From contig JAZQCS010000071.1 of assembly GCA_045546415.1 (NCBI GenBank), forward strand, positions 1-55,853: a stretch of 55,853 bases of DNA. The letters run 5' to 3'. The position numbers and the translations under genes are program-made. Under the pieces are notes generated by a model. The model ran no database searches and was not told the origin of the DNA. It saw only the letters and a list, made by a program, of their open reading frames with translations. Positions 1-55,853 of the stretch are shown here, one piece after another. The stretch's first letter is position 1. Every line of letters begins with the position of its first letter. The stretch comes from Clostridia bacterium. GTDB taxonomy: Bacteria > Bacillota > Clostridia > RUG12999.

Positions 1-47
1 AGTTGTAGCTAAGTGTTGTCTTCCTAAGACCGCTTGGCCTCCGACTT
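1..47. other. MGI/BGI (DNBSEQ) sequencing adapter with 10-nt barcode; assembly artefact, not genomic
   Basis: 16-47 TTGTCTTCCTAAGACCGCTTGGCCTCCGACTT is the reverse complement of the MGI adapter AAGTCGGAGGCCAAGCGGTCTTAGGAAGACAA. 1-5 AGTTG matches the end of the other arm (...GCCAAGGAGTTG) and 6-15 occupies the barcode slot. Transketolase similarity starts only at ~48. Confidence 0.93.
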
Positions 48-748
48 CTGTTTTTGCGGCAGGCAGAGCCTTTGAGCAGATTCGCAACTCCATCTGTTAC
101 CCCCGTCTTAATGTAAAAATTGGTGCAACTCACGCAGGTATTTCTGTAGGTGAGGACGGCGGAAGCCACCAGTCTGTTGAAGATATTGCTATTATGCGTT
201 CTCTTCCCGGTATGGTAGTTATAAGCCCTTGCGATGCTGAGGAATCCCGTCAGGCTGTGCTTGCAGCCGCAAAATATGACGGTCCGGTTTATCTTCGTTT
301 TGGCAGACTTGCTGTTCCTGCTGTTTATGAGGAAGGTAAATGTAACTTTGAAATCGGTAAAGGTATTACCCTTCGTGAAGGAACCGATGTTACTCTTATT
401 GCAACCGGTCTTATGGTAACTCCAACTCTTGAGGCTGCACAGGCTCTTGCTGAAAAAGGCATCAGCGCAGAGGTTATTGACATTCACACCATAAAGCCTA
501 TTGACAGCGAGCTTATTGCAAAATCCGCCGTTAAAACCGGCAAGGTTGTAACCATTGAAGAGCACAACATAATTGGCGGTCTCGGAAGTGCAGTTGCAGA
601 GGTTCTTTCAGAAAAGGCTCCTTCAAAAATGCTACGTATTGGTATTGAGGATAAGTTTGGTAAATCCGGTACTCCTGCCGCACTTCTTGAAGAATACGGC
701 CTGACAAAAGAAAACATTATTGCTAAGGTTGAAGCTTTTGTAAAATAA
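48..748 (+). CDS. Transketolase C-terminal (pyrimidine-binding) subunit, 5'-partial
   Basis: Frame is open upstream of the ATG at 194: VFAAGRAFEQIRNSICYPRLNVKIGATHAGISVGEDGGSHQ, followed by GPVYLRFGR, IDIHTIKPID, EEHNIIGGLGSAVAE. Confidence 0.93.
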
Positions 749-797
749 AGCCTATCTTTAGTTTCCATTTTAAACTTAGTATTTAAAGGTGACTTAT

Positions 798-2075
798 ATG
801 GATAACAACCATTCACCCCTTGCTGACCGCATAAGACCCTCCGCCCTTTCGGAGGTTGTTGGTCAGAACCACATTTTAGGAGAAAACAAGCTGCTGTCGA
901 GGGTTCTCGGCAGCGGCAAGCTTCCCAATATGATTTTTTACGGTCCCTCGGGCACGGGCAAAACTACTGTTGCAAGGATTATTGCGGCAAAGGCAGGCAA
1001 AAAGCTTTTTTGCCTTAATGCCACAACCGCCTCGGTTTCGGATATCCGTGAGGTTGCAAACAGCGTTGGTTCCATTGAAGCCGCCGGGGGTGTTTTGCTG
1101 TACCTTGATGAGATTCAGAATTTCAACAAAAAGCAGCAGCAATCCTTACTTGAATATATTGAAAATGGAAGCATAACCCTTATTGCATCCACCACCGAAA
1201 ACCCTTATTTTTATGTGTATAATGCAATTCTCAGCCGAAGCACGGTTTTTGAATTCAGACCTGTTGAAGCAGATGATGTTGAAAAAGCTCTTCTTCGCGC
1301 GGTGGAAATTTTAAAAAAGGACTATCCTTCTCTTGATTTTCAGGTGGAGGACGGTGCTTTGTTTCACATAGCAAATTCCTGTTTCGGTGATGTACGCAAG
1401 GCTATGAATATGCTTGAAATATGCACAGCCGCTGCCATGACCGAAAACGGCATACATATAACCGAAGAGCTCGCAAGAGAAGCAAGCGGCAGACCTGCCA
1501 TGCGCTATGACCGGGACGGAGACAGTCACTATGATATACTTAGTGCTTTTCAGAAATCAATACGGGGAAGCGACCCGGATGCGGCTCTTCACTATCTGGC
1601 ACGGCTTGTTGTTGCAGGAGATTTAATTTCCATATGCCGCAGGCTTCTTGTAATTGCCGCTGAAGATATCGGTCTTGCTTACCCTATGGCAATTACAATT
1701 GTAAAAAGCTGTACCGACGCAGCAAAGGAGCTCGGCTTTCCTGAAGCACAAATTCCCCTTGCTCAGGCGGTTATTCTGCTTGCTACTGCGCCTAAATCCA
1801 ATTCGGGCGTAAATGCAATAGGCAGCGCAATATCCGAGCTTGAAACCACCGATGTTGGCGATATCCCCAAGCATCTGAAGGATTCTCACTACAAGGGTGC
1901 GGGAAAGCTTGGAAACGGACTTACATACAAATATCCCCATATGTACCCCGGTCATTACATTCCGCAGCAATATCTGCCTGACGCTATCCGCGACCATGTT
2001 TACTATGAATACGGCGATAACAAAACCGAGCAGGCTGCAAAGGAATATTGGGATAAAATTAAAGGAAATAAGTGA
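798..2075 (+). CDS. rarA: Replication-associated recombination protein A (RarA/MgsA AAA+ ATPase)
   Basis: PLADRIRP start, Walker A GPSGTGKTT, DEI Walker B, TTENPYF, HYDILSAFQKSIRGSDPDAA, YKYPH; RBS before ATG 798. Confidence 0.95.
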   Translation: MDNNHSPLADRIRPSALSEVVGQNHILGENKLLSRVLGSGKLPNMIFYGPSGTGKTTVARIIAAKAGKKLFCLNATTASVSDIREVANSVGSIEAAGGVLLYLDEIQNFNKKQQQSLLEYIENGSITLIASTTENPYFYVYNAILSRSTVFEFRPVEADDVEKALLRAVEILKKDYPSLDFQVEDGALFHIANSCFGDVRKAMNMLEICTAAAMTENGIHITEELAREASGRPAMRYDRDGDSHYDILSAFQKSIRGSDPDAALHYLARLVVAGDLISICRRLLVIAAEDIGLAYPMAITIVKSCTDAAKELGFPEAQIPLAQAVILLATAPKSNSGVNAIGSAISELETTDVGDIPKHLKDSHYKGAGKLGNGLTYKYPHMYPGHYIPQQYLPDAIRDHVYYEYGDNKTEQAAKEYWDKIKGNK

Positions 2076-2082
2076 TTTTTTT

Positions 2083-2796
2083 ATGAATAACAAAAAAGCC
2101 CACTTTCTAAAGGGCTTTCGTGATGGTCTTCCCATTGGACTTGGCTACCTTTCCATTTCCTTTGGGTTTGGCATAACGGCAGTTTCAAAAGGGCTCGAAG
2201 CTCTTTATGCCATTCTCATTTCAATGACCAACCTTACCTCGGCAGGTCAGGTGGCAGGCCTTGGGGTTATTGTTGCCGGCGGCACTCTGGTGGAAATTGC
2301 CCTTACTCAGCTTGTAATAAATTTGCGTTACAGCCTTATGGGAATTGCTCTTTCCCAGAAGCTTGAAAAAGGGTTTGGAAGCCTTCAGCGTATGCTTACC
2401 TCTTTTTTCATAACGGATGAAATTTTTGCTGTGTCTATGCTTCGGGGTGTACCTGTAACTCCTTCATATATGTACGGTCTTGCAACCCTGCCATACATAG
2501 GCTGGGCCCTCGGCACAACCCTGGGTGCATTTGCCGGGGACATTCTCCCCGGTTCCATTACAACCGCTCTTGGCATTGCAATTTACGGAATGTTCATTGC
2601 CATTGTTGTACCTCCTGCAAAAAAGGATACGGGCGTGCTCATTACCGTTTTGCTTGCTGTTGCCCTTAATTGCATTATTCGTTATGTGCCTGTTTTCAGC
2701 GGTATAACTCCGGGGTTTGCAATAATAATATGCGCAGTTTGTGCTTCCCTTGTGGCAGCGGCTGTAAAACCTATTGAGGAGGATTACGATGAATAA
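2083..2796 (+). CDS. azlC: AzlC-family branched-chain amino-acid exporter permease
   Basis: GFRDGLPIGLGY, SAGQVAG, INLRYSLM, ITDEIFA motifs; start taken at ATG 2083 just after the rarA stop. Confidence 0.88.
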   Translation: MNNKKAHFLKGFRDGLPIGLGYLSISFGFGITAVSKGLEALYAILISMTNLTSAGQVAGLGVIVAGGTLVEIALTQLVINLRYSLMGIALSQKLEKGFGSLQRMLTSFFITDEIFAVSMLRGVPVTPSYMYGLATLPYIGWALGTTLGAFAGDILPGSITTALGIAIYGMFIAIVVPPAKKDTGVLITVLLAVALNCIIRYVPVFSGITPGFAIIICAVCASLVAAAVKPIEEDYDE

Positions 2797-3100
2797 AATT
2801 CTCTTATACATACTGGTTATGGCGCTTGTTACCTATGCTGTGCGAATGATTCCCTTTTTGCTGTTCCGCAAAAAGATAAAATCCCGTTTTGTGCGAAGTG
2901 TCCTGCACTACATACCCTACGCTGTACTCAGCGCAATGGTTATTCCCGATGTGTTTTTCTCCACGGGAGGTCTCGATGGTATAATTGCAGGCGTTTGCGG
3001 ATTTACCGTTGCGGTAATTCTTGCGGCACTTGAACGCTCACTCCTTACTGTTGCGGTTTGTGCCGTAGCAGTGGCATACGTTGTGGGGTTTTTTATTTGA
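2789..3100 (+). CDS. azlD: AzlD-family small membrane subunit
   Basis: MALVTYAVRMIPF, YIPYAVLSAM; overlaps the azlC stop. Confidence 0.85.
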   Translation: MNKILLYILVMALVTYAVRMIPFLLFRKKIKSRFVRSVLHYIPYAVLSAMVIPDVFFSTGGLDGIIAGVCGFTVAVILAALERSLLTVAVCAVAVAYVVGFFI

Positions 3101-3110
3101 ATATTAAGTT

Positions 3111-3145
3111 AGGGCGATTTTTTAAATCGCCCTTTTTATTTTTTT
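3111..3145 (+). terminator. Intrinsic terminator after azlD
   Basis: AGGGCGATTT-loop-AAATCGCCCT followed by a T-tract. Confidence 0.8.
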
Positions 3146-3234
3146 GTAAACTGATTGCAGGCATCATCCAGCGGGAAATACATTCTGCAACCGCCCTAAT
3201 CGGAACACCGTGCAGAGTGTTTCCGGAAATTACG

Positions 3235-3255
3235 GTGACCAACGGTCGCCCCTAC
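3235..3255 (-). repeat. GTAG-type REP-like palindrome (single, degenerate)
   Basis: GGTGACCAACGGTCGCCCCTAC = reverse GTAGGGGCGACC...; same family as 27725-27757. Confidence 0.6.
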
Positions 3256-3262
3256 ACTGCAG

Positions 3263-3287
3263 AAAAAAGGCGGGGATGAACCCCGCC
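3263..3287 (-). terminator. Intrinsic terminator of the minus-strand operon
   Basis: GGCGGGG/CCCCGCC stem with an A-tract on its left (U-tract on minus strand). Confidence 0.75.
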
Positions 3288-3301
3288 ATTACCATTTAAT
3301 T

Positions 3302-4165
3302 TTAACCTTCAATTTCATCCGCAATCTGCTGAGCCATTTTATGAAACATTACCATCATTTCTTCAAACAACTCATTATTATGTCCGGAAGATGGGGCAGT
3401 TTCAAGGGAAATTACACCATCAAACTCTATTTCTTTAAGAGCCTGACAGAATTCTGTCCACTTAAAAGAGCCGTAAAAAGGTGGCAAATGCATATCAATA
3501 CGGAATTTGTTATCGTGAACATGAAGTACGCGCAGTTCATCACCAAGCTCTGCAACAGACTCATAAACCGGAAGCTCAGGGAACACATTGAGGTGTCCCG
3601 TATCAAGACAGATTTTGAAATGGTCGTCGTCAATTTCCTTAACAAAACGAAGAATATCTGCAGGAGTAGCTATTGAAAAGTTAATCATTGGCATATTTTC
3701 CAGGCAGATTGTAACATCATATTCCTTTGCTGTTTTAAGAAGTTCACGGAAAAACTCAAGATTTATTTTCCAGGTTTCCTCCGTTTTTCCTTCTTTAACA
3801 TCTTCCCAACCGTTTGCAAAAATGGGATGAATTACCCAGTTTTTACAGCCAAGAAGAGCCGTCAGGCGGATTGATTCGCGCATTTTTTCCATTCGTTCGG
3901 CTCTGTCCTCGGGAGTTACATCCTGAGCAGGCCATCTCCATGGGCCGTGTACCTGGGAAAACTCTATGCCGGCTTCGGCTGCAAGTTTTTTTTGCATAAG
4001 TATGGTCTTTTCAGCCTTTTCCTTATCTGTATAAAAGAAAGTTTCGGTATTGAGCAAACCAAAATCCACACAGGAAAAACCGAAGGATTTCAGCTTTTTG
4101 TATGTGTCATCACCCCAAAGGGTAAAAAATCCCGAAGGATAAGAGAAGCCTATACCTGTTTTCAT
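3302..4165 (-). CDS. Sugar phosphate isomerase/epimerase (xylose isomerase-like/AP endonuclease 2 TIM barrel)
   Basis: QVHGPW, VIHP, ICLENMP, CLDTGH, LHVHDN, HLPPFYG, ISLE metal-binding motifs. Confidence 0.88.
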   Translation of the reverse strand: MKTGIGFSYPSGFFTLWGDDTYKKLKSFGFSCVDFGLLNTETFFYTDKEKAEKTILMQKKLAAEAGIEFSQVHGPWRWPAQDVTPEDRAERMEKMRESIRLTALLGCKNWVIHPIFANGWEDVKEGKTEETWKINLEFFRELLKTAKEYDVTICLENMPMINFSIATPADILRFVKEIDDDHFKICLDTGHLNVFPELPVYESVAELGDELRVLHVHDNKFRIDMHLPPFYGSFKWTEFCQALKEIEFDGVISLETAPSSGHNNELFEEMMVMFHKMAQQIADEIEG

Positions 4166-4168
4166 AAT

Positions 4169-5089
4169 TTAAACTCCTTTCGTACCATCTGCTGTATACA
4201 TTATTTCTATTGCAGATTTCATGTTTTCAATAACAACCGTATCTGTGCCTTTTTCAAACTCACCGTCAAGGGTCCAGTTAACATCTTCCGGCATTTTAAA
4301 GGCAATTTTTGATGCCCTGAAAAATTCAAACACCTCTTCATCCGAAAAATCAGTATTAATAAGTCCCCATAAAATTTTGTTCAACTGTACCGGGTTTTTA
4401 GGCTGTTTTACAAAAAGCACCTCAAACAAGCCGTCGTTCAGATTTACACCGTTGCCGGACAGCTTAATTACTCCGCCTACAGAATAGGAATTGCACACCG
4501 CACCAAAAATGTAATCCCCTTCAAAATCTCTGTCATCCGAAAAGGCTTCTATGTGGTAGGGCTTAATGGTTGTTAAGTCTTTGATTCCGCCCAGAACATA
4601 AGCAAAATGACCCAGAGCGTTTTTCATGTCCTGGGGAACATTGTAGGAGGTTGCGGTAAAAGCACCAAAGGAGGCAATATATGAAAAATATCTTTCTCCG
4701 TTAAACCTACCTATGTCAAGGCGCACCGGCTCTTCAGTTTTTACAATGCTTTCTGCCGCAAGAATTGGCTCTGTAGGCATTTTCATACTGTTTGCAAAGT
4801 CATTGGTGCTTCCTGCGGGAATGAAGCCTATGGGCACTTTTTTGCCGGACTTTGCAACTCCGCTGAGCACACCGTTTAAAGTGCCGTCTCCTCCGCAGCA
4901 TACAATCAGGTCGTACTGTCCTTCCTCAGCCCCTTCGCGCGCCATTTTTTCAGCATCTCCCGGAGCGAGGGTAAAACGCGTGGTTACAAGGTATTCTGCC
5001 TTGCAAAACACCTCGGTTATGCCAAACAGTGCTGCCTGTACAAGAAGCTTACCCGATTTCGGATTAATTATAAGCAACATTTTTTTCAA
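4169..5089 (-). CDS. YegS/DagK-family diacylglycerol/lipid kinase
   Basis: IINPKSGK, CCGGDGT, FIPAGSTNDFA, TLDGE; TTG start at 5089 after AAGAGG. Confidence 0.9.
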   Translation of the reverse strand: MKKMLLIINPKSGKLLVQAALFGITEVFCKAEYLVTTRFTLAPGDAEKMAREGAEEGQYDLIVCCGGDGTLNGVLSGVAKSGKKVPIGFIPAGSTNDFANSMKMPTEPILAAESIVKTEEPVRLDIGRFNGERYFSYIASFGAFTATSYNVPQDMKNALGHFAYVLGGIKDLTTIKPYHIEAFSDDRDFEGDYIFGAVCNSYSVGGVIKLSGNGVNLNDGLFEVLFVKQPKNPVQLNKILWGLINTDFSDEEVFEFFRASKIAFKMPEDVNWTLDGEFEKGTDTVVIENMKSAIEIMYTADGTKGV

Positions 5090-5156
5090 AACAAAATCGC
5101 CTCTTTTAATTTTGGAAACGGGCGGCGCCACGCCGCCCGTAGTTTATAAAGTATAC

Positions 5157-7940
5157 TTAGTTTCCTTTAAGAACCTTTGCACATCTTGGGCAAAGTGTAG
5201 GATGCTCACTATCGGAGCCAAGCTCACGGATAAGCCAGCAGCGTTCACACTTTTCACCCTTTGCTTCTTCAACCTTAACGGTGATGGGGTTATTTTCACC
5301 CTTCACTCCTTCACCGGTGCCGTTTACAAGCTCAACAGAAGAAACAATGAAAATTGTCTCTAAGCTGTCACTAACAGCTTTAAGCTTATCGTATGCTTCT
5401 CCTTCAGCATAAATTGTAACACCTGCCTGAAGAGAGGAACCTATTATCTTTTCTGTTCTTGCTGCCTCTAAAGCCTTTGCAACATCAGAGCGAAGAGAAA
5501 TAAGGTCATCATACTTAGCCTTAAGGGCATCATCAACATATTTATCGTTAAAGGAAGGCATATCGTTGAACAGAACGCTGTAGGTATCGTCTCCTTCAAC
5601 ATGAGGCATTTCCTTCCAGATTTCCTCGGAGGTGAAAGCAAGCACAGGAGCAAGCATTTTTACAAGGCTGTCAAGTACCATGTACATAGCTGTCTGTGCA
5701 CTTCTTCTTTCGAAGGAATCAGTTTTTTCTGCGTAAACTCTATCCTTTACAATATCAAGGTAGAAGTTTGACATATCAACAACACAGAAATTATGAATAG
5801 CATGGTAAAGAATATGGAACTCATAGTTATCGTAAGCCTCTCTTACCTTGCCCACAACCTCGTTGAGCTTAAGAATTGCCCACTTATCAAGCTCCATCAT
5901 ATCTTCAAACTTAACCATATCCCGGTCAGGATTGAAGTCGCTGATATTACCCAAAATATATCTTGCTGTGTTTCTGATTTTTCTGTAAATTTCAGAAATC
6001 TGCTTCAAAATATCGGGAGAAATTCTTACATCTGCCTTGTAATCGGAAGAAGAAACCCAAAGACGAAGAATATCCGCACCCATCTTTTCTGCAACATCCT
6101 TGATGGGGTCAATACCGTTACCAAGGGATTTTGACATTTTTTTGCCCTCACCGTCAACAACCATGCCGTGAGTTAAAACGGTTTTGTAGGGAGCCACGCC
6201 CTTGGTTGCAACTGCAGTAAGAAGCGAGGACTGGAACCAGCCTCTGTACTGGTCGTTACCTTCAAGGTACATATCTGCTACTGAGCAAATACCTCTTTCG
6301 TCAAGAACTGCAGCGTGAGATGAACCGGAATCGAACCACACATCCATAATATCGGTTTCCTTTTTAAAATGTGTGCATCCGCATTCACACTTTACGCCAA
6401 GGTCTGCCAGGAATTTATCCGCATCAATATCATACCATGCATTTGAGCCTTCCTTGCGGAACAGTTCAACAACTGCATCTATAGTTTTTTCATTTATAAT
6501 AGATTTATTACATTCTTCACAGTAGAAAATCGGGATGGGAACGCCCCAGTTTCTCTGACGGGAAATACACCAGTCAGCTCTGTCACGAACCATGCCTGCA
6601 ATTCTCTCTTCACCCCATTCGGGAACCCAGTTTACATTCTTTATTGCCTCAATTGCTTTATCCTTGAAAGCATCAATGGAGGCAAACCACTGCTCTGTAG
6701 CACGGAAGATGATGGGTTTTTTACATCTCCAGCAATGAGGGTACTGATGGGCAATTTTAACACTCTTTAAAAGATGGCCTGTGGCGTCCAGCTTAATTGC
6801 AATTGCCTTGTTGGCATCCTCATAACGAAGGCCTGCAAACTCGCCTGCTTCTTCTGTCATACAGCCTTTACCATCGGCAGAAACAACAATGGGAAGCTCC
6901 TTATAGTTCTGGCAAACAAGGAAGTCATCCATACCGAAGCCGGGCGCGGTGTGAACACAGCCTGTACCTGCTTCCAGGGTTACATGGTCACCGTTTATAA
7001 CAAGAGACTTTCTGTCAAGGAAGGGGTGCTGACACCATATTCCTTCGAGCTCTGCACCGGTAAATTCTGCAATTATTTCAAAGCTTTCTATACCAAGGGT
7101 TGACATAACGGAATCTGCCATTTCTTTTGCAACAACAAGGTTCCCCTTTTCGGTTTTGCAAACAGCGTAGTCATAGGAGCTATTCAGACAGATTGCAACA
7201 TTGCCGGGAAGTGTCCAGGTGGTAGTTGTCCAGATAACGAAATAAGTATCGGAAACATCAATGCCCTTTGCGGAAAGCACGCCTTTATCGTCTGCTACTG
7301 CAAAACGAACAAAAATTGAATAGGTTTTATCCTCCTGATATTCAATTTCTGCTTCAGCAAGGGCTGTCTGACAATCGGGACACCAGTAAACGGGTTTGAG
7401 ACCCTTATAGATTATGCCCTTCTTTGCAATTTCTCCAAACACCTCTATCTGCTTTGCTTCGAATTCAGGAAGATATGTGATGTAGGGGTGCTCATAATCA
7501 CCAATAACGCCAAGGCGTTTGAACTGCTGAATGTGGTTATTGATGTAACCCTCAGCAAAATCCTTACAGATTTCTCTGAACTTAACAGGACCTGCTTCTG
7601 CACGGTTTACGCCAAGCTTTTTGATTGCCTGAGTTTCGATGGGCAGACCGTGTGTATCCCAGCCGGGAATGTAAACAACCTTATGACCTGTCATAGCCTT
7701 GTGCTTGTTTACAATGTCCTTAAGAATTTTATTCAGGGCGTGACCTGTGTGAATATCGCCGTTTGCGAAGGGAGGTCCGTCGTGAAGAACATACATAGGC
7801 TTGTCTGCATTTTTCTCCAGAAGCTTGTTGTAAAGGTCCTTTGCTTCCATTTCCTCTAAGAACTCAGGTTCTCTTTTGGGAAGATTTCCCTTCATAGGGA
7901 ACTCGGTCTGAGGAAGATTAAGTGTTTTTCCGTAATCCAT
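5157..7940 (-). CDS. ileS: Isoleucine--tRNA ligase (type 1)
   Basis: LHDGPPFANGDIHTGH, GWDTHGLPIE, WTTTTWTLPGN, WCISRQR, KMSKS, C-terminal CERCW...CPRC zinc finger. Confidence 0.98.
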   Translation of the reverse strand: MDYGKTLNLPQTEFPMKGNLPKREPEFLEEMEAKDLYNKLLEKNADKPMYVLHDGPPFANGDIHTGHALNKILKDIVNKHKAMTGHKVVYIPGWDTHGLPIETQAIKKLGVNRAEAGPVKFREICKDFAEGYINNHIQQFKRLGVIGDYEHPYITYLPEFEAKQIEVFGEIAKKGIIYKGLKPVYWCPDCQTALAEAEIEYQEDKTYSIFVRFAVADDKGVLSAKGIDVSDTYFVIWTTTTWTLPGNVAICLNSSYDYAVCKTEKGNLVVAKEMADSVMSTLGIESFEIIAEFTGAELEGIWCQHPFLDRKSLVINGDHVTLEAGTGCVHTAPGFGMDDFLVCQNYKELPIVVSADGKGCMTEEAGEFAGLRYEDANKAIAIKLDATGHLLKSVKIAHQYPHCWRCKKPIIFRATEQWFASIDAFKDKAIEAIKNVNWVPEWGEERIAGMVRDRADWCISRQRNWGVPIPIFYCEECNKSIINEKTIDAVVELFRKEGSNAWYDIDADKFLADLGVKCECGCTHFKKETDIMDVWFDSGSSHAAVLDERGICSVADMYLEGNDQYRGWFQSSLLTAVATKGVAPYKTVLTHGMVVDGEGKKMSKSLGNGIDPIKDVAEKMGADILRLWVSSSDYKADVRISPDILKQISEIYRKIRNTARYILGNISDFNPDRDMVKFEDMMELDKWAILKLNEVVGKVREAYDNYEFHILYHAIHNFCVVDMSNFYLDIVKDRVYAEKTDSFERRSAQTAMYMVLDSLVKMLAPVLAFTSEEIWKEMPHVEGDDTYSVLFNDMPSFNDKYVDDALKAKYDDLISLRSDVAKALEAARTEKIIGSSLQAGVTIYAEGEAYDKLKAVSDSLETIFIVSSVELVNGTGEGVKGENNPITVKVEEAKGEKCERCWLIRELGSDSEHPTLCPRCAKVLKGN

Positions 7941-7993
7941 TGTTTTCTCTCCTTAAAATATGTGATATAAATTTGTTTATGTATTTAAAAAAC

Positions 7994-8638
7994 CTATTCT
8001 TCGTCTTTTATAACAGGTATCTGCATGGTCTGCTGGTCAACAAAGCTCTGGTCTTTTTTTGCAGTGTCATCCTCAAAGCCATACTTTTTTATTTCAGGCT
8101 CCGGAGCTACTGTTTCCCCCGGAATTATGGGGTTTTCAAATGTCATGGTATCGTCGCTGCATTTAACCCTTGGGGTACGCTCTAAAATTGCTCCCGGCTG
8201 AGGCATAACCTCAACAATATCAAGTGCATTTTTAAGTATCTGTTCCATCTGTTTTCTGTAATTGGAAAGCTGAATTTTCATGTTGGACATTTCCATATCA
8301 ATTCTCGATACCTTCTGCTGTGCATCAACAATTATGGCGTTTGCCTTAATTTCCGCTTCCTCAATTATATTTTTTGCTTTTTCGGAAGCAGAGCGTTTTA
8401 CCTCTTCACCGGTGCTCTGCGCCACAACAATGCTGCTCTGCAAAACATCCTCCATGGATTTGTAACGGCTTATTGCTTCAGAAAGAGCCACAATTTTGTC
8501 CTTAAGGGCAATGCGCTCCATGTAAAGCTCCTTATAATCCGCCGCAACCATTCTCATAAAGTCATCAACCTCATCCTTTTTATATCTTCCGAGGCTGCTT
8601 TTAAAGGTTTTTGTTTCAAGATCAAGCGGTGTGAACAT
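7994..8638 (-). CDS. divIVA: DivIVA domain protein
   Basis: MFTPLDLETKTFKSSLGRYKKDEVDDF N-terminus, coiled coil, position between ylmH and ileS. Confidence 0.9.
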   Translation of the reverse strand: MFTPLDLETKTFKSSLGRYKKDEVDDFMRMVAADYKELYMERIALKDKIVALSEAISRYKSMEDVLQSSIVVAQSTGEEVKRSASEKAKNIIEEAEIKANAIIVDAQQKVSRIDMEMSNMKIQLSNYRKQMEQILKNALDIVEVMPQPGAILERTPRVKCSDDTMTFENPIIPGETVAPEPEIKKYGFEDDTAKKDQSFVDQQTMQIPVIKDEE

Positions 8639-8653
8639 TTTAATTCCCCCTTA

Positions 8654-9400
8654 TCATTTGTATAAATCGTATTCTATTTTAAGTCTTCCTTTTTTTGTTT
8701 CACCAAGGCTTCCTATGTAAATGAATTTGCCAAAACCCCTTACCGAAACGGTATCTCCGGGTTTAAGCCGTTTTGAGCCGTTTTCCGCCGGCAGGTAGTT
8801 TACCATTACTCTGCCCGTCCTCAGCAATTCCTCCACCTGATTTCTGGAGCAGCCCCCAATGCGAGCCACAACGCAGTCAATACGGTCCGAGGCTACTGTT
8901 ACACTGAGCCTTTCAAGGTTTTTCCGGGGCAGGGTTATTTCCTCACACTTTTGCACCTTTACAGACCTTCTGCCGATTTTGTCGCAATTTGTCAGCAAAA
9001 AATCTGCAATATCCTCCATACAGAAAACAAAGGCACCTTCCTCTGTTGTGACAATATCCCCTATGCTCTCACGGGTAACACCGAGACCCATAATTGAGCC
9101 GAGATAGTCCCGGTGAGTCAGCCCTTCCGTGTCCGAAGGAACAAGCTGTAAAATACATATGGGGAACATCTGCTCATACAAGGCTTCATCATAAAAGCCA
9201 TCGGGGAAGCATCCCATAACGGTACGCTCGGCATCGGCATAACCGCCAAAGCCGAGATAGGTACATCCGGGCGCTTTAATTCCCGAAACCCGCGCCCTTT
9301 GAGTGGCATCCAGAAACTTTGAAAAAGCGGGATACCCGTTTTTAAGGCAAAGCCTTGAAAGGTCGGCAACCTTTGAGGTAAGCAGCTTTAACTCATCCAT
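8654..9400 (-). CDS. ylmH: YlmH-family S4 RNA-binding protein
   Basis: GGYADAER, LTHRDYLGSIMGLG, IGDI, C-terminal S4 domain (GDTVSVRGFGKF). Confidence 0.9.
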   Translation of the reverse strand: MDELKLLTSKVADLSRLCLKNGYPAFSKFLDATQRARVSGIKAPGCTYLGFGGYADAERTVMGCFPDGFYDEALYEQMFPICILQLVPSDTEGLTHRDYLGSIMGLGVTRESIGDIVTTEEGAFVFCMEDIADFLLTNCDKIGRRSVKVQKCEEITLPRKNLERLSVTVASDRIDCVVARIGGCSRNQVEELLRTGRVMVNYLPAENGSKRLKPGDTVSVRGFGKFIYIGSLGETKKGRLKIEYDLYK

Positions 9401-9676
9401 TTACATCAACCTCAGCAAAATCCGAAGAATTGCCCCCTGCAGAAAATTTATAAGCATTATAGAAATTATGGGGGTAATATCTATCATAATTGTCCTTGTA
9501 AGCGGACTCAGAAGCTTGCGTATAGGTGCTGTTACAGGTGCTGTAAACCGCTGCAGAAAGCCTCTTATTCTGTAAACCTTCTCGTTGTAGGGAATCCACG
9601 AAAGAAGGGCATCGGCCACAATGGCAAAGCTGAGAAGCTCGGCCAGAAGCGGCACTAACCAAATTATAAAACCCAT
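9401..9676 (-). CDS. ylmG: YggT/YlmG family membrane protein
   Basis: ALLSWIP, TAPVTAPIRKLL, IDITPII; synteny. Confidence 0.88.
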   Translation of the reverse strand: MGFIIWLVPLLAELLSFAIVADALLSWIPYNEKVYRIRGFLQRFTAPVTAPIRKLLSPLTRTIMIDITPIISIMLINFLQGAILRILLRLM

Positions 9677-9687
9677 GTTAATTCACC

Positions 9688-10158
9688 CTATTCCCAAAGG
9701 AATGTATTGTTTTTAAGTTCATTTTTGAAATCGCCCAGAATGGTAACATTGTAGGGCGCAATAAGGTAAATGTTTGCGGAAATTCTCTGAATACCTCCGT
9801 CAAGCACATAAATTGCACCGCTTAAGAAATCGAAAATTTTATGTGCAACATCCTTTTCAAGAAGCTCAAGATTTACAACTACAGGTTTTCTTTCCTTAAG
9901 ATGGTCAGCAATTTCCTTTGCCTCGTCAAAATCTGCAGGCTTAATTACAACAACCTTGAACTGTGTGGTTGCGGACATGGAAACAACCTTGTTTCTTCTT
10001 GTACCGTTTTCGGAATAGGAGGCGGTTGCAGAAGGAGTGCTTCTTGCTGTTCTTTCAATTTTAGGTGCGGGAGGCTCATAATCGTAACCGTTTTCCATTT
10101 CTTCTTCCTCTGTGCTGAAGCCCATTGCCCCAAGTACATTTTTAAAAACCTTATTCAT
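9688..10158 (-). CDS. sepF: Cell division protein SepF
   Basis: AKEIADHLKERKPVVVNLE, DFLSGAIYVLDGGIQRI, YLIAPYNV. Confidence 0.95.
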   Translation of the reverse strand: MNKVFKNVLGAMGFSTEEEEMENGYDYEPPAPKIERTARSTPSATASYSENGTRRNKVVSMSATTQFKVVVIKPADFDEAKEIADHLKERKPVVVNLELLEKDVAHKIFDFLSGAIYVLDGGIQRISANIYLIAPYNVTILGDFKNELKNNTFLWE

Positions 10159-10199
10159 AATTAGTTTTCCCCTCTCAAAATTTTTTATAATTTTCTTTT

Positions 10200-10883
10200 T
10201 TAAACATTGTAATTTCTGGTGCCGAAAATTTTAGAACCCACTCTCACCATGGTGGCACCTTCTTCAACAGCAATTTCATAATCGCCACTCATACCCATGG
10301 AAAGCTCTGTAAGGTTATATTCCTCCTTATGCTTTTCAAAAAGCTCACGGAGTTTTATAAAATAGCCCCTGGTGGTTTCAGGGTCAGTTTCAATGGCAGG
10401 TACGGTCATAAGCCCTTTTACGGTTATGCCGGGCAATGCCGAAACAGTTTTAAGAACAGCCTCAAGCTCCTCTGCTTCAAGCCCGAACTTTGCATCATCC
10501 TCAGCAACATTCACCTGCAAAAGAACAGAAGTTTTAACCCCTTCCTTTACCGAAACCTTTGAGATTTCCTCAGCAAGCCTTACGGAATCTACCGAGTGGA
10601 TAAGGCAGGCATTTTTTACCGCCTGCTTTACCTTATTGGTCTGCAGATGCCCTATAAGATGCACCTGCATATCTTCAGGTAAAAGAGGCTTTTTTTCACA
10701 CATTTCCTGAACGCGGTTTTCTCCGATTTCCCGTACACCGCACTCATACGCCGTTATAATATCCTCCGCGGGATAGGTTTTGGAAACAGCAATGAGTTTA
10801 ATTTCCCCGGGATTTCTCCCTGAGCGTTCAGCGGCCAGGCATATGTTTTTTCTGACCGATTCAAGATTTTCTTTAATACTCAA
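10200..10883 (-). CDS. yggS: YggS/YlmE pyridoxal-phosphate homeostasis protein
   Basis: LIAVSKT, GENRVQE, HLIGHLQTNKVK, LSMGMSGDY, GATMVRVGSKIFG; TTG start at 10883 after AGGAGG. Confidence 0.95.
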   Translation of the reverse strand: MSIKENLESVRKNICLAAERSGRNPGEIKLIAVSKTYPAEDIITAYECGVREIGENRVQEMCEKKPLLPEDMQVHLIGHLQTNKVKQAVKNACLIHSVDSVRLAEEISKVSVKEGVKTSVLLQVNVAEDDAKFGLEAEELEAVLKTVSALPGITVKGLMTVPAIETDPETTRGYFIKLRELFEKHKEEYNLTELSMGMSGDYEIAVEEGATMVRVGSKIFGTRNYNV

Positions 10884-10896
10884 GCCTTTCCCCCTC

Positions 10897-12078
10897 CTAT
10901 TTCCTTTTGGTACGCACAACAACCTCATCGTAAAGCAACAGCTCGTTTGAATCGGTTCCGGCTTTTACAATGGAGGTGCCGTCAGGAAGTGAGCAAAGCA
11001 CCTTAACCTGTTTCTGCTTTGTTCCTGAGGTTTTGCGCACATCAACCACCATACCGGCTTCCCCTCCGTCCATAATGGCTTTAGAGGGAATGCGAAGACC
11101 TTTATAGGTAGTTTTAATTATATCAACGGTACACACTCTCTGGCTGTAAATATCACCCACATAACAGGTACCCTCAATATTCAAAATTACTTTTTTACCG
11201 TCGTAAACAAAGGAGTGAACCCTTGCATCAACGGGCTGCTGTTCGCTTCCGGTAAACCTTACGGTAATTGCCTGACCTTCGGCAAGTCCTGCTACAGTAT
11301 CCTTATCGGTAACCACAGAAACAATCCAGCCGGAGTTATCCACAATTTTACAAACAGCACCTTGTATTTCGCCCTCTATAGGCTCGCCCTTTTCAATTTT
11401 GTTAAGCTTGTCCGCTGTAAGGGAGGATACATCGGAAATTTTCACACTCTCATAGCCATCCACAAAATTGTAATAAAGCCCGGAAACCGGTGCAGTAAGA
11501 CCCATTCGTTTACCGCTGAGCTTACTTTCCAGAGTTGCCTTGCGGTTGTTCAGCTCAGTAAGGTCGCTGTTTCCGCCGCGGCTTTCTCCTTCAAGGTAGC
11601 GTTTTCTGCCCACAAGCATATTAATTTCATTAATGAGCGCCTGAATTTCCGTTCCCAAGCCAGCTCTTCCCTTAGAGGCTATCTGCCCGGAAAGGGTGGT
11701 TATTCTTGCGTTTATTTCGTTAATATCTGTCATATTCAGCAGGGTTGCGTCCTGAATTTTCTCAAGCTCCTCAATCCTTTCGTTTACCTGAGAAAGCTCT
11801 GCAATTACCTTTTCGTCCGCATTGCCCGAATAAACATACCCCACATTGGAGTACCGTGTTACACGGGTACCGGGGGTTATGCTGTTCTGCAGGCTTCCTT
11901 TAAGCTCCGAAACAATGGGATACTCGTTACGGATAATTACTCCCTTTGCCTGGAAGGCTTCTTCATATTCACCTGAAACGGCAGTCATATGGGTTTCGTC
12001 CACCGAAACCTTGCCGTAAACCCACCACACTCCTATGAGTATGGCAAGAATTAAAAGCATTGAAAGAAACTTTTTCAT
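10897..12078 (-). CDS. Putative membrane fusion/HlyD-like periplasmic adaptor protein (clostridial gene typically upstream of yggS)
   Basis: N-terminal TM helix, GVIIRNE, coiled coil, TAPVSG...VDGYE, KIVDN, GLRIPSKAI, LLLYDEVV. Confidence 0.7.
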   Translation of the reverse strand: MKKFLSMLLILAILIGVWWVYGKVSVDETHMTAVSGEYEEAFQAKGVIIRNEYPIVSELKGSLQNSITPGTRVTRYSNVGYVYSGNADEKVIAELSQVNERIEELEKIQDATLLNMTDINEINARITTLSGQIASKGRAGLGTEIQALINEINMLVGRKRYLEGESRGGNSDLTELNNRKATLESKLSGKRMGLTAPVSGLYYNFVDGYESVKISDVSSLTADKLNKIEKGEPIEGEIQGAVCKIVDNSGWIVSVVTDKDTVAGLAEGQAITVRFTGSEQQPVDARVHSFVYDGKKVILNIEGTCYVGDIYSQRVCTVDIIKTTYKGLRIPSKAIMDGGEAGMVVDVRKTSGTKQKQVKVLCSLPDGTSIVKAGTDSNELLLYDEVVVRTKRK

Positions 12079-12992
12079 TTCAGTTCTCCTCTGATAATTT
12101 CCTCTGCTCTGTCCACGGGGTTATCCCCGGGGTCAAGTATGTTATAATTACCTCTTTTAAACCACGAAATCTGCCTTTTGGCATATCTGCGGCTTTCCAT
12201 TTTAATTTTTTCTACCGCTTCCTCACGGGAAATTTCTCCCTGAAGGTACTGCACAAGCTCTTTATATCCAATTGCCTGCATTGCGGTATTTTTTTCGGTA
12301 AGACCCATTTCAAGGCAAGCCTTTACCTCCTGTTCAAGCCCCTGCTCCAGCATAATATCCACACGGTGGTTTATACGGTCATACAAAACCTCTCTGTCCC
12401 AACCAAGCATAAACCGTATGGGATTATAAATGGCAGGTGCACTGCGGCTTTCGCGATTATGCTCACCAATGGTTTTACCCGTTGCACGGTACACCTCAAG
12501 AGCACGGATAACACGCTTGGTATCGTTAACATGAAGCTTTTCATAGCTTTCGGGGTCACAATCCGCAAGAAGCCCGTGAAGTGCCTCGTTTCCGTAAGCT
12601 GCAGCAAACTCTTCAAGCTCACGGCGGACCTTTTCATCACCCTCAGCCTCACCAAGTGTAATGTTTTCGCTTACCGTGTCAATGTAAAGCCCGGTACCTC
12701 CTACCATTATGGGAAGCTTTCCTCTCCGGTGGATGTCAGCAATTACCTTATGTGCCATTCCGACATAATCCGCCAGAGAAAAATTTTCACCGGGATGAAC
12801 AATATCCATAAGATGATGTGGTATGCCCTGCCTTTCCTCGTTGGATGGCTTGGCTGTCCCTACATTCATAAACTTGTAAATCTGCATTGAATCGGCAGAA
12901 ACAATTTCGCCGTTCAGCCTTTTTGCAAGCTCTACCGAAAGGGCGGTTTTGCCCGATGCGGTAGGTCCTGCTATGATGACCAAGGGTATCAT
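12075..12992 (-). CDS. miaA: tRNA dimethylallyltransferase
   Basis: GPTASGKT, EIVSADSMQIY, VGTAKP, VGGTGLY, RVIRALEV, QAIGYKE, RRYAKRQ. Confidence 0.97.
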   Translation of the reverse strand: MIPLVIIAGPTASGKTALSVELAKRLNGEIVSADSMQIYKFMNVGTAKPSNEERQGIPHHLMDIVHPGENFSLADYVGMAHKVIADIHRRGKLPIMVGGTGLYIDTVSENITLGEAEGDEKVRRELEEFAAAYGNEALHGLLADCDPESYEKLHVNDTKRVIRALEVYRATGKTIGEHNRESRSAPAIYNPIRFMLGWDREVLYDRINHRVDIMLEQGLEQEVKACLEMGLTEKNTAMQAIGYKELVQYLQGEISREEAVEKIKMESRRYAKRQISWFKRGNYNILDPGDNPVDRAEEIIRGELK

Positions 12993-12993
12993 T

Positions 12994-14907
12994 TTACAAC
13001 CTCTTAAACAATTTTTCAATAAAAGCTTTTGTAACGGTAGTGCTCACCGGTCTGCCGTGGGGACAGGTAAGGGTTTTTTCAGATTCACGCACACTTTTTA
13101 CAAGGCTTTCCATTTCGGGAAGTGTCAGCTTGTGGTGACCTTTTACGGCACTCCGGCAAGCTATGGTGTAAAGAATCCGTTCTTCCTTTGCGGTTTCATT
13201 AGCCTGTTTACCTTCACGAAGATTTCCTATAATTTCCACCACCGTGTCACGGACCTGCTCTTTTGTAATTACATAAGGCACGCCACGGACGGCAATGTCG
13301 TTATCACCAAACTCGTCAAGCTCCCAGCCTATGCTTTCAAAAAAGGCTTTATTTTCCATTACCACCGCGAACTCTGTGGGAGTAAGGCTGACAATTTCAG
13401 GCACAAGCAACATCTGAGGAAGAATTTTCTTCTCACTTTTTTCTTTTACAAGACGCTCGTAAATGAGCCTTTCGTGGGCGGCGTGCTGGTCAATAAGCAC
13501 CAGGTTGTCACCCTCTTCAATAAGTATATATGTGTTAAACAGCTGACCGATTATTGAAAAGCTTTCACCTGACACAAAAGCGGCCGACTGTATATATTCA
13601 ATATCACCGATTTTTTTCTTTGCACCCTCTGAAGGAGCTGTTTTTTCTTCAGCCTCAGCCTTTGGCTCAGGCTTTTTTTCCTCAGGCTTTTTCCCGGAAA
13701 ACTCTGCAAGAATGCTCTTTCTTATGGCATCCGCATCGGGTTTTTGCTGTTTTTTAAGCTCCGCAAGGTCTTTTGCATCAGGCACATAGGAAGCACCTTT
13801 GCCTGAGCTTTCTTTTTCCGCAACTGCTGAAACTGCACCGCTGAAGCCTTTAGACGAGGGGATTTTTGCCGTGGGAATTTTAATTTCCTCTCTGACCTCC
13901 GGCTGTGCATCCACAACGGGAGAAAGCTTTTGCATAAGGGCGTTTTTTACCGCCCAGTAAACAGAGGAATAAATTTGGTTTTCATTGGCAAACTTAACCT
14001 CAAGCTTGGCAGGATGCACATTTACATCCACCGTGGAAGGGTCAACCTCCACCTTAAGCACCGCAACGGGAAAATGGCCAATGGGTATCATCCCCTTAAA
14101 GCCCTCCTCAAGTGCCGCTGTAAGGGTACGGCTCACAATAGGACGGTTATTCACATAAAAGCTCTGGAGAGCTCTGTTTTTACGGTAAAGGGTAATATTT
14201 CCCATAAGACCGCCTATTTTTACACCGTTTTCATTATATTCAATGGAAACGCAGGCAGAGGAAACATCCTTGCCGTAAACTGCATACACGGTGTTTTTCA
14301 GGTTACCGTCACCGGGGGTAAACAGCTTTTCCTTGCCATCACTTACAAAGCGGAAGGAAATTTCCGGATGTGCCAGGGCAAGCTTGCGCACAACCTCCTC
14401 CACATAGCCGGCTTCGGTATAATCCTTTTTCAGGAATTTCATTCTTGCCGGGGTGTTATAAAACAGATTTTTCACCGAGATTCTCGTTCCTATGGGACAG
14501 CCTGCGGTTTCGTTGGAAAGCACCTTTCCGCCTTCAACCACAACCTGTCTGCCCTCAAGGCCTTCCATACGGGAGGTCAGGGTAACACGGCTTACCGCAC
14601 CGATGCTTGCAAGCGCCTCACCGCGGAAGCCCAGGGTGAGAATTGCCGCAAGGTCTTCGGGAGTGGAAATTTTACTTGTTGCGTGGCGAAGAAAGGCTGT
14701 TTCCATATCCTCCGGATGAATTCCGCAGCCGTTATCCGTAACGGTAAGCTCGCGGAGACCGCCACCGCTTATTTCCACAGTAACAGATGTTGCACCGGCA
14801 TCTATAGCATTTTCGCAAATCTCCTTTGCTGCAGAGCTTGGGCGTTCTACCACCTCACCTGCCGCTATCATATTTGAAAGCTGGGAGTCCAGCACCTTTA
14901 CAAGCAT
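12994..14907 (-). CDS. mutL: DNA mismatch repair endonuclease MutL
   Basis: IAAGEVVERP, GFRGEAL, VDVNVHPAKLEV, DQHAAHER, ACR, CPHGRP. Confidence 0.98.
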   Translation of the reverse strand: MLVKVLDSQLSNMIAAGEVVERPSSAAKEICENAIDAGATSVTVEISGGGLRELTVTDNGCGIHPEDMETAFLRHATSKISTPEDLAAILTLGFRGEALASIGAVSRVTLTSRMEGLEGRQVVVEGGKVLSNETAGCPIGTRISVKNLFYNTPARMKFLKKDYTEAGYVEEVVRKLALAHPEISFRFVSDGKEKLFTPGDGNLKNTVYAVYGKDVSSACVSIEYNENGVKIGGLMGNITLYRKNRALQSFYVNNRPIVSRTLTAALEEGFKGMIPIGHFPVAVLKVEVDPSTVDVNVHPAKLEVKFANENQIYSSVYWAVKNALMQKLSPVVDAQPEVREEIKIPTAKIPSSKGFSGAVSAVAEKESSGKGASYVPDAKDLAELKKQQKPDADAIRKSILAEFSGKKPEEKKPEPKAEAEEKTAPSEGAKKKIGDIEYIQSAAFVSGESFSIIGQLFNTYILIEEGDNLVLIDQHAAHERLIYERLVKEKSEKKILPQMLLVPEIVSLTPTEFAVVMENKAFFESIGWELDEFGDNDIAVRGVPYVITKEQVRDTVVEIIGNLREGKQANETAKEERILYTIACRSAVKGHHKLTLPEMESLVKSVRESEKTLTCPHGRPVSTTVTKAFIEKLFKRL

Positions 14908-14925
14908 AATTTCACCTCCGGAAAA

Positions 14926-17538
14926 CTAAAGTAATTTTTTCAAATCGTAAAGAATTCCCATTGCCTCAATGGGGGTAATTGTATTAATATCAAGCTCCTT
15001 GAGTTTTTCCTCTACGGGGCTTGCCACCGACATAAGGCTCATCTGCCCGGAAATGGGAGCTTTTGAGCTCGTCACAACGGAGGGTTTAACAACAACCTGA
15101 CCGTTTTCCTGTTCTATGCCATTTAAAATTTCCTTTGCACGGCGGATAACACTTTCAGGCACACCTGCAAGAAGAGCAACCTCCACACCGTAGCTTCGGT
15201 CTGCACTGCCTTTTGTTATTTTGCGAAGGAAAATTATATCGTCTCCGCGCTTTTTAACGGCAGTACTGTAATTTACCACACCGGGCAGGGTCTTGTCCAG
15301 AGTGGTAAGCTCATGATAGTGGGTTGCAAAAAGGGTTTTTGCACCGCACTTTTTAGGGTCAGCGGTATATTCAAGCACCGCCCAGGCAATGGCTAAGCCG
15401 TCATAGGTGCTTGTGCCTCTGCCTATTTCGTCGTATATAATAAGACTGCGTTTTGTGGCATTTTTAAGAATATTTGCCACCTCGCTCATTTCCACCATGA
15501 AGGTGCTCTGTCCTGCGGAAAGGTCATCCGAAGCGCCAACACGGGTGAAAATACGGTCAACAATTCCTATGTGTGCAGAGGAGGCAGGAACAAAGCTGCC
15601 TATCTGTGCCATAAGGGTTATTACCGCCACCTGGCGCATATATGTGGATTTACCTGCCATATTGGGACCGGTTATTATGGAAAGCCTTTCCCCCGAATTG
15701 TTAAGGTCGGTATCATTGGGAACAAACATTGTTTTTGAAATGGTTTCAACAACGGGGTGTCTGCCATCTTTAATTTCAATAACTCCCGATTCATCCACAA
15801 CGGGCTTTGAGTAGTTATTCTTTGCGGCAACGCAGGCAAGGGAATTAAGACAGTCCAGAGTGGAAACCACTCTTGCAGAGGTTTTTATTCTCTCGTTTGC
15901 CTCCGAAACCTTTTTTCTTACCTGACAGAAAAGGTCATATTCAAGCTGAACCTTCTTGTCCTTAGCGTCAATTATAAGCACCTCAATTTCTTTAAGACGG
16001 GGGGTTATGTAACGCTCTCCGTTTGTTAAGGTCTGCTTGCGAATATAGTAATCAGGCACTTTGTCCTTGTTGGAATTGGATATTTCTATGTAATAGCCAA
16101 AAACACGGTTGAAACCCACTTTAAGGTTTTTAATGCCCGTTTTTTCTCTTTCCTCGGCTTCAACCTCGGCAATCCACTGTATGCCGTTTTCTTCTGCCTC
16201 ACGGTACTTGTCGAGGGTTTCGTTAAAGCCGTTCTTTATAATTCCGCCTTCTTTTATGGTGGTGGCAGGGCTGTCATCTATTGCCATATCAACAAGCATG
16301 GCAATATCATCAAGGGTATCAAGCTTAGCCGCAAGGGAAACCAGAATTTTACTGCGGCATCTCGAAAGAAGGCCGGCAAGTGCAGGAAGCTCCATTGCGG
16401 AGTGACCGATTGCAAGCACCTCTTTGGCGTTTGCACTTCCGTTTACAACCTTGGCGTTAAGGCGTTCAAGGTCACGGACACGGCCCATCACCTGACACAG
16501 CTCGTCCCTCATTTCCATTGAACCGAAAAGCTCTTCAACACCGCCCAGACGGTTATTGATGGAAACGGGATTCAGAAGAGGATGCTCAAGCCAGTAACGA
16601 AGCATTCTTGCACCCATTGCCGTAGAGGTTTTATCCACAACGCTGAGCAAACTGCCTTTTTTCCCTCTGCCGCGCATACTTTCGGTAATTTCAAGGTTTC
16701 TTCTGGAAGAAACATCAATATCCATATACTGTGTTGCCCGGTAATATTCCACATAGTTTATGTGGTCAATGGTGGTTTTCTGAGTTTTTATAATATAACT
16801 TACAGCTGCACCTACAGCACAGATACACAAGCCGTTTTCGGGCATACCCAAATCTGTCGCAAACTTTCCGAACTGGTTTTTTATAACCTCCTCAGCGGCA
16901 GGCTGTTCAAACTCCTCCGCCTCGCCTTTTGAGACATAGCAGTTATATTTATCCTCAGCAAGCTTACATATCACCCCATCCTCCGCCGCTTCGGGAGAAA
17001 GATATATTTCCGAAGGAGAAAACCTTGCAAGCTCTGCTTCAAAGCCCGCCATAAGGTCACCTTCAACATCGGTGCAGTAAAGCTCACCTGTGGAATAATC
17101 CAGAAAAGCAATACCAATTCCGCCATCCTGCTTTTTTACCGATGCAAGAAAATTGTTTTTTGTTTGCTCAACGGCATTTTCGTCGGTAATTGTGCCGGGG
17201 GTTACAATGCGCACAACCTCACGGCGCACAAGACCCTTTGCCGCCTTCGGGTCTTCGGTCTGCTCACAGATTGCAACCTTGTAGCCGCTTTCCACAAGCT
17301 TATTTATGTAGCCGGTTGCGGCATGGTAAGGCACGCCGCACATGGGGGCACGCTCCTCCTGACCGCAGTCCTTACCCGTCAGGGTAAGCTCCAGCTCACG
17401 GGACACCGTTACGGCATCCTCAAAAAACATCTCATAAAAATCGCCAAGACGGTAAAACAAAATGCAATCCTCATACTGCGCTTTTGTTTCCAGGTACTGA
17501 CGCATCATTGGGGTAAACTCCCCGCTAATTTTCGCCAA
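14926..17538 (-). CDS. mutS: DNA mismatch repair protein MutS
   Basis: TPMMRQY, GDFYEMF, TGPNMAGKSTY, STFMVEM, DEIGRGTST, FATHYHEL. Confidence 0.98.
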   Translation of the reverse strand: MAKISGEFTPMMRQYLETKAQYEDCILFYRLGDFYEMFFEDAVTVSRELELTLTGKDCGQEERAPMCGVPYHAATGYINKLVESGYKVAICEQTEDPKAAKGLVRREVVRIVTPGTITDENAVEQTKNNFLASVKKQDGGIGIAFLDYSTGELYCTDVEGDLMAGFEAELARFSPSEIYLSPEAAEDGVICKLAEDKYNCYVSKGEAEEFEQPAAEEVIKNQFGKFATDLGMPENGLCICAVGAAVSYIIKTQKTTIDHINYVEYYRATQYMDIDVSSRRNLEITESMRGRGKKGSLLSVVDKTSTAMGARMLRYWLEHPLLNPVSINNRLGGVEELFGSMEMRDELCQVMGRVRDLERLNAKVVNGSANAKEVLAIGHSAMELPALAGLLSRCRSKILVSLAAKLDTLDDIAMLVDMAIDDSPATTIKEGGIIKNGFNETLDKYREAEENGIQWIAEVEAEEREKTGIKNLKVGFNRVFGYYIEISNSNKDKVPDYYIRKQTLTNGERYITPRLKEIEVLIIDAKDKKVQLEYDLFCQVRKKVSEANERIKTSARVVSTLDCLNSLACVAAKNNYSKPVVDESGVIEIKDGRHPVVETISKTMFVPNDTDLNNSGERLSIITGPNMAGKSTYMRQVAVITLMAQIGSFVPASSAHIGIVDRIFTRVGASDDLSAGQSTFMVEMSEVANILKNATKRSLIIYDEIGRGTSTYDGLAIAWAVLEYTADPKKCGAKTLFATHYHELTTLDKTLPGVVNYSTAVKKRGDDIIFLRKITKGSADRSYGVEVALLAGVPESVIRRAKEILNGIEQENGQVVVKPSVVTSSKAPISGQMSLMSVASPVEEKLKELDINTITPIEAMGILYDLKKLL

Positions 17539-17566
17539 TTTTTACACCTCAATATCTATTTTAAGA

Positions 17567-17962
17567 TTAATGACATCCGCCACAGGAGCCGCAATTGCCG
17601 GAACATGAGCCTTCCTGCTCTTTTTCGCCGGTAACGAAATATTTGATAATGGCATCAACTTTTGCAAGAATTTCCTCAACCTGCTGTTTTGCCGCCATAT
17701 ATTCAGCAATTTCGGGGCATTTTGAAACCTCTTCGTATTTTGCAGCCATTTTTTTACGGATTTCAATCATTTCCATGGGAGTAATATCCTCCCGTTTTGC
17801 CTCCTCTGCAAGGCTTGCACGAAGCTCGGAATACTCTGCTGTTAAAATCTGTGCCTGTTCGCTGCTTTCGTAGGCAATTTCTTTAAGTGTGTAGTTTTTC
17901 ATAGCCTCACTGTCGCGGATTGCTTCTCCGAGAGCAGTTGCTTTTTCAATAATCTTGTCCAT
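17567..17962 (-). CDS. YlbF/YmcA (Ric) family regulator with Cys-rich tail
   Basis: Helical 131 aa (IIEKATALGEAIRDS), C-terminal CSGNCGSCGGCH, position between miaB and mutS. Confidence 0.8.
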   Translation of the reverse strand: MDKIIEKATALGEAIRDSEAMKNYTLKEIAYESSEQAQILTAEYSELRASLAEEAKREDITPMEMIEIRKKMAAKYEEVSKCPEIAEYMAAKQQVEEILAKVDAIIKYFVTGEKEQEGSCSGNCGSCGGCH

Positions 17963-17976
17963 TTTTCTCTGCCTTT

Positions 17977-19401
17977 CTATTTTTCAATTTCGCCAACCAT
18001 ATACCAGGTTCTGGCGCTTATAATTTTTATATTTACAATTTCACCGATAAGCTCTTCTCCGCCTTCAAAATGCACAAGCTTGAAGGTGTCGGTATGACCG
18101 GTTAAAAGCTTTTCGTTTTCCTTGCTTTTTCCTTCCACAAGCACGGGGTAGGTTTTCCCCACACAAGCAGCGGTTTTTTCTGCGGTAATTTCGTTCTGCA
18201 CCTCTAAAAGCCTTTCAAAATGTGCCTGCTTTTCCTCATGGGTGAAGGGGTCCTCCATTTCGCTTGCCGGTGTACCCTTACGGGGCGAGAAAATGAAGGA
18301 GAAAATTCCGTCAAACCGTACCTTGCGCAGTACATCCAGAGTTTCCTCAAAATCCTCCTCCGTTTCACCGGGAAAGCCTACAATAATATCGGTGGTAAGT
18401 GCAATATCCGGAATTTTTGCTCTGATTTTTTCAATCAGGCTTATAAAACCTTCTTTTGTGTATTTACGGTTCATTCTGCGGAGAATTTCCGTAGACCCGG
18501 ACTGCAACGCAAGATGAATGTGTTTACAAACACTTTTGCACTCTGCTATTGCAGAAATGGTTTCATCGGAAAAATCCTTAGGATGGGAGGACATAAACCT
18601 TACCCGCTCAATGCCCTCTATTTTATCAATTTCCCGAAGCAGGTTTGCAAAGCTGTTTTTATCCCCACCGTCACCGCGGTAGGAATTAACATTCTGACCC
18701 AGAAGCATAATTTCCTTACAGCCGTTTTTTGCAAGACCTTGTATTTCCTCAAGAACCGAGCTTATGTCACGGCTTCGTTCCCTGCCTCGTGTATAAGGCA
18801 CAATGCAGTAGGAACAGAAGTTGTTACAGCCGTACATAATGGTTACCCTTGCGGTGTGGGTTTTTTCCCTTTCCACCGGCATACCTTCACAAATAAACTC
18901 CGAGCCTTCAAAAACCTCAAACACTCTTTTCTGACCGCGAAGCTTTTTCAGAAGCAAAACCGGAAAATTATGCAGATTGTGAGTTCCGAAAACAACATCC
19001 ACAAAGTGAAAGGACTTTTTTATTTTTTCCACCACATGAGGCTGCTGCATCATACATCCGCATATGCAAATTACAAGGTCAGGGTTTTTCTCCTTAAGCT
19101 TCTTAAAGGCACCCACATTCCCAAGCACTCTCATTTCCGCACCTTCACGGACAGCACAGGTGTTCACAACAATTACCTCTGCCTCTGACGGGTCCCCGGT
19201 AAAACCGTAGCCCGCCGCTTTAAGCATTCCCCGTATACGCTCCATATCCGCCTCGTTCTGCTGACATCCGTACACAACGGTGTGAGCAAGAAGAGGCTTT
19301 CCGCTACCGGAAGCTTTTTCGCTATTAAGTTTTTTTATACCTTCAAGAGCCTTTATGTGTTCCGTGCCGAAAACAAGCTCTGCCGTGTTTTTTTCTGTCA
19401 T
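17977..19401 (-). CDS. miaB: tRNA-2-methylthio-N6-dimethylallyladenosine synthase
   Basis: YGCQQN, NTCAVRE, radical SAM CNNFCSYC, LLGQNVNSY, TDIIVGFPGET, TRAM domain. Confidence 0.97.
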   Translation of the reverse strand: MTEKNTAELVFGTEHIKALEGIKKLNSEKASGSGKPLLAHTVVYGCQQNEADMERIRGMLKAAGYGFTGDPSEAEVIVVNTCAVREGAEMRVLGNVGAFKKLKEKNPDLVICICGCMMQQPHVVEKIKKSFHFVDVVFGTHNLHNFPVLLLKKLRGQKRVFEVFEGSEFICEGMPVEREKTHTARVTIMYGCNNFCSYCIVPYTRGRERSRDISSVLEEIQGLAKNGCKEIMLLGQNVNSYRGDGGDKNSFANLLREIDKIEGIERVRFMSSHPKDFSDETISAIAECKSVCKHIHLALQSGSTEILRRMNRKYTKEGFISLIEKIRAKIPDIALTTDIIVGFPGETEEDFEETLDVLRKVRFDGIFSFIFSPRKGTPASEMEDPFTHEEKQAHFERLLEVQNEITAEKTAACVGKTYPVLVEGKSKENEKLLTGHTDTFKLVHFEGGEELIGEIVNIKIISARTWYMVGEIEK

Positions 19402-19916
19402 TTCGGGTCTCCGTTGAATTTAATACATACTATAATTATAATACACCTTTCTAATTATACAACAAAAAGCCGTTAATTTCAAGTATCCAAGGCAACTTTT
19501 TTTGTTTTTTTTCAAAAAAAATTTACGGGTTCTTCCCAATTTCCTCTAAGTATCTTTTCAATACCTTATTTTATTTTTCATTTTTTTCGGTAAAATTTCA
19601 CCTGTTTACCCTCCCGGTTCCAACGGCTTTAACTTTCTTTTTAGAACTTAGTATCTTTTTGTATGCGTAATTATTGTTTTATTACCATGTTATGCGGTTT
19701 TACCCATTTTATTTTTTTACATAACAGCCCGTTTTCCCCCTTTGTTTTTCATTTTTTTAAAACAAAAAAATGCCCGTTTTACCTGTCTCTTTTCCGATAA
19801 AATCCGTCTTAAAAACAAATATTAATTTTTCTATTGATTTTATTTTTATTTTGGTGTATAATATTTTCAGGAACACCCATGTTTCATTGTAAAAAAATTT
19901 CATTTCAGGTGATTTT

Positions 19917-20834
19917 ATGATGTATCCCAAAACTCTGCCGCCTATGATATCCCCCAGAACCTGGGCACACGCAAATATGTTCAAAAGCGGAAACGATATG
20001 GAATTTACCAAAAGCTACTACCACAGAACAAATTCCACCATTAATATGCACAACCACAATTTTTATGAAATTAACATAATTACCGAAGGTAACGGCAGAC
20101 ATTACATAGAAAACAACAACTGTGAGGCTCTGCCCGGCACGGTTTTTGTAATACCTCCGGGCATAAGCCACGGGTACTACGCAAACCGTCACCTTTGTGT
20201 TTACCACATAATTGTAGGCTACCCCTTCATTGAGCGCTATTCTCCTGAGCTCAGCGCATTACCCGGCTATTCCCTTCTTTTTGAAATTGAGCCTCTTCTT
20301 CGCGGAGAATATGACAGCAACCTTTTTCTCAGCCTTGACGAAACCGAGCTTGAAAAGCTCACCCCCCTTTTTAACCGTCTATGCTCCCTGGAGGTCAGCA
20401 CCTACAAAGGGAAATTTGTAATGAAAAACTCCCTTGTTTTGGAATTAATCAGCATTCTTTCCGAAAAAATTTCAGGGCAGATTCACAATCCGGTATCCCT
20501 TCACAAAAATCCTTATTCCACTCCGGTTATTCGAAGCATGGAATATATACGAAACCATTACAACGAAAAAATTGCTTTTAAAAGCCTCGCGGAAAAGCTG
20601 AATATGTCCTATTCCACTTTTCTCCGCCATTTCTCGGAAATTTGCGGAATGTCCCCCGGTCAGTACCTGAACAACTGCCGTCTGGACAAAGCCCGTGAAA
20701 TGCTTACTCACACCGAAAAAAACATTCTGGACATTGCCATTGAATGCGGATATTATGACAGCTCACATTTCATACGCGCTTATTCCGAAAAATACAAAAT
20801 GAGCCCCTTAGCTTTCCGCAATTCATTAAAATAA
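19917..20834 (+). CDS. AraC-family transcriptional regulator
   Basis: Cupin HNHNFYEI; C-terminal double HTH (ILDIAIECGYYDSSHFIRAY...MSP). Confidence 0.92.
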   Translation: MMYPKTLPPMISPRTWAHANMFKSGNDMEFTKSYYHRTNSTINMHNHNFYEINIITEGNGRHYIENNNCEALPGTVFVIPPGISHGYYANRHLCVYHIIVGYPFIERYSPELSALPGYSLLFEIEPLLRGEYDSNLFLSLDETELEKLTPLFNRLCSLEVSTYKGKFVMKNSLVLELISILSEKISGQIHNPVSLHKNPYSTPVIRSMEYIRNHYNEKIAFKSLAEKLNMSYSTFLRHFSEICGMSPGQYLNNCRLDKAREMLTHTEKNILDIAIECGYYDSSHFIRAYSEKYKMSPLAFRNSLK

Positions 20835-20877
20835 AACTCCCAATTCGGCTTCGTGTTTCCGGGAATACAGCGTGCTC

Positions 20878-20998
20878 AAAGGCTCCCCTGTGTAAGGGGA
20901 GCTGTTAGCCGACAGGCTGACTGAGGGGTTGTTTGGGCTGGTTTTAACCAATCCCTCCGCCCCTTCGGGGCACCTCCCTTTACACAAGGGAGGCTTTT
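20878..20998. repeat. Clostridial palindromic interspersed repeat (two inverted half-units, REP/MITE-like)
   Basis: AAAGGCTCCCCTGTGTAAGGGGAGCTG...GAGGGGTTG inverted against CAATCCCTCCG...CACCTCCCTTTACACAAGGGAGGCTTT, each half with internal hairpins; related units at 55744-55853. Confidence 0.8.
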
Positions 20999-21123
20999 GG
21001 GGCCTGCCTCAACAGTGGGAACACAAAAGGAAATTGGGACAAATAAAAAAGAACGCTACGGTCTTTTTTTATTTTGCATTAAAAGATTTCAGAAAAACTC
21101 ATCTAAATTGTGCACAATTTATA

Positions 21124-21152
21124 TTGACATTAAAATATCAATGTGCTATAAT
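21124..21152 (+). promoter_or_regulatory. Sigma-A promoter for the antiporter-ClC operon, overlapped by an imperfect palindrome
   Basis: TTGACA-17-TATAAT with extended TG; ATTGACAT-N4-ATATCAAT dyad covers the -35 and spacer. Confidence 0.8.
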
Positions 21153-21219
21153 TAGTTGGTTGTTTTTTTCATATATTTATATGTACTTTATATGTACTTT
21201 GATTGTGGAGGTAATGAAA

Positions 21220-22524
21220 ATGTACACACTTTTAGCAGTTTCAATTGCACTTATGGCAGGTCTGCTTATGACCCGTGCTTTTAAACCTTTAAAGCTCCCC
21301 TCGGTTACGGCTTACCTTATTGCCGGCATACTGATAGGACCTTACTGTCTCGGTCGTCTTGGCGTTGAAGGTATCGGTTTTTCTTCTCACGAGGCGGTTG
21401 AAAGCCTTGCCCTTATTTCCAATGTTGCCCTTGGCTTCATTGCCTTTTCAATAGGCAGCGAATTCCGTCTTGATGAGCTTAAAAAAACAGGAAAACAGGC
21501 ACTTGTTATCGGTATTGTTCAGGCACTTGTTGCAACCCTTTTAGTTGACCTTGCACTTTTCGGTCTTTTTGCTTTAATGCCCGGTGCCATTACCGTTCCT
21601 CAGCTCATAACCCTTGGCGCAATTGCAACAGCAACAGCACCTGCGGCAACTCTTATGGTTGTTCGTCAGTACAAGGCAAAGGGTCCCCTTACCGACCTTC
21701 TGCTTCCCATTGTTGCTCTTGACGATGCTGTTGGTCTTATAGTTTTTGCGGTTTCCTTCGGTATAGCAAAATCCCTTATTCAGGGCAGAGTTGATTTAGT
21801 TTCAATTATTGTTAACCCCATTATAGAAATTGTGCTTTCTCTTATTCTGGGCGCCTTTATGGGTTGGGTTCTCACTCAGCTTGAAAAAACCTTCAACTCC
21901 AACACAAACCGCCTTAATATGACAATTACCATTGTAATTTTCACAGCGGCTCTTTCTATGCTTAAATTTGAAATTGGTCCCGTACACATCGGCTTTTCTT
22001 CACTTCTTACCTGTATGATGCTGGGTACTGTTTTCTGCAACATATGTCCCCTTTCCCACGACCTTATGGAAAAGGCAGACAAATGGACCTCTCCGGTTTT
22101 TGCCCTGTTCTTTGTTATCAGCGGTGCAGAGCTTGAGCTTGGCGTTTTCAAAAGCTGGGTGGTTGTTGTAATCGGCATAGTTTACATTGTTTTCCGTTCT
22201 CTCGGTAAATATATCGGTTCGTTTATAAGCGCAAAAGCAACAAAATGCTCACCCGAAATATGCAAATACTTAGGTATTACCCTTCTTCCCCAGGCAGGTG
22301 TGGCACTTGGTATGTGCTCCATTGCAGCCGCAGAGCTTCCCGGTCAGGGTGACCTTATCCGCAACATTACACTTTTTGCGGTTCTTATTTACGAGCTTGC
22401 AGGTCCTCTTATGACCCGTCAGGCACTTAAAGCCGCAGGAGATATCAAGCCTATGACCGACGAGGTTAAAAACCGCCGTCAGGCTAAGCTTGAACACGCA
22501 AAAACTCTGAAGGAAGAAAAATAA
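21220..22524 (+). CDS. Cation:proton antiporter (CPA2/Na+/H+ exchanger family)
   Basis: LPSVTAYLIAGILIGP, ALGFIAFSIG, ATAPAAT, VALDD, many TM helices; GGAGG RBS before ATG 21220 (the long ORF extension runs through a repeat). Confidence 0.9.
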   Translation: MYTLLAVSIALMAGLLMTRAFKPLKLPSVTAYLIAGILIGPYCLGRLGVEGIGFSSHEAVESLALISNVALGFIAFSIGSEFRLDELKKTGKQALVIGIVQALVATLLVDLALFGLFALMPGAITVPQLITLGAIATATAPAATLMVVRQYKAKGPLTDLLLPIVALDDAVGLIVFAVSFGIAKSLIQGRVDLVSIIVNPIIEIVLSLILGAFMGWVLTQLEKTFNSNTNRLNMTITIVIFTAALSMLKFEIGPVHIGFSSLLTCMMLGTVFCNICPLSHDLMEKADKWTSPVFALFFVISGAELELGVFKSWVVVVIGIVYIVFRSLGKYIGSFISAKATKCSPEICKYLGITLLPQAGVALGMCSIAAAELPGQGDLIRNITLFAVLIYELAGPLMTRQALKAAGDIKPMTDEVKNRRQAKLEHAKTLKEEK

Positions 22525-23768
22525 TGAATTCTTCAACAAAGCATATTTTTAATTTCATAAAAACCGTTCTGGTGTGGATTGGAATCGGCATACTTGCAGG
22601 TGTTCCCGGCGGAATTACCGGCAGCCTTTTCCATCACTGTGTGGACCACGCAACAGCCTTACGCACCGCCTCCCCGTGGCTTTTGTTTCTGCTTCCTGCA
22701 GGCGGTGTTGCAATTGCCCTTATGTACCACCTTTTCCGCAAAAAAGGAAGCCTTGGTACCGACCGCATCCTTAAATGTGCAAAGGGTGAGGACACAGTGC
22801 CTCTTGTAACAGTTCCGCTTATTTTCATAAGCTCGGTTATTTCCCACCTTCTTGGTGCCTCAGTTGGCAGAGAGGGTGCGGCTCTTCAGCTTGGCGGAGG
22901 CATAGGCTACAACCTGGGAAAGCTTTTAAGGCTGAACGGGAAAAATCTGCGCATATTTGTTATGGCAGGTATGTGTGCGGTTTTTTCCGCACTTTTCGGA
23001 ACCCCTGTTACTGCGGTTTTCTTTGCAGTTGAAGTAACCTTTATGAAGGTTATGCATTACGGTGCATTGCTTTCCTGCACCGTTTCCTCTCTTTGTGCCT
23101 TTATAATTGCAAATATGGCAGGTCTTACTCCAATCCGCTTTTCCCCGGAGCTCCCTCAGGGAGTGGATTTTCCCACCACTCTGCGTGTAGCTGTGCTTGG
23201 TGCTTTGTGCGGTGCAGTCAGCATACTTTTTGTTGTTGCCTTACACAAAACAAGTCACCTTGGGGAAAAATTCATACCAAACCCTTTCCTCAGGGCATTT
23301 GCCGGAGGCTTAATTATAATTGCACTTACCCTTCTGGTTGACAGCCGCGATTATAACGGTGCCGGTATGGATATAATTGCCCTTGCAATGAACGGTACGG
23401 CTCGCCCTGAAGCCTTTTTATTGAAAATTGTTTTCACCGCGGTTTCGGTAGCCGCTTGCTTTAAGGGTGGCGAAATTGTCCCTGCCTTTTTCACGGGCTC
23501 AACCTTTGGTTGCTTTATGGGAGGTCTCCTTGGACTTGACCCGGCATTTGGTGCCGCAATAGGCTTTGTTTCAGTATTTTGCGGAATTGTAGACTGTCCC
23601 GTGGCTTCGCTTATTCTTGCTCTTGAGGTTTTTGGCGGAGGCTCTCCTCTTTATTTTGCTCTTGCAGTTGCAATAAGTCACATTCTTTCCGGCAATTTCA
23701 GTATTTATAAAACCCACGAAAAATCCTGTACTAACCTTGAAAAGCGGTTTGAAATTGATTTTGAATAA
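22524..23768 (+). CDS. ClC/EriC-family chloride (or fluoride) channel/antiporter
   Basis: ASVGREGAALQ, FSALFGTP, FKGGEIVP, hydrophobic profile. Confidence 0.9.
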   Translation: MNSSTKHIFNFIKTVLVWIGIGILAGVPGGITGSLFHHCVDHATALRTASPWLLFLLPAGGVAIALMYHLFRKKGSLGTDRILKCAKGEDTVPLVTVPLIFISSVISHLLGASVGREGAALQLGGGIGYNLGKLLRLNGKNLRIFVMAGMCAVFSALFGTPVTAVFFAVEVTFMKVMHYGALLSCTVSSLCAFIIANMAGLTPIRFSPELPQGVDFPTTLRVAVLGALCGAVSILFVVALHKTSHLGEKFIPNPFLRAFAGGLIIIALTLLVDSRDYNGAGMDIIALAMNGTARPEAFLLKIVFTAVSVAACFKGGEIVPAFFTGSTFGCFMGGLLGLDPAFGAAIGFVSVFCGIVDCPVASLILALEVFGGGSPLYFALAVAISHILSGNFSIYKTHEKSCTNLEKRFEIDFE

Positions 23769-23773
23769 AGAGA

Positions 23774-23798
23774 AACTCCTGTGCAAAGCACAGGAGTT
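23774..23798. terminator. Hairpin between convergent genes (probable terminator)
   Basis: AACTCCTGTGC-AAA-GCACAGGAGTT perfect 11-bp stem. Confidence 0.65.
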
Positions 23799-23847
23799 CA
23801 GACCACTGACAAACTCGCGAAATATACCTTCGTTTCTCAGCGTATGT

Positions 23848-25191
23848 TCAGTTTATTCGCAGTCCTTTCGGAAAATGATTTTTCAGCACTCCGTTTGAGG
23901 CTTTTGCCCATCCGAGAGGCAAGCCGTCACACACTACTGCTGTCCAGCCTTTACCTTCACCTTCAAGGATTTCACCGTGAAGGTATTTTTTTATATCCTC
24001 ACTATGGGCGGAAAACTCTGCAATTGACACAAACTCTTTGGGAGAAAGAGCGAGAGCCAGGGCATGAGCGGGCTCGAATCTGCCTTTTTTACACAGCCCC
24101 AGGTGAAGCCCCGGCTGAATAATTTTCAAGCCTTCAAGGTTTAAGGGAACCGGCATAAGATACAAATTTTCACCAAAAAGCACAAACTCACCGCAAAGCC
24201 TTGTTTTAAGGGCTTCCTTTTCAAAGCTCCGGTAAAGCTTAACTGCCTCATCAAGCCCTTTCGAGGGCTTATTTTTATTTTGTACGCAGGCTTCGCCTTC
24301 CCCTTGTTTCCTGAAAAGTGCAAGAAAATGTCCTTCACCCCGGTTTTTGTGCGGAAAAATTCGTTTTGTGCCCGAAAAATCCCGGTCCGAACCAATATAT
24401 TCCCCTTTTCCTTCACTTAGCATTGGAAGGTTTAATGCTACCAGCTCCATATGAGGGTATTTTTCAAGAACATATTCACAAACCCCCTCGTTTTCGCAAG
24501 GAGCAAAGGTGCAGGTAGAATACACAAGCATACCGCCCATTTTAAGCATTTTCACCGCACTGTCCAGAATGTTTTTCTGCCTTGCCGCACAGGAAAGGGT
24601 GTGCTCCTCGCTCCACTCGGTAACAGCCTGAGGCTCCTTACGGAACATTCCTTCCCCGGAGCAGGGCGCATCCACAATAATTTTGTCAAAAAATTCCGAA
24701 AAACGGTTCTCAAGCTTTTCGGGGCTTTCGTTTGTAACAACAGCATTTTTAATGCCCATTCTTTCAATGTTACCGGCAAGGATTTTTGCCCTTGCGGGTA
24801 CAATTTCGTTTGCTACAAGAAGCCCTTTCCCCTGCAATTTCACACCGGCCTGAGTAGCTTTACCCCCCGGTGCAGCGCACAAATCCAGAACAAAATCACC
24901 CGGCTGAATGTTCAGCACTTCAGCCACCGCCATTGCAGAGGGCTCCTGAAAATAAAGCAAGCCTCCCAGATGGTACGGGTGATTTCCTGAAATATCTTTT
25001 TTTGAGATGTAATAACCCTCACCGCACCAGGGTACCCGGTGAGTTAAAAAAGCCGGTTTGTTTGCGGATTTCAAAGAGTTAAGCCGTACACCCTCCGCCG
25101 GGTTACCCTCTGTGAATGCAGAAACAAAAGCGTCATATTCGGTTTTTAACATTTCCCTCATACGGGATTCAAATTTTGGCGGAAGGTTCAT
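23848..25191 (-). CDS. RsmF/NOL1/NOP2/Sun-family rRNA m5C methyltransferase
   Basis: YFQEPSAM, LDLCAAPGGK, DAPCSGEGMFRK, YSTCTF, C-terminal LKNHFPKGLR; ATG 25191 after AAGGAG. Confidence 0.93.
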   Translation of the reverse strand: MNLPPKFESRMREMLKTEYDAFVSAFTEGNPAEGVRLNSLKSANKPAFLTHRVPWCGEGYYISKKDISGNHPYHLGGLLYFQEPSAMAVAEVLNIQPGDFVLDLCAAPGGKATQAGVKLQGKGLLVANEIVPARAKILAGNIERMGIKNAVVTNESPEKLENRFSEFFDKIIVDAPCSGEGMFRKEPQAVTEWSEEHTLSCAARQKNILDSAVKMLKMGGMLVYSTCTFAPCENEGVCEYVLEKYPHMELVALNLPMLSEGKGEYIGSDRDFSGTKRIFPHKNRGEGHFLALFRKQGEGEACVQNKNKPSKGLDEAVKLYRSFEKEALKTRLCGEFVLFGENLYLMPVPLNLEGLKIIQPGLHLGLCKKGRFEPAHALALALSPKEFVSIAEFSAHSEDIKKYLHGEILEGEGKGWTAVVCDGLPLGWAKASNGVLKNHFPKGLRIN

Positions 25192-25216
25192 AAGCGCTCC
25201 TTTTTGAGATTTATGT

Positions 25217-25347
25217 TGCGGGCGGATGATATGATAGCCGCCCCTGCGGGTTGAATTTGGTTGTCTTGTAGGGGGGTCTCCGTGCCCTCCCGAAACAAAA
25301 TGCAACCATATACAAAACGGGCGGGGACAGAGCCCCGCCCCTACGGG
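25217..25347. repeat. Cluster of GTAG-type REP-like palindromes (inverted doublet plus a degenerate unit)
   Basis: GTAGGGGGGTCTCCGTGCCCTCCCG (from 25268) inverted against CGGGCGGGGACAGAGCCCCGCCCCTAC (to 25344); degenerate GCGGGCGGAT...CCGCCCCTGC at 25217-25247. Confidence 0.75.
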
Positions 25348-25351
25348 TTAA

Positions 25352-25586
25352 TTATACCTTATAACGGAAGTTGAATCTACCGATTGGGGCTGTAACTCCG
25401 TTACCAACGTTAACTTTGTTTTTCCGTTAGTTGTGCACTTATACTACACTTTGTATCTGAAATTGAAACGCCCGATTGGTGCTGTAACTCCGTTACCAAC
25501 GTTAACTTTGTTTTTCCGTTAGTTGTGCACTTATACTACACTTTGTACCTGAAATTGAAACGCCCGATTGGGGCTGTAACTCCGTT
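25352..25586 (-). repeat. 92-bp-period tandem array: three copies of the last 17 codons of the upstream gene separated by two identical 41-bp spacers
   Basis: Copies at 25352-25402, 25444-25494 and 25536-25586 all translate NGVTAPIGRFNFRYKV*; spacers 25403-25443 and 25495-25535 = ACCAACGTTAACTTTGTTTTTCCGTTAGTTGTGCACTTATA. Confidence 0.95.
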
Positions 25587-27683
25587 AACATAAAAGTCCA
25601 TAATGTCACCAATTTCACGCTTACCTGTGAAGGCGTTATCCGACCATTTGAACTCAAAATCAAGCCCATCGCCTTCAACACCCAGAAGCTTTTTGGGAAC
25701 GGCAATCTGTACAAAATCGCCTTTAATCTGTTTTTTAACGGTGCCCACCTTTGTCCATACGAAGGCATTTTCAGATTTCTGAAGCTCTTTTCCGCAGATA
25801 CGGAATTCATAGCCCTCCCATCCGGTTTCCTTGCTTCTGTCCATATCAAGATAAAGCACCATACAGTTGGGAGTATCTGTACCCACAATTTTATCCGAGC
25901 ATTTTGCGTAGAAATAAAGGTTATCCTTATCTCTGGCAACACGGGCTTCTATAATATCATTTCTGCCGGTTTCATTCTGGTACTGAATGGTGGGGCCGTA
26001 ACCGGGATACCGACGCACCTGGGTTGTACCCTTCATATTAACAAAGGCGGGTTTAACGGTTTTCCACTGTTCTTCCCCTGCTTTCAGGTCTATGGTCTTT
26101 TTGCCGCTTGGTTTTTGGGGTTTTTTGGTGCCTTTGAATTTTCTCACATTGGCAATCATCTGCAGATAATAGGTATCAAGATAACCGTCGCAGTCGGGCT
26201 CAATGTCACGGCTGTGCTCATAGTCAAACTCATCCACAAAAGCAATCTGCGGACCTTTGGTTTCGTCCTCAATCCAGTTATCGTGGCATCTGCCCATTAT
26301 CCACTCGTTCCAGCCGCAAAGGAAAACAATGTCGGGGTCCGCTTCAAAGGCGTTGTCCCACTGTTCCTGGAAATTGTAGCCGTATTTATAGGAATCCTCT
26401 GTGAGCAGAGCGTGTTTGTCCTTAAAGGTATAGCTTCTGCCGTAGGTGCCTTTGTTGTTAAAATATGTACAGGCTTTTTCGTCGTTACAGTTCTGTGCAA
26501 CGCCTACGGTCATCTGCTCAAAGGTGCCGTCCTCACGAACGCAGTATTTATGCTGAGGTGCGGCTTCAAGCCAGCCCCAATCCACATTGCTCCGAGGACC
26601 TGCTTTATAGCTTGGCTGAGGCGGACGGAAGGTGAAAAATTCTCTTATTTCATTCAGGAACTTTGTATCCTCTTTTGAAAAACCCACGGGGGAAATTGCG
26701 GTTTTGTGTCCCATAATAAGGGGTTTTCCTTCATGGTAGAACCACAAATCGGAATAAAGCCCGGGCTTATAAATATCCATATAAAGGCTACGGAGCATAT
26801 GCTCGGTTGCCGCCGAGGAATTAAAGCTCATAAGGAAGGTTACCTTCGGCACATCAATGCCATCTGCCTTAGCAAGACGGAAACCTTCAAAAAGAGCACG
26901 GTAAGCCTCTTTTTTACTGCCCGAAACATTGGTGCAGTCAAAGGCAATGAAATCAATTCCTGCAGCCGCAAGCATTGCCGCGTGTTTACGGATAACATAA
27001 GGGTCGGTTGGACGGTAATAGCCAAACAGAGGCTCGTTCCAGTAGCAGCTGCCCGGGTGCCATACGGGGTGGTTATAATCCATTACCGCATCGGGGAACT
27101 GTTTAAGAATTTTTGTTACATTCTGAGGCTCTGTGCCGGCATCTGCCTCGTGCCAGTTCCAATAAAACAGACCTACCTTTTTACCTGTGGGGTCGGGACA
27201 CTCCTCTGCCGAGGGAATGTGTCTGCCAAGCATATCGGTGGCTTCCCAGGTATCGGGCAGAACACCGCGCTGTGCGGATTTTGGCACGGGACGGTATTCC
27301 TTACGGTCGTAAGGGCTATCGGTGGTAAACTCAAACTGCCAGAAGGGGCCTTTTGTGTGGAAGATAATATAAACATCGTGAACGCCTGTGGTTTTTACCA
27401 TTTCCTGCCACACGGTGTAGAAATTGCCGAAACGGTCCTGTGATGCGCAGGCAACAATACAAAGCACCTTACCCTGAAGGCTGTCAAGACGCACCTCAAC
27501 AAGACCTGTGCCCCAGCTTACTGTACCGTGGGTAATTTTAAAGCCGCGTTTACCTTCACCGAAATCAATATTCTTAAGAATGGCGTAATCGCCTTCTATT
27601 TGACCAACCTGCAAAAAGCCTTTGTTGGATATGTAAGCTTTTCCGCAGGGAACGGCACTTTGTGCCTGTAAAATTGTATCCAT
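25536..27683 (-). CDS. Putative glycoside hydrolase: N-terminal CBM6-like module + GH99/GH71-like TIM barrel + C-terminal beta domain (paralogue 2)
   Basis: CBM6-like IDFGEG...VEVRLDSLQG...TGVHDVYIIF; catalytic-like GLFYWNWH, EPLFGYY, RKHAAMLAAAGIDF, GWNEW, SRDIEP; no signal peptide visible; ATG 27683 after AAGGTG. Confidence 0.7.
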   Translation of the reverse strand: MDTILQAQSAVPCGKAYISNKGFLQVGQIEGDYAILKNIDFGEGKRGFKITHGTVSWGTGLVEVRLDSLQGKVLCIVACASQDRFGNFYTVWQEMVKTTGVHDVYIIFHTKGPFWQFEFTTDSPYDRKEYRPVPKSAQRGVLPDTWEATDMLGRHIPSAEECPDPTGKKVGLFYWNWHEADAGTEPQNVTKILKQFPDAVMDYNHPVWHPGSCYWNEPLFGYYRPTDPYVIRKHAAMLAAAGIDFIAFDCTNVSGSKKEAYRALFEGFRLAKADGIDVPKVTFLMSFNSSAATEHMLRSLYMDIYKPGLYSDLWFYHEGKPLIMGHKTAISPVGFSKEDTKFLNEIREFFTFRPPQPSYKAGPRSNVDWGWLEAAPQHKYCVREDGTFEQMTVGVAQNCNDEKACTYFNNKGTYGRSYTFKDKHALLTEDSYKYGYNFQEQWDNAFEADPDIVFLCGWNEWIMGRCHDNWIEDETKGPQIAFVDEFDYEHSRDIEPDCDGYLDTYYLQMIANVRKFKGTKKPQKPSGKKTIDLKAGEEQWKTVKPAFVNMKGTTQVRRYPGYGPTIQYQNETGRNDIIEARVARDKDNLYFYAKCSDKIVGTDTPNCMVLYLDMDRSKETGWEGYEFRICGKELQKSENAFVWTKVGTVKKQIKGDFVQIAVPKKLLGVEGDGLDFEFKWSDNAFTGKREIGDIMDFYVNGVTAPIGRFNFRYKV

Positions 27684-27724
27684 AAAAATCACCTTATTAA
27701 AACTTTTTATATGTGTTCATTTAT

Positions 27725-27757
27725 GCGGGCGACCACACAGGGTCGCCCCTACTACGG
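27725..27757 (-). repeat. GTAG-type REP-like palindrome immediately after the stop codon
   Basis: Minus strand CCCGTAGTAGGGGCGACCCTGTGTGGTCGCCCGC. Confidence 0.78.
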
Positions 27758-27758
27758 G

Positions 27759-29909
27759 TTATACCTTATATCTGAAATTGAACCTTCCAATGGGCGCTGC
27801 AACGCCATTAACATAAAAGTCCATAACATTATCCTTGAAATCGGGGTTTGTGAAGGCGTTATCACTCCACTTGAACTCAATATCAAAGCTGTCGCCCAGA
27901 CCTAAAAGTTTTTTGGGAATGGCAATCTGCACGAAATCACCCTTTATCTGCTTTTTAACCGAGCCAACCTTTGTCCATTCAAAGGCGTTTTCGGATTTCT
28001 GCAGCTCTTTTCCGCAAACACGGAATTCGTAACCTTCCCAGCCTGTTTCCTTGCTTCTGTCAAGGTCAAGGTAAAGCACCATACAGTTATCTGTATCTGT
28101 GCCAACGATTTTTTCCGAGCATTTTGCATAGAAATAGATATTGTCCTTATCCCTTGCAACACGGGCTTCGATAATGTCGTTTCTGCCGGTAAGGTTCTGA
28201 TATTTAAGAGTTGCACCAAAACCGGGATATGAACGGTAAGGTGTTGAGCCCTTGGGGTTCATATACACGGGAGCAACCTTTGCCCATTGCTCTTCCCCTG
28301 CTTTAAGGTCGATTGTCTTTGCGGCACTTGCTTTGGGGAGCTTGTTTGTACCCTTGAATTTACGGATATTTGCCGCCATCTGCAGATAATAGGTATCAAG
28401 ATAGCCGTCACGGTCAGGCTCAATATCACGGCTATGCTCACGGTCGTACTGGTCAACAAAGGCAATCTGTGTACTGCCTTCCTCTTTAATCCAGGGATTT
28501 GTGTGTCTGCCCATTATCCATTCGTTCCAGCCGGTAATGAAAATATGGTCGGGGTCGCCCTCTAAGGCGTAATCCCACTGTTCCTGGAAATTGTAGCCGT
28601 ATTTGTAGGAATCCTCCGTAAGAAGGGAATGACCGTGCTTATAGGTATAGCTTCTGCCGAAGGTATCCTTTGCATTAAAGTGGGTGCAGGTGCGCTCGGC
28701 GTTCTGGTTCTGTGCCACGCCAACTGTCATCTGCTCGCAGGAGCCGTCCTCACGAACAACATATTTATGCTGAGGTGCGCTTTCAAGCCAGCCCCATTCG
28801 GTGTTGTTATAATCGGGACGGGGACCGCATTTGTAACCGGGCTGACCGGGACGGAAGGTGAAAAACTCACGGATTTCGTTTAAGAACTTTGTATCTTCAT
28901 CGCTGAAGCCCTTTTCGGGAAGTGCGCCGGGGTCAGCCATAAGCATAGGCTTGCCGTTTACTCTGAACCAAAGGTCGGAGAACAAACCGGGCTTGTAAAT
29001 ATCCTGATAAAGGCTGCGGAGCATATATTCGGTGGTGGGGCTCTTCCAGAAATTCATAATGAAGGTAACCTGAGGCACCTTTATGCCGTCCATTTTTGCA
29101 AGGCGCAGACCTTCAAAAAGTGAACGGTACGCCTCTTTTTTGGTGCCTGAGCCGTTGGTGGTATCAAAAGCAAGGAAATCAACACCTGCACTTGCAAGCA
29201 TAACGGCGTGTTTACGGATTATGTAAGGGTCGGTATCACGGTAATAGCCAAACAGAGGCTCTCCCCAGTGGTTGGGGCCGGGCTTCCATACACGGTGATT
29301 TATGTCCCATTCCGCTTCGGGGAATTCCTTGAGTATCTTGGTTAAGTCCTGAGGCTCACATCCTGTATGTGCCTCGTGCCAGGTCCAGTAAAAAATACCT
29401 ACCTTTTTATCCCGTTTGTCGGGACATTCCTCGGGAGAGGGCATTTTTCTTCCAAGCATATCGGTTGCCTCCCAGGTATCCGCCATAACATTACGGATAG
29501 CTTTGTCGGGTACGGGAGTGTAGTCCTTATTCTTATAAGGGCTGTCGTTTGTAAATTCAAAACGGGTGTATTCCGCTGTGCCGTGGAAGAACAGATAAAC
29601 ATCGTGAATACCTGTCGTTTTGGTGATTTCCGCCCAGATGGTGTAAGAGTTGCGGAAACTGTCCTGAGATGCACAGGCAGGTACACCTATAACCTTGCCC
29701 TTCTCACTGTCAATTCTTATTTCAACAAGGCAAACGCCACCCTGTGCGCCTATATGGGTAATTCGTATACCCTGCTTACCCTTGCCGAAATCCACGCCCT
29801 TTAAAACGGCGTAGTCGCCCTCTGCCTGACCAACCTTAAGTGTACCCTGATTTGTAACATAGGTTTTACCGTAAGGTATGGCATTTGTTGCCTGCATGAT
29901 TAATTCCAT
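27759..29909 (-). CDS. Putative glycoside hydrolase: CBM6-like + GH99/GH71-like (paralogue 1)
   Basis: Colinear with 25536-27683 along its whole length (DTWEATDMLGR, EPLFGYY, GWNEWIMGR, APIGRFNFRYKV); GGAGG RBS. Confidence 0.7.
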   Translation of the reverse strand: MELIMQATNAIPYGKTYVTNQGTLKVGQAEGDYAVLKGVDFGKGKQGIRITHIGAQGGVCLVEIRIDSEKGKVIGVPACASQDSFRNSYTIWAEITKTTGIHDVYLFFHGTAEYTRFEFTNDSPYKNKDYTPVPDKAIRNVMADTWEATDMLGRKMPSPEECPDKRDKKVGIFYWTWHEAHTGCEPQDLTKILKEFPEAEWDINHRVWKPGPNHWGEPLFGYYRDTDPYIIRKHAVMLASAGVDFLAFDTTNGSGTKKEAYRSLFEGLRLAKMDGIKVPQVTFIMNFWKSPTTEYMLRSLYQDIYKPGLFSDLWFRVNGKPMLMADPGALPEKGFSDEDTKFLNEIREFFTFRPGQPGYKCGPRPDYNNTEWGWLESAPQHKYVVREDGSCEQMTVGVAQNQNAERTCTHFNAKDTFGRSYTYKHGHSLLTEDSYKYGYNFQEQWDYALEGDPDHIFITGWNEWIMGRHTNPWIKEEGSTQIAFVDQYDREHSRDIEPDRDGYLDTYYLQMAANIRKFKGTNKLPKASAAKTIDLKAGEEQWAKVAPVYMNPKGSTPYRSYPGFGATLKYQNLTGRNDIIEARVARDKDNIYFYAKCSEKIVGTDTDNCMVLYLDLDRSKETGWEGYEFRVCGKELQKSENAFEWTKVGSVKKQIKGDFVQIAIPKKLLGLGDSFDIEFKWSDNAFTNPDFKDNVMDFYVNGVAAPIGRFNFRYKV

Positions 29910-29933
29910 AATTTTTACCTCCCGTTGGGAAAT

Positions 29934-31178
29934 TTATTTCTCGGCATCCTGCCGTGAATTTCTTCTTACAAGTGAATTGGGAATGACCTTGCCCGGTGTT
30001 TTCAGCTTTACAATCATTGTTGCGTGAGGTGCGGAATTGATGTCAAAGCCTTTTTCGTCGGTCATATAATCCGCATTAAATTTCATAAAACCCGGGACCA
30101 TGGGCTGAATAATTTCAAGCTCCTCACCACGGAAAAAGCGGTTTCTCTGCTCAATGGTTGCAATGCCCGTTTCCTCGTCGTAATCCTTAACCACGCCCAC
30201 AAGGTCGTAGTTTCTCACATACGATGAGGTTTCGTAAACCTGGCTTTCCGCCGTGGTTTTACCCTCAAAAAAGCCTGTGCAGTACCTTCTGTGGCTTACC
30301 TTTTTAAGCTCCTCCATGAGCTCGGGGTTGAATTCGTAATAACTGCCGTCACGGTAATATGCATCAATGGCTTCACGGTAGGCCTTAACCACCGAAGCCA
30401 CATAATATTCGGTTTTAACTCTGCCTTCAATTTTAAGGGAGGTTACTCCTGCATCAATAATTTCGGGCAAATATTCAATAAGGCACAAATCCTTTGAATT
30501 GAAAATGTAGGTGCCTTTTTCGTCCTCATAAACCGGGTAATATTCCCCGGGGCGCTTTTCTTCCATAAGGTGATAATTCCACCTGCAGGGTTGTGCACAG
30601 GCACCACTGTTACTGTCACGGCTTATCATATAGTTACTCAGCAGGCATCTGCCCGAGTAAGAAACGCACATTGCGCCGTGAACAAACATTTCAAGTTCAA
30701 GTCCCACGGGAGTTTTACTGCGGATTTCTTTAATTTCCTCCATGGAAAGCTCACGGGCAAGCACCACTCTTTTTGCACCAAGCTTGTAAAAAGCGGTGGC
30801 GGTGGCGGTGTTTACAATGTTTGCCTGGGTGCTTACATGAATATCAAGTCCGGGTACATTTTCCCGAAGGGCAATAAGTGTGCCAAGGTCCGCAACAATA
30901 GCGGCATCAACCTTAAGGGAATGGGCAATTTTTGCCGCTTCCACAATTTTTTCAACATCGTCGTTATGGGGAATAACATTCAGGGCAATGTAAACCTTTA
31001 CCCCTTTTTTGTGGGCAAATTCCACGCCCTGACGGATATCCTCCACCGAAAAATTTTCTGCTGCGGTACGCAGAGAAAAGGCTTCACCGCCTATGTATAC
31101 CGCATCCGCACCGTAAAGCACGGCAAATTTAAGTTTTTCAAGGCTCCCGGCAGGAGCAAGAAGTTCAATTCTGTTCAT
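29934..31178 (-). CDS. U32-family peptidase / tRNA hydroxylation protein (TrhP/YrrO-like)
   Basis: ELLAPAGS, YGADAVYIGG, HVSTQAN, FVHGAMCVSYSGRCLLS, CAQPCRW, SLKIEGR; follows mltG and the O-methyltransferase. Confidence 0.92.
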   Translation of the reverse strand: MNRIELLAPAGSLEKLKFAVLYGADAVYIGGEAFSLRTAAENFSVEDIRQGVEFAHKKGVKVYIALNVIPHNDDVEKIVEAAKIAHSLKVDAAIVADLGTLIALRENVPGLDIHVSTQANIVNTATATAFYKLGAKRVVLARELSMEEIKEIRSKTPVGLELEMFVHGAMCVSYSGRCLLSNYMISRDSNSGACAQPCRWNYHLMEEKRPGEYYPVYEDEKGTYIFNSKDLCLIEYLPEIIDAGVTSLKIEGRVKTEYYVASVVKAYREAIDAYYRDGSYYEFNPELMEELKKVSHRRYCTGFFEGKTTAESQVYETSSYVRNYDLVGVVKDYDEETGIATIEQRNRFFRGEELEIIQPMVPGFMKFNADYMTDEKGFDINSAPHATMIVKLKTPGKVIPNSLVRRNSRQDAEK

Positions 31179-31211
31179 AGGGTTCTCCTTATGTGTGTTT
31201 TTTGGTTTGAA

Positions 31212-31313
31212 TGTCATTCTGAGGAAAAAGCTTTAGCTTTGACCGAAGAATCTCATAAAAGAACCTTGAAAACAAAGAGATTCTTCAGTCGCAAAAGCTC
31301 CTTCAGAATGACA
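31212..31313. repeat. Long imperfect palindrome, TGTCATTCTGA...TCAGAATGACA family interspersed repeat
   Basis: TGTCATTCTGAGG...GAAGAATCTC / GAGATTCTTC...CTTCAGAATGACA inverted arms, inserted between two co-oriented operon genes. Confidence 0.8.
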
Positions 31314-31329
31314 GCGCACGATAATGGCT

Positions 31330-31980
31330 TTATTTGATTTTTCTGGATATTCCCACACCGTCACCCAGGGGAATAACCGAGGTTTCAAGCTGCTCGTGGT
31401 GGGTTATTTCGTAAAGATACCCACGAAGGTTACGGGCAATGGTAATGTGCTTTCTTGGTGCCAATTCCTCGCTTGCCACAATTCCGCGGTAAAGGATGTT
31501 ATCGGTAATAAGTGTACCGCCAACCTTTAAAAGGCGAAGACAATGAGGCAGAAACTTTGAATACTGCCCTTTTGCCGCATCAAGAAAAACAAAGTCAAAT
31601 TCTCCTTCAAGGGCAGGGAGAATTTCCGCCGCATCTCCTTCCATAAGGGTAACACGGTTTTCAATGCCGGCTCTTTTGAAATTTTCCATTGCCATAGGTA
31701 TAACATCGCCATTACGCTCAATAGTTACAATTTCACAATCCGGTGTGCCTATTCCGGAAAAATAAATTGCAGAATAGCCTATTGCCGTGCCTACCTCAAG
31801 AATTTTCTTTGGCGGGTCGTATTTAAACAGCACCTTCAGAAACTGTGCCACCTCAGGCTGTATTATAGGAATGTAGGGGTCCTTTGCAAACTCCTCAAGT
31901 TCCTTTAAAAGTGCGTTGTTTTCAGGTAAAAGCGAACGGAGATAATCGTTCAGCTCAGGGTAAACAATTCTTTCCTCCAC
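31330..31980 (-). CDS. O-methyltransferase (YrrM/TrmR-like)
   Basis: IPII, ILEVGTAIGYSA, FDFVFLDAAKGQY, DNILYRG, PLGDGV. Confidence 0.92.
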   Translation of the reverse strand: MEERIVYPELNDYLRSLLPENNALLKELEEFAKDPYIPIIQPEVAQFLKVLFKYDPPKKILEVGTAIGYSAIYFSGIGTPDCEIVTIERNGDVIPMAMENFKRAGIENRVTLMEGDAAEILPALEGEFDFVFLDAAKGQYSKFLPHCLRLLKVGGTLITDNILYRGIVASEELAPRKHITIARNLRGYLYEITHHEQLETSVIPLGDGVGISRKIK

Positions 31981-31982
31981 GG

Positions 31983-32990
31983 TTATCGGTTTCCTTTCTT
32001 TTCTTTATGTTCTTCAAAGGTTTCGGAAAACATATTTCCGCCTTTGCCGTCTGCAACAAAAAACAGATAGTCGGTTTCTGCCGGGTTTGCTGCCGCTTCA
32101 ATTGCCGCTTTTCCCGGAGAACAAATTGGTGTGGGAGGCAAACCGGCATTTCTGTAGGTGTTATATGGGGAATCTATATAGGTATCCTCAATTGAAAGCA
32201 CATCCTTAGGAACCTCGAACAGATAGTTTACCGTTGCACAGCTTTCCAGCCTCATGCCAATATCAAGGCGGTTGTGGAACACCGAGGATATTTTATCCAG
32301 GTCACCTACCCCCTCTTTTTCAATAACAGAAGCAAGGGTTATGAACTCCCTTGTGGTCATTTCAAATTCCTTTGCCTTTGCGGAAATTTCTGCGGTATAA
32401 ACCTTTTCAAACTCCTTCAGCATTGTGTCAATTAAAGTGTGAGGCTCCGAGCCTTTATCAAAAAAGTAGGTATTGGGGAACAAAAATCCCTCAAGGCGGT
32501 TAGCCTCACCTACAGGTATTCCTTCAAGAAAAGCATAGGGGAAAGCCCCCTCCTGTGCTTCCTTCATAAACTCTTCAGCGGTACAGAAGCCGCTTTTTTC
32601 CATAACCTCCGCCACCTGGGAAAGCTTGTAGCCTTCAGGGACGGTTACCTTAACAAGACCTGCTGTGCTATATCCGGTAAGGATACTTAAAATATCCATA
32701 TACGACATTTTGGGGCTAAGCTCAAAGGTACCCACCTTAATTTCGGGGGCTTTCCCCGAAAGGCGCAATACCGCCTTGAAAACAAAACGGTTATACACAA
32801 TTCCTTCCTTTTCAAGCAAGGCAGAAATGGAATCCCCTGTCATGCCGGGTGTTATTTCAACAGTAACCTGCCTGTCCTTTTTTAAAACTCCGTGAAAGCC
32901 GTTTGTAGTAAAAAAAGCACAAAAAACCAGACCGCTTACAAGCGTAAGCAGGAGAAGTTTTTTGTGCCATGTTCTTTTCTTATCTGTCAT
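31983..32990 (-). CDS. mltG: Endolytic transglycosylase MltG (YceG)
   Basis: N-terminal TM, VTVPEG, LEGFLFPNTY, LASVIEKE, SVFHNRL, SPYNTY, GLPPTPICSPG, YLFFV. Confidence 0.95.
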   Translation of the reverse strand: MTDKKRTWHKKLLLLTLVSGLVFCAFFTTNGFHGVLKKDRQVTVEITPGMTGDSISALLEKEGIVYNRFVFKAVLRLSGKAPEIKVGTFELSPKMSYMDILSILTGYSTAGLVKVTVPEGYKLSQVAEVMEKSGFCTAEEFMKEAQEGAFPYAFLEGIPVGEANRLEGFLFPNTYFFDKGSEPHTLIDTMLKEFEKVYTAEISAKAKEFEMTTREFITLASVIEKEGVGDLDKISSVFHNRLDIGMRLESCATVNYLFEVPKDVLSIEDTYIDSPYNTYRNAGLPPTPICSPGKAAIEAAANPAETDYLFFVADGKGGNMFSETFEEHKEKKGNR

Positions 32991-33020
32991 AAGTATCAAC
33001 CTCGTTTTTATGTGGAGAAG

Positions 33021-33506
33021 CTACTCTCCTATAGCCGCTTTGTTTCTGGCAATAATCTTGTCGGTTTCCTCTGCAAGCACGCCCTCAAGGAAAATACACT
33101 CATTGCCGTTTACCACAAGGTTTTTATCTTCAAAGTGGTAGTAGGTTACAGAAGCATTTTCGTCAGATTTCAGCTCCTCCTTTGAATGGTAAACCGCAAA
33201 GGCATATTCATCCAAAGCACCATCATTATATTTTGCAGGGATATTTTTACCGAAATCCTTAAAATAATATTCCTCAAAAACATACTGTAAACCGTCAACA
33301 CCGGTACGCTCTGCTCTGCCCTCATCAATAAGCACATAGCTCACCTGAAGCATCCCGCTTTCTTCATCAAAGCTTGCAACGGTGCGGACTGTGTTGTTTA
33401 TGTCGTCAATATACCATCTGCCGCCATCCAGCTCAATGCCGTCTGAGCATCCGCAAAGAAGCAGCACCGAAACCATAATCAGGGCTGAAATTTTTGCAAT
33501 TTTCAT
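33021..33506 (-). CDS. Hypothetical lipoprotein (paralogue 4 of tandem set)
   Basis: Signal peptide with lipobox LLLCGC; GRW, YYHFEDKNLVVNG motifs shared with neighbours. Confidence 0.75.
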   Translation of the reverse strand: MKIAKISALIMVSVLLLCGCSDGIELDGGRWYIDDINNTVRTVASFDEESGMLQVSYVLIDEGRAERTGVDGLQYVFEEYYFKDFGKNIPAKYNDGALDEYAFAVYHSKEELKSDENASVTYYHFEDKNLVVNGNECIFLEGVLAEETDKIIARNKAAIGE

Positions 33507-33523
33507 AAAAGTCTCCTTAAAAA

Positions 33524-33982
33524 TTAATCTTCAACGCGTTCAAAAAGGCATCCGTCAAGAGTAAGCTTATCATCCTCAACGGTATAAAAGCTCAGGCTTC
33601 CGCCAACAATGCTGAGTTTTCCGTCCTCGGACCGTTCCATCTCTTCTCGGCTTGCAAAAACCCTTATGGCAAGCCTGCCTGCCGCAAGCTCCTTTTCTTC
33701 GGGAGTAAGCTCTTCCTCCGGCACAAAGCTGTAAAAGCTTTCACCGCTTAAAGAATCCAGCATTTCCTGAGTAATTCCGTATGCTTCAACAGCTGTGGGG
33801 TCGGAAACGGTATAAACAGAAGAAAATCTGCCGTCATCACGGAAGGTGGTTACGGTGTAGTAGCCCACATTTTCCGTTCTCCATACGCCAACAATATCCT
33901 CAGGCTTGTTTTTTGAACATGATACAAGCAAAATTGAGCATAAAAACATGGTAACAACTGAAAAAAGAGTAGTTTTTTTCAT
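33524..33982 (-). CDS. Hypothetical lipoprotein (paralogue 3)
   Basis: Lipobox LLVSC; IVGVW, TFRDDG, FYTVEDDKLTLDG. Confidence 0.78.
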   Translation of the reverse strand: MKKTTLFSVVTMFLCSILLVSCSKNKPEDIVGVWRTENVGYYTVTTFRDDGRFSSVYTVSDPTAVEAYGITQEMLDSLSGESFYSFVPEEELTPEEKELAAGRLAIRVFASREEMERSEDGKLSIVGGSLSFYTVEDDKLTLDGCLFERVED

Positions 33983-34002
33983 TTTTCAAAATCCTTTCGG
34001 GT

Positions 34003-34329
34003 TTATTTTACTATTCCGTAGCATTCACCCTTAAAATAAAGCTCTTTATTACGGATGTAGTACGGAATGAACACCCCGTTTTCACCTTTTTCGGCATCTG
34101 AAGGGGTTTTGTAAGTGATGACATAGCAATTGTCTTTTTCACCTTTTTTATCGGTGTAATAAAAAATCTGTTCTGTGTCCTGAGTTTTTATGGTAAGCAC
34201 GCCCTCCTCCGAGAAGGTTACGCTACCCCATTCATTCTCCCAGTATGTACCCTTTACACGGTCTGCCGAGCATGAGCAAAGGGCAAGGCACAGAAGAACA
34301 GCTGTAAGAACTAAAGATATTTTTTTCAT
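34003..34329 (-). CDS. Hypothetical lipoprotein (paralogue 2), 108 aa
   Basis: Start re-assigned to ATG 34329 (MKKISLVLTAVLLCLALCSC lipobox); KGTYW, TFSEEG, YYIRNKELYFKG. Confidence 0.75.
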   Translation of the reverse strand: MKKISLVLTAVLLCLALCSCSADRVKGTYWENEWGSVTFSEEGVLTIKTQDTEQIFYYTDKKGEKDNCYVITYKTPSDAEKGENGVFIPYYIRNKELYFKGECYGIVK

Positions 34330-34366
34330 ATCAAACTGCGTGTGAAGGCACACGCCCTCCTGGAAA

Positions 34367-34855
34367 TTATTTAACTTTTGTAAACTTTGTTTCGGAATAT
34401 TCCGGTATACCGGTTGCGGAATCTGTTGTTCCGCTGCGCTGACAGGTTGTGAGTGTATCTCCTTCAACAGTGAAATATATTGTTTCACCGGGAAGGTTGT
34501 TTTTCACATCCTCCTCTGTAAGATAGCTCGTTATTGCCATTTTCCCTGCAAGAAGCTCCTGCTCTGCCCCGGAAAGACCGGACAGGTCAGGCTCCTCCTC
34601 AACCTCATAAAGGCAGGAAATGTTTTTTGAGCTGACAATGTCAGGGTTTACACCTGCGCCTTCAGCCGCTTCCATATCGGTTACGGTACAGAAGGTGGTC
34701 ATAACCTTATCCTCACCGAAGGCAACGGTCATTCTTACTCCGTTCTGCTCGGTGTACCAGGAACCGGTAATATGCTTTTCGGGACCTTTGCCGCAGGAAC
34801 ATAAAACAAGCATAAGCACAATAATTAAAGCTGATAATTTAACTGTTTTTTTCAT
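34367..34855 (-). CDS. Hypothetical lipoprotein (paralogue 1)
   Basis: Lipobox VLCSC; ITGSW, AFGEDK, YFTVEGDTLT; AAGGAG RBS. Confidence 0.78.
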   Translation of the reverse strand: MKKTVKLSALIIVLMLVLCSCGKGPEKHITGSWYTEQNGVRMTVAFGEDKVMTTFCTVTDMEAAEGAGVNPDIVSSKNISCLYEVEEEPDLSGLSGAEQELLAGKMAITSYLTEEDVKNNLPGETIYFTVEGDTLTTCQRSGTTDSATGIPEYSETKFTKVK

Positions 34856-34920
34856 AAAAATTCTCCTTAAACGGGTTATGCTTTTATTGTAAAATTCGTG
34901 TACGATTTAGATGCCAGTCA

Positions 34921-35122
34921 TTTTAGCTAAATTTTGCAACAAGTTGCAAAGCTAAATTATTCCACTTCGTTCCATAGCTAAATTGTTTCTCTCGAAACAG
35001 CTAAATTAAATTCGCCGTTTAGCTGACCGTAAGGTCAATTTAGCTACGAAGTAATTTAGCGTGCGTTAGCACATTTAGCTCGCCGTCAGGCGAATTTAGC
35101 TGAATTCAACTTTGTTGAATTC
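34921..35122. repeat. Array of GCTAAAT / TTTAGC motifs interleaved with short hairpins
   Basis: Four direct (A)GCTAAAT copies (34925, 34950, 34976, 34999) then five inverted TTTAGC copies (35018-35101), separated by variable hairpins such as TTTGCAAC-AA-GTTGCAAA, GACC-GTAA-GGTC, GTGC-GTTA-GCAC, CGCC-GTCA-GGCG. Confidence 0.85.
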
Positions 35123-35151
35123 ATTATATCATAAAAAACGCGATTTTTCAA
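35123..35151 (-). promoter_or_regulatory. Sigma-A promoter upstream of the hairpin array and lipoprotein-mltG operon
   Basis: Minus strand TTGAAA-17-TATAAT with extended TG. Confidence 0.72.
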
Positions 35152-35158
35152 CAGTAAA

Positions 35159-37153
35159 TTAATATTTTTGTTTATGAAGATTTTCCTTCAGCTCACCGCT
35201 TTCATAAGCCTCAAGCAGGGCGGTTAAATCCTCAATGGTTTTCAGAATTTCCTTACCGTCATCGGTTTCTATAACCCTTATGGGCTCGGTGGGCCGTTCA
35301 AACACGGTGGATTTCGAAATTATATCGCTTCCCTCACTTATTGCCTTTGCTTTGCCGGCAAAGGGGCCGTGGGCGGATATTCTCATTTTGTTTGCGCTGT
35401 AAACCAGGGTGTAGCCTGCAATTCCGGTGGTTTTGTGGTAAGCCTTACAGAAACCGCCATCAATAACAATCAGTCTGCCGCTTCCCTTTACAGGGCTTTC
35501 TCCCGCTTTGGAAATTACCGGCACATGGCCGTTTATAATGTGAGAATGAAGACCGCCTCCGCAGGAATTTTCAAGGGAAAATTCTTCAAAAATGGTGTCA
35601 ATTACCCTGTCGTTATCAACATTCGCGTAATAGGCATTTTTAGGCTCTGCATAGGTTTCAGGAGCCTCCACAAGGAGTCGCTCGAAGGTGGCAATTTTAA
35701 GCCTTCCGCAAAGAGGGGAATTTTTACCGCACCAAAGAAACCACATATAGTCCAGCCCTTTGCACCGCGCCGGACTGCCCTCGGGAGAATAAAACCCTTT
35801 ACGGACAGTTGTTTCAAGGTAATCCATAAGCGCTTTGCCGTGAAGCTTTGTGCCGTCAAATTCAAAATCCATAAGCGTTCCGTCATCATTCAGCGGAACA
35901 CAGCCGTGAAGCAGAAGGTTAGAATTGTGAATTCTGTAAAGGTCACCCTTTTCAAAAAGGAAATCCACATGTCTCTGAAGCTTTTCACTTTTGCGGAAAG
36001 CGGTTTTAAGGTAATTTATAACCTCAAGCTCACCTTCTGTAAAGGCAAGGGGGTCTTTTTCGTTAACTGTGGGGAAATCTGCATCACGGAGGGGATAATT
36101 CTTACCCTCAATGTTAACTGTTGCATTGGAGTAATTAATTTTATCCAAAAGAATTCTATCGTCCATATTGAACCAAGGATTTCTCCGTATAAGCTCCGCT
36201 TCAGCCTTGAACTGAATTATTGCAATTGCCTTATGCATACGCGCCATAAGGTAGGTATCCTTTTCCGTACCCACATCTCCCGAATCCTTAGGCATAAAAG
36301 CGGAAATGTCACAATCGGAATAGGTGGCATTTGCAAAAAGGGCAAGGGGGCGCAGGCTTATTCCGTAGCCAATTTCAATAACATCCAGGTTTTTGTAGGT
36401 TATGGAATTGTTCAGCACGGTGGCAATGCAGGCGGTACTTCCTCCTGCGGCACCCATCCATAAAATATCGTGGTTGCCCCACTGAATATCAACATTTGTA
36501 CCTGCCGAAATGGCTTCCATAATAACATCCGGGCGTGAGCCCCTGTCGAAAATATCTCCCAGAATGTGCAGACGGTCAACGGCAAGGCGTTTAATGGTGT
36601 CACTAAGGGCAACAATAAAGTCCCGTTTACGGTTTGTGCTTGCTATTGTTGATATGATGTTGTTGTAATAATCCTTACGGTCAAAGGAGCCCTGAATACC
36701 GCCAAGAAGCTCTTCGAGAATGTAGGCATAGGATGCCGGTAAAAGCTTACGGGTTTTTGAACGGGTATATTTTGAGGCAAGCAAACGGCATATCTCAACC
36801 ATTTTGCGGATTATATCAGCGTACCATTCAGGTGTGGTTACACCGGTTTTTTCAAGCTCCTCAAGCTTTTCACCGGGGTAATAGATAATGGTAACTAAAG
36901 TGGTTATTTCCTCCTCCTTCAGCACGCCGCCGAAAAGCTGTTCTGTTTTTTCGCGGATAATTCCCGATGCGCTGCTGCGAAGATGCAAAAAAGCCTCGTA
37001 TTCCCCGTGAAGGTCAGAAAGAAAATGCTCTGTGCCTTTTGGCAAATGAAGAATTGCCCGTAGATTTATAATTTCCGAGGAAACATCGCTTATTGTGGGG
37101 TAGCTTTTTGCAAGCAGATTTAAAAGTTTGCGGTCAGCTTTTGTCAAAATCAA
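35159..37153 (-). CDS. fbp: Fructose-1,6-bisphosphatase class 3
   Basis: EIINLRAILHLPKGTEHFLSDLHGEYEAF, LHILGDIFDRG, DIQWGNHD, HIINGHVPV, VIDGGFCKAY. Confidence 0.96.
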   Translation of the reverse strand: MILTKADRKLLNLLAKSYPTISDVSSEIINLRAILHLPKGTEHFLSDLHGEYEAFLHLRSSASGIIREKTEQLFGGVLKEEEITTLVTIIYYPGEKLEELEKTGVTTPEWYADIIRKMVEICRLLASKYTRSKTRKLLPASYAYILEELLGGIQGSFDRKDYYNNIISTIASTNRKRDFIVALSDTIKRLAVDRLHILGDIFDRGSRPDVIMEAISAGTNVDIQWGNHDILWMGAAGGSTACIATVLNNSITYKNLDVIEIGYGISLRPLALFANATYSDCDISAFMPKDSGDVGTEKDTYLMARMHKAIAIIQFKAEAELIRRNPWFNMDDRILLDKINYSNATVNIEGKNYPLRDADFPTVNEKDPLAFTEGELEVINYLKTAFRKSEKLQRHVDFLFEKGDLYRIHNSNLLLHGCVPLNDDGTLMDFEFDGTKLHGKALMDYLETTVRKGFYSPEGSPARCKGLDYMWFLWCGKNSPLCGRLKIATFERLLVEAPETYAEPKNAYYANVDNDRVIDTIFEEFSLENSCGGGLHSHIINGHVPVISKAGESPVKGSGRLIVIDGGFCKAYHKTTGIAGYTLVYSANKMRISAHGPFAGKAKAISEGSDIISKSTVFERPTEPIRVIETDDGKEILKTIEDLTALLEAYESGELKENLHKQKY

Positions 37154-37257
37154 GCCCTGCCTTTCAAATTATTTATACCTGTTTCGGATTCTTACATTAT
37201 TATATATTTATTTTATCATAAAAAATACCGCATTTCAAGGAGAATTTAAAAAATATA

Positions 37258-37286
37258 TTGAAATTTTCTGAAAAATATGGTAAAAT
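37258..37286 (+). promoter_or_regulatory. Probable sigma-A promoter for the sodium-dependent transporter
   Basis: TTGAAA-17-TAAAAT with extended TG; a divergent TTGAAA...TGATAAAAT for fbp lies at ~37210-37238. Confidence 0.6.
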
Positions 37287-37327
37287 AAAGAAAGTGAAAA
37301 AATCTTATACATACGGAGGTAATTTTT

Positions 37328-38701
37328 ATGAACGAAAAACGCAGCACTTTCAGTGGAAAAATCGGTTTTGTTCTTGCAGCCGCAGGCTCTGCGGTAGGTC
37401 TTGGCAATATCTGGCGTTTCCCTTACCTTGCAGCAAAATACGGTGGCGGTATATTCCTTCTGGTTTACATTCTGCTTGCCGTTACCTTTGGCTTTACACT
37501 TATGACAGCTGAAATTGCACTTGGCAGAAAAACTGGTCTTTCCGCCATCGGTGCTTTCAAAAAGCTTGACAAACGCTTCGGGTTTGTAGGCTGGATAGCG
37601 GCACTTGTACCGGTAATTATCCTTCCCTACTACTCGGTTATAGGCGGTTGGGTGGCAAAATACATGACAACCTTTACCCTCGGCAAAGGCACCCTTGCAG
37701 CAAATGACGCTTTCTTTGTTGATTTCTGCGCAAGCTGGCAGCAGGGTCTTTTGTGGTTCGGTTTGTTTATGGGCATAACAGCTCTTATTGTTTTCTTTGA
37801 GGTTGACAAGGGCATTGAAGCGGTAAGTAAGGTTATGATGCCTGTGCTTGTTCTTCTTTCAATCGGCATTGCGGTTTACACCCTTTGTCAGGACGGTGCA
37901 ATGGCAGGTCTTAAATACTACCTTATTCCCAACATAAGCAACTTCAGGGTTGAAACCGTCCTTGCGGCAATGGGTCAGCTGTTCTACTCCATGTCCCTTG
38001 CAATGGGCATTATGATAACCTACGGCTCCTATATGAAAAAGGAAACCTCAATTGAATCTGCCGTTGGTAACATTGAGCTTTTCGATACCGGCATTGCTTT
38101 CCTTGCAGGTCTTATGATTATCCCCGGCATATCTGTTATGACAGGCGGAGCACTTCACCCCGAAGACCTTTCAAAGGGTCCCGGCCTTATGTTTATGGTG
38201 CTTCCCAAGGTGTTTGATAAAATGCCCGGCGGTCAGGTTGTAGGTGCCCTGTTCTTCATTATGGTATTCTTTGCGGCACTTACCTCCTCAATTTCCCTTA
38301 TGGAAACCGTTGTTTCCATTGTCCGCGACAAGCTTGGCTGGGGCAGAAAAACCTCTGCAGCGGTTGTACTGCTTGTAAGCGTAATTCTGGGTACTCTTTC
38401 TGTTCTTGGTAACGATGTTGGTGTAAGCGTATGGTCAAACATTAAAATTCTCGGTTTTGAATTCCTTGGCTTCTTCGACTTCATCAGTAACAGCGTAATT
38501 ATGCCCATAGTTGCACTTCTTACCTGTGTATTCATCGGCTATGTTGTTAAACCTCAGTTCATTACAGAAGAGGTTGAGCTTAACGGCAAGTTCAAACGCA
38601 AAGTGCTGTTTAATGTAATGATAAAATACATTGCGCCCATTCTTATTGTTGCAATTCTTATTTTCTCAGTGCTTGAAGGTCTTAAAATTATTAAGGTTTA
38701 A
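37328..38701 (+). CDS. Sodium-dependent transporter, NSS/SNF family
   Basis: AAGSAVGLGNIWRFPY, GGGIFL, QLFYSMSL, FFAALTSSISLME. Confidence 0.95.
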   Translation: MNEKRSTFSGKIGFVLAAAGSAVGLGNIWRFPYLAAKYGGGIFLLVYILLAVTFGFTLMTAEIALGRKTGLSAIGAFKKLDKRFGFVGWIAALVPVIILPYYSVIGGWVAKYMTTFTLGKGTLAANDAFFVDFCASWQQGLLWFGLFMGITALIVFFEVDKGIEAVSKVMMPVLVLLSIGIAVYTLCQDGAMAGLKYYLIPNISNFRVETVLAAMGQLFYSMSLAMGIMITYGSYMKKETSIESAVGNIELFDTGIAFLAGLMIIPGISVMTGGALHPEDLSKGPGLMFMVLPKVFDKMPGGQVVGALFFIMVFFAALTSSISLMETVVSIVRDKLGWGRKTSAAVVLLVSVILGTLSVLGNDVGVSVWSNIKILGFEFLGFFDFISNSVIMPIVALLTCVFIGYVVKPQFITEEVELNGKFKRKVLFNVMIKYIAPILIVAILIFSVLEGLKIIKV

Positions 38702-38754
38702 AACCCACAAGAGTGCCTCCCGGAAAGGGAGGCACTTTCCAAAAGGAGACATCT

Positions 38755-39507
38755 ATGAAAAAGGAATACTACGAAAGTCTTTTTGAAACAATTCTGGACA
38801 TAGGCAGAGAGCTTGTTGCCTCAGGTGCGGAAATTAACCGTACCGACGAAACCCTGCGAAGGCTGGGACGGGCTTACGGTGCAGAGGATGTAAATGTTTT
38901 TGTAATTTACAATTCTCTCTCGGCAACAATGAAATTTGAAGGGGAAATGTACACCCAGACCCGAAGCCTGAAAATTCCCACATCAACGGATTTCAGAAAA
39001 ATTGCTCACTTAAACGCTCTCAGCCGCAGATGTACAAAGGAAAAGCTTTCTCCCGAAGCCCTGAAAGCAGAGCTTGAAAAAATAAAAGCCATTAAAAAAT
39101 CCTCTCTGCGTGTGTTTCCCGGAGGTGCGGTTGCCGCCGGTGCTTTTGCAATGTTTTTTGGCGGCACTCCGGCAGATGCGCTTGTTGCGGCAATTTTCGG
39201 TCTGCTCATAATGTTCTTACAGGAAAATCTTACAAAAATCTGCCCTAACAATATGCTTTACACCTTTGTGGCGGCACTTACCTCAGGGCTTGGAATTTTA
39301 GCAGTTTCCCTGCTTTTGCCCGGCCTTATGGCAGATAAAATTATAATTGGAGTAATAATGCTTCTTGTTCCGGGAAAAGGTATAACCAATGCCGCCCGCG
39401 ATGTGCTTCTGGGCGATACTATATCCGGAGCAATGAAGCTTGTGGAAAGCCTGTTTCTTGCAGGGGCAATGGCGGCAGGATATCTGCTTGCGCTGAACAT
39501 TTTTTAA
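38755..39507 (+). CDS. Threonine/serine exporter ThrE family, large subunit
   Basis: SGAEINRTDETLRR, FAMFFGG, MLLVPGKGITNAARD; AAGGAG RBS before ATG 38755. Confidence 0.87.
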   Translation: MKKEYYESLFETILDIGRELVASGAEINRTDETLRRLGRAYGAEDVNVFVIYNSLSATMKFEGEMYTQTRSLKIPTSTDFRKIAHLNALSRRCTKEKLSPEALKAELEKIKAIKKSSLRVFPGGAVAAGAFAMFFGGTPADALVAAIFGLLIMFLQENLTKICPNNMLYTFVAALTSGLGILAVSLLLPGLMADKIIIGVIMLLVPGKGITNAARDVLLGDTISGAMKLVESLFLAGAMAAGYLLALNIF

Positions 39508-39519
39508 GGAGGCGGAATA

Positions 39520-39972
39520 ATGGATTTTGTAATTCAGCTTATAACGGCTTTTATTGGTTCTCTTGGCTTTGCCCTTATGTGGAATGTTAACGGAAAATGC
39601 ATTCTGCCCGCATCCTTTGGCGGTTTTATGGGCTGGGGAGTTTACCTTCTGCTTTTTAATGTTGCCCATATGCCCATTTTTTCCGCCTCATTTTTTGCGG
39701 CGGCTGTGGTGGGGCTTTTTGCGGAAATTTGCGCAAGAGTATTCAAAACTCCCGGTACGGTGTTTTTAATTCCTTCCCTTATACCTCTTTTCCCGGGAAG
39801 TCTGCTTTATTATACTGTCAGCGCCGCAGCGGTAAGTGACTGGGAAACAATGGCCTCCCAGGGGCTTGCAACTGTTTATTTTACCCTGGGAATTGCCTGC
39901 GGAGCAAGCATTGTTCCCGCACTTTTTGCAAGCTTTGCTGAAATTCGCAAAAAAACTCAAAAAAACTCTTGA
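39520..39972 (+). CDS. Threonine/serine exporter ThrE family, small subunit
   Basis: ARVFKTPGTVFLIPSLIPLFPGSLLYY; paired with the preceding gene. Confidence 0.85.
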   Translation: MDFVIQLITAFIGSLGFALMWNVNGKCILPASFGGFMGWGVYLLLFNVAHMPIFSASFFAAAVVGLFAEICARVFKTPGTVFLIPSLIPLFPGSLLYYTVSAAAVSDWETMASQGLATVYFTLGIACGASIVPALFASFAEIRKKTQKNS

Positions 39973-39997
39973 CAAAGAGGAAAAACCGTGGTATAAT
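39969..39997 (+). promoter_or_regulatory. Sigma-A promoter of ylxM-ffh
   Basis: TTGACA-17-TATAAT with extended TG. Confidence 0.85.
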
Positions 39998-40069
39998 GGT
40001 ATGGCTGTAAAGTGATTTACTTGTCAAGCCACAGGAAAATCAGGTAAAAAGCCGGTTGGAGGTTCTGTA

Positions 40070-40438
40070 ATGAAAGATTTAAACATTTGTATCCTGCTGG
40101 ATTTTTACTCATCCCTTCTTTCCCCCAAGCAGGCGGAAATGATGGAACAGTATTATAATGATGATTTGTCTTTAAGCGAAATTGCCGAAGAAATGAGCAT
40201 TTCCCGTCAGGGAGTCCGTGACGCCATAAAAAAAGCAGAAGCCATTCTTCTTACTGCGGAGAAGGATTTAGGCTATGCAAAGCGTTTTATGGAAATGGCA
40301 AAGGAGCTTGGAGCTATACGAAACCATATAGAAAGCTTAATTGAAAATAAAGAAAACCGCGACGAGGAGCTGAAGGCTCTGCTTACAGAGGTGGATGCAC
40401 TCCGTTCGCTCAGTGGGGTAACCGATTATGGCATTTGA
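40070..40438 (+). CDS. ylxM: YlxM-family DNA-binding/SRP-associated protein
   Basis: LLDFYSSLLSPKQ, YYNDDLSLSEIAE, ISRQGVRDAIK; upstream of ffh. Confidence 0.93.
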   Translation: MKDLNICILLDFYSSLLSPKQAEMMEQYYNDDLSLSEIAEEMSISRQGVRDAIKKAEAILLTAEKDLGYAKRFMEMAKELGAIRNHIESLIENKENRDEELKALLTEVDALRSLSGVTDYGI

Positions 40439-41774
40439 AGGCTTGATGGATAAGCTGAACGGTGTTTTCAGCAAGCTCAAAGGGCACGGAAAGTTAACCG
40501 AAGCGGACATTAAAGTCTCCATGCGTGAGGTAAAGCTTGCGCTTCTGGAGGCAGATGTTAACTTCAAGGTTGTTAAAGATTTTGTTGCAACCGTTTCGGA
40601 GCGTTGTAAAGGCAGCGAGGTGCTTGAGAGCCTGACACCCGGTCAGCAGGTTATAAAAATAGTACGGGAAGAGCTGATAGAGCTTATGGGAAAGGAAAAC
40701 GCAAAGGTTGACCTTTCCGGCAAGGCACCCGCCATTATTATGATGGCAGGTTTACAGGGTGCAGGTAAAACCACCACCTCTGCAAAGCTTGCAGCACTTC
40801 TCCGCAAACAGCAGGGCAAACGCCCTTTGCTTGTAGCCGGTGACGTTTACCGTCCTGCGGCTATAAAACAGCTTGAGGTTGTAGGTGCTCAGATAGATGT
40901 ACCGGTTTTTACCCTTGGTGACAAGGTAAGCCCGGTGGAAATTGCAAAGCGTGGTGTTGAACACGCCAGAGCACACGGTAACGACCTTGTAATTATTGAT
41001 ACTGCCGGCAGGCTTCATGTTGATGAAGAGCTTATGCAGGAGCTTTCCGACATTAAAGAAGCAGTAAATCCCAACGAAATCCTTCTTGTTGTGGATTCCA
41101 TGACAGGTCAGGATGCAGTAAATGTTGCAACCAGCTTTAATGAACAGCTTGAAATAACAGGTGTTGTTCTTACAAAGCTTGACGGTGACACCCGTGGCGG
41201 TGCGGCTCTTTCGGTCCGTGCAGTTTCGGGCAAGCCCATAAAATTTGCCTGCATAGGCGAAAAGCTTTCGGACATTGAGCCCTTCTATCCTGACAGAATG
41301 GCTTCAAGAATCCTGGGTATGGGTGATGTGCTTACCCTTATTGATAAAGCTCAGGAAGCCTTTGACGAAAAACAGGCGGCTGAGATGGAGAAAAAGCTCC
41401 GTCAGAACCAGTTCACTCTTGAGGATTTCCACGAGCAGATGAAACAGCTTAAAAAAATGGGTCCCATGTCACAGCTTATCGGTATGATGCCCGGTATGGG
41501 CAATATGAAGGATATTGAGGTGGATGACAGAAAAATGGACAGAATTGAAGCAATTATTCTTTCCATGACTCCTGCCGAAAGAAGAAATCCTTCCATCATA
41601 AACGGCAGCCGCAAAATCCGTATAGCAAAGGGTTGCGGCATGGAGGTTCACGATGTGAACTTACTGCTTAAACAGTTTGAGCAGATGCAGAAAATGATTA
41701 AGCAAATGACAAAAGGCGGCGGCAAGGCAATGCGCCGGAAAGCAAGGGGAATGGGTTTCCCCGGTATGTTTTAG
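40428..41774 (+). CDS. ffh: Signal recognition particle protein
   Basis: ALLEADV, GLQGAGKTT, DTAGR, TKLDGDTRGGAALS, RILGMGD, Met-rich M domain. Confidence 0.98.
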   Translation: MAFEGLMDKLNGVFSKLKGHGKLTEADIKVSMREVKLALLEADVNFKVVKDFVATVSERCKGSEVLESLTPGQQVIKIVREELIELMGKENAKVDLSGKAPAIIMMAGLQGAGKTTTSAKLAALLRKQQGKRPLLVAGDVYRPAAIKQLEVVGAQIDVPVFTLGDKVSPVEIAKRGVEHARAHGNDLVIIDTAGRLHVDEELMQELSDIKEAVNPNEILLVVDSMTGQDAVNVATSFNEQLEITGVVLTKLDGDTRGGAALSVRAVSGKPIKFACIGEKLSDIEPFYPDRMASRILGMGDVLTLIDKAQEAFDEKQAAEMEKKLRQNQFTLEDFHEQMKQLKKMGPMSQLIGMMPGMGNMKDIEVDDRKMDRIEAIILSMTPAERRNPSIINGSRKIRIAKGCGMEVHDVNLLLKQFEQMQKMIKQMTKGGGKAMRRKARGMGFPGMF

Positions 41775-41838
41775 TGAAAAACCAAAATGCAAATTAATGG
41801 TTTTCATATATGAAAATTTTTAAGGAGGTGCAAACACA

Positions 41839-42078
41839 ATGGCAGTTAAAATCCGTTTAAAGAGAATGGGTTCTAAAAAGGCTCCCTTCTACAGAGTAGT
41901 AGTAGCTGATTCCAGATACCCCAGAGACGGTCGTTTCATCGAAGAAGTTGGTACTTACAACCCTCTTAAGAACCCCGCTGAAATCAACCTTGATGCAGAA
42001 AAGGTTCAGAAGTGGATTGGTAACGGTGCTCAGCCCACAGATACCGTTAAGGATCTTATTAAGAAGGCAGGTATCTAA
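41839..42078 (+). CDS. rpsP: 30S ribosomal protein S16
   Basis: [36 protein letters not shown]. Confidence 0.98.
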
Positions 42079-42197
42079 TTGAATTTGTTTACACCTTGAG
42101 ATAAAGTTTGGTGCATAGCCGGGCTTTATCTCGGACCAGGGTGCAGCAAATCGGAAAGGAAAGCCTCTCCCGAGGGGAGCAGGCAGATTTAATCAAA

Positions 42198-42431
42198 ATG
42201 ATGAAAGAATTACTTGAAAACATTGCAAAATCTCTTGTTGAACACCCCGAGGATGTTACAGTTACAGTTTCCGGCACAGAAAATGCTGTTGTTCTGGAGC
42301 TTCGTGTTAACGATTCCGATATGGGTAAGGTTATCGGCAAGCAGGGCAGAATTGCAAAAGCAATCCGTTCTGTTATGAAGGCAGCCGCTGTTCGTGAAAA
42401 CAAGAAGGTTTCTGTTGAAATTGTACAGTAA
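42198..42431 (+). CDS. khpA: KH-domain RNA-binding protein KhpA (YlqC)
   Basis: MKELLENIAKSLVEHPEDV, DMGKVIGKQGRIAKAIRSV; between rpsP and rimM. Confidence 0.93.
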   Translation: MMKELLENIAKSLVEHPEDVTVTVSGTENAVVLELRVNDSDMGKVIGKQGRIAKAIRSVMKAAAVRENKKVSVEIVQ

Positions 42432-42485
42432 AAAAACTGGGATTAGGTGTTTTCGCATCTAACCCTTTTTTTATAGGTGAAAAGT

Positions 42486-42986
42486 ATGAAAAATGTTGAA
42501 CTTGGAAAAATAGTTAATATCCACGGTGTTCACGGTGAGGTAAAGGTTAACCCTTATGCTGACGGACCGGAATTTTTAAGAAATTTCAAGCAGGTGCTTG
42601 TGGGAGATGTTTCCTACAATGTTAAGGGTGTGAAAATTGCAAAGGGCTGTGCTGTTTTAAAGCTTGAAGGTGTTGATACCGTTGAAGCCGCACAAAAGCT
42701 TCGTGAAAAGCTTGTAACCGTACCTGAAAACCTGCTTCCTGCACTTCCCGAAGGGGTTTTTTATGTTAAAGACCTTGTGGGTATGGAGGTTTATGCCGAC
42801 GGTGACCTGCTTGGCACACTTACCGAGGTTATAAATGCTCCTGCCAACGATGTTTATGTGGTTAAAAACAAGGAAGGCAAGGAATTTCTCATTCCCTCGG
42901 TACCGGTTTTTATAAAAAATCGTGATGTGGCAAAAAAACGCATGGATATTACTCACATAAGAGGTATTACCTATGATGAAGATTGA
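42486..42986 (+). CDS. rimM: Ribosome maturation factor RimM
   Basis: GKIVNIHGVHGEVKV, FYVKDLVG, ANDVYVV, LIP. Confidence 0.95.
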   Translation: MKNVELGKIVNIHGVHGEVKVNPYADGPEFLRNFKQVLVGDVSYNVKGVKIAKGCAVLKLEGVDTVEAAQKLREKLVTVPENLLPALPEGVFYVKDLVGMEVYADGDLLGTLTEVINAPANDVYVVKNKEGKEFLIPSVPVFIKNRDVAKKRMDITHIRGITYDED

Positions 42987-43737
42987 TGTGCTTACCCTTT
43001 TCCCTGAAATGATGGAGGCTGTTCTTGGCGAAAGCATTATAGGCAGAGCAAGAAAAAACGGTAAGCTTGACATAAATTTTACCAATATCCGTGATTACAC
43101 AAAAATGAAGCATGGCCATGTAGACGACTCCCCTTACGGTGGAGGCAGAGGTATGGTTATGGCTGTTCAGCCCATAAAATCCGCCCTTGAAAGTGTGGCT
43201 CTCCCCGGTGTAAAGCCTCATGTGGTGTATATGTCCCCTCAGGGCAGGGTTTTCACCCAGGAAATTGCAAAGGAGCTGCTTGAAAAGGAGCATCTTGTAT
43301 TTCTCTGCGGTCATTACGAGGGTGTTGACGAGCGTGTAATTGAGGAGCTTGTGGACGAGGAAATTTCCATAGGTGACTATGTTCTTACCGGTGGTGAAAT
43401 TCCTGCAATGGCTGTTATTGACTGCGTTTGCCGTATGGTGGAGGGAGTGCTTCCCGATGAAGATGCCTTTACTGAGGAGTCACATTTCAGCGGTCTTCTG
43501 GAATATCCTCAGTATACCCGTCCCGAGGAAACCGAAACCGGCAAAAGAGTTCCCGATGTTCTTCTTTCGGGGCATCACAAAAACATTGAAAAATGGCGCA
43601 GAAAACAGTCTCTTTTCCGCACCTGGAAAAAGCGTCCCGATATGCTGAAAAGCGCACCTCTTACTGATGAGGACAAAAAATACTTAGCAAAATATAAAGG
43701 AAAAAAGCGCAAAAACGCAAAATTTATTAATGAGTGA
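42973..43737 (+). CDS. trmD: tRNA (guanine-N1)-methyltransferase
   Basis: LTLFPEM, VDDSPYGGGRGM, CGHYEGVDER, SIGDYVLTGGE, LLEYPQYTRP. Confidence 0.98.
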   Translation: MMKIDVLTLFPEMMEAVLGESIIGRARKNGKLDINFTNIRDYTKMKHGHVDDSPYGGGRGMVMAVQPIKSALESVALPGVKPHVVYMSPQGRVFTQEIAKELLEKEHLVFLCGHYEGVDERVIEELVDEEISIGDYVLTGGEIPAMAVIDCVCRMVEGVLPDEDAFTEESHFSGLLEYPQYTRPEETETGKRVPDVLLSGHHKNIEKWRRKQSLFRTWKKRPDMLKSAPLTDEDKKYLAKYKGKKRKNAKFINE

Positions 43738-43742
43738 TTATT

Positions 43743-44597
43743 ATGACAATTGAACCCGTACAGCTAAAACATAAAGAAATAACCGACCGTTTCCGTGACG
43801 GCGAGGGTCTGTTTAACGGTGACTACTGTTTCGGAAATCTGTTTGCCTGGGGAGGTGTTTTTAACACTCACATCTGCCTTGAGGGTGAAATGTACACAGC
43901 GGTTGCGGAAATTGGTAACAGCCGTATGCTTATTGGATATCCCATCGGCAATGGAGACAAAAAAGCCCTTGTGAAGAAGCTTGCAGAGTATGCAAAAGGC
44001 AAGGGGAAAATTCCTGTTCTGGGTCTTGTTCCACACAAGCTGATTGAAAAAGCACAAGTGGAGCTTCAGGGCCTTGTTACCTTCAGGCGTATGCGAAACA
44101 GCGACGATTATGTGTACCTTACAACCAAGCTTATTGACCTTTCCGGAGATGAGCTTCACGCCAAGAAAAATATGCTGAATTCCTTTTTGAAAAACGATTT
44201 CGTTTACGAGGAAATCAGCCCGGAAAACCTTGAAGCTGCAAAGGAATTCTGCATCCAAAAATGCTTTACGGATGACGAAAAGCTTGTAACAGAGCGGTTT
44301 TTTGATAATTTTGAGGCTCTTGCTTTAAAGGGAGCTGTTCTTAAAATTGAAGGTGTAATTGTTGCCGCAACGGTGGGAGAATGCCGCGGAGATACGGTAA
44401 TTATCCATACCGAAAAAGCGGAAAAGAATGTTCGCGGAGCATATGCTGCAATAAACAACCTTTTCCTGAAAAACTCCATGAGCCATACGGTTTTTGTTAA
44501 CCGTGAGGATGATATGGGTCTGGAAAACTTACGCAAGGCTAAGCTTTCCTACAAGCCTGAGTTTATGGTGGAAAAATATATGGGTCATTTTGAATAA
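43743..44597 (+). CDS. DUF2156 / phosphatidylglycerol lysyltransferase-like GNAT domain protein
   Basis: DYCFGNLFAW, DYVY...LSG, IHTEKA...GAYAAIN, VNREDDMGLENLRKAKLSYKP. Confidence 0.85.
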   Translation: MTIEPVQLKHKEITDRFRDGEGLFNGDYCFGNLFAWGGVFNTHICLEGEMYTAVAEIGNSRMLIGYPIGNGDKKALVKKLAEYAKGKGKIPVLGLVPHKLIEKAQVELQGLVTFRRMRNSDDYVYLTTKLIDLSGDELHAKKNMLNSFLKNDFVYEEISPENLEAAKEFCIQKCFTDDEKLVTERFFDNFEALALKGAVLKIEGVIVAATVGECRGDTVIIHTEKAEKNVRGAYAAINNLFLKNSMSHTVFVNREDDMGLENLRKAKLSYKPEFMVEKYMGHFE

Positions 44598-44607
44598 ATG
44601 CAATAAC

Positions 44608-44853
44608 GGGGATGTTAAAAAACTCAGGATCGCAAGAAAAGAGGGTAAGAAATAGTTTTTGAAAAGTTTTTCGTATAGCTTACATCCGAAAATAAAGGTA
44701 GAAAAATCAAAATCTTTGATTTTTCTTAAAAATTTCAATCTTTTCTTGCTACAAACAAACTTCGCCTCTCGTCGTACCCCCGTACGGCTTCGGGTAACCC
44801 AAAGCTAAAGCTTTGGCTCAGTTTGCCCGTTCCAGAGCTTTTTTCCTATCCCC
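44608..44853. mobile_element. Probable MITE-like non-autonomous element (~246 bp)
   Basis: Imperfect terminal inverted repeats GGGGATGTTAAAAAACTC / GAGCTTTTTTCCTATCCCC, nested GCAAGAAAAGA/TCTTTTCTTGC and AGAAAAATCAAA/TTTGATTTTTCT inverted repeats; no credible ORF. Confidence 0.5.
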
Positions 44854-44860
44854 TTAAAAG

Positions 44861-44890
44861 AAAGGCGGTGTTTTTTAAACACCGCCTTTT
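44861..44890. terminator. Bidirectional intrinsic terminator
   Basis: AAAGGCGGTGTTT-loop-AAACACCGCCTTTT between convergent genes. Confidence 0.8.
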
Positions 44891-44893
44891 ACT

Positions 44894-47800
44894 TTATATT
44901 TCTGCAAGAATAGTTACAATTTCGTAGTTGCCCACAGGTAATGTTACGGTGTTACCGCTGCCTATTTCCTCAAGCTTGTTTTCAAGCATATCGCAGAGAT
45001 AAATTTTCTTTGCATCAAAGCCAAGTTTTAAAGTAGCATCGGTTTTCTGGTTGTGGCATTCGTACATACGAACCACAACACCTTCACCGTTTTCAGCCAT
45101 TTTAACTGTTTCGGCAATAATGTTTTCCTTGTTGCAGCTAACAAGACTGTAGCTTTCAGGAAGCTTGCCTTCACCCAACGCCGGAACACATACAAGGGGT
45201 TTGTTAAGAATATACGCCTGCTGAACTGTTCCGTTCCTGAAATCTCCGCTGTGGGGATAGATTGAATAGGTGAAGCTGTGATGACCTATATCCGCCATAG
45301 GATTGGGGTCTGTGCCTGCTTTTACAAGAGTAAGCGCAAGTTCACCACCCTCGCAGCTGTGTCCGTACTTGCAATCGTTAAGAAGGCTGAACCCGTAATT
45401 GCCTTCGGAAATGTCTGCCCATTTCTGTCCGCAAACCTCGAATTTTGCCGCATCCCAGCTTGTGTTGGAATGGGTAGGTCTTTCAAGGTTACCGAACTGA
45501 ATGTCATAAACCGCTTTGGTTGTAAGAATGTTTGTGGGGAAAAACGCCTTAAGAATGTTATGATGTTCATTCCACTCAATATCTGTTTCAAAGTCGATTC
45601 TGGGGCTGTTGGCATATGCAACAATACGCTGTCTGATTTCAGAATTCAGATATTTTCTGACAACCTCAAAGCCACCAAACCCTTCACCTTCAACGGATTT
45701 TACGCTTACAAGCTCAAAATCGTCATAGGACTTCTGCTTGTAATAGTTAGTGATTTCCCAGTTGTCGCAATATTTGGGGTAATCCTCAAAGGCTCTTATT
45801 TTGTTGAAAGCTTTGCCTTTTTCAACAATTTCTCTGCCGTTTACCTTGTCAAACAAAGAGGATATGTTCATATCATCATCAAAAACAATAACATACATAT
45901 CGGTTTCAACGCGTTTTTCGGAAACCTTTACCTTGCCATTGGAAACGGTGTTTTCAATAACCTTCCAGCCCATTGCCGGAACATTTTCAGCATATACAAG
46001 CCCCTCGTCGTTCCGGGCATAGCTGCTTACCTCAAAGGGATTTGGATTATAAACAAGAATACCCTTTTTATTTACATTTGCGGCAATTTTTGAAAGCTTG
46101 TCCATTTTGATTCCGCCGATTTCATCAAACAGAGCCGCATACTGGCGGTCGCTGTCCTCGTAAACTTCAGGAATTGAGGAACCGGGAATTATATCATGGA
46201 ACTGATTAAGCAGAATCACCTTCCAGTTTCTGAAAAGAGCTTCCTGAGGATATTCTCCCCCGAGAAGAAGCTTATCCATTACCGATACATTTTCGGTGTC
46301 CTGACAAAGGAATTCCGACTTACGGTTGTTCTTTTTGTTCTTTGCTATTGATGTATATGTACCTCGGTGAACTTCAAGGTAAAGCTCGCCCACCCATTTT
46401 GGTGTTCTGCCTGTAAGCTCGCAGTTTTTCTCGAAATCGCTCTTTACTCTGTCAAGAAAATCTCCTGCTTTGCTCATCTGCGCTTTCGGGAAACCGGGTA
46501 AGCCTTTTTCAAGACGGCGTTCCATTTCAATCATTTCAAGTGTGGGTCCGCCACCACCGTCACCGTAACCGTAGGTTACAATGGCTTCGTTGGTATATTC
46601 CTTCTGCTGATATCTTTCCCATGTACCGAGGTGCATATTGGGATTAACAAAACCCACATATGTTGTCTGTTTCTGATGCGCAAGGAACTGATGATGGTCC
46701 TGAGCAGTAAGGAAATATGTAAAGATTTCCGTTCCGTCAATACCCTGCCACATAAATGTATCAACAGGCATCATATTGCTCTCGCTCCAGCTTATTTTGG
46801 AAGTAACAAAAGTATCAATACCGGTCTTTTTAAGAATCTGAGGCATTGAAGCATTATATCCGAAAACATCAGGAAGCCATAAAATGTGGTTATCCACACC
46901 AAGCTCTTCCTTCATAAACTTTTTGCCGTGCATAATCTGGCGGATAATACTTTCACCGGAAGTAAGGTTGCAGTCAGCCTCAAGCCACATACCGCCTTCT
47001 GCTTCCCATCTGCCTTCCTTTATGCGCTGTTTGAGCTTTTCAAAAAGCTCAGGCTGTTCTTCCTTAAAATATTCATAAAGCTGAGGCTGAGAGGACATAA
47101 AAATATATTCCGGATACTGTTCCATAAGGTTCAGCACGGTAGCAAAGCTTCTCTGTGTCTTTTCTCTTGTCTGGGCAAGTGTCCACAGCCATGCCACATC
47201 AATGTGGGTGTGACCGATATAATTTACAATTACATCACTTGCACCGCAAGCCTTACCGTAAAACTCTTCTTTAAGGTACGCCCTTGCCTTGTCAACACTT
47301 TCAAGGAAAGCTTCTTCACCAACATCGCGGAAATCAATAAGGTTACAAGCCTGCTCAAGGTGTTTGACTATTTCGGCATATTCCATTGTTCGTGGGTCAA
47401 GAAGAAGTGCCGCCTCGTAAGGCACATTTATATCAAAATACAAATCTCTCACTCTGTGATTTACATTTACAAGGTTCATCATAACCTCGCATTTCATATC
47501 GTCTTTCATACCGGTATAAAAATACAGCATCACATCATAATGATTTTCCGGTTCAAGATGCACCGTGCGGTGGTTGATATCGGTGCCCTGCACAGCCTTT
47601 CCGTTCAGATATAACAGTCCCTGTGGGTTAAGAGCGTCACCGCCATCTTTTTTTCCGGTAATAAGCTCAATTACAAGCTCCTCGCCTTCCTTGACAGAAG
47701 GGGTGTCAATTTCTGTGTGAAACCAGAAATGCTTATCCTTGCCGAAAATTCTTTCTCCCCTTTTGAGAGTCTGTGTAAACATAGATAAATCAGGATATTC

Positions 47801-47923
47801 TCCGATTTTTTTGTAACCGCTTTCAAAATAAGAAAGCTCAGAAATTGTCTCAAGACATTTACCGCTCCGCAAAGCAAGTTCTCCTATAGTCATCCGGATT
47901 TTATCCACCAAAAATTGGTCCAT
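44894..47923 (-). CDS. Alpha-mannosidase, glycoside hydrolase family 38
   Basis: GHTHIDVAWLW, WEAEGGMWLEAD, LWLPDVFGY, GYGDGGGGP, GELYLEVHRGTYTS, NQFHDIIPGSSI; ATG 47923 after GAAAGGAG. Confidence 0.95.
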   Translation of the reverse strand: MDQFLVDKIRMTIGELALRSGKCLETISELSYFESGYKKIGEYPDLSMFTQTLKRGERIFGKDKHFWFHTEIDTPSVKEGEELVIELITGKKDGGDALNPQGLLYLNGKAVQGTDINHRTVHLEPENHYDVMLYFYTGMKDDMKCEVMMNLVNVNHRVRDLYFDINVPYEAALLLDPRTMEYAEIVKHLEQACNLIDFRDVGEEAFLESVDKARAYLKEEFYGKACGASDVIVNYIGHTHIDVAWLWTLAQTREKTQRSFATVLNLMEQYPEYIFMSSQPQLYEYFKEEQPELFEKLKQRIKEGRWEAEGGMWLEADCNLTSGESIIRQIMHGKKFMKEELGVDNHILWLPDVFGYNASMPQILKKTGIDTFVTSKISWSESNMMPVDTFMWQGIDGTEIFTYFLTAQDHHQFLAHQKQTTYVGFVNPNMHLGTWERYQQKEYTNEAIVTYGYGDGGGGPTLEMIEMERRLEKGLPGFPKAQMSKAGDFLDRVKSDFEKNCELTGRTPKWVGELYLEVHRGTYTSIAKNKKNNRKSEFLCQDTENVSVMDKLLLGGEYPQEALFRNWKVILLNQFHDIIPGSSIPEVYEDSDRQYAALFDEIGGIKMDKLSKIAANVNKKGILVYNPNPFEVSSYARNDEGLVYAENVPAMGWKVIENTVSNGKVKVSEKRVETDMYVIVFDDDMNISSLFDKVNGREIVEKGKAFNKIRAFEDYPKYCDNWEITNYYKQKSYDDFELVSVKSVEGEGFGGFEVVRKYLNSEIRQRIVAYANSPRIDFETDIEWNEHHNILKAFFPTNILTTKAVYDIQFGNLERPTHSNTSWDAAKFEVCGQKWADISEGNYGFSLLNDCKYGHSCEGGELALTLVKAGTDPNPMADIGHHSFTYSIYPHSGDFRNGTVQQAYILNKPLVCVPALGEGKLPESYSLVSCNKENIIAETVKMAENGEGVVVRMYECHNQKTDATLKLGFDAKKIYLCDMLENKLEEIGSGNTVTLPVGNYEIVTILAEI

Positions 47924-48032
47924 AAAAAACACTCCTTTCCATTCTATATCATAATTATATCACAAAAGCTATTGCAAATCTACTAACAATGTGATATAAT
48001 TATTATACTATTGTGATATTTGGAGTGATATT

Positions 48033-48896
48033 ATGAAAGCTTTTACCACCTATTTTGCCACCCGTGAAACAGACCCTGAAGCCGGTGGCTTATGTATGTT
48101 TTTCAGGGGATGTGCTTTTACCCATCCCCACAACCATGATTATTATGAAATATTCCTTACCCTTACCGGTAAGCTTACCCATTTTGTAAATGGGGTAAAA
48201 CAGGTTCTGCCCGAAGGAAGCCTTGTTTTTGTCCGCCCAAGTGATGCTCATTCCTTCAGTTCTGACACGCCTTCCGAGGTTTCCTACATTAACCTCACCT
48301 TCACAAAGGAAACCGCTGAAGAGCTTTTTGAATATCTTTCCGAGGGGTTCCCCTCCGCCCACCTGTTAAAAGCACAGATGCCTCCTTCCGTTCTGCTTAC
48401 AACCTCACAGAAAAACAAGCTTTACTCGGAAATTGACGAGCTCAACCTTGTTAACTGGCAGGACAAAAAACAACTCAAGCTCCGGCTTCGTGTGTTACTG
48501 ATTAATATTTTTTCCAGGTATTTTTCAAATGTTCCTGCCGCACAAAACGATATACCCGTGTGGCTTATACGCCTCAGCGATAAAATGGCTCAGCCCGAAA
48601 ACTTCACGGCAGGTGCAGAGCGTATGATTGAGTTGTGTCATAAAAGTCGTGAGCACCTGACACGAAGCCTGAAAAAACATTACGGTCTTTCCCTTACGGG
48701 ATACATAAATGACCTCAGGCTCAACTACGCCTCAAACCTTCTTATTAACAGCAACACGCCCATACTCGATATATGCTTCAACTGCGGTTTTCAGAATGTA
48801 AGTCTGTTTTACAGAGTTTTCAAAAAAAAGTTCGGGCTCACTCCCTTAAGCTTCAGAAAAAAATATACTACAACTGAAAATCTTCTGTCATCCTGA
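48033..48896 (+). CDS. AraC-family regulator (ChbR/CelD-like), divergent from GH38
   Basis: HNHDYYEIFL cupin, FVRPSDAH, KSREHLTR, ILDICFNCGFQNVSLFYRVFKKKFGLTP. Confidence 0.92.
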   Translation: MKAFTTYFATRETDPEAGGLCMFFRGCAFTHPHNHDYYEIFLTLTGKLTHFVNGVKQVLPEGSLVFVRPSDAHSFSSDTPSEVSYINLTFTKETAEELFEYLSEGFPSAHLLKAQMPPSVLLTTSQKNKLYSEIDELNLVNWQDKKQLKLRLRVLLINIFSRYFSNVPAAQNDIPVWLIRLSDKMAQPENFTAGAERMIELCHKSREHLTRSLKKHYGLSLTGYINDLRLNYASNLLINSNTPILDICFNCGFQNVSLFYRVFKKKFGLTPLSFRKKYTTTENLLSS

Positions 48897-48902
48897 AAAA
48901 GT

Positions 48903-48935
48903 GAAATCCGTCCCGGAAGGGACGGATTTCGTTTT
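48903..48935 (+). terminator. Intrinsic terminator after the AraC gene
   Basis: GAAATCCGTCCC-GGAA-GGGACGGATTTC followed by GTTTT. Confidence 0.75.
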
Positions 48936-48960
48936 GTGTGTGGCAACCTTTGAAACAAGC

Positions 48961-49126
48961 AAAAAAGGTGCATCAACTTAAAGTCAATGCACCCGAAAAA
49001 TGCATTGCTCCTTTTGTTACCACACAAATTCATCACTATGCCACCAAGGGATGCGAGAATAGAGAATGCATTTTTACCAAAGATAAAAAGGCACCCTTAG
49101 CGGATAACATATTGAATTTGTGTGGT
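48961..49126 (-). ncRNA. Candidate ~166-nt structured small RNA, family not recognised
   Basis: Own promoter (49133-49161), 14-bp perfect 5' closing stem, inner stem with G:U pairs only on the minus strand, terminal hairpin followed by U6; no credible ORF. Confidence 0.68.
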
Positions 49127-49132
49127 GATATA

Positions 49133-49161
49133 AGTATACCACATATCTTTATAAATGTCAA
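49133..49161 (-). promoter_or_regulatory. Sigma-A promoter driving the candidate sRNA
   Basis: Minus strand TTGACA-17-TATACT with extended TG, located downstream of the terminator at 49176-49208. Confidence 0.8.
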
Positions 49162-49175
49162 ATTTTTTTGCATAC

Positions 49176-49208
49176 AAAAAAGCGGTTCCTGTCCGGGAAC
49201 CGCTTTTT
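49176..49208 (-). terminator. Intrinsic terminator of the 669-aa gene
   Basis: AAAAAGCGGTTCC-loop-GGAACCGCTTTTT. Confidence 0.82.
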
Positions 49209-49210
49209 GC

Positions 49211-51220
49211 TTATATATTAAGACAATCTTCTGTACCGTCAAGCTCAAGAAGAGCTTCACCGTTTCTTTTAAGGTGTTTCAGGTTGCCTGCAACAAATTT
49301 TTCAATGTTGCCTCTGCCGTCTGTTTTAAGGGCAAGGGTTCCCCGGAATTCCGCTTCAAACTTAAAGCCGTCAAGCTCAAATTCGTATGTACAGAAACCG
49401 TCATTCATAACAGAATCGTAATCGGAAATTACAACTGCACCGTCCTCAGTTACACAACCGCATTTAATTTTGTTCTGTGTAAGGTTCAGCGCCGAAACAA
49501 TGTCAGCATCCTCGTTAAGAAAATACTCGTTTCCGAAACCAAAGCCGGCAGGCTCTCCGCCAAAGCCACGGGTCAGCTTGCCTATAACCTTCATTTCCAC
49601 GCCCTGCTTTGCGGCACCGTTAAGAAAATCAATCACCTCAGGCTTTGAATATTCAGGATACAGATAAAGCAACTTTTTGAACCTATGACCGCAGAAATCA
49701 ATTTCACCGTCCACCACTTTAATTCTGCCGTCCTCAATTGCATTGGAAGGTGCAAGTGCGTTGAAATAGCCGGTATTCCAAAGCTTTTCCGTTCTGCCCA
49801 TAATATCAATTTTACCGTTAATGTCTGTGTTGTTTCTGGCAGAATAGTCCGGGTACCAGTTACAAAGCTCCGGAAAACCGAACACGGTAAGAAGCTCCAT
49901 TTTTGGCTGTTTTGTATCAAAAGCATTCAGCAGATTAATTTTGCTTTCAATTTTTCCGATTTTAGCAAGGAAATCCTCTGAACCGGTATCCACGCCCCAA
50001 AATCCGTCGTTCATTGCGTGGTAATGAATTCGTGTGTTGTAACGGGCATCGCGGACAGCCTTTTCAAAGAAAGCTTCTTCCTTTTGATGATAGAACATAT
50101 CGTAAACAATGCTTTCCTCCCAGCAGCAGGACATACCTGCTCTTACGGGGTAGCCTATATCCTCATCGGTCTGTGCATATTTTCTGGGTACATCCCACCA
50201 GTTACAGCCGGTTGCCCAAAGCTCGTCGTTCTGCAGGCGGTTATGGAAGGTGTTATGCACGCCTATGAATATGTTTTCTCCAAAAACCTTTTTTGCACAA
50301 TCTGCCACAAAATTCTCAACTCTCAGAGTAGATGGACGCAGAACATCCCAGTAATTGTTAATTGCCTTAATTCGTATTTCCTCATTGCCTTCCGGACAGA
50401 AGCGCATTTCAAACATTGCTTTTACAAGACTTTCACCCTTTGTTTCCTCATAAACCCGGGCAAAATTCTGACCGTAAAACCTTTCACGCCACAACATTTC
50501 CTTAGCCAGAGGATTTTCCATAAACAAATGCTTGAACTCGTCAAGTCCGAAACCGTCAAAGGGAATATCTCCATAAGCCTCCATAAGGGCTTTGTAGTTT
50601 TCCTGATGTCCGTTGCCGAAAACATCAGGATATCCGCAATAATGTGCTGTAATTACATAAAGGGTATAACCCTCAAGGTCGCTTCGGTTCAGCTTAAGCT
50701 GAATTTCAAATGAATCTTCCGGATTTTCCGTTGCCACAACCTCATTTGTCAAATCAACAAGGCTGCCCTCTTCATATAAGCCTTCCCCGGTCTTTTTAAA
50801 CGCTGCCGCATAAAGAAGCTCACTTTTAAGCGCCGGTGCCGCCTCAAGATTCCTCAGGTTTTTTCCTCTTGCATTTATAACAGCCTCTCTCCCGTCGAGC
50901 AACTGTTCATACTCGGTAACAACTGCTTCTGCCTCCTGCCAGGGAGTATCCGACGGAGCAGACGACATAAATCCTCTCGGCCACACCTGAAGACCTATTT
51001 TAAGACCTTTTTTGTGGGCATATTCCACCATTTCCGCAAAAATGGGGCTGAACTTTTCAGTATCCCAGAAATTAAGCGAGCCTCTCTGTGTGAGAAAAAT
51101 CAGGTCAAAATCCGACTTATCTGCAAGAGTGTCAATATCCTTAAGGTAGTGCTTATCCGTAATAGTTTTTTCGTCCCAGAACCAATAATGAATTTTAGGG
51201 TGTCTTGAAATCATACTCAT
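49211..51220 (-). CDS. Hypothetical 669-aa protein, possibly a glycoside hydrolase-like TIM barrel
   Basis: Long ORF with AGAAGGAG RBS; IHYWFW, FDGFGLDEF motifs and CAZyme neighbourhood; family uncertain. Confidence 0.6.
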   Translation of the reverse strand: MSMISRHPKIHYWFWDEKTITDKHYLKDIDTLADKSDFDLIFLTQRGSLNFWDTEKFSPIFAEMVEYAHKKGLKIGLQVWPRGFMSSAPSDTPWQEAEAVVTEYEQLLDGREAVINARGKNLRNLEAAPALKSELLYAAAFKKTGEGLYEEGSLVDLTNEVVATENPEDSFEIQLKLNRSDLEGYTLYVITAHYCGYPDVFGNGHQENYKALMEAYGDIPFDGFGLDEFKHLFMENPLAKEMLWRERFYGQNFARVYEETKGESLVKAMFEMRFCPEGNEEIRIKAINNYWDVLRPSTLRVENFVADCAKKVFGENIFIGVHNTFHNRLQNDELWATGCNWWDVPRKYAQTDEDIGYPVRAGMSCCWEESIVYDMFYHQKEEAFFEKAVRDARYNTRIHYHAMNDGFWGVDTGSEDFLAKIGKIESKINLLNAFDTKQPKMELLTVFGFPELCNWYPDYSARNNTDINGKIDIMGRTEKLWNTGYFNALAPSNAIEDGRIKVVDGEIDFCGHRFKKLLYLYPEYSKPEVIDFLNGAAKQGVEMKVIGKLTRGFGGEPAGFGFGNEYFLNEDADIVSALNLTQNKIKCGCVTEDGAVVISDYDSVMNDGFCTYEFELDGFKFEAEFRGTLALKTDGRGNIEKFVAGNLKHLKRNGEALLELDGTEDCLNI

Positions 51221-51448
51221 TCTCCTTCTTTTTTGGGTATACTTTTATTGTATACTAAAAGCCGGTCTAAGTCAATGGTACAAGCATTGGTTTTATTGTC
51301 CGTTGTTTACTTTTTATTGTTTTCCCCACACCCTCTCAAAATCGCAATATAGTACAATCAAATTCTGTAATTCAAGCAATTTTATACATTTACATTTACG
51401 CAAAAACACGATATAATACAAATATATTTAATTTTTGAGGAGGCTATT

Positions 51449-53335
51449 ATGAGAATTTTTTTGTGTAAAACACCCCAGTCCCCTACCATCAGCCTTGCCT
51501 TGAGCGAGCTTGCCCGATACCTTGAGCTGATTGACCCCACCATGGTGGTTGAACAGGCTACCGTTCCATCTTTTAATGAAAAAACCGAAAATATGCTTTT
51601 TGTAGGTCTGATTTCTCCCGAAACCACACTTGATGACCGAATAATCATAAATGTTCATGGCGGCACCGGTTACATAAGCGGTTCAAATGAACGCTCGGTG
51701 CTTATTGCTGTTTACAAATTTCTTGAGACCCTTGGCTGTAAGTGGTTCCGTCCCGGTGCTGATGGGGAATTTATTCCTCAGCTGCTTCTTACCCCGGATG
51801 TGTTGACCCTTGAATACGATTATACCCCTTCATATCGCCACCGCGGTGTTTGTATTGAAGGCGGTGTTACATATCAGTCAGTATATAATATGATAAACTG
51901 GCTGCCCAAGGTGGGACTCAACGAGTATTTCGTACAGTTCCATAATCCCTGGTGCTTCTTTGATAATTGGAGAATGTACCACGAAGAGCTTGCACCCGGT
52001 GGAATTTCAAAGGAAGAATCTGCCCTTATGACAAAACGCCTGGAGGAAGAAATTTCCCTTCGCGGACTTGGTTACCACAAAGTGGGTCATGGCTGGACAT
52101 ATCCCCTTGTAGGAAAGGAAGGTACCGGCTGGTGCAAATATGACGACATAGTACCTGAAGATGTAAAAGGGCTCCTTGCGGAAATCAACGGCAAGCGTGA
52201 CCTTTGGGAGGAAAACCTTTTCAATACAAATCTATGCTATTCCAACCCCGTTGCCCGTGATAAATTCACAGACGGCATTGTTGAATACTGCAAGAAAAAT
52301 CCTCAGGTGAACTATCTTCATTTCTGGCTTGCCGATGCCATTAACAACCATTGCGAGTGTGCTGAATGTCAGAAAAAAATACCTTCAGATTTTTATGTTA
52401 TGATGCTTAACGAGCTTGACGAAAAGCTTACAGCAGAAGGGCTTGATACAAAAATTGTATTCCTTCTGTACCTTGACCTTATGTTCCCGCCCGAAACCGA
52501 AACCATCAAAAATTCCGACCGTTTTACACTTATGTATGCGAAGAGCAGAAAATATAACAAAACTATGGTTGAAGACCTGGCTGAAGCAGAAACGCTGCCG
52601 GAAATGAAATATGAACGAAACAAGGTGGATTTCGGAAATAACGGTGCCCTTTGTGTGAGCTTCCTTAAAAAGTGGCAGAAGGCTTTTGGTGGTGACAGCT
52701 TCTCCTTTGATTACCATATGATGTGGCATTACCAGATAGACCCCGGCTCATACAGAAACGCTTATGTTATGCACGAGGATATGAAAAACCTTGCAGCCCT
52801 TAAGCTTAACGGTGAAGTAAGCTGTCAGCTTCAGCGCGTATGGGTTCCCGTAAACCTTACGCTTTACGGCATGGCAAAGGCTCTTTGGGACAACACCAGC
52901 GAATTCTCCGATGTTGTAAAAGAGTATTTTGAAGGCACCTTTGACAAGGACGGTGAAAAGGTTGCCATGTACCTTAAAACCCTTTCCGACCTTTACGATT
53001 CCGATGATAAGGACAGATTCAAAAAAATCGTTGCCGAAATTGACCGAATGGCTCCGGTATGGGAAGAGAATTTTGCACAGGCAAAGCCAGGCAGTCCTTA
53101 TGAAATGTCCTGGAGATATCTTGTCAGACACGGTCAGTTTACACGAATTGCCCACGAAGGTCTTGACCTTAAGATAAACGGCGACCGGGCAGGTGCTGCG
53201 GCAAAGAGTGAGGAATGCAAAAAATTCGTGAAGGAAATAGAGCACGAAATCCATAACGGAATGGATGTTTTTGAATATGTCCGTATCACGCTTGTCCACG
53301 GTGGAAATGTTGGTCTCGGACTTATAAACGACTGA
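51449..53335 (+). CDS. DUF4838-like putative carbohydrate-active protein
   Basis: GSNERSVLIAVYKFLETLGCKWFRPG, PSYRHRGVCIEG, LCYSNP, LAD...HCECAEC; GAGGAGG RBS. Confidence 0.72.
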   Translation: MRIFLCKTPQSPTISLALSELARYLELIDPTMVVEQATVPSFNEKTENMLFVGLISPETTLDDRIIINVHGGTGYISGSNERSVLIAVYKFLETLGCKWFRPGADGEFIPQLLLTPDVLTLEYDYTPSYRHRGVCIEGGVTYQSVYNMINWLPKVGLNEYFVQFHNPWCFFDNWRMYHEELAPGGISKEESALMTKRLEEEISLRGLGYHKVGHGWTYPLVGKEGTGWCKYDDIVPEDVKGLLAEINGKRDLWEENLFNTNLCYSNPVARDKFTDGIVEYCKKNPQVNYLHFWLADAINNHCECAECQKKIPSDFYVMMLNELDEKLTAEGLDTKIVFLLYLDLMFPPETETIKNSDRFTLMYAKSRKYNKTMVEDLAEAETLPEMKYERNKVDFGNNGALCVSFLKKWQKAFGGDSFSFDYHMMWHYQIDPGSYRNAYVMHEDMKNLAALKLNGEVSCQLQRVWVPVNLTLYGMAKALWDNTSEFSDVVKEYFEGTFDKDGEKVAMYLKTLSDLYDSDDKDRFKKIVAEIDRMAPVWEENFAQAKPGSPYEMSWRYLVRHGQFTRIAHEGLDLKINGDRAGAAAKSEECKKFVKEIEHEIHNGMDVFEYVRITLVHGGNVGLGLIND

Positions 53336-53337
53336 TA

Positions 53338-53445
53338 AAGAGCTGGTTGTGAAACCAGCTCTTTTCATTTTAATCAATTTCCCGATGACCGTAGGGGTGT
53401 GTCGGTTTTGTTATCTTCAGGACACAGAACCGTCCCCTGTCTTTC
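53338..53445 (+). repeat. 108-bp direct repeat, copy A (terminator hairpin + CCGTAGGGG + GGACACAGAACCGTCCCCTGTC REP-like unit)
   Basis: Matches 55576-55683 at 106/108 positions by manual alignment. Confidence 0.92.
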
Positions 53446-53488
53446 AGGGCAAAGAACTTTCCGTTTTTCGCGGAGAAGTTTTTTGGTA

Positions 53489-53517
53489 TTGACATAAAGT
53501 ATAATTCATGATATAAT
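53489..53517 (+). promoter_or_regulatory. Consensus sigma-A promoter of the GH151-like gene
   Basis: TTGACA-17-TATAAT with extended TG; AAGGAGG RBS follows. Confidence 0.88.
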
Positions 53518-53550
53518 TTCCTAATAAAAAAAATAAGGAGGATTTTGTAT

Positions 53551-55509
53551 ATGAATTTCAGACAGGTACACCTTGATTTTCACACATCTGGGGCAATTGA
53601 CGGCATCGGAGCAAAATTTGACAAAAAACAGTTTCAGGAGGCACTTAAAGCAGGACATGTAAACTCAATTACCGTGTTTTCAAAGTGCCATCACGGTTGG
53701 GCGTATCATCCGTCTAAGGCTAATGAGACTCACCCCGGACTTAAGTTTGACCTTTTAAAGGCACAAATTGAGGCGGCTCATGAAATTGGTGTAAAAACTC
53801 CGGTTTATCTTTCAGCAGGTATTGATGAAAAATATGCAAGAAAATATCCCATGCACCTCCATTTTGATGACAGAAGCATCTCTTACAACCATTTCAACGG
53901 ACCGGGATTTCATCGTCTTTGTTTAAATACTCCTTACCTTGATGTTCTTCTTGACCAGATAACTGAGGTTGTTACAAATTATGATGCAGACGGCATTTTT
54001 CTCGATATTGTCGGAGCGTGTTTGTGTTACTGCCCTACATGTTTGGCTATGATGCTTGAACGCGGACTTGACCCTGCCAAGCAGGAAGATGCACTTAAAC
54101 TGGGTGAAGAAGTCTATGCAAACTATCTGAAACGTGTAAGGGAAACAATAGATGCGGTAAAACCCGGTCTCCCCGTGTTCCACAACGGCGGACATATTCG
54201 TCAGGGCAGACGTGACCATGCCTATGCAAACTCACATCTTGAACTTGAAAGCTTGCCTACCGGCGGTTGGGGATATGACCATTTTCCGTTTTCGGCACGT
54301 TATGCACAAAATTTAGGAATGGAATTTCTTGGAATGACAGGAAAGTTCCATACAATGTGGGGCGAGTTTGGCGGATACAAGCATCCCAATGCCATAAAGT
54401 ATGAGGTTGCACTCAGTGCCGCCCACGGTGCAAAGTGCTCCATAGGTGACCAGATGCCTCCTGACGGGCATATGGATATGCGCACCTATGAACTTATCGG
54501 TGCAGGATACAGCGAGCTTGAGGAAAAAGAGGAGTGGCTTGATAACGTAACGCCTGTGTGCGATGTTGCTTTGTTGTCTCTTGAAGCATGCTATAACGAC
54601 TTGGGTTCCTCATATGCAGGACGAACTCTTACAAAATCCGATGTAGGTGCAGGCAGAATTCTGCTTGAGGGCAAATATGCCTTCTCTGTTATTGATAAGT
54701 ATGTTGATTTCGATAAGTTTAAGGTTATTATTCTTCCCGATAAGGTTGAACTTACAGAAGAGATTGCAAACAAGCTTAAAACTTTTGTAAAAGGCGGAGG
54801 AAAAATTCTTGCAACAGGCAGCTCGGCAATTTGTAACGGAGAATTTATGTTTGATTTTGGTGCAAAATGCGAAGGCGACTGCAAATTTGTGCCAAGCTAT
54901 GTTCGTCCTTTGTGGGATAACGACTACGAAAGTGATTTTGTAATGTATTCCCCCTGTAAAAAAATAAGTTTAAACGGCGGAACTGAGCTTGCAAAGCTGA
55001 TTGAACCCTATTTCAACAGAACAAAAGAACATTTCTGTTCACATCAGCACGCACCTTCATCAGGAAAATATGGTGGGGCAGGTATGGTGTGTGGTAAGGA
55101 TGGCATCTATATTGCATGGGAAATTTTTGAGGATTATGCAACAAAAGGCGAGCTTATTGCAAAGCAGGTTGTGTGTAAGGCCCTTGATGTATTGCTTGTG
55201 GGTGAAAAATCTCTTGTCACAAATCTTGGCAGCATAGGTGTTACTACACTTATGGAACAAAAGGACAAAAACAGAGTGATTGCTCATCTCCTTTATGCAA
55301 CACCCATTAAAAGGGGAGAAAAAATCGAGGTTATTGAGGATTTGCTTCCTGTTTGTGATACCGAGCTTGCGGTAAAACTTGATAAACCGGTTAAAAGAGT
55401 TTATCTTGCTCCCCAGGGGATTGAGCTTCCCTTTGAAACAGATGGAGATTATACAAGGGTCAGCGTTGACAAATTTGTTTGTCATCAGATGGTTGTTTTT
55501 GATATATGA
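53551..55509 (+). CDS. GH151-like alpha-L-fucosidase (GHL6 TIM barrel + GH42-type trimerisation domain)
   Basis: FRQVHLDFHTS, VNSITVFSKCHHGWAY, DGIFLDI, HLELESLPTGGWGYDHF, GMTGKFHTMWGEFGG, CSIGDQ. Confidence 0.82.
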   Translation: MNFRQVHLDFHTSGAIDGIGAKFDKKQFQEALKAGHVNSITVFSKCHHGWAYHPSKANETHPGLKFDLLKAQIEAAHEIGVKTPVYLSAGIDEKYARKYPMHLHFDDRSISYNHFNGPGFHRLCLNTPYLDVLLDQITEVVTNYDADGIFLDIVGACLCYCPTCLAMMLERGLDPAKQEDALKLGEEVYANYLKRVRETIDAVKPGLPVFHNGGHIRQGRRDHAYANSHLELESLPTGGWGYDHFPFSARYAQNLGMEFLGMTGKFHTMWGEFGGYKHPNAIKYEVALSAAHGAKCSIGDQMPPDGHMDMRTYELIGAGYSELEEKEEWLDNVTPVCDVALLSLEACYNDLGSSYAGRTLTKSDVGAGRILLEGKYAFSVIDKYVDFDKFKVIILPDKVELTEEIANKLKTFVKGGGKILATGSSAICNGEFMFDFGAKCEGDCKFVPSYVRPLWDNDYESDFVMYSPCKKISLNGGTELAKLIEPYFNRTKEHFCSHQHAPSSGKYGGAGMVCGKDGIYIAWEIFEDYATKGELIAKQVVCKALDVLLVGEKSLVTNLGSIGVTTLMEQKDKNRVIAHLLYATPIKRGEKIEVIEDLLPVCDTELAVKLDKPVKRVYLAPQGIELPFETDGDYTRVSVDKFVCHQMVVFDI

Positions 55510-55515
55510 GGATAA

Positions 55516-55558
55516 CGGTTTTGTCACCTTTCAGGACATAGAACCGTCCCCTGTCTTT
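55516..55558 (+). repeat. Diverged partial third copy of the REP-like part of the 108-bp repeat
   Basis: CGGTTTTGTCACCTTTCAGGACATAGAACCGTCCCCTGTCTTT versus 53403-53444. Confidence 0.8.
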
Positions 55559-55575
55559 TGTAATCTACATTAAAG

Positions 55576-55683
55576 AAGAGCTGGTTGTGAAACCAGCTCT
55601 TTTCATTTTAATCAATTTCCCGATGACCGTAGGGGTGTGTCGGGTTTGTTATCTTCAGGACACAGAACCGTCACCTGTCTTTC
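55576..55683 (+). repeat. 108-bp direct repeat, copy B
   Basis: Near-identical to 53338-53445 (2 substitutions). Confidence 0.92.
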
Positions 55684-55743
55684 GTGACTCCGAAGTCACG
55701 CCTTGGCTTTGTAGTTATGAAGTGTAAATCAACTCTTATGTAT

Positions 55744-55853
55744 CTCTCCCTCAGTCACCAAGAAAACTTGGTGCCAGCTCCCTCGTCAGAGGGAGCCTAT
55801 CCCCTGCCTCCACTTGTCAGGGGAGGTGGCTGTGGCTATGCCACAGCCGGAGG
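55744..55853. repeat. Two half-units of the palindromic repeat family seen at 20878-20998; window ends within it
   Basis: CCCTCAGTCACC...GGTGCCAGCTCCCTCGTCAGAGGGAGCC and GCCTCC...GGGGAGGTGGCTGTGGC...GCCACAGCCGGAGG. Confidence 0.7.

Follow-up and report, generated by a model that had tools for sequence, protein, structure and literature searches.

We suggest that the threefold gene end at a CBM6 gene of an animal-gut clostridial bacterium is a real and selectively neutral recombination scar, in which an allelic end and its 41-nt flank were joined at a 24-nt core and unequal crossover set the number of units. We would give this reading a probability of roughly 55%. The DNA analysed, which we call the window, is the whole of contig C71 (55,853 nt) of a metagenome-assembled genome (MAG) of 2.6 Mb in 141 contigs, 84.6% complete; labels such as C15, C69 and C96 denote contigs of the same MAG. 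Should the recombination reading hold, the array would be functionless in itself and a clean natural case of gene-end exchange by addition, not replacement. The old end would then persist as a dated fossil, and the silent differences would record that both ends were once translated.

Anatomy of the array and its genes

On the minus strand, the last 17 codons (51 nt; 16 codons and a stop) of a 718-aa CBM6 gene occur three times, and the two 41-nt spacers between the copies are mutually identical. TRF describes the array as 2.3 copies of a 92-nt period with 97% matches. An earlier note on this DNA had described the triple end, the identical spacers and the 92-nt period, and its coordinates and content hold on the minus strand, as do all features given below. 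The gene itself, gene B (25536..27692, an ORF with an N-terminal CBM6 in Pfam and the rest without a family), terminates in copy 1 (25586-25536). This copy is translated and consists of a core, counted within the copy as 23 nt, and a tail that we call D (GGG CGT TTC AAT TTC AGG TAC AAA GTG TAG), with a TAG stop. Spacer 1 (25535-25495; 41 nt, untranslated), the first 30 nt of which are akin to the 3' flank of a related allele found in runs X2 and X3, leads to copy 2 (25494-25444). Copy 2 is untranslated, carries GCA and AGA at the two sites where it departs from copy 1, and shares its last 24 nt with the single gene end of X2 and X3. Spacer 2 (25443-25403) has the same sequence as spacer 1 and leads to copy 3 (25402-25352), untranslated and with a TAA stop, in which the core is followed by a different tail, N (GGT AGA TTC AAC TTC CGT TAT AAG GTA TAA); this appears to be the displaced resident end. 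All three copies encode the identical 16 residues, and the spacers contain no ORF. A shared core had been recognised earlier and is indeed present, but its length had been given as 23 nt, and the preceding T is also shared. The core of 24 nt (T followed by AACGGAGTTACAGCCCCAATCGG; 25564..25587) recurs with one change, GCA, at 25472-25495 and identically at 25380-25403, and it is here that we place the presumed crossover.

Copy 3 is followed by a TTAACCCGTAG head, a G+C hairpin (25340-25319) and a T-rich tail, which together form a predicted REP-like intrinsic terminator (25319..25351) that would serve the whole array. This hairpin is the one terminator-like site in 25000-25900, and none other lies between gene B and rsmF, the downstream core gene (23848..25305). 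Because the sole such site comes after copy 3, the array should lie in the 3' untranslated region. A promoter scan at the array returned 0 sites, Rfam gave 0 matches in 24900-26000 at E up to 1, and RNA folding of 25300-25600 gave no signal (z -1.46, with 8/100 shuffles equally good). Between the array and rsmF (window 25226-25345) we note three G+C hairpins of alternating orientation; in one of the gut runs compared below, X1, there is one of these three hairpins only, and the linker is 62 nt shorter. The 12-nt hairpin head motif AACCCGTAGGGG has 9 matches in the genome at up to 1 mismatch, several of them ahead of similar hairpins.

Gene B lies in tandem with a sister paralogue, gene A (716 aa; 27759..29909), in which the array is absent. 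As the earlier note had observed, gene A ends as the distal copy does, with TATAAGGTATAA followed by CCCGTAG and a hairpin. CBM6 is solid in both genes (Pfam E 4.7e-11 in gene B), and that half of the former label, CBM6-GH99-like, stands; the GH99 half traces to a sub-threshold Pfam match in paralogue A only (E 1.4e-4, 21.5 bits against a cut-off of 33). NCBIfam offers no name for A or B, and a PDB sequence search recognised CBM6 alone. In two genomes of the same genus a U32 peptidase gene directly adjoins rsmF, and in the window the A-B pair lies between them (27693-31217 and 23848-25305). The pair is hence a lineage-specific insertion at a core-gene junction. The surrounding genes of the contig are core genes (ileS, divIVA, sepF, mutS, mutL, miaA, miaB, ffh, trmD), and mutS and mutL are intact.

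The family to which A and B belong has a C-terminal stretch of ~75 residues that ends in a motif like APIGRFNFRY. With tblastn (E up to 1e-3) this stretch was located at 58 places in the genome, the two extra array copies not counted, and its last 13 residues are identical in genes A and B. This ~75-aa domain (FEFKW.DN ... DFY.NGD.AP.GRF.Y.Y) sits mostly at the extreme end of its protein, its 58 places are spread over about 40 contigs, and five genes that carry it stand in tandem at C110:23362-32389. It is nameless in Pfam and NCBIfam; in the Atlas it falls into unnamed clusters, with Glucodextran_C and CBM9 as weak leads.

Silent divergence and the origin of the two ends

Copies 1 and 2 differ at 2 nt (GCC/GCA and AGG/AGA), both silent, which for two random substitutions has a chance of 0.05, and their units are 97.8% alike. 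These differences may be allelic variants, not new mutations, since the AGA of copy 2 is the variant seen in X2 and X3. Between copies 1 and 3 there are 10 differing nt in 8 of the 10 codons after the core, the stop counted, and again all are silent; when 10 random substitutions were simulated, 0 of 200,000 trials came out all-silent. The earlier claim that every difference is synonymous was thereby borne out for both pairs. Silence of this kind is what would be expected if each tail evolved as a translated end, under purifying selection, before the two were juxtaposed. The conservation of the C-terminal motif at 58 places explains why both tails would have been under such selection. Two constrained, translated ends can differ only silently, and a mechanism of recoding is therefore unnecessary.

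The differences are also unevenly placed. None of the 24 core positions differs between copies 1 and 3, and right after the core come 10 differences in 28 nt (Fisher p 0.005 for the contrast, with 8/27 entered), a change that would mark a junction at that point. Copy 3 is moreover followed by the hairpin and not by a spacer. Plain slippage was rejected as the whole origin of the array on account of this diverged tail and hairpin flank, as the earlier note had argued in holding that slippage alone cannot give a recoded copy; slippage can account for the unit number alone. Slippage at a microhomology (GTTAACG) was likewise rejected for the first unit, as it predicts a period of 83 where 92 is observed, and no microhomology was identified for the first spacer-to-core junction.

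Several features help to tell the resident end from the imported one. The distal N tail is written in codons that the genome prefers (GGT 0.41, AGA 0.34) and ends in TAA, which makes up 67% of stops, while the in-gene D tail uses rare ones (GGG 0.07, AGG 0.12) and ends in TAG, which makes up 11%; by hand arithmetic, the codon-frequency products of the two tails are ~140-fold apart. The last 12 nt of the N tail, together with the CCCGTAG-hairpin layout, are held in common with paralogue A. A search for the spacer elsewhere in the 2.6-Mb genome at up to 3 mismatches gave none (shuffles expect 0), the D tail has no relative elsewhere in the genome, and the spacer resembles neither the A-B intergenic region nor any other in the genome. 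Copy 3 looks, then, like the resident, ancestral end, as the earlier note had supposed from the paralogue's layout, and the in-gene end and spacer look imported. This assignment is supported by codon preference, by the TAA stop and by the layout of paralogue A, and its direction, with D imported and N resident, is one that we infer.

Alleles in other gut runs and a proposed course of events

Among 24 sequencing runs, the best contains 0.21 of the sampled words and none contains half. Four animal-gut runs (X1, X2, X3 and X20) were compared, all as Logan contigs, in which a part of the window without contig cover is no sign of absence. In X1, a single 321-nt contig runs from the start of rsmF (1/103 letters other) through 27 nt of hairpin and six letters of its own into the gene end (25/123 other). 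In X2 and X3, a contig of 282 or 318 nt runs through the gene (15/132 letters other), then through 18 letters that stand in place of most of the core, and then through 24 nt that equal the tail of copy 2, after which it continues for 108 or 144 nt in other sequence. The first 30 letters of this flank match the spacer at 19 of 30 (63%) in a fixed register after the stop, for which a hand count gives a binomial p of about 1.6e-4 at a match rate of 0.30. The rsmF of X2 and X3 differs at 3/274 letters, and this near-identity, like that in X1 (1/103), indicates that runs X1 to X3 hold conspecific strains. X1 is by this evidence a conspecific allele in which a single end is set straight against the hairpin, and there is no array.

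X20 offers a different form. A contig of 122 nt matches 25466-25587 with 2 other letters and runs from copy 1 through the full spacer into the following core and 6 nt of the D tail. It reaches 29 letters past the spacer, just short of our 31-letter bridging rule, and its overlap with a second contig, of 132 nt and from a gene 12% different (16/132 letters other), is exactly 30 nt long. The length of 122 equals 92+30; for a Logan k that we take to be 31, a 30-nt overlap of this kind is how a path leading into a closed 92-nt cycle would look. Between X20 and the window the unit agrees at 98% or more but the adjoining gene at about 88%, so either recent transfer or constraint is needed to explain the unit.

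As read from the Logan contigs of X1, X2/X3 and X20, the population includes alleles that end ordinarily in a D tail and a spacer-like flank as well as an allele free of the array, and the tandem junction is present beyond the assembly of the window. If the array arose by allelic recombination, the insert ought to be known elsewhere as an ordinary allele, and it is found as such: X2 and X3 have a single end with a spacer-like flank, and X1 runs without an array to rsmF. The earlier note would have given up its own reading if a related allele had the spacer as its normal 3' flank and a single recombination had brought it in before it was duplicated, and with 19/30 letters shared we take this to be the case. 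The search for other alleles that it had advised was in part fruitful, as the spacer turned up nowhere else in the genome and the gut runs yielded array-free, single-end and tandem alleles. With the spacer just 63% like the flank in X2 and X3, the actual donor allele is presumably not among the single-end forms observed.

Searches beyond these runs gave little. The 24-nt tail pattern, at up to 2 mismatches, occurs in 0/24 other genomes of the family and at 0 places in the metagenome contig collection, and a degenerate pattern for the last nine codons and stop also finds 0 places in that collection. The same degenerate pattern had one match in the genome contig collection, in an unrelated cyanobacterial MAG, which was taken as chance and set aside. 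The explanation for these misses is that the genome and metagenome collections searched simply lack close relatives. A DNA search of the 701 nt around the array against 40 relatives returned one 65%-identical homologue in a same-genus genome and short matches; with RsmF at 60-67% amino acid identity, the same-genus genomes are too distant to date the event.

We propose the following order of events, each step of which should be taken as conjecture. The resident end of gene B would have been core, N tail, TAA and REP-like terminator, now copy 3, arranged as in the tandem sister A. The DNA joined to it would have come from another allele lineage and carried the same 24-nt core, a synonymously diverged D tail with TAG, and its own 3' flank. 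The join would have been out of register, with the 24-nt core as the sole homology on the downstream side, and it could have come about by a short-homology or "homology-facilitated" join, or by repair synthesis templated by donor DNA in which, as in X20, a tandem unit was present beforehand. Because the core was the only downstream homology, the newly copied core-D-spacer unit or units would have annealed back at the resident core, and because this join was out of register, the old end would have been shunted downstream instead of being replaced. The incoming end would thus have become the translated one, with the old end pushed 92 or 184 nt downstream. Two units may have resulted from unequal crossover or slippage between cores, or may have been imported ready-made. 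Several points weigh against this proposal. The spacer is only 63% like the X2/X3 flank, the first spacer-to-core junction has no microhomology that we could identify, the X20 unit is nearly that of the window beside a diverged gene, and the intact mutS and mutL should restrain homeologous exchange.

Other stacked ends, competing origins and known systems

The genome was scanned twice for gene tails repeated downstream, and these scans were combined with an exact-repeat scan. Applied to the 2,964 frames that reach 150 aa, the first scan yielded 4 loci, with the one on C92 judged a non-gene; the second took in the 13,558 frames that reach 60 aa and yielded 17 rows, of which 6 rows from 4 loci were accepted. 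The 11 other rows were discarded as weak matches or as spurious frames on intergenic repeats, a tRNA tandem and a contig end. A UDP-GlcNAc 2-epimerase gene (Pfam E 4.5e-118; C96:25584-25749) has a 75-nt exact 3'-end repeat with a period of 91, its translated copy ending GTT TAA before 16 nt of other sequence and its distal copy ending GTA TAG before a terminator hairpin. An alpha/beta-type SASP gene (C15:19367-19500) has its last 41 nt, including the stop, repeated exactly with a period of 93, and its 52-nt spacer is about 66% like the flank after the distal copy by hand alignment. A GTP-dependent PEPCK gene (C118:17862-18149), with a period of 202, presents an 86-nt end with terminator A, a diverged end (MAEELTKLENNLK*) with a different terminator B, and an exact second 86-nt A. 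These three genes fit a general recombination process, not a locus-specific device, and their recurrence argues for a general process at gene ends, or simply that only stop-straddling duplications are harmless. An unruled process would not be expected to give three unrelated genes periods as close as 91, 92 and 93 nt, and this closeness counts against our preferred reading. Four such genes in one MAG, three with near-equal period, are the only part of these results that might hint at something undescribed.

Other origins for the array have to be weighed against allelic recombination. It is conceivable that the assembler threaded two or three strain alleles of the gene end serially, as the window is a contig of a 141-contig, 84.6%-complete MAG from a population with real strain variation at the locus, and three other loci stack allele-like ends. 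Contig ends in this MAG overlap by up to 141 nt with a peak at 141, a pattern that we take to be that of a k=141 de Bruijn assembler. By our reasoning, however, a de Bruijn contig cannot hold spacer-to-core junctions that are absent from the reads, and, given the two SNPs, only one path is possible once k exceeds about 27. The independent X20 contig, with copy 1, spacer, core and D tail at 2/122 other letters, also speaks against an artefact. Since such assembly cannot invent junctions and X20 presents one independently, we regard an artefact as improbable. A k-mer or read-length origin of the 91-93 nt periods was dismissed as well, since the overlaps show k=141 and no assembler mechanism was found for junctions absent from reads. 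An unlikely but coherent alternative is that a third tandem paralogue, C, was deleted except for its last 51 nt, with the spacer being the start of the old B-C intergenic region and the 92-nt unit being duplicated afterwards. The family does sit in tandem (A-B here, five in a row on C110), its paralogues have near-identical C-terminal peptides, and the likeness of the X2/X3 flank to the spacer was seen over its first 30 letters. Yet a core identical at 24/24 positions, with 10 differences in the next 28 nt, has the look of a crossover point, not of paralogue divergence, the spacer is unlike the A-B or any other intergenic region of the genome, and X1 is a conspecific allele with nothing between gene end and hairpin.

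The earlier note had favoured the scar of site-specific integration, or else some undescribed machinery of 3'-end replacement. Its inference that the native end was displaced by a foreign but protein-identical end is supported, but the att-like integration or new machinery that it offered as the cause is not. In an integration, an attP element with a replacement 3' end would have entered the 24-nt core once or twice and later been reduced to 41 nt. This is attractive in that the core is identical at the junctions (24 nt in copies 1 and 3, one change in copy 2) and in that e14 in icd, as outlined in a review (PMC6379469), offers a precedent for the logic of a foreign replacement end that leaves the protein the same. 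But a Pfam scan of 43 of the 44 ORFs that reach 100 aa on the 55.8-kb contig, all but the partial one at the contig start, turned up no integrase, transposase or recombinase, in keeping with the earlier remark on the small 41-nt cargo and absent integrase, and neither the 50,697 phage records nor the 72,556 plasmid records gave a match. The spacer, moreover, resembles the flank of an ordinary single-end allele, which also weighs against undescribed machinery. As two independent deletions that leave identical 41-nt remnants are implausible, integration too would require a duplication step, and we consider it quite improbable. A ruled or programmed process that pastes "end + flank" patches of ~92 nt before resident ends, for example by annealing ssDNA or mRNA-3'-end cDNA out of register, would account for the periods of 91 (C96), 92 (gene B) and 93 nt (C15) at three of the four stacked-end loci and for an X20 unit that is at least 98% conserved beside a 12%-diverged gene. 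However, there are only three such loci, noticed post hoc, with the fourth (PEPCK, C118) at 202; the junctions have no common motif by eye; the one reverse transcriptase of the genome belongs to a phage DGR-like locus on C69; and no structure or RNA family was detected. For this array, such a process seems to us a long shot. Equally, it is very unlikely that across all four genes (CBM6 enzyme, UDP-GlcNAc 2-epimerase, SASP and PEPCK) a process ruled by a length of about 91-93 nt repeatedly pastes patches of allelic end and 3' flank, whether from short ssDNA or from mRNA 3'-end cDNA, ahead of resident ends, with the stacks as a CRISPR-like chronological record of allele imports.

Stacking of 3' ends is known in kind, and the array is a small, probably neutral variant of it. 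In rhs loci, and also in CDI and T6SS effector genes, the account of Jackson et al. (2009; PMC2935791) has the new end translated and the old end left silent downstream, with arrays built up by repetition; the mechanism proposed there for the displacement is homologous recombination at a conserved core, with no dedicated recombinase. The array resembles these loci in its conserved core and in the alternative ends stacked downstream of the translated one. It differs in that rhs tips, as described there, are different toxins with immunity genes, on cores of hundreds of bp and with diversity under selection, whereas here tips of 28 nt encode an identical peptide, the core measures 24 nt and the cargo 41 nt, no function is gained and no toxin or immunity gene is involved. 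We know of no description so far of a 92-nt silent stack at a gene end, though our literature searches were not aimed at exactly that.

According to the review (PMC6379469), in which Hill et al. (1989) is cited, prophage e14 (and phage 21) supplies icd with a replacement 3' end, and the gene end is present twice, the translated copy being foreign and nearly protein-identical and the native copy a pseudo-end. The array is alike in this respect and has the identical core, but e14 is an element of the 15-kb class with its own integrase between the copies, whereas the array has 41 nt there, with no integrase among 43/44 contig ORFs, none beside the insert, and no cargo related to a phage, plasmid or ICE.

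In homology-facilitated illegitimate recombination, a donor is anchored by homology on one side and joined by short homology, or out of register, on the other. Tandem duplication triggered by transformation, through alternative pairing, has been described in a related vein (PMC3784515). Both processes make duplications possible without a site-specific enzyme, as the recombination reading of the array would ask, but their known cases are duplications of kb to hundreds of kb or lab-selected foreign insertions. A diversity-generating retroelement (DGR) was considered because both differences between copies 1 and 2 (2/2) fall on adenines of copy 2 and because, as in a VR/TR pair, a 3'-end repeat lies just downstream. 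It was rejected: there is no reverse transcriptase nearby, the genome's single RVT_1 match being at C69:18299-18964 in a phage-like locus; the 10 differences between copies 1 and 3 are mixed in kind; the spacer adenines are unchanged; and there is no protein diversity. The C69 locus (16799-20464) is itself a phage-like DGR candidate, in which an ORF whose C-terminal region is of DGR-variable type lies immediately upstream of an RVT_1 reverse transcriptase of 383 aa (E 7e-17), with small phage-like ORFs following.

Stacks that straddle a stop are invisible to selection, and they could hence mark homeologous recombination between gut strains; they are also a reason for caution among annotators and assemblers. 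Other repeats were observed in the same MAG. At C86:8560-8830 and C88:39230-39560, small inverted-repeat elements (ends like TTAGAAATTT...AAATTT) lie directly after terminator hairpins, and a 27-30 nt hairpin is repeated on both sides of the element or in tandem with it. At C114:26050-26313 the contig closes with an exact copy, 90 nt long, of sequence that lies 174 nt upstream, which is probably a repeat left unresolved at the contig end. Finally, a G+C-rich element of roughly 95 nt at C70:25670-25915, present in two tandem copies 152 nt apart, looks like a candidate structured RNA.

Follow-up and report, generated by a model that had tools for sequence, protein, structure and literature searches.

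We found that positions 49161 to 48895 on the minus strand of a 55,853-nucleotide stretch of DNA from a Clostridia bacterium (contig JAZQCS010000071.1; the whole stretch is called the window here) probably form a self-contained RNA gene that belongs to a large unnamed family of promoter-proximal transcription attenuators. Judged from its sequence, the window RNA is structured, has its own promoter, and lacks an ORF; its start, both of its ends, and its conditional termination are predictions. Besides the window copy, approximately 200 further elements were found in other Clostridia. The family usually appears to take the form of a cis-acting 5′ leader with its own promoter and terminator before varied genes, many of them for surface proteins, and in the samples searched it is restricted to Clostridia, with class taken as given in the records of the matching contigs. 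It is apparently an undescribed, widespread RNA switch of gut and rumen Clostridia; full-text searches of the published literature found no description of the family. The initial annotation had read the locus as an independently transcribed noncoding RNA. The structured RNA with its own promoter and no ORF stands, and "orphan switch" was the closest of the options offered, but that reading overlooked both the large family of cis-acting leader attenuators and a 3′ extension with a second terminator.

Promoter, fold, and ends of the window copy

The near-consensus minus-strand promoter proposed earlier is present (Table 1), and the predicted +1 at 49126 is the first base of a perfect 14-bp stem, P1, with a 6-nt gap between the −10 element and P1 nucleotide 1. 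This spacing from the −10 element to P1 recurs in 110 of 118 elements of the family, and 107 of the 118 have the extended TG. The inward continuation of the stem is also found on the minus strand, where CCGCUAAGGG pairs with CCCUUGGUGG. The minimum free energy of the minus strand is −64.8 kcal/mol (z = −7.6; 0 of 200 shuffled sequences fold as well), and the plus-strand fold has a z score of −3.9. As the initial annotation had argued, the G:U pairs are functional on one strand only. Departures from Watson-Crick pairing in P1 are U-G and never A-C (at P1 position 7, C-G in 62 elements, U-G in 28, and no other pair). The one-sided mismatches and the better minus-strand fold point to selection at the RNA level.

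Table 1. Predicted features of the RNA gene in the window
Feature	Position	Strand	Description
Promoter	49133..49161	-	Sigma-70-type; 11/12 matches plus extended TG
−35 element	49161-49156	-	TTGACA; followed by 17-nt spacer
Extended TG	49141-49140	-	
−10 element	49138-49133	-	TATACT
P1 5′ strand	49113..49126	-	ACCACACAAAUUCA; starts at predicted +1
P1 3′ strand	49019..49032	-	UGAAUUUGUGUGGU
P2 and switch core	49041..49103	-	P2 is 49103-49094 with 49050-49041; core inside
Site 0/P3 5′ arm	49093-49082	-	Part of switch core
P3 3′ arm	49078-49067	-	Part of switch core
Site 1	49061..49075	-	AAAAAUGCAUUCUCU; partner is either site 0 (giving P3) or site 2
J3/2	49060-49051	-	Part of switch core
Linker	49018-49012	-	AACAAAA; 7 nt between P1 3′ strand and site 2
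Site 2 (swing strand)	49011-48996	-	GGAGCAAUGCAUUUUU
Antiterminator hairpin	48985..49007	-	CAAUGCA (49007-49001) with UGCAUUG (48991-48985)
Terminator 1	48961..48994	-	13-bp stem 48994-48966; U6 run to 48961
3′ extension	48931..48960	-	P1-5′-like motif GUUGCCACACAC; complementary to own P1 3′ strand, linker, and start of site 2
Terminator 2	48895..48930	-	12-bp GC-rich hairpin 48930-48903; U-rich tail

A long-range pairing had been put forward as a "pseudoknot or alternative fold." We found that this complementarity between the loop segment, site 1, and site 2 exists, with a duplex energy of −15.9 kcal/mol in the window, and that it is supported by covariation in the family. Site 2 of the window copy has complementarity to site 1 as well as to the 5′ arm of the terminator. 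Its GGAG, which had been taken for a Shine-Dalgarno (SD)-like sequence, is not one but part of a swing strand that pairs with either the loop or the terminator 5′ arm. The antiterminator hairpin and terminator 1 are mutually exclusive. Because the window antiterminator is weak, at −5.9 kcal/mol versus a family mean of −12.4 kcal/mol, the window copy may terminate almost always and might not switch at all.

The terminal hairpin and U6 run were located as terminator 1, and an RNA ending there would be approximately 166 nt long. A third copy of the stem motif (48937-48947) is real as well, but rather than lying just outside the unit it is part of the conserved 3′ extension. Because this extension ends in a second terminator, the unit probably continues to about 48895, past the end coordinate given earlier, with a predicted read-through RNA of approximately 230 nt. 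Terminator 2 is bidirectional and also ends a convergent AraC-family gene.

The absence of a credible coding sequence is borne out by 173 homologues, in which the frame that opens at the A/GUG after GGAG, at a distance of just 2 to 3 nt, has widely scattered lengths and a median of 21 codons, compared to 19 and 20 for the other two frames. We rejected a leader-peptide attenuator on the same measurement, as no short ORF is conserved among these elements.

No Rfam identity was found for the element. In Rfam 15, the window has no match at or above the gathering threshold, and 13 homologous loci matched only tRNAs; at the element itself, nothing was found at E values up to 10 in the window or up to 0.1 in 10 loci. 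This agrees with the earlier statement that the RNA is not SRP, tmRNA, or RNase P. A T-box leader was also rejected, since no T-box model occurs among 24 weak matches and the antiterminator is an uninterrupted hairpin (motifs judged by eye). A sub-threshold Gut-1 match lies upstream of the element in two loci only (L011 and L036).

Family model, covariation, and competing helices

Because MAFFT alignments left P2 structurally unaligned, we seeded a covariance model, R1, with three equal-length sequences and had Infernal align the remainder. R1 matches the window at 48961-49126 on the minus strand over all 158 model positions (86.1 bits, E value of 1.8e-17; 88.3 bits in the genome search). It gave 97 matches in 94 sources and, in a further search, 102 matches in 99 sources, and it rejected all four chance pattern matches (L066, L102, L123, and L131). 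The family is present in 34 of 150 sampled Clostridia genomes and in 0 of 146 genomes of other classes; copy numbers in a single genome reach 13. The homologue search and covariation check suggested in the initial annotation returned abundant Clostridia relatives and helices that covary.

In the R1 alignment, which was fitted to the model and so leans towards the modelled structure, 94.8% of cells are paired and 40 of 48 pairs change on both sides; none of 500 shuffles reached this level of pairing, and slid controls reached at most 53.7%. Changes on both sides were seen in 9 of the 12 modelled pairs of P1 (98.1% of cells paired), in all 17 of P2, and in all 9 of the terminator (99.4% paired), and P3 is 95% paired. 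The 15 pairs of site 1:site 2 stand at 93.4% and 97.1% paired, and one of them covaries (G-C in 66 elements, A-U in 10, and G-U in 7). The antiterminator, formed by site 2 and the terminator 5′ arm, is 89.3% paired, with five pairs changing on both sides. The sequences of P1 and the linker are unusually conserved for a helix, and conserved unpaired positions are A14, G49, G50, U69, A107, and C109-A111.

We also compared the two competing sets of helices. By sums of helix energies, which ignore pseudoknot topology, site 1:site 2 plus the terminator averages −30.5 kcal/mol and P3 plus the antiterminator −20.0 kcal/mol, with the former stronger in all 87 elements; when site 2 was shuffled, the duplex gave −4.6 ± 2.2 kcal/mol. 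We estimate that site 1:site 2 would form a pseudoknot across a P1-P2 rod of approximately 30 bp with a linker of 7 nt, which would be feasible only with stretched joining strands or a bent rod.

From these pairing patterns, the family is likely to be a four-part transcription attenuator, and the helices, which exclude one another, together with their energies lead us to infer a switching mechanism that we think has a better than even chance of being correct. Sequence and covariation show an RNA that opens with P1, at whose first base transcription is predicted to start, and that folds into P1, then P2, which is long and variable, and P3, a small hairpin rich in A and U. Site 1, made up of the P3 3′ arm and the adjacent CUCU, would be able to pair with site 2 (GGAG followed by AUGCAUUUUU), just after P1, and site 2 could pair instead with the intrinsic terminator, at its 5′ arm and loop. 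When site 2 is held by site 1, the terminator would form and transcription would stop, giving a short RNA of approximately 155 to 166 nt; this state appears to be the thermodynamic ground state. When site 1 is locked in P3, by an effector or by fast transcription, site 2 would be expected to antiterminate by pairing with the terminator 5′ arm, resulting in read-through. The site 1:site 2 helix would in this scheme be functionally an anti-antiterminator. In most family members, read-through would lead to expression of the gene that follows. For the window copy and some ten relatives, it would only add a 30-nt extension before transcription ends at the second terminator, and this extension could pair with the P1 3′ strand, the linker, and site 2. 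Because no gene follows, the product of the window copy would be two RNA isoforms, one short and one long.

Downstream genes, gene-less copies, and alternative explanations

An SD sequence and an ORF on the same strand follow the terminator within 70 nt in 135 of 198 elements. Among 101 downstream proteins, the largest cluster holds 27, and four of its members that were scanned comprise one BspA LRR_5 protein, one RHS plus dockerin protein, and two with no Pfam family; a 77-amino-acid protein family with no Pfam match accounts for 10, and the remainder are mostly singletons. The kinds of genes found include those for BspA-type LRR proteins, RHS plus dockerin proteins, zinc ribbons, ECF sigma factors, HTH proteins, HicA, TerB, OPT, and many small unknowns, and we found no common pathway among them.

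The 77-amino-acid protein was considered as a universal partner and rejected, as 17 of 151 genomes have it and it is missing from 22 of the 34 RNA-positive ones. It has no match in Pfam, PHROGs, or NCBIfam, and among the 120 of its 294 homologues that were listed, the names shown were all "hypothetical protein" and most had no name. Its AF2 model is a three-helix bundle (pLDDT of 74), for which no fold match was found at E values up to 0.001.

The choice between P3 and site 1:site 2 could be made by a metabolite or second messenger that binds P2, P3, and J3/2. The family has a layout like that of kinetically controlled ON riboswitches, in which a weaker sensor fold gives way to a stable fold on the terminator side, it has the conserved unpaired positions listed above, and it is multicopy before surface proteins, as are c-di-GMP riboswitches in Clostridia. 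However, such heterogeneous downstream genes, with no common pathway, are unusual for a metabolite riboswitch, and most of the conserved "loop" bases are already accounted for by the competing helices. In addition, c-di-GMP-I riboswitches are already present in four of five multicopy genomes checked. We therefore regard a small-molecule riboswitch as possible but not likely. As to c-di-GMP itself, GGDEF genes occur in all five of these genomes; the riboswitch and GGDEF counts gave no specific support for c-di-GMP as the signal, and we rejected this candidate.

The window copy has no downstream ORF; the extension and second terminator stand in its place. By a strict rule, 9 of the 198 elements belong to this gene-less subtype, whose layout is conserved in about eleven species. 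No neighbors are shared among gene-less copies beyond pairs of loci. In the subtype, the extension pairs with its own target at −21.0 kcal/mol, compared to −9.7 ± 3.1 kcal/mol for shuffled sequences (0 of 550 reach the native value), and only slightly better than with the targets of other elements, which average −18.6 kcal/mol (permutation P = 0.02). For the window extension, the value is −25.8 kcal/mol with its own target (z = −6.8 against shuffles) and −13.8 to −20.3 kcal/mol with others. The window genome has a second gene-less copy, on contig C34, the extension of which pairs with the targets of other copies at −17.6 to −27.3 kcal/mol (z of −4.1 to −7.9).

These duplexes bear on whether the RNAs act in trans, with short RNAs of gene-less and gene-linked elements titrating a protein, or with the extension of the long isoform tuning sister leaders through the P1 3′ strand, linker, and site 2. 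The strong pairing of the C34 extension and the noncognate average would suit action in trans, as would the conservation of P1 and linker beyond what is usual for a helix and the presence of up to 13 near-alike copies per genome. On the other side, site 1 and site 2 covary within individual elements, an argument for action in cis, the window extension prefers its own target, and a genome-wide search for complements of this extension with up to three mismatches gave 56 matches, compared to 65 for a reversed control, and thus no excess. On balance, we think it unlikely that the family acts mainly in trans. For the gene-less RNAs themselves, we tentatively favor regulation of, or competition with, sister leaders as the most likely role.

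A broader and rather improbable proposal is that the element is a portable cassette of promoter, RNA switch, and terminator that would place unrelated genes, up to a dozen per genome and many of them for surface or secreted proteins, under one global signal. The gene-less copies would then be an RNA-only arm that cross-talks with sister leaders, the read-through isoform exposing or sequestering the shared P1, linker, and site 2.

The window copy could also be a decaying relic, a leader that lost its downstream gene and is transcribed to no purpose. Consistent with this, it has no ORF after it and a weak antiterminator, the first base of its P1 is A rather than the G of 98% of elements, and its locus is not syntenic in four congeners. 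Decay is harder to reconcile with a promoter so near to consensus, with a full-length R1 match, with the strong complementarity of the extension to its target, and with the recurrence of the gene-less layout, extension and second terminator included, at nonsyntenic loci in about ten other species. We consider a relic doubtful and retain an attenuator with RNA isoforms as its output as the preferred reading of the window copy.

An invertible DNA switch, with the P1 arms as recombination sites and inversion replacing site 1 by its complement, might be suspected from the 12- to 14-bp inverted repeats that flank approximately 85 bp, with a promoter on one side and surface-protein genes on the other, and inversion would abolish site 1:site 2 pairing. 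The P1 inverted repeat makes native elements match a pattern on either strand, so we classified 123 pattern matches by their flanks; in these assembled consensus genomes, none was inverted and 115 had the native signature. Since the one-sided U-G departures indicate selection on RNA and the variable, covarying P2 would have no role, such a switch is very improbable.

Equally hard to credit is a repeat or mobile element such as a MITE (which the initial annotation had named as a possible refutation), a small protein gene, or an atypical 6S RNA (which it had kept open), despite the multiple copies, the rod-like fold, and the A/GUG after GGAG: the window genome has no second BLAST copy at an E value below 0.28, so its copies are diverged rather than recent, 135 of 198 elements keep one orientation to downstream genes, the element is nearly absent from collections of phages, plasmids, and viruses (2 records, 0 records, and 1 stretch, respectively), no frame is conserved, and RF00013 has no match at E values up to 10 within 48850-49260, while the canonical 6S RNA of the genome lies on another contig (C88:26555-26761, 87.3 bits).

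Meaning of the family and comparison with known systems

If the family works as we infer, it would rank with the commoner regulatory RNAs of gut and rumen Clostridia that still lack an assignment. The genes under its control, among them those for BspA-type LRR proteins, lipoproteins, and ECF sigma factors, would help to determine the cell surface in bacteria that are not easily studied by genetics. Its fixed start, strongly covarying helices, and explicit four-part relay would make it a good test bed for cotranscriptional RNA switching, and identifying its effector could bring to light a signal for which RNA sensing is not yet known. A natural case of a switch with RNA as the only output would be provided by the gene-less subtype. 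If the cassette proposal were true, the whole would amount to a regulon that is based on RNA and has an RNA as its own regulator. For annotation, R1 would label hundreds of intergenic regions that are currently blank.

Among known systems, Clostridiales-1, Gut-1, and 6S RNA share habitats and hosts with the family and are likewise small structured RNAs without ORFs, but none of them matches the element. In pT181- and pIP501-type plasmids, attenuation is driven by a countertranscript, an antisense RNA from the opposite strand. There, as would hold for the family, RNA-RNA pairing with the leader decides between a pre-emptor and a terminator, whereas in the family the leader would carry its own pairing partner, site 1, and the elements lie on chromosomes, with 0 plasmid records. 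Classical four-segment attenuators of the trp type (1:2, 2:3, and 3:4) also have consecutive segments with overlapping complementarity, in which one pairing choice dictates the terminator; the family differs in having no leader peptide and in placing the first pairing partner inside a large domain closed by P1 and P2, which would make the pairing a pseudoknot.

Kinetically controlled transcriptional ON riboswitches, such as the pbuE/ydhL adenine riboswitch, resemble the family in placing a structured sensor domain close to the promoter and an intrinsic terminator after it. In them, as would be the case in the family, a thermodynamically stronger fold on the terminator side has to displace a weaker sensor helix, so that the outcome is decided during transcription. 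Unlike these riboswitches, the family has an incoherent gene set and no Rfam match, and it would add a relay in which P3 competes with site 1:site 2 and then the antiterminator competes with the terminator. For the gene-less subtype, the closest likeness is to riboswitch-controlled small RNAs, such as EutX/Rli55 of Enterococcus and Listeria and SreA/SreB. By analogy with these, it would have a conditional terminator, a short RNA or a longer one with an extra stretch, a second terminator, and no ORF, but the extra stretch in the family is complementary to the P1 3′ strand, linker, and site 2 of its own RNA and is apparently not a protein decoy.

A structured RNA and its relatives

All of the features listed in the initial annotation are present on the minus strand (48700-49400 was read), including a promoter (TTGACA and, 17 nt on, TATACT with a TG ahead of it; 11/12 matches) that was the best promoter-like site in 48000-50000 in a pattern scan. 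The sequence 49126-48955 has a minimum free energy (MFE) of -64.8 kcal/mol (z = -7.6), with 0/200 shuffles folding as well, while the opposite strand gives z = -3.9. The same-strand upstream neighbour encodes a 669-aa protein, a convergent gene encodes an AraC-family regulator, and GH38, GHL6 and DUF4838 proteins are encoded close by. The 669-aa protein has no Pfam family at E <= 1e-5, despite the glycoside-hydrolase cluster around it.

Features of the window locus
Feature	Position	Strand	Remark
669-aa protein gene	49214-51220	minus	
P1 5' strand, ACCACACAAAUUCA	49126-49113	minus	starts six bases past the -10 hexamer
P1 3' strand	49032-49019	minus	14 bp with 49126-49113
Small hairpin	49007-48985	minus	overlaps terminator 1
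Terminator-like hairpin 1 (terminator 1)	48994-48966	minus	pattern scan
Extension	48960-48931	minus	contains GUUGCCACACAC, similar to the P1 5' strand
Terminator-like hairpin 2	48930-48903	minus	pattern scan

The proposed structured RNA is real, and it is not a singleton: its family is widespread, covaries strongly, lies outside Rfam and was not found in the literature covered by our searches. When the element was compared by BLAST with the genome that holds it, only the self-match was returned; the comparison with 61 related genomes returned 70-77% identical stretches in a dozen, several of them in other families of the class. The aligned homologues share a promoter, a sequence-conserved stem P1, an inner stem that varies, a loop (..GGUAAAAAUGCAUnCUCU..) and a post-P1 stretch (..ARCAAnnGGAGnnAUGCAUUUUU..) that are both conserved, and a terminator, after which most have a Shine-Dalgarno sequence and start codon. 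Searching species-representative genomes with a degenerate pattern that combines two conserved blocks gave at least 120 stretches; among the matches listed, nearly all contig titles read Oscillospiraceae, Acutalibacteraceae, Ruminococcaceae or unclassified Clostridia, and the habitats named were the gut of animals and humans or the rumen. A covariance model of the family (R1), seeded with three equal-length members, gave 97 matches in 94 sources and 102 in a further 99 sources, and matched the window at 48961-49126(-) over its full length (86.1 bits, E 1.8e-17). Four chance-looking pattern hits (L066, L102, L123 and L131) were all unmatched by R1.

We counted structural support in the model-guided alignment of the 97 R1 matches (92 distinct). 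Pairing holds in 94.8% of cells of the modelled structure, and 40/48 pairs have both-sided changes. The covariation among homologues that the initial annotation had named as a check is present; the alignment is fitted to R1 and thus favours the modelled structure, which affects the slid controls and the one-sidedness described here less. None of 500 column shuffles reached any of five measures, and sliding partners by 1-3 columns reduced pairing to 35-54%. P1 is 98.1% paired, the terminator 99.4%, and all 17 pairs of the stem P2 changed on both sides. P1 position 7 has 62 C-G rows, 28 U-G rows and no other pair; since such departures from Watson-Crick pairing are one-sided, the pattern points to selection on RNA, not DNA.

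The promoter belongs to the conserved cassette, as its geometry is fixed. Upstream sequence of 45 nt or more was available for 118 elements. Of these, 115 show a -10 hexamer (4/6 matches or better), whose end lies exactly 6 nt ahead of the first P1 nucleotide in 110; an extended TG was present in 107, and 83 also had a -35 (at least 9/12 matches overall). P1 thus begins at the predicted +1.

Against Rfam 15, nothing in the window scored above a gathering threshold and 13 homologous loci gave only tRNAs, and nothing covered the element in relaxed searches (E <= 10 for the window region, E <= 0.1 for ten further loci). A MITE was excluded, as was 6S RNA, which this genome encodes on another contig (87.3 bits). 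The portions of the literature returned by full-text searches hold no description of the leader family, and those of Narunsky et al. 2024 (PMC11109978) no mention of it. It was likewise not found in the accessible portions of Fremin and Bhatt 2021 (PMC8040213) and of a 2026 preprint (10.64898/2026.10.21.760802), whose supplements hold thousands of unnamed clusters and may include it.

Competing helices and predicted attenuation

P2 is topped by P3, a 10-bp A/U-rich hairpin (95% paired in the same alignment). Its 3' arm and the following CUCU form site 1, which is complementary over 15 pairs to site 2, located 7 nt past P1. This helix corresponds to the pseudoknot suggested in the initial annotation; it is 93.4% and 97.1% paired, and one pair covaries (G-C in 66 rows, A-U in 10, G-U in 7, other in 5). 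Site 2 can also pair with the terminator 5' arm and loop as an antiterminator (11 pairs, 89.3% paired, both-sided changes in 5/11), a use that explains the strong conservation of the terminator sequence and of the UUCG-like loop within it.

Because P3, the site 1:site 2 helix and the antiterminator use overlapping strands, these competing helices suggest an explicit relay. In the read-through state P3 and the antiterminator would form, and in the stop state site 1:site 2 and the terminator would form. Nearest-neighbour energies for 87 elements (three further rows, with site 1 unaligned, were left out) average -7.6 kcal/mol for P3, -12.4 for the antiterminator, -14.7 for the terminator and -15.9 for the site 1:site 2 duplex, compared with -4.6 +/- 2.2 for that duplex when site 2 is shuffled. 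All 87 elements have the lower energy in the stop state, in sums that leave out the cost of pseudoknot topology. By rough geometry, the 7-nt linker means that the site 1:site 2 helix must run beside a P1-P2 rod of ~30 bp, which would require either that the joining strands be stretched or that the conserved P1/P2 internal loop bend. Termination is the predicted ground state, and conditional read-through would need an agent that holds site 1 in P3 for the brief interval until the terminator has been transcribed, with a ligand, a protein or fast elongation as candidates. That the element is a ligand-binding riboswitch is a possible but somewhat doubtful reading.

Judged from reading frames, no leader peptide takes part in the putative attenuation. 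Frames opened by the A/GUG of site 2 have a median length of 21 codons, compared with 19 and 20 in the other frames (173 elements), which excludes a small ORF and agrees with the earlier view that no credible CDS is present.

A 51-aa gene (MPDYETMY...) occurs in two copies in the window's genome, one behind a complete leader and the other behind a leader retaining only P1-3'/site 2/terminator (compared: G000 C62:27717-27787, locus L152, and C76:330-497, locus L148). The partial leader is a natural site 1 deletion, for which the attenuation model would expect constitutive read-through.

Gene-linked and gene-less copies

In 135/198 distinct elements of the fetched loci, the terminator is followed within 70 nt by a Shine-Dalgarno sequence and an ORF of 40 codons or more. 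Similarity clustering of the first 101 downstream proteins puts 27, most of them large and secreted, in the largest cluster; a crude rule assigns a signal-peptide-like N-terminus to 52 of the 101, and 33 are shorter than 100 aa. Pfam assignments for 30 representatives include BspA-type LRR, RHS plus dockerin, zinc ribbons, SecDF head, EcsC, TerB, CAP, two ECF sigma factors, an OPT transporter, WG repeats, HTH proteins and HicA, with no family in 12 and no common pathway seen. The commonest single downstream gene encodes a 77-aa family (10/101; L010:1226-1456(-) and relatives) with 294 homologues, called 'hypothetical protein' in every name shown among the 120 listed. It is a predicted three-helix bundle (pLDDT 74) with no Pfam, PHROGs, NCBIfam or PDB fold match, and it is not a universal partner, since it is absent from 22/34 RNA-positive genomes. 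Two loci, L011 and L036, have sub-threshold Gut-1 RNA matches at positions 1-151 (40.8 and 27.9 bits; gathering score 50), on both strands and ~95 nt upstream of the leader preceding the 77-aa gene.

In the window there is no ORF past terminator 1; the extension is followed by a 12-bp GC-rich terminator common to the convergent AraC-family gene. This second hairpin has U/A-rich flanks on both sides and is a predicted bidirectional terminator, for the AraC-family gene on the plus strand as well as for the RNA gene on the minus strand. The gene-less layout recurs in L016, L040, L053, L058, L075, L100, L104, L108 and L119 and in a second copy in the window's genome (contig C34); by a strict automatic rule 9/198 elements are gene-less and 10 more have the second terminator only. 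These loci have no common neighbours beyond pairs of loci, and the window locus has no synteny in four congeners. This pattern suggests that the unit has been conserved as an RNA gene; the idea that the window copy is a relic seems quite improbable.

Within its own element, the extension has complementarity to the P1-3' strand, the linker and the start of site 2. In 11 elements the mean energy with the own target is -21.0 kcal/mol, compared with -9.7 +/- 3.1 for shuffled extensions, of which 0/550 reach the cognate mean; non-cognate pairs average -18.6 kcal/mol (permutation p = 0.02 versus cognate). The window extension pairs with its own target at -25.8 kcal/mol (z = -6.8), more strongly than with any sister leader. 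Any function of gene-less copies is a prediction, and we regard a trans-acting RNA as unlikely. Under the attenuation model, the complementarity means that a read-through RNA could refold, with P1 replaced and its 5' strand freed, and the MFE fold shows part of this refolding. The window antiterminator is weak (-5.9 kcal/mol), and by these energies this copy may mostly yield an RNA with the predicted length of 166 nt. DNA inversion between the P1 arms, which would neatly exchange site 1 for its complement, is highly improbable, as the inverted configuration was found in 0/123 pattern matches and the G-U asymmetry in P1 argues for RNA-level selection.

Distribution and tandem copies

The window's genome (84.6% complete) has 4 R1 matches at E <= 1e-5 and 7, on six contigs, at E <= 1. 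Matches were found in 7/14 genomes of its order (at most 12 per genome) and, in an even sample of the class, in 34/150 genomes and 27/106 genera (at most 13 per genome). In a phylum sample they occurred only in the window's genome and one other of the same class, with 0/146 genomes of other classes positive. Collections of mobile elements are nearly free of it: two phage records, both unannotated faecal virome contigs, and one IMG/VR stretch carry the element, and 0 plasmid records do. Loci L048 (contig titled Bifidobacteriaceae; 53.5 bits) and L200 (titled Lachnospiraceae; 87.9 bits) also give good matches to R1; these titles fall outside the Oscillospirales-type labels usual for the family, which could be due to mis-binning or to a wider range.

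Three tandem c-di-GMP-I riboswitches lie within ~450 nt in each of two related genomes (G137 C3:198768-199223 and G082 C29:21489-21944), which also hold 11-13 leader copies. Same-strand tandem pairs of the element itself, 36-130 nt apart, occur often. Those common in the class sample (8 counted by eye) are spaced by 36-95 nt, for example at G113 C8:61300-61666, G082 C5:90004-90379 and G034 C39:30165-30534, and a further case is L103:1156-1596. Such tandem leader pairs are reminiscent of tandem riboswitches.
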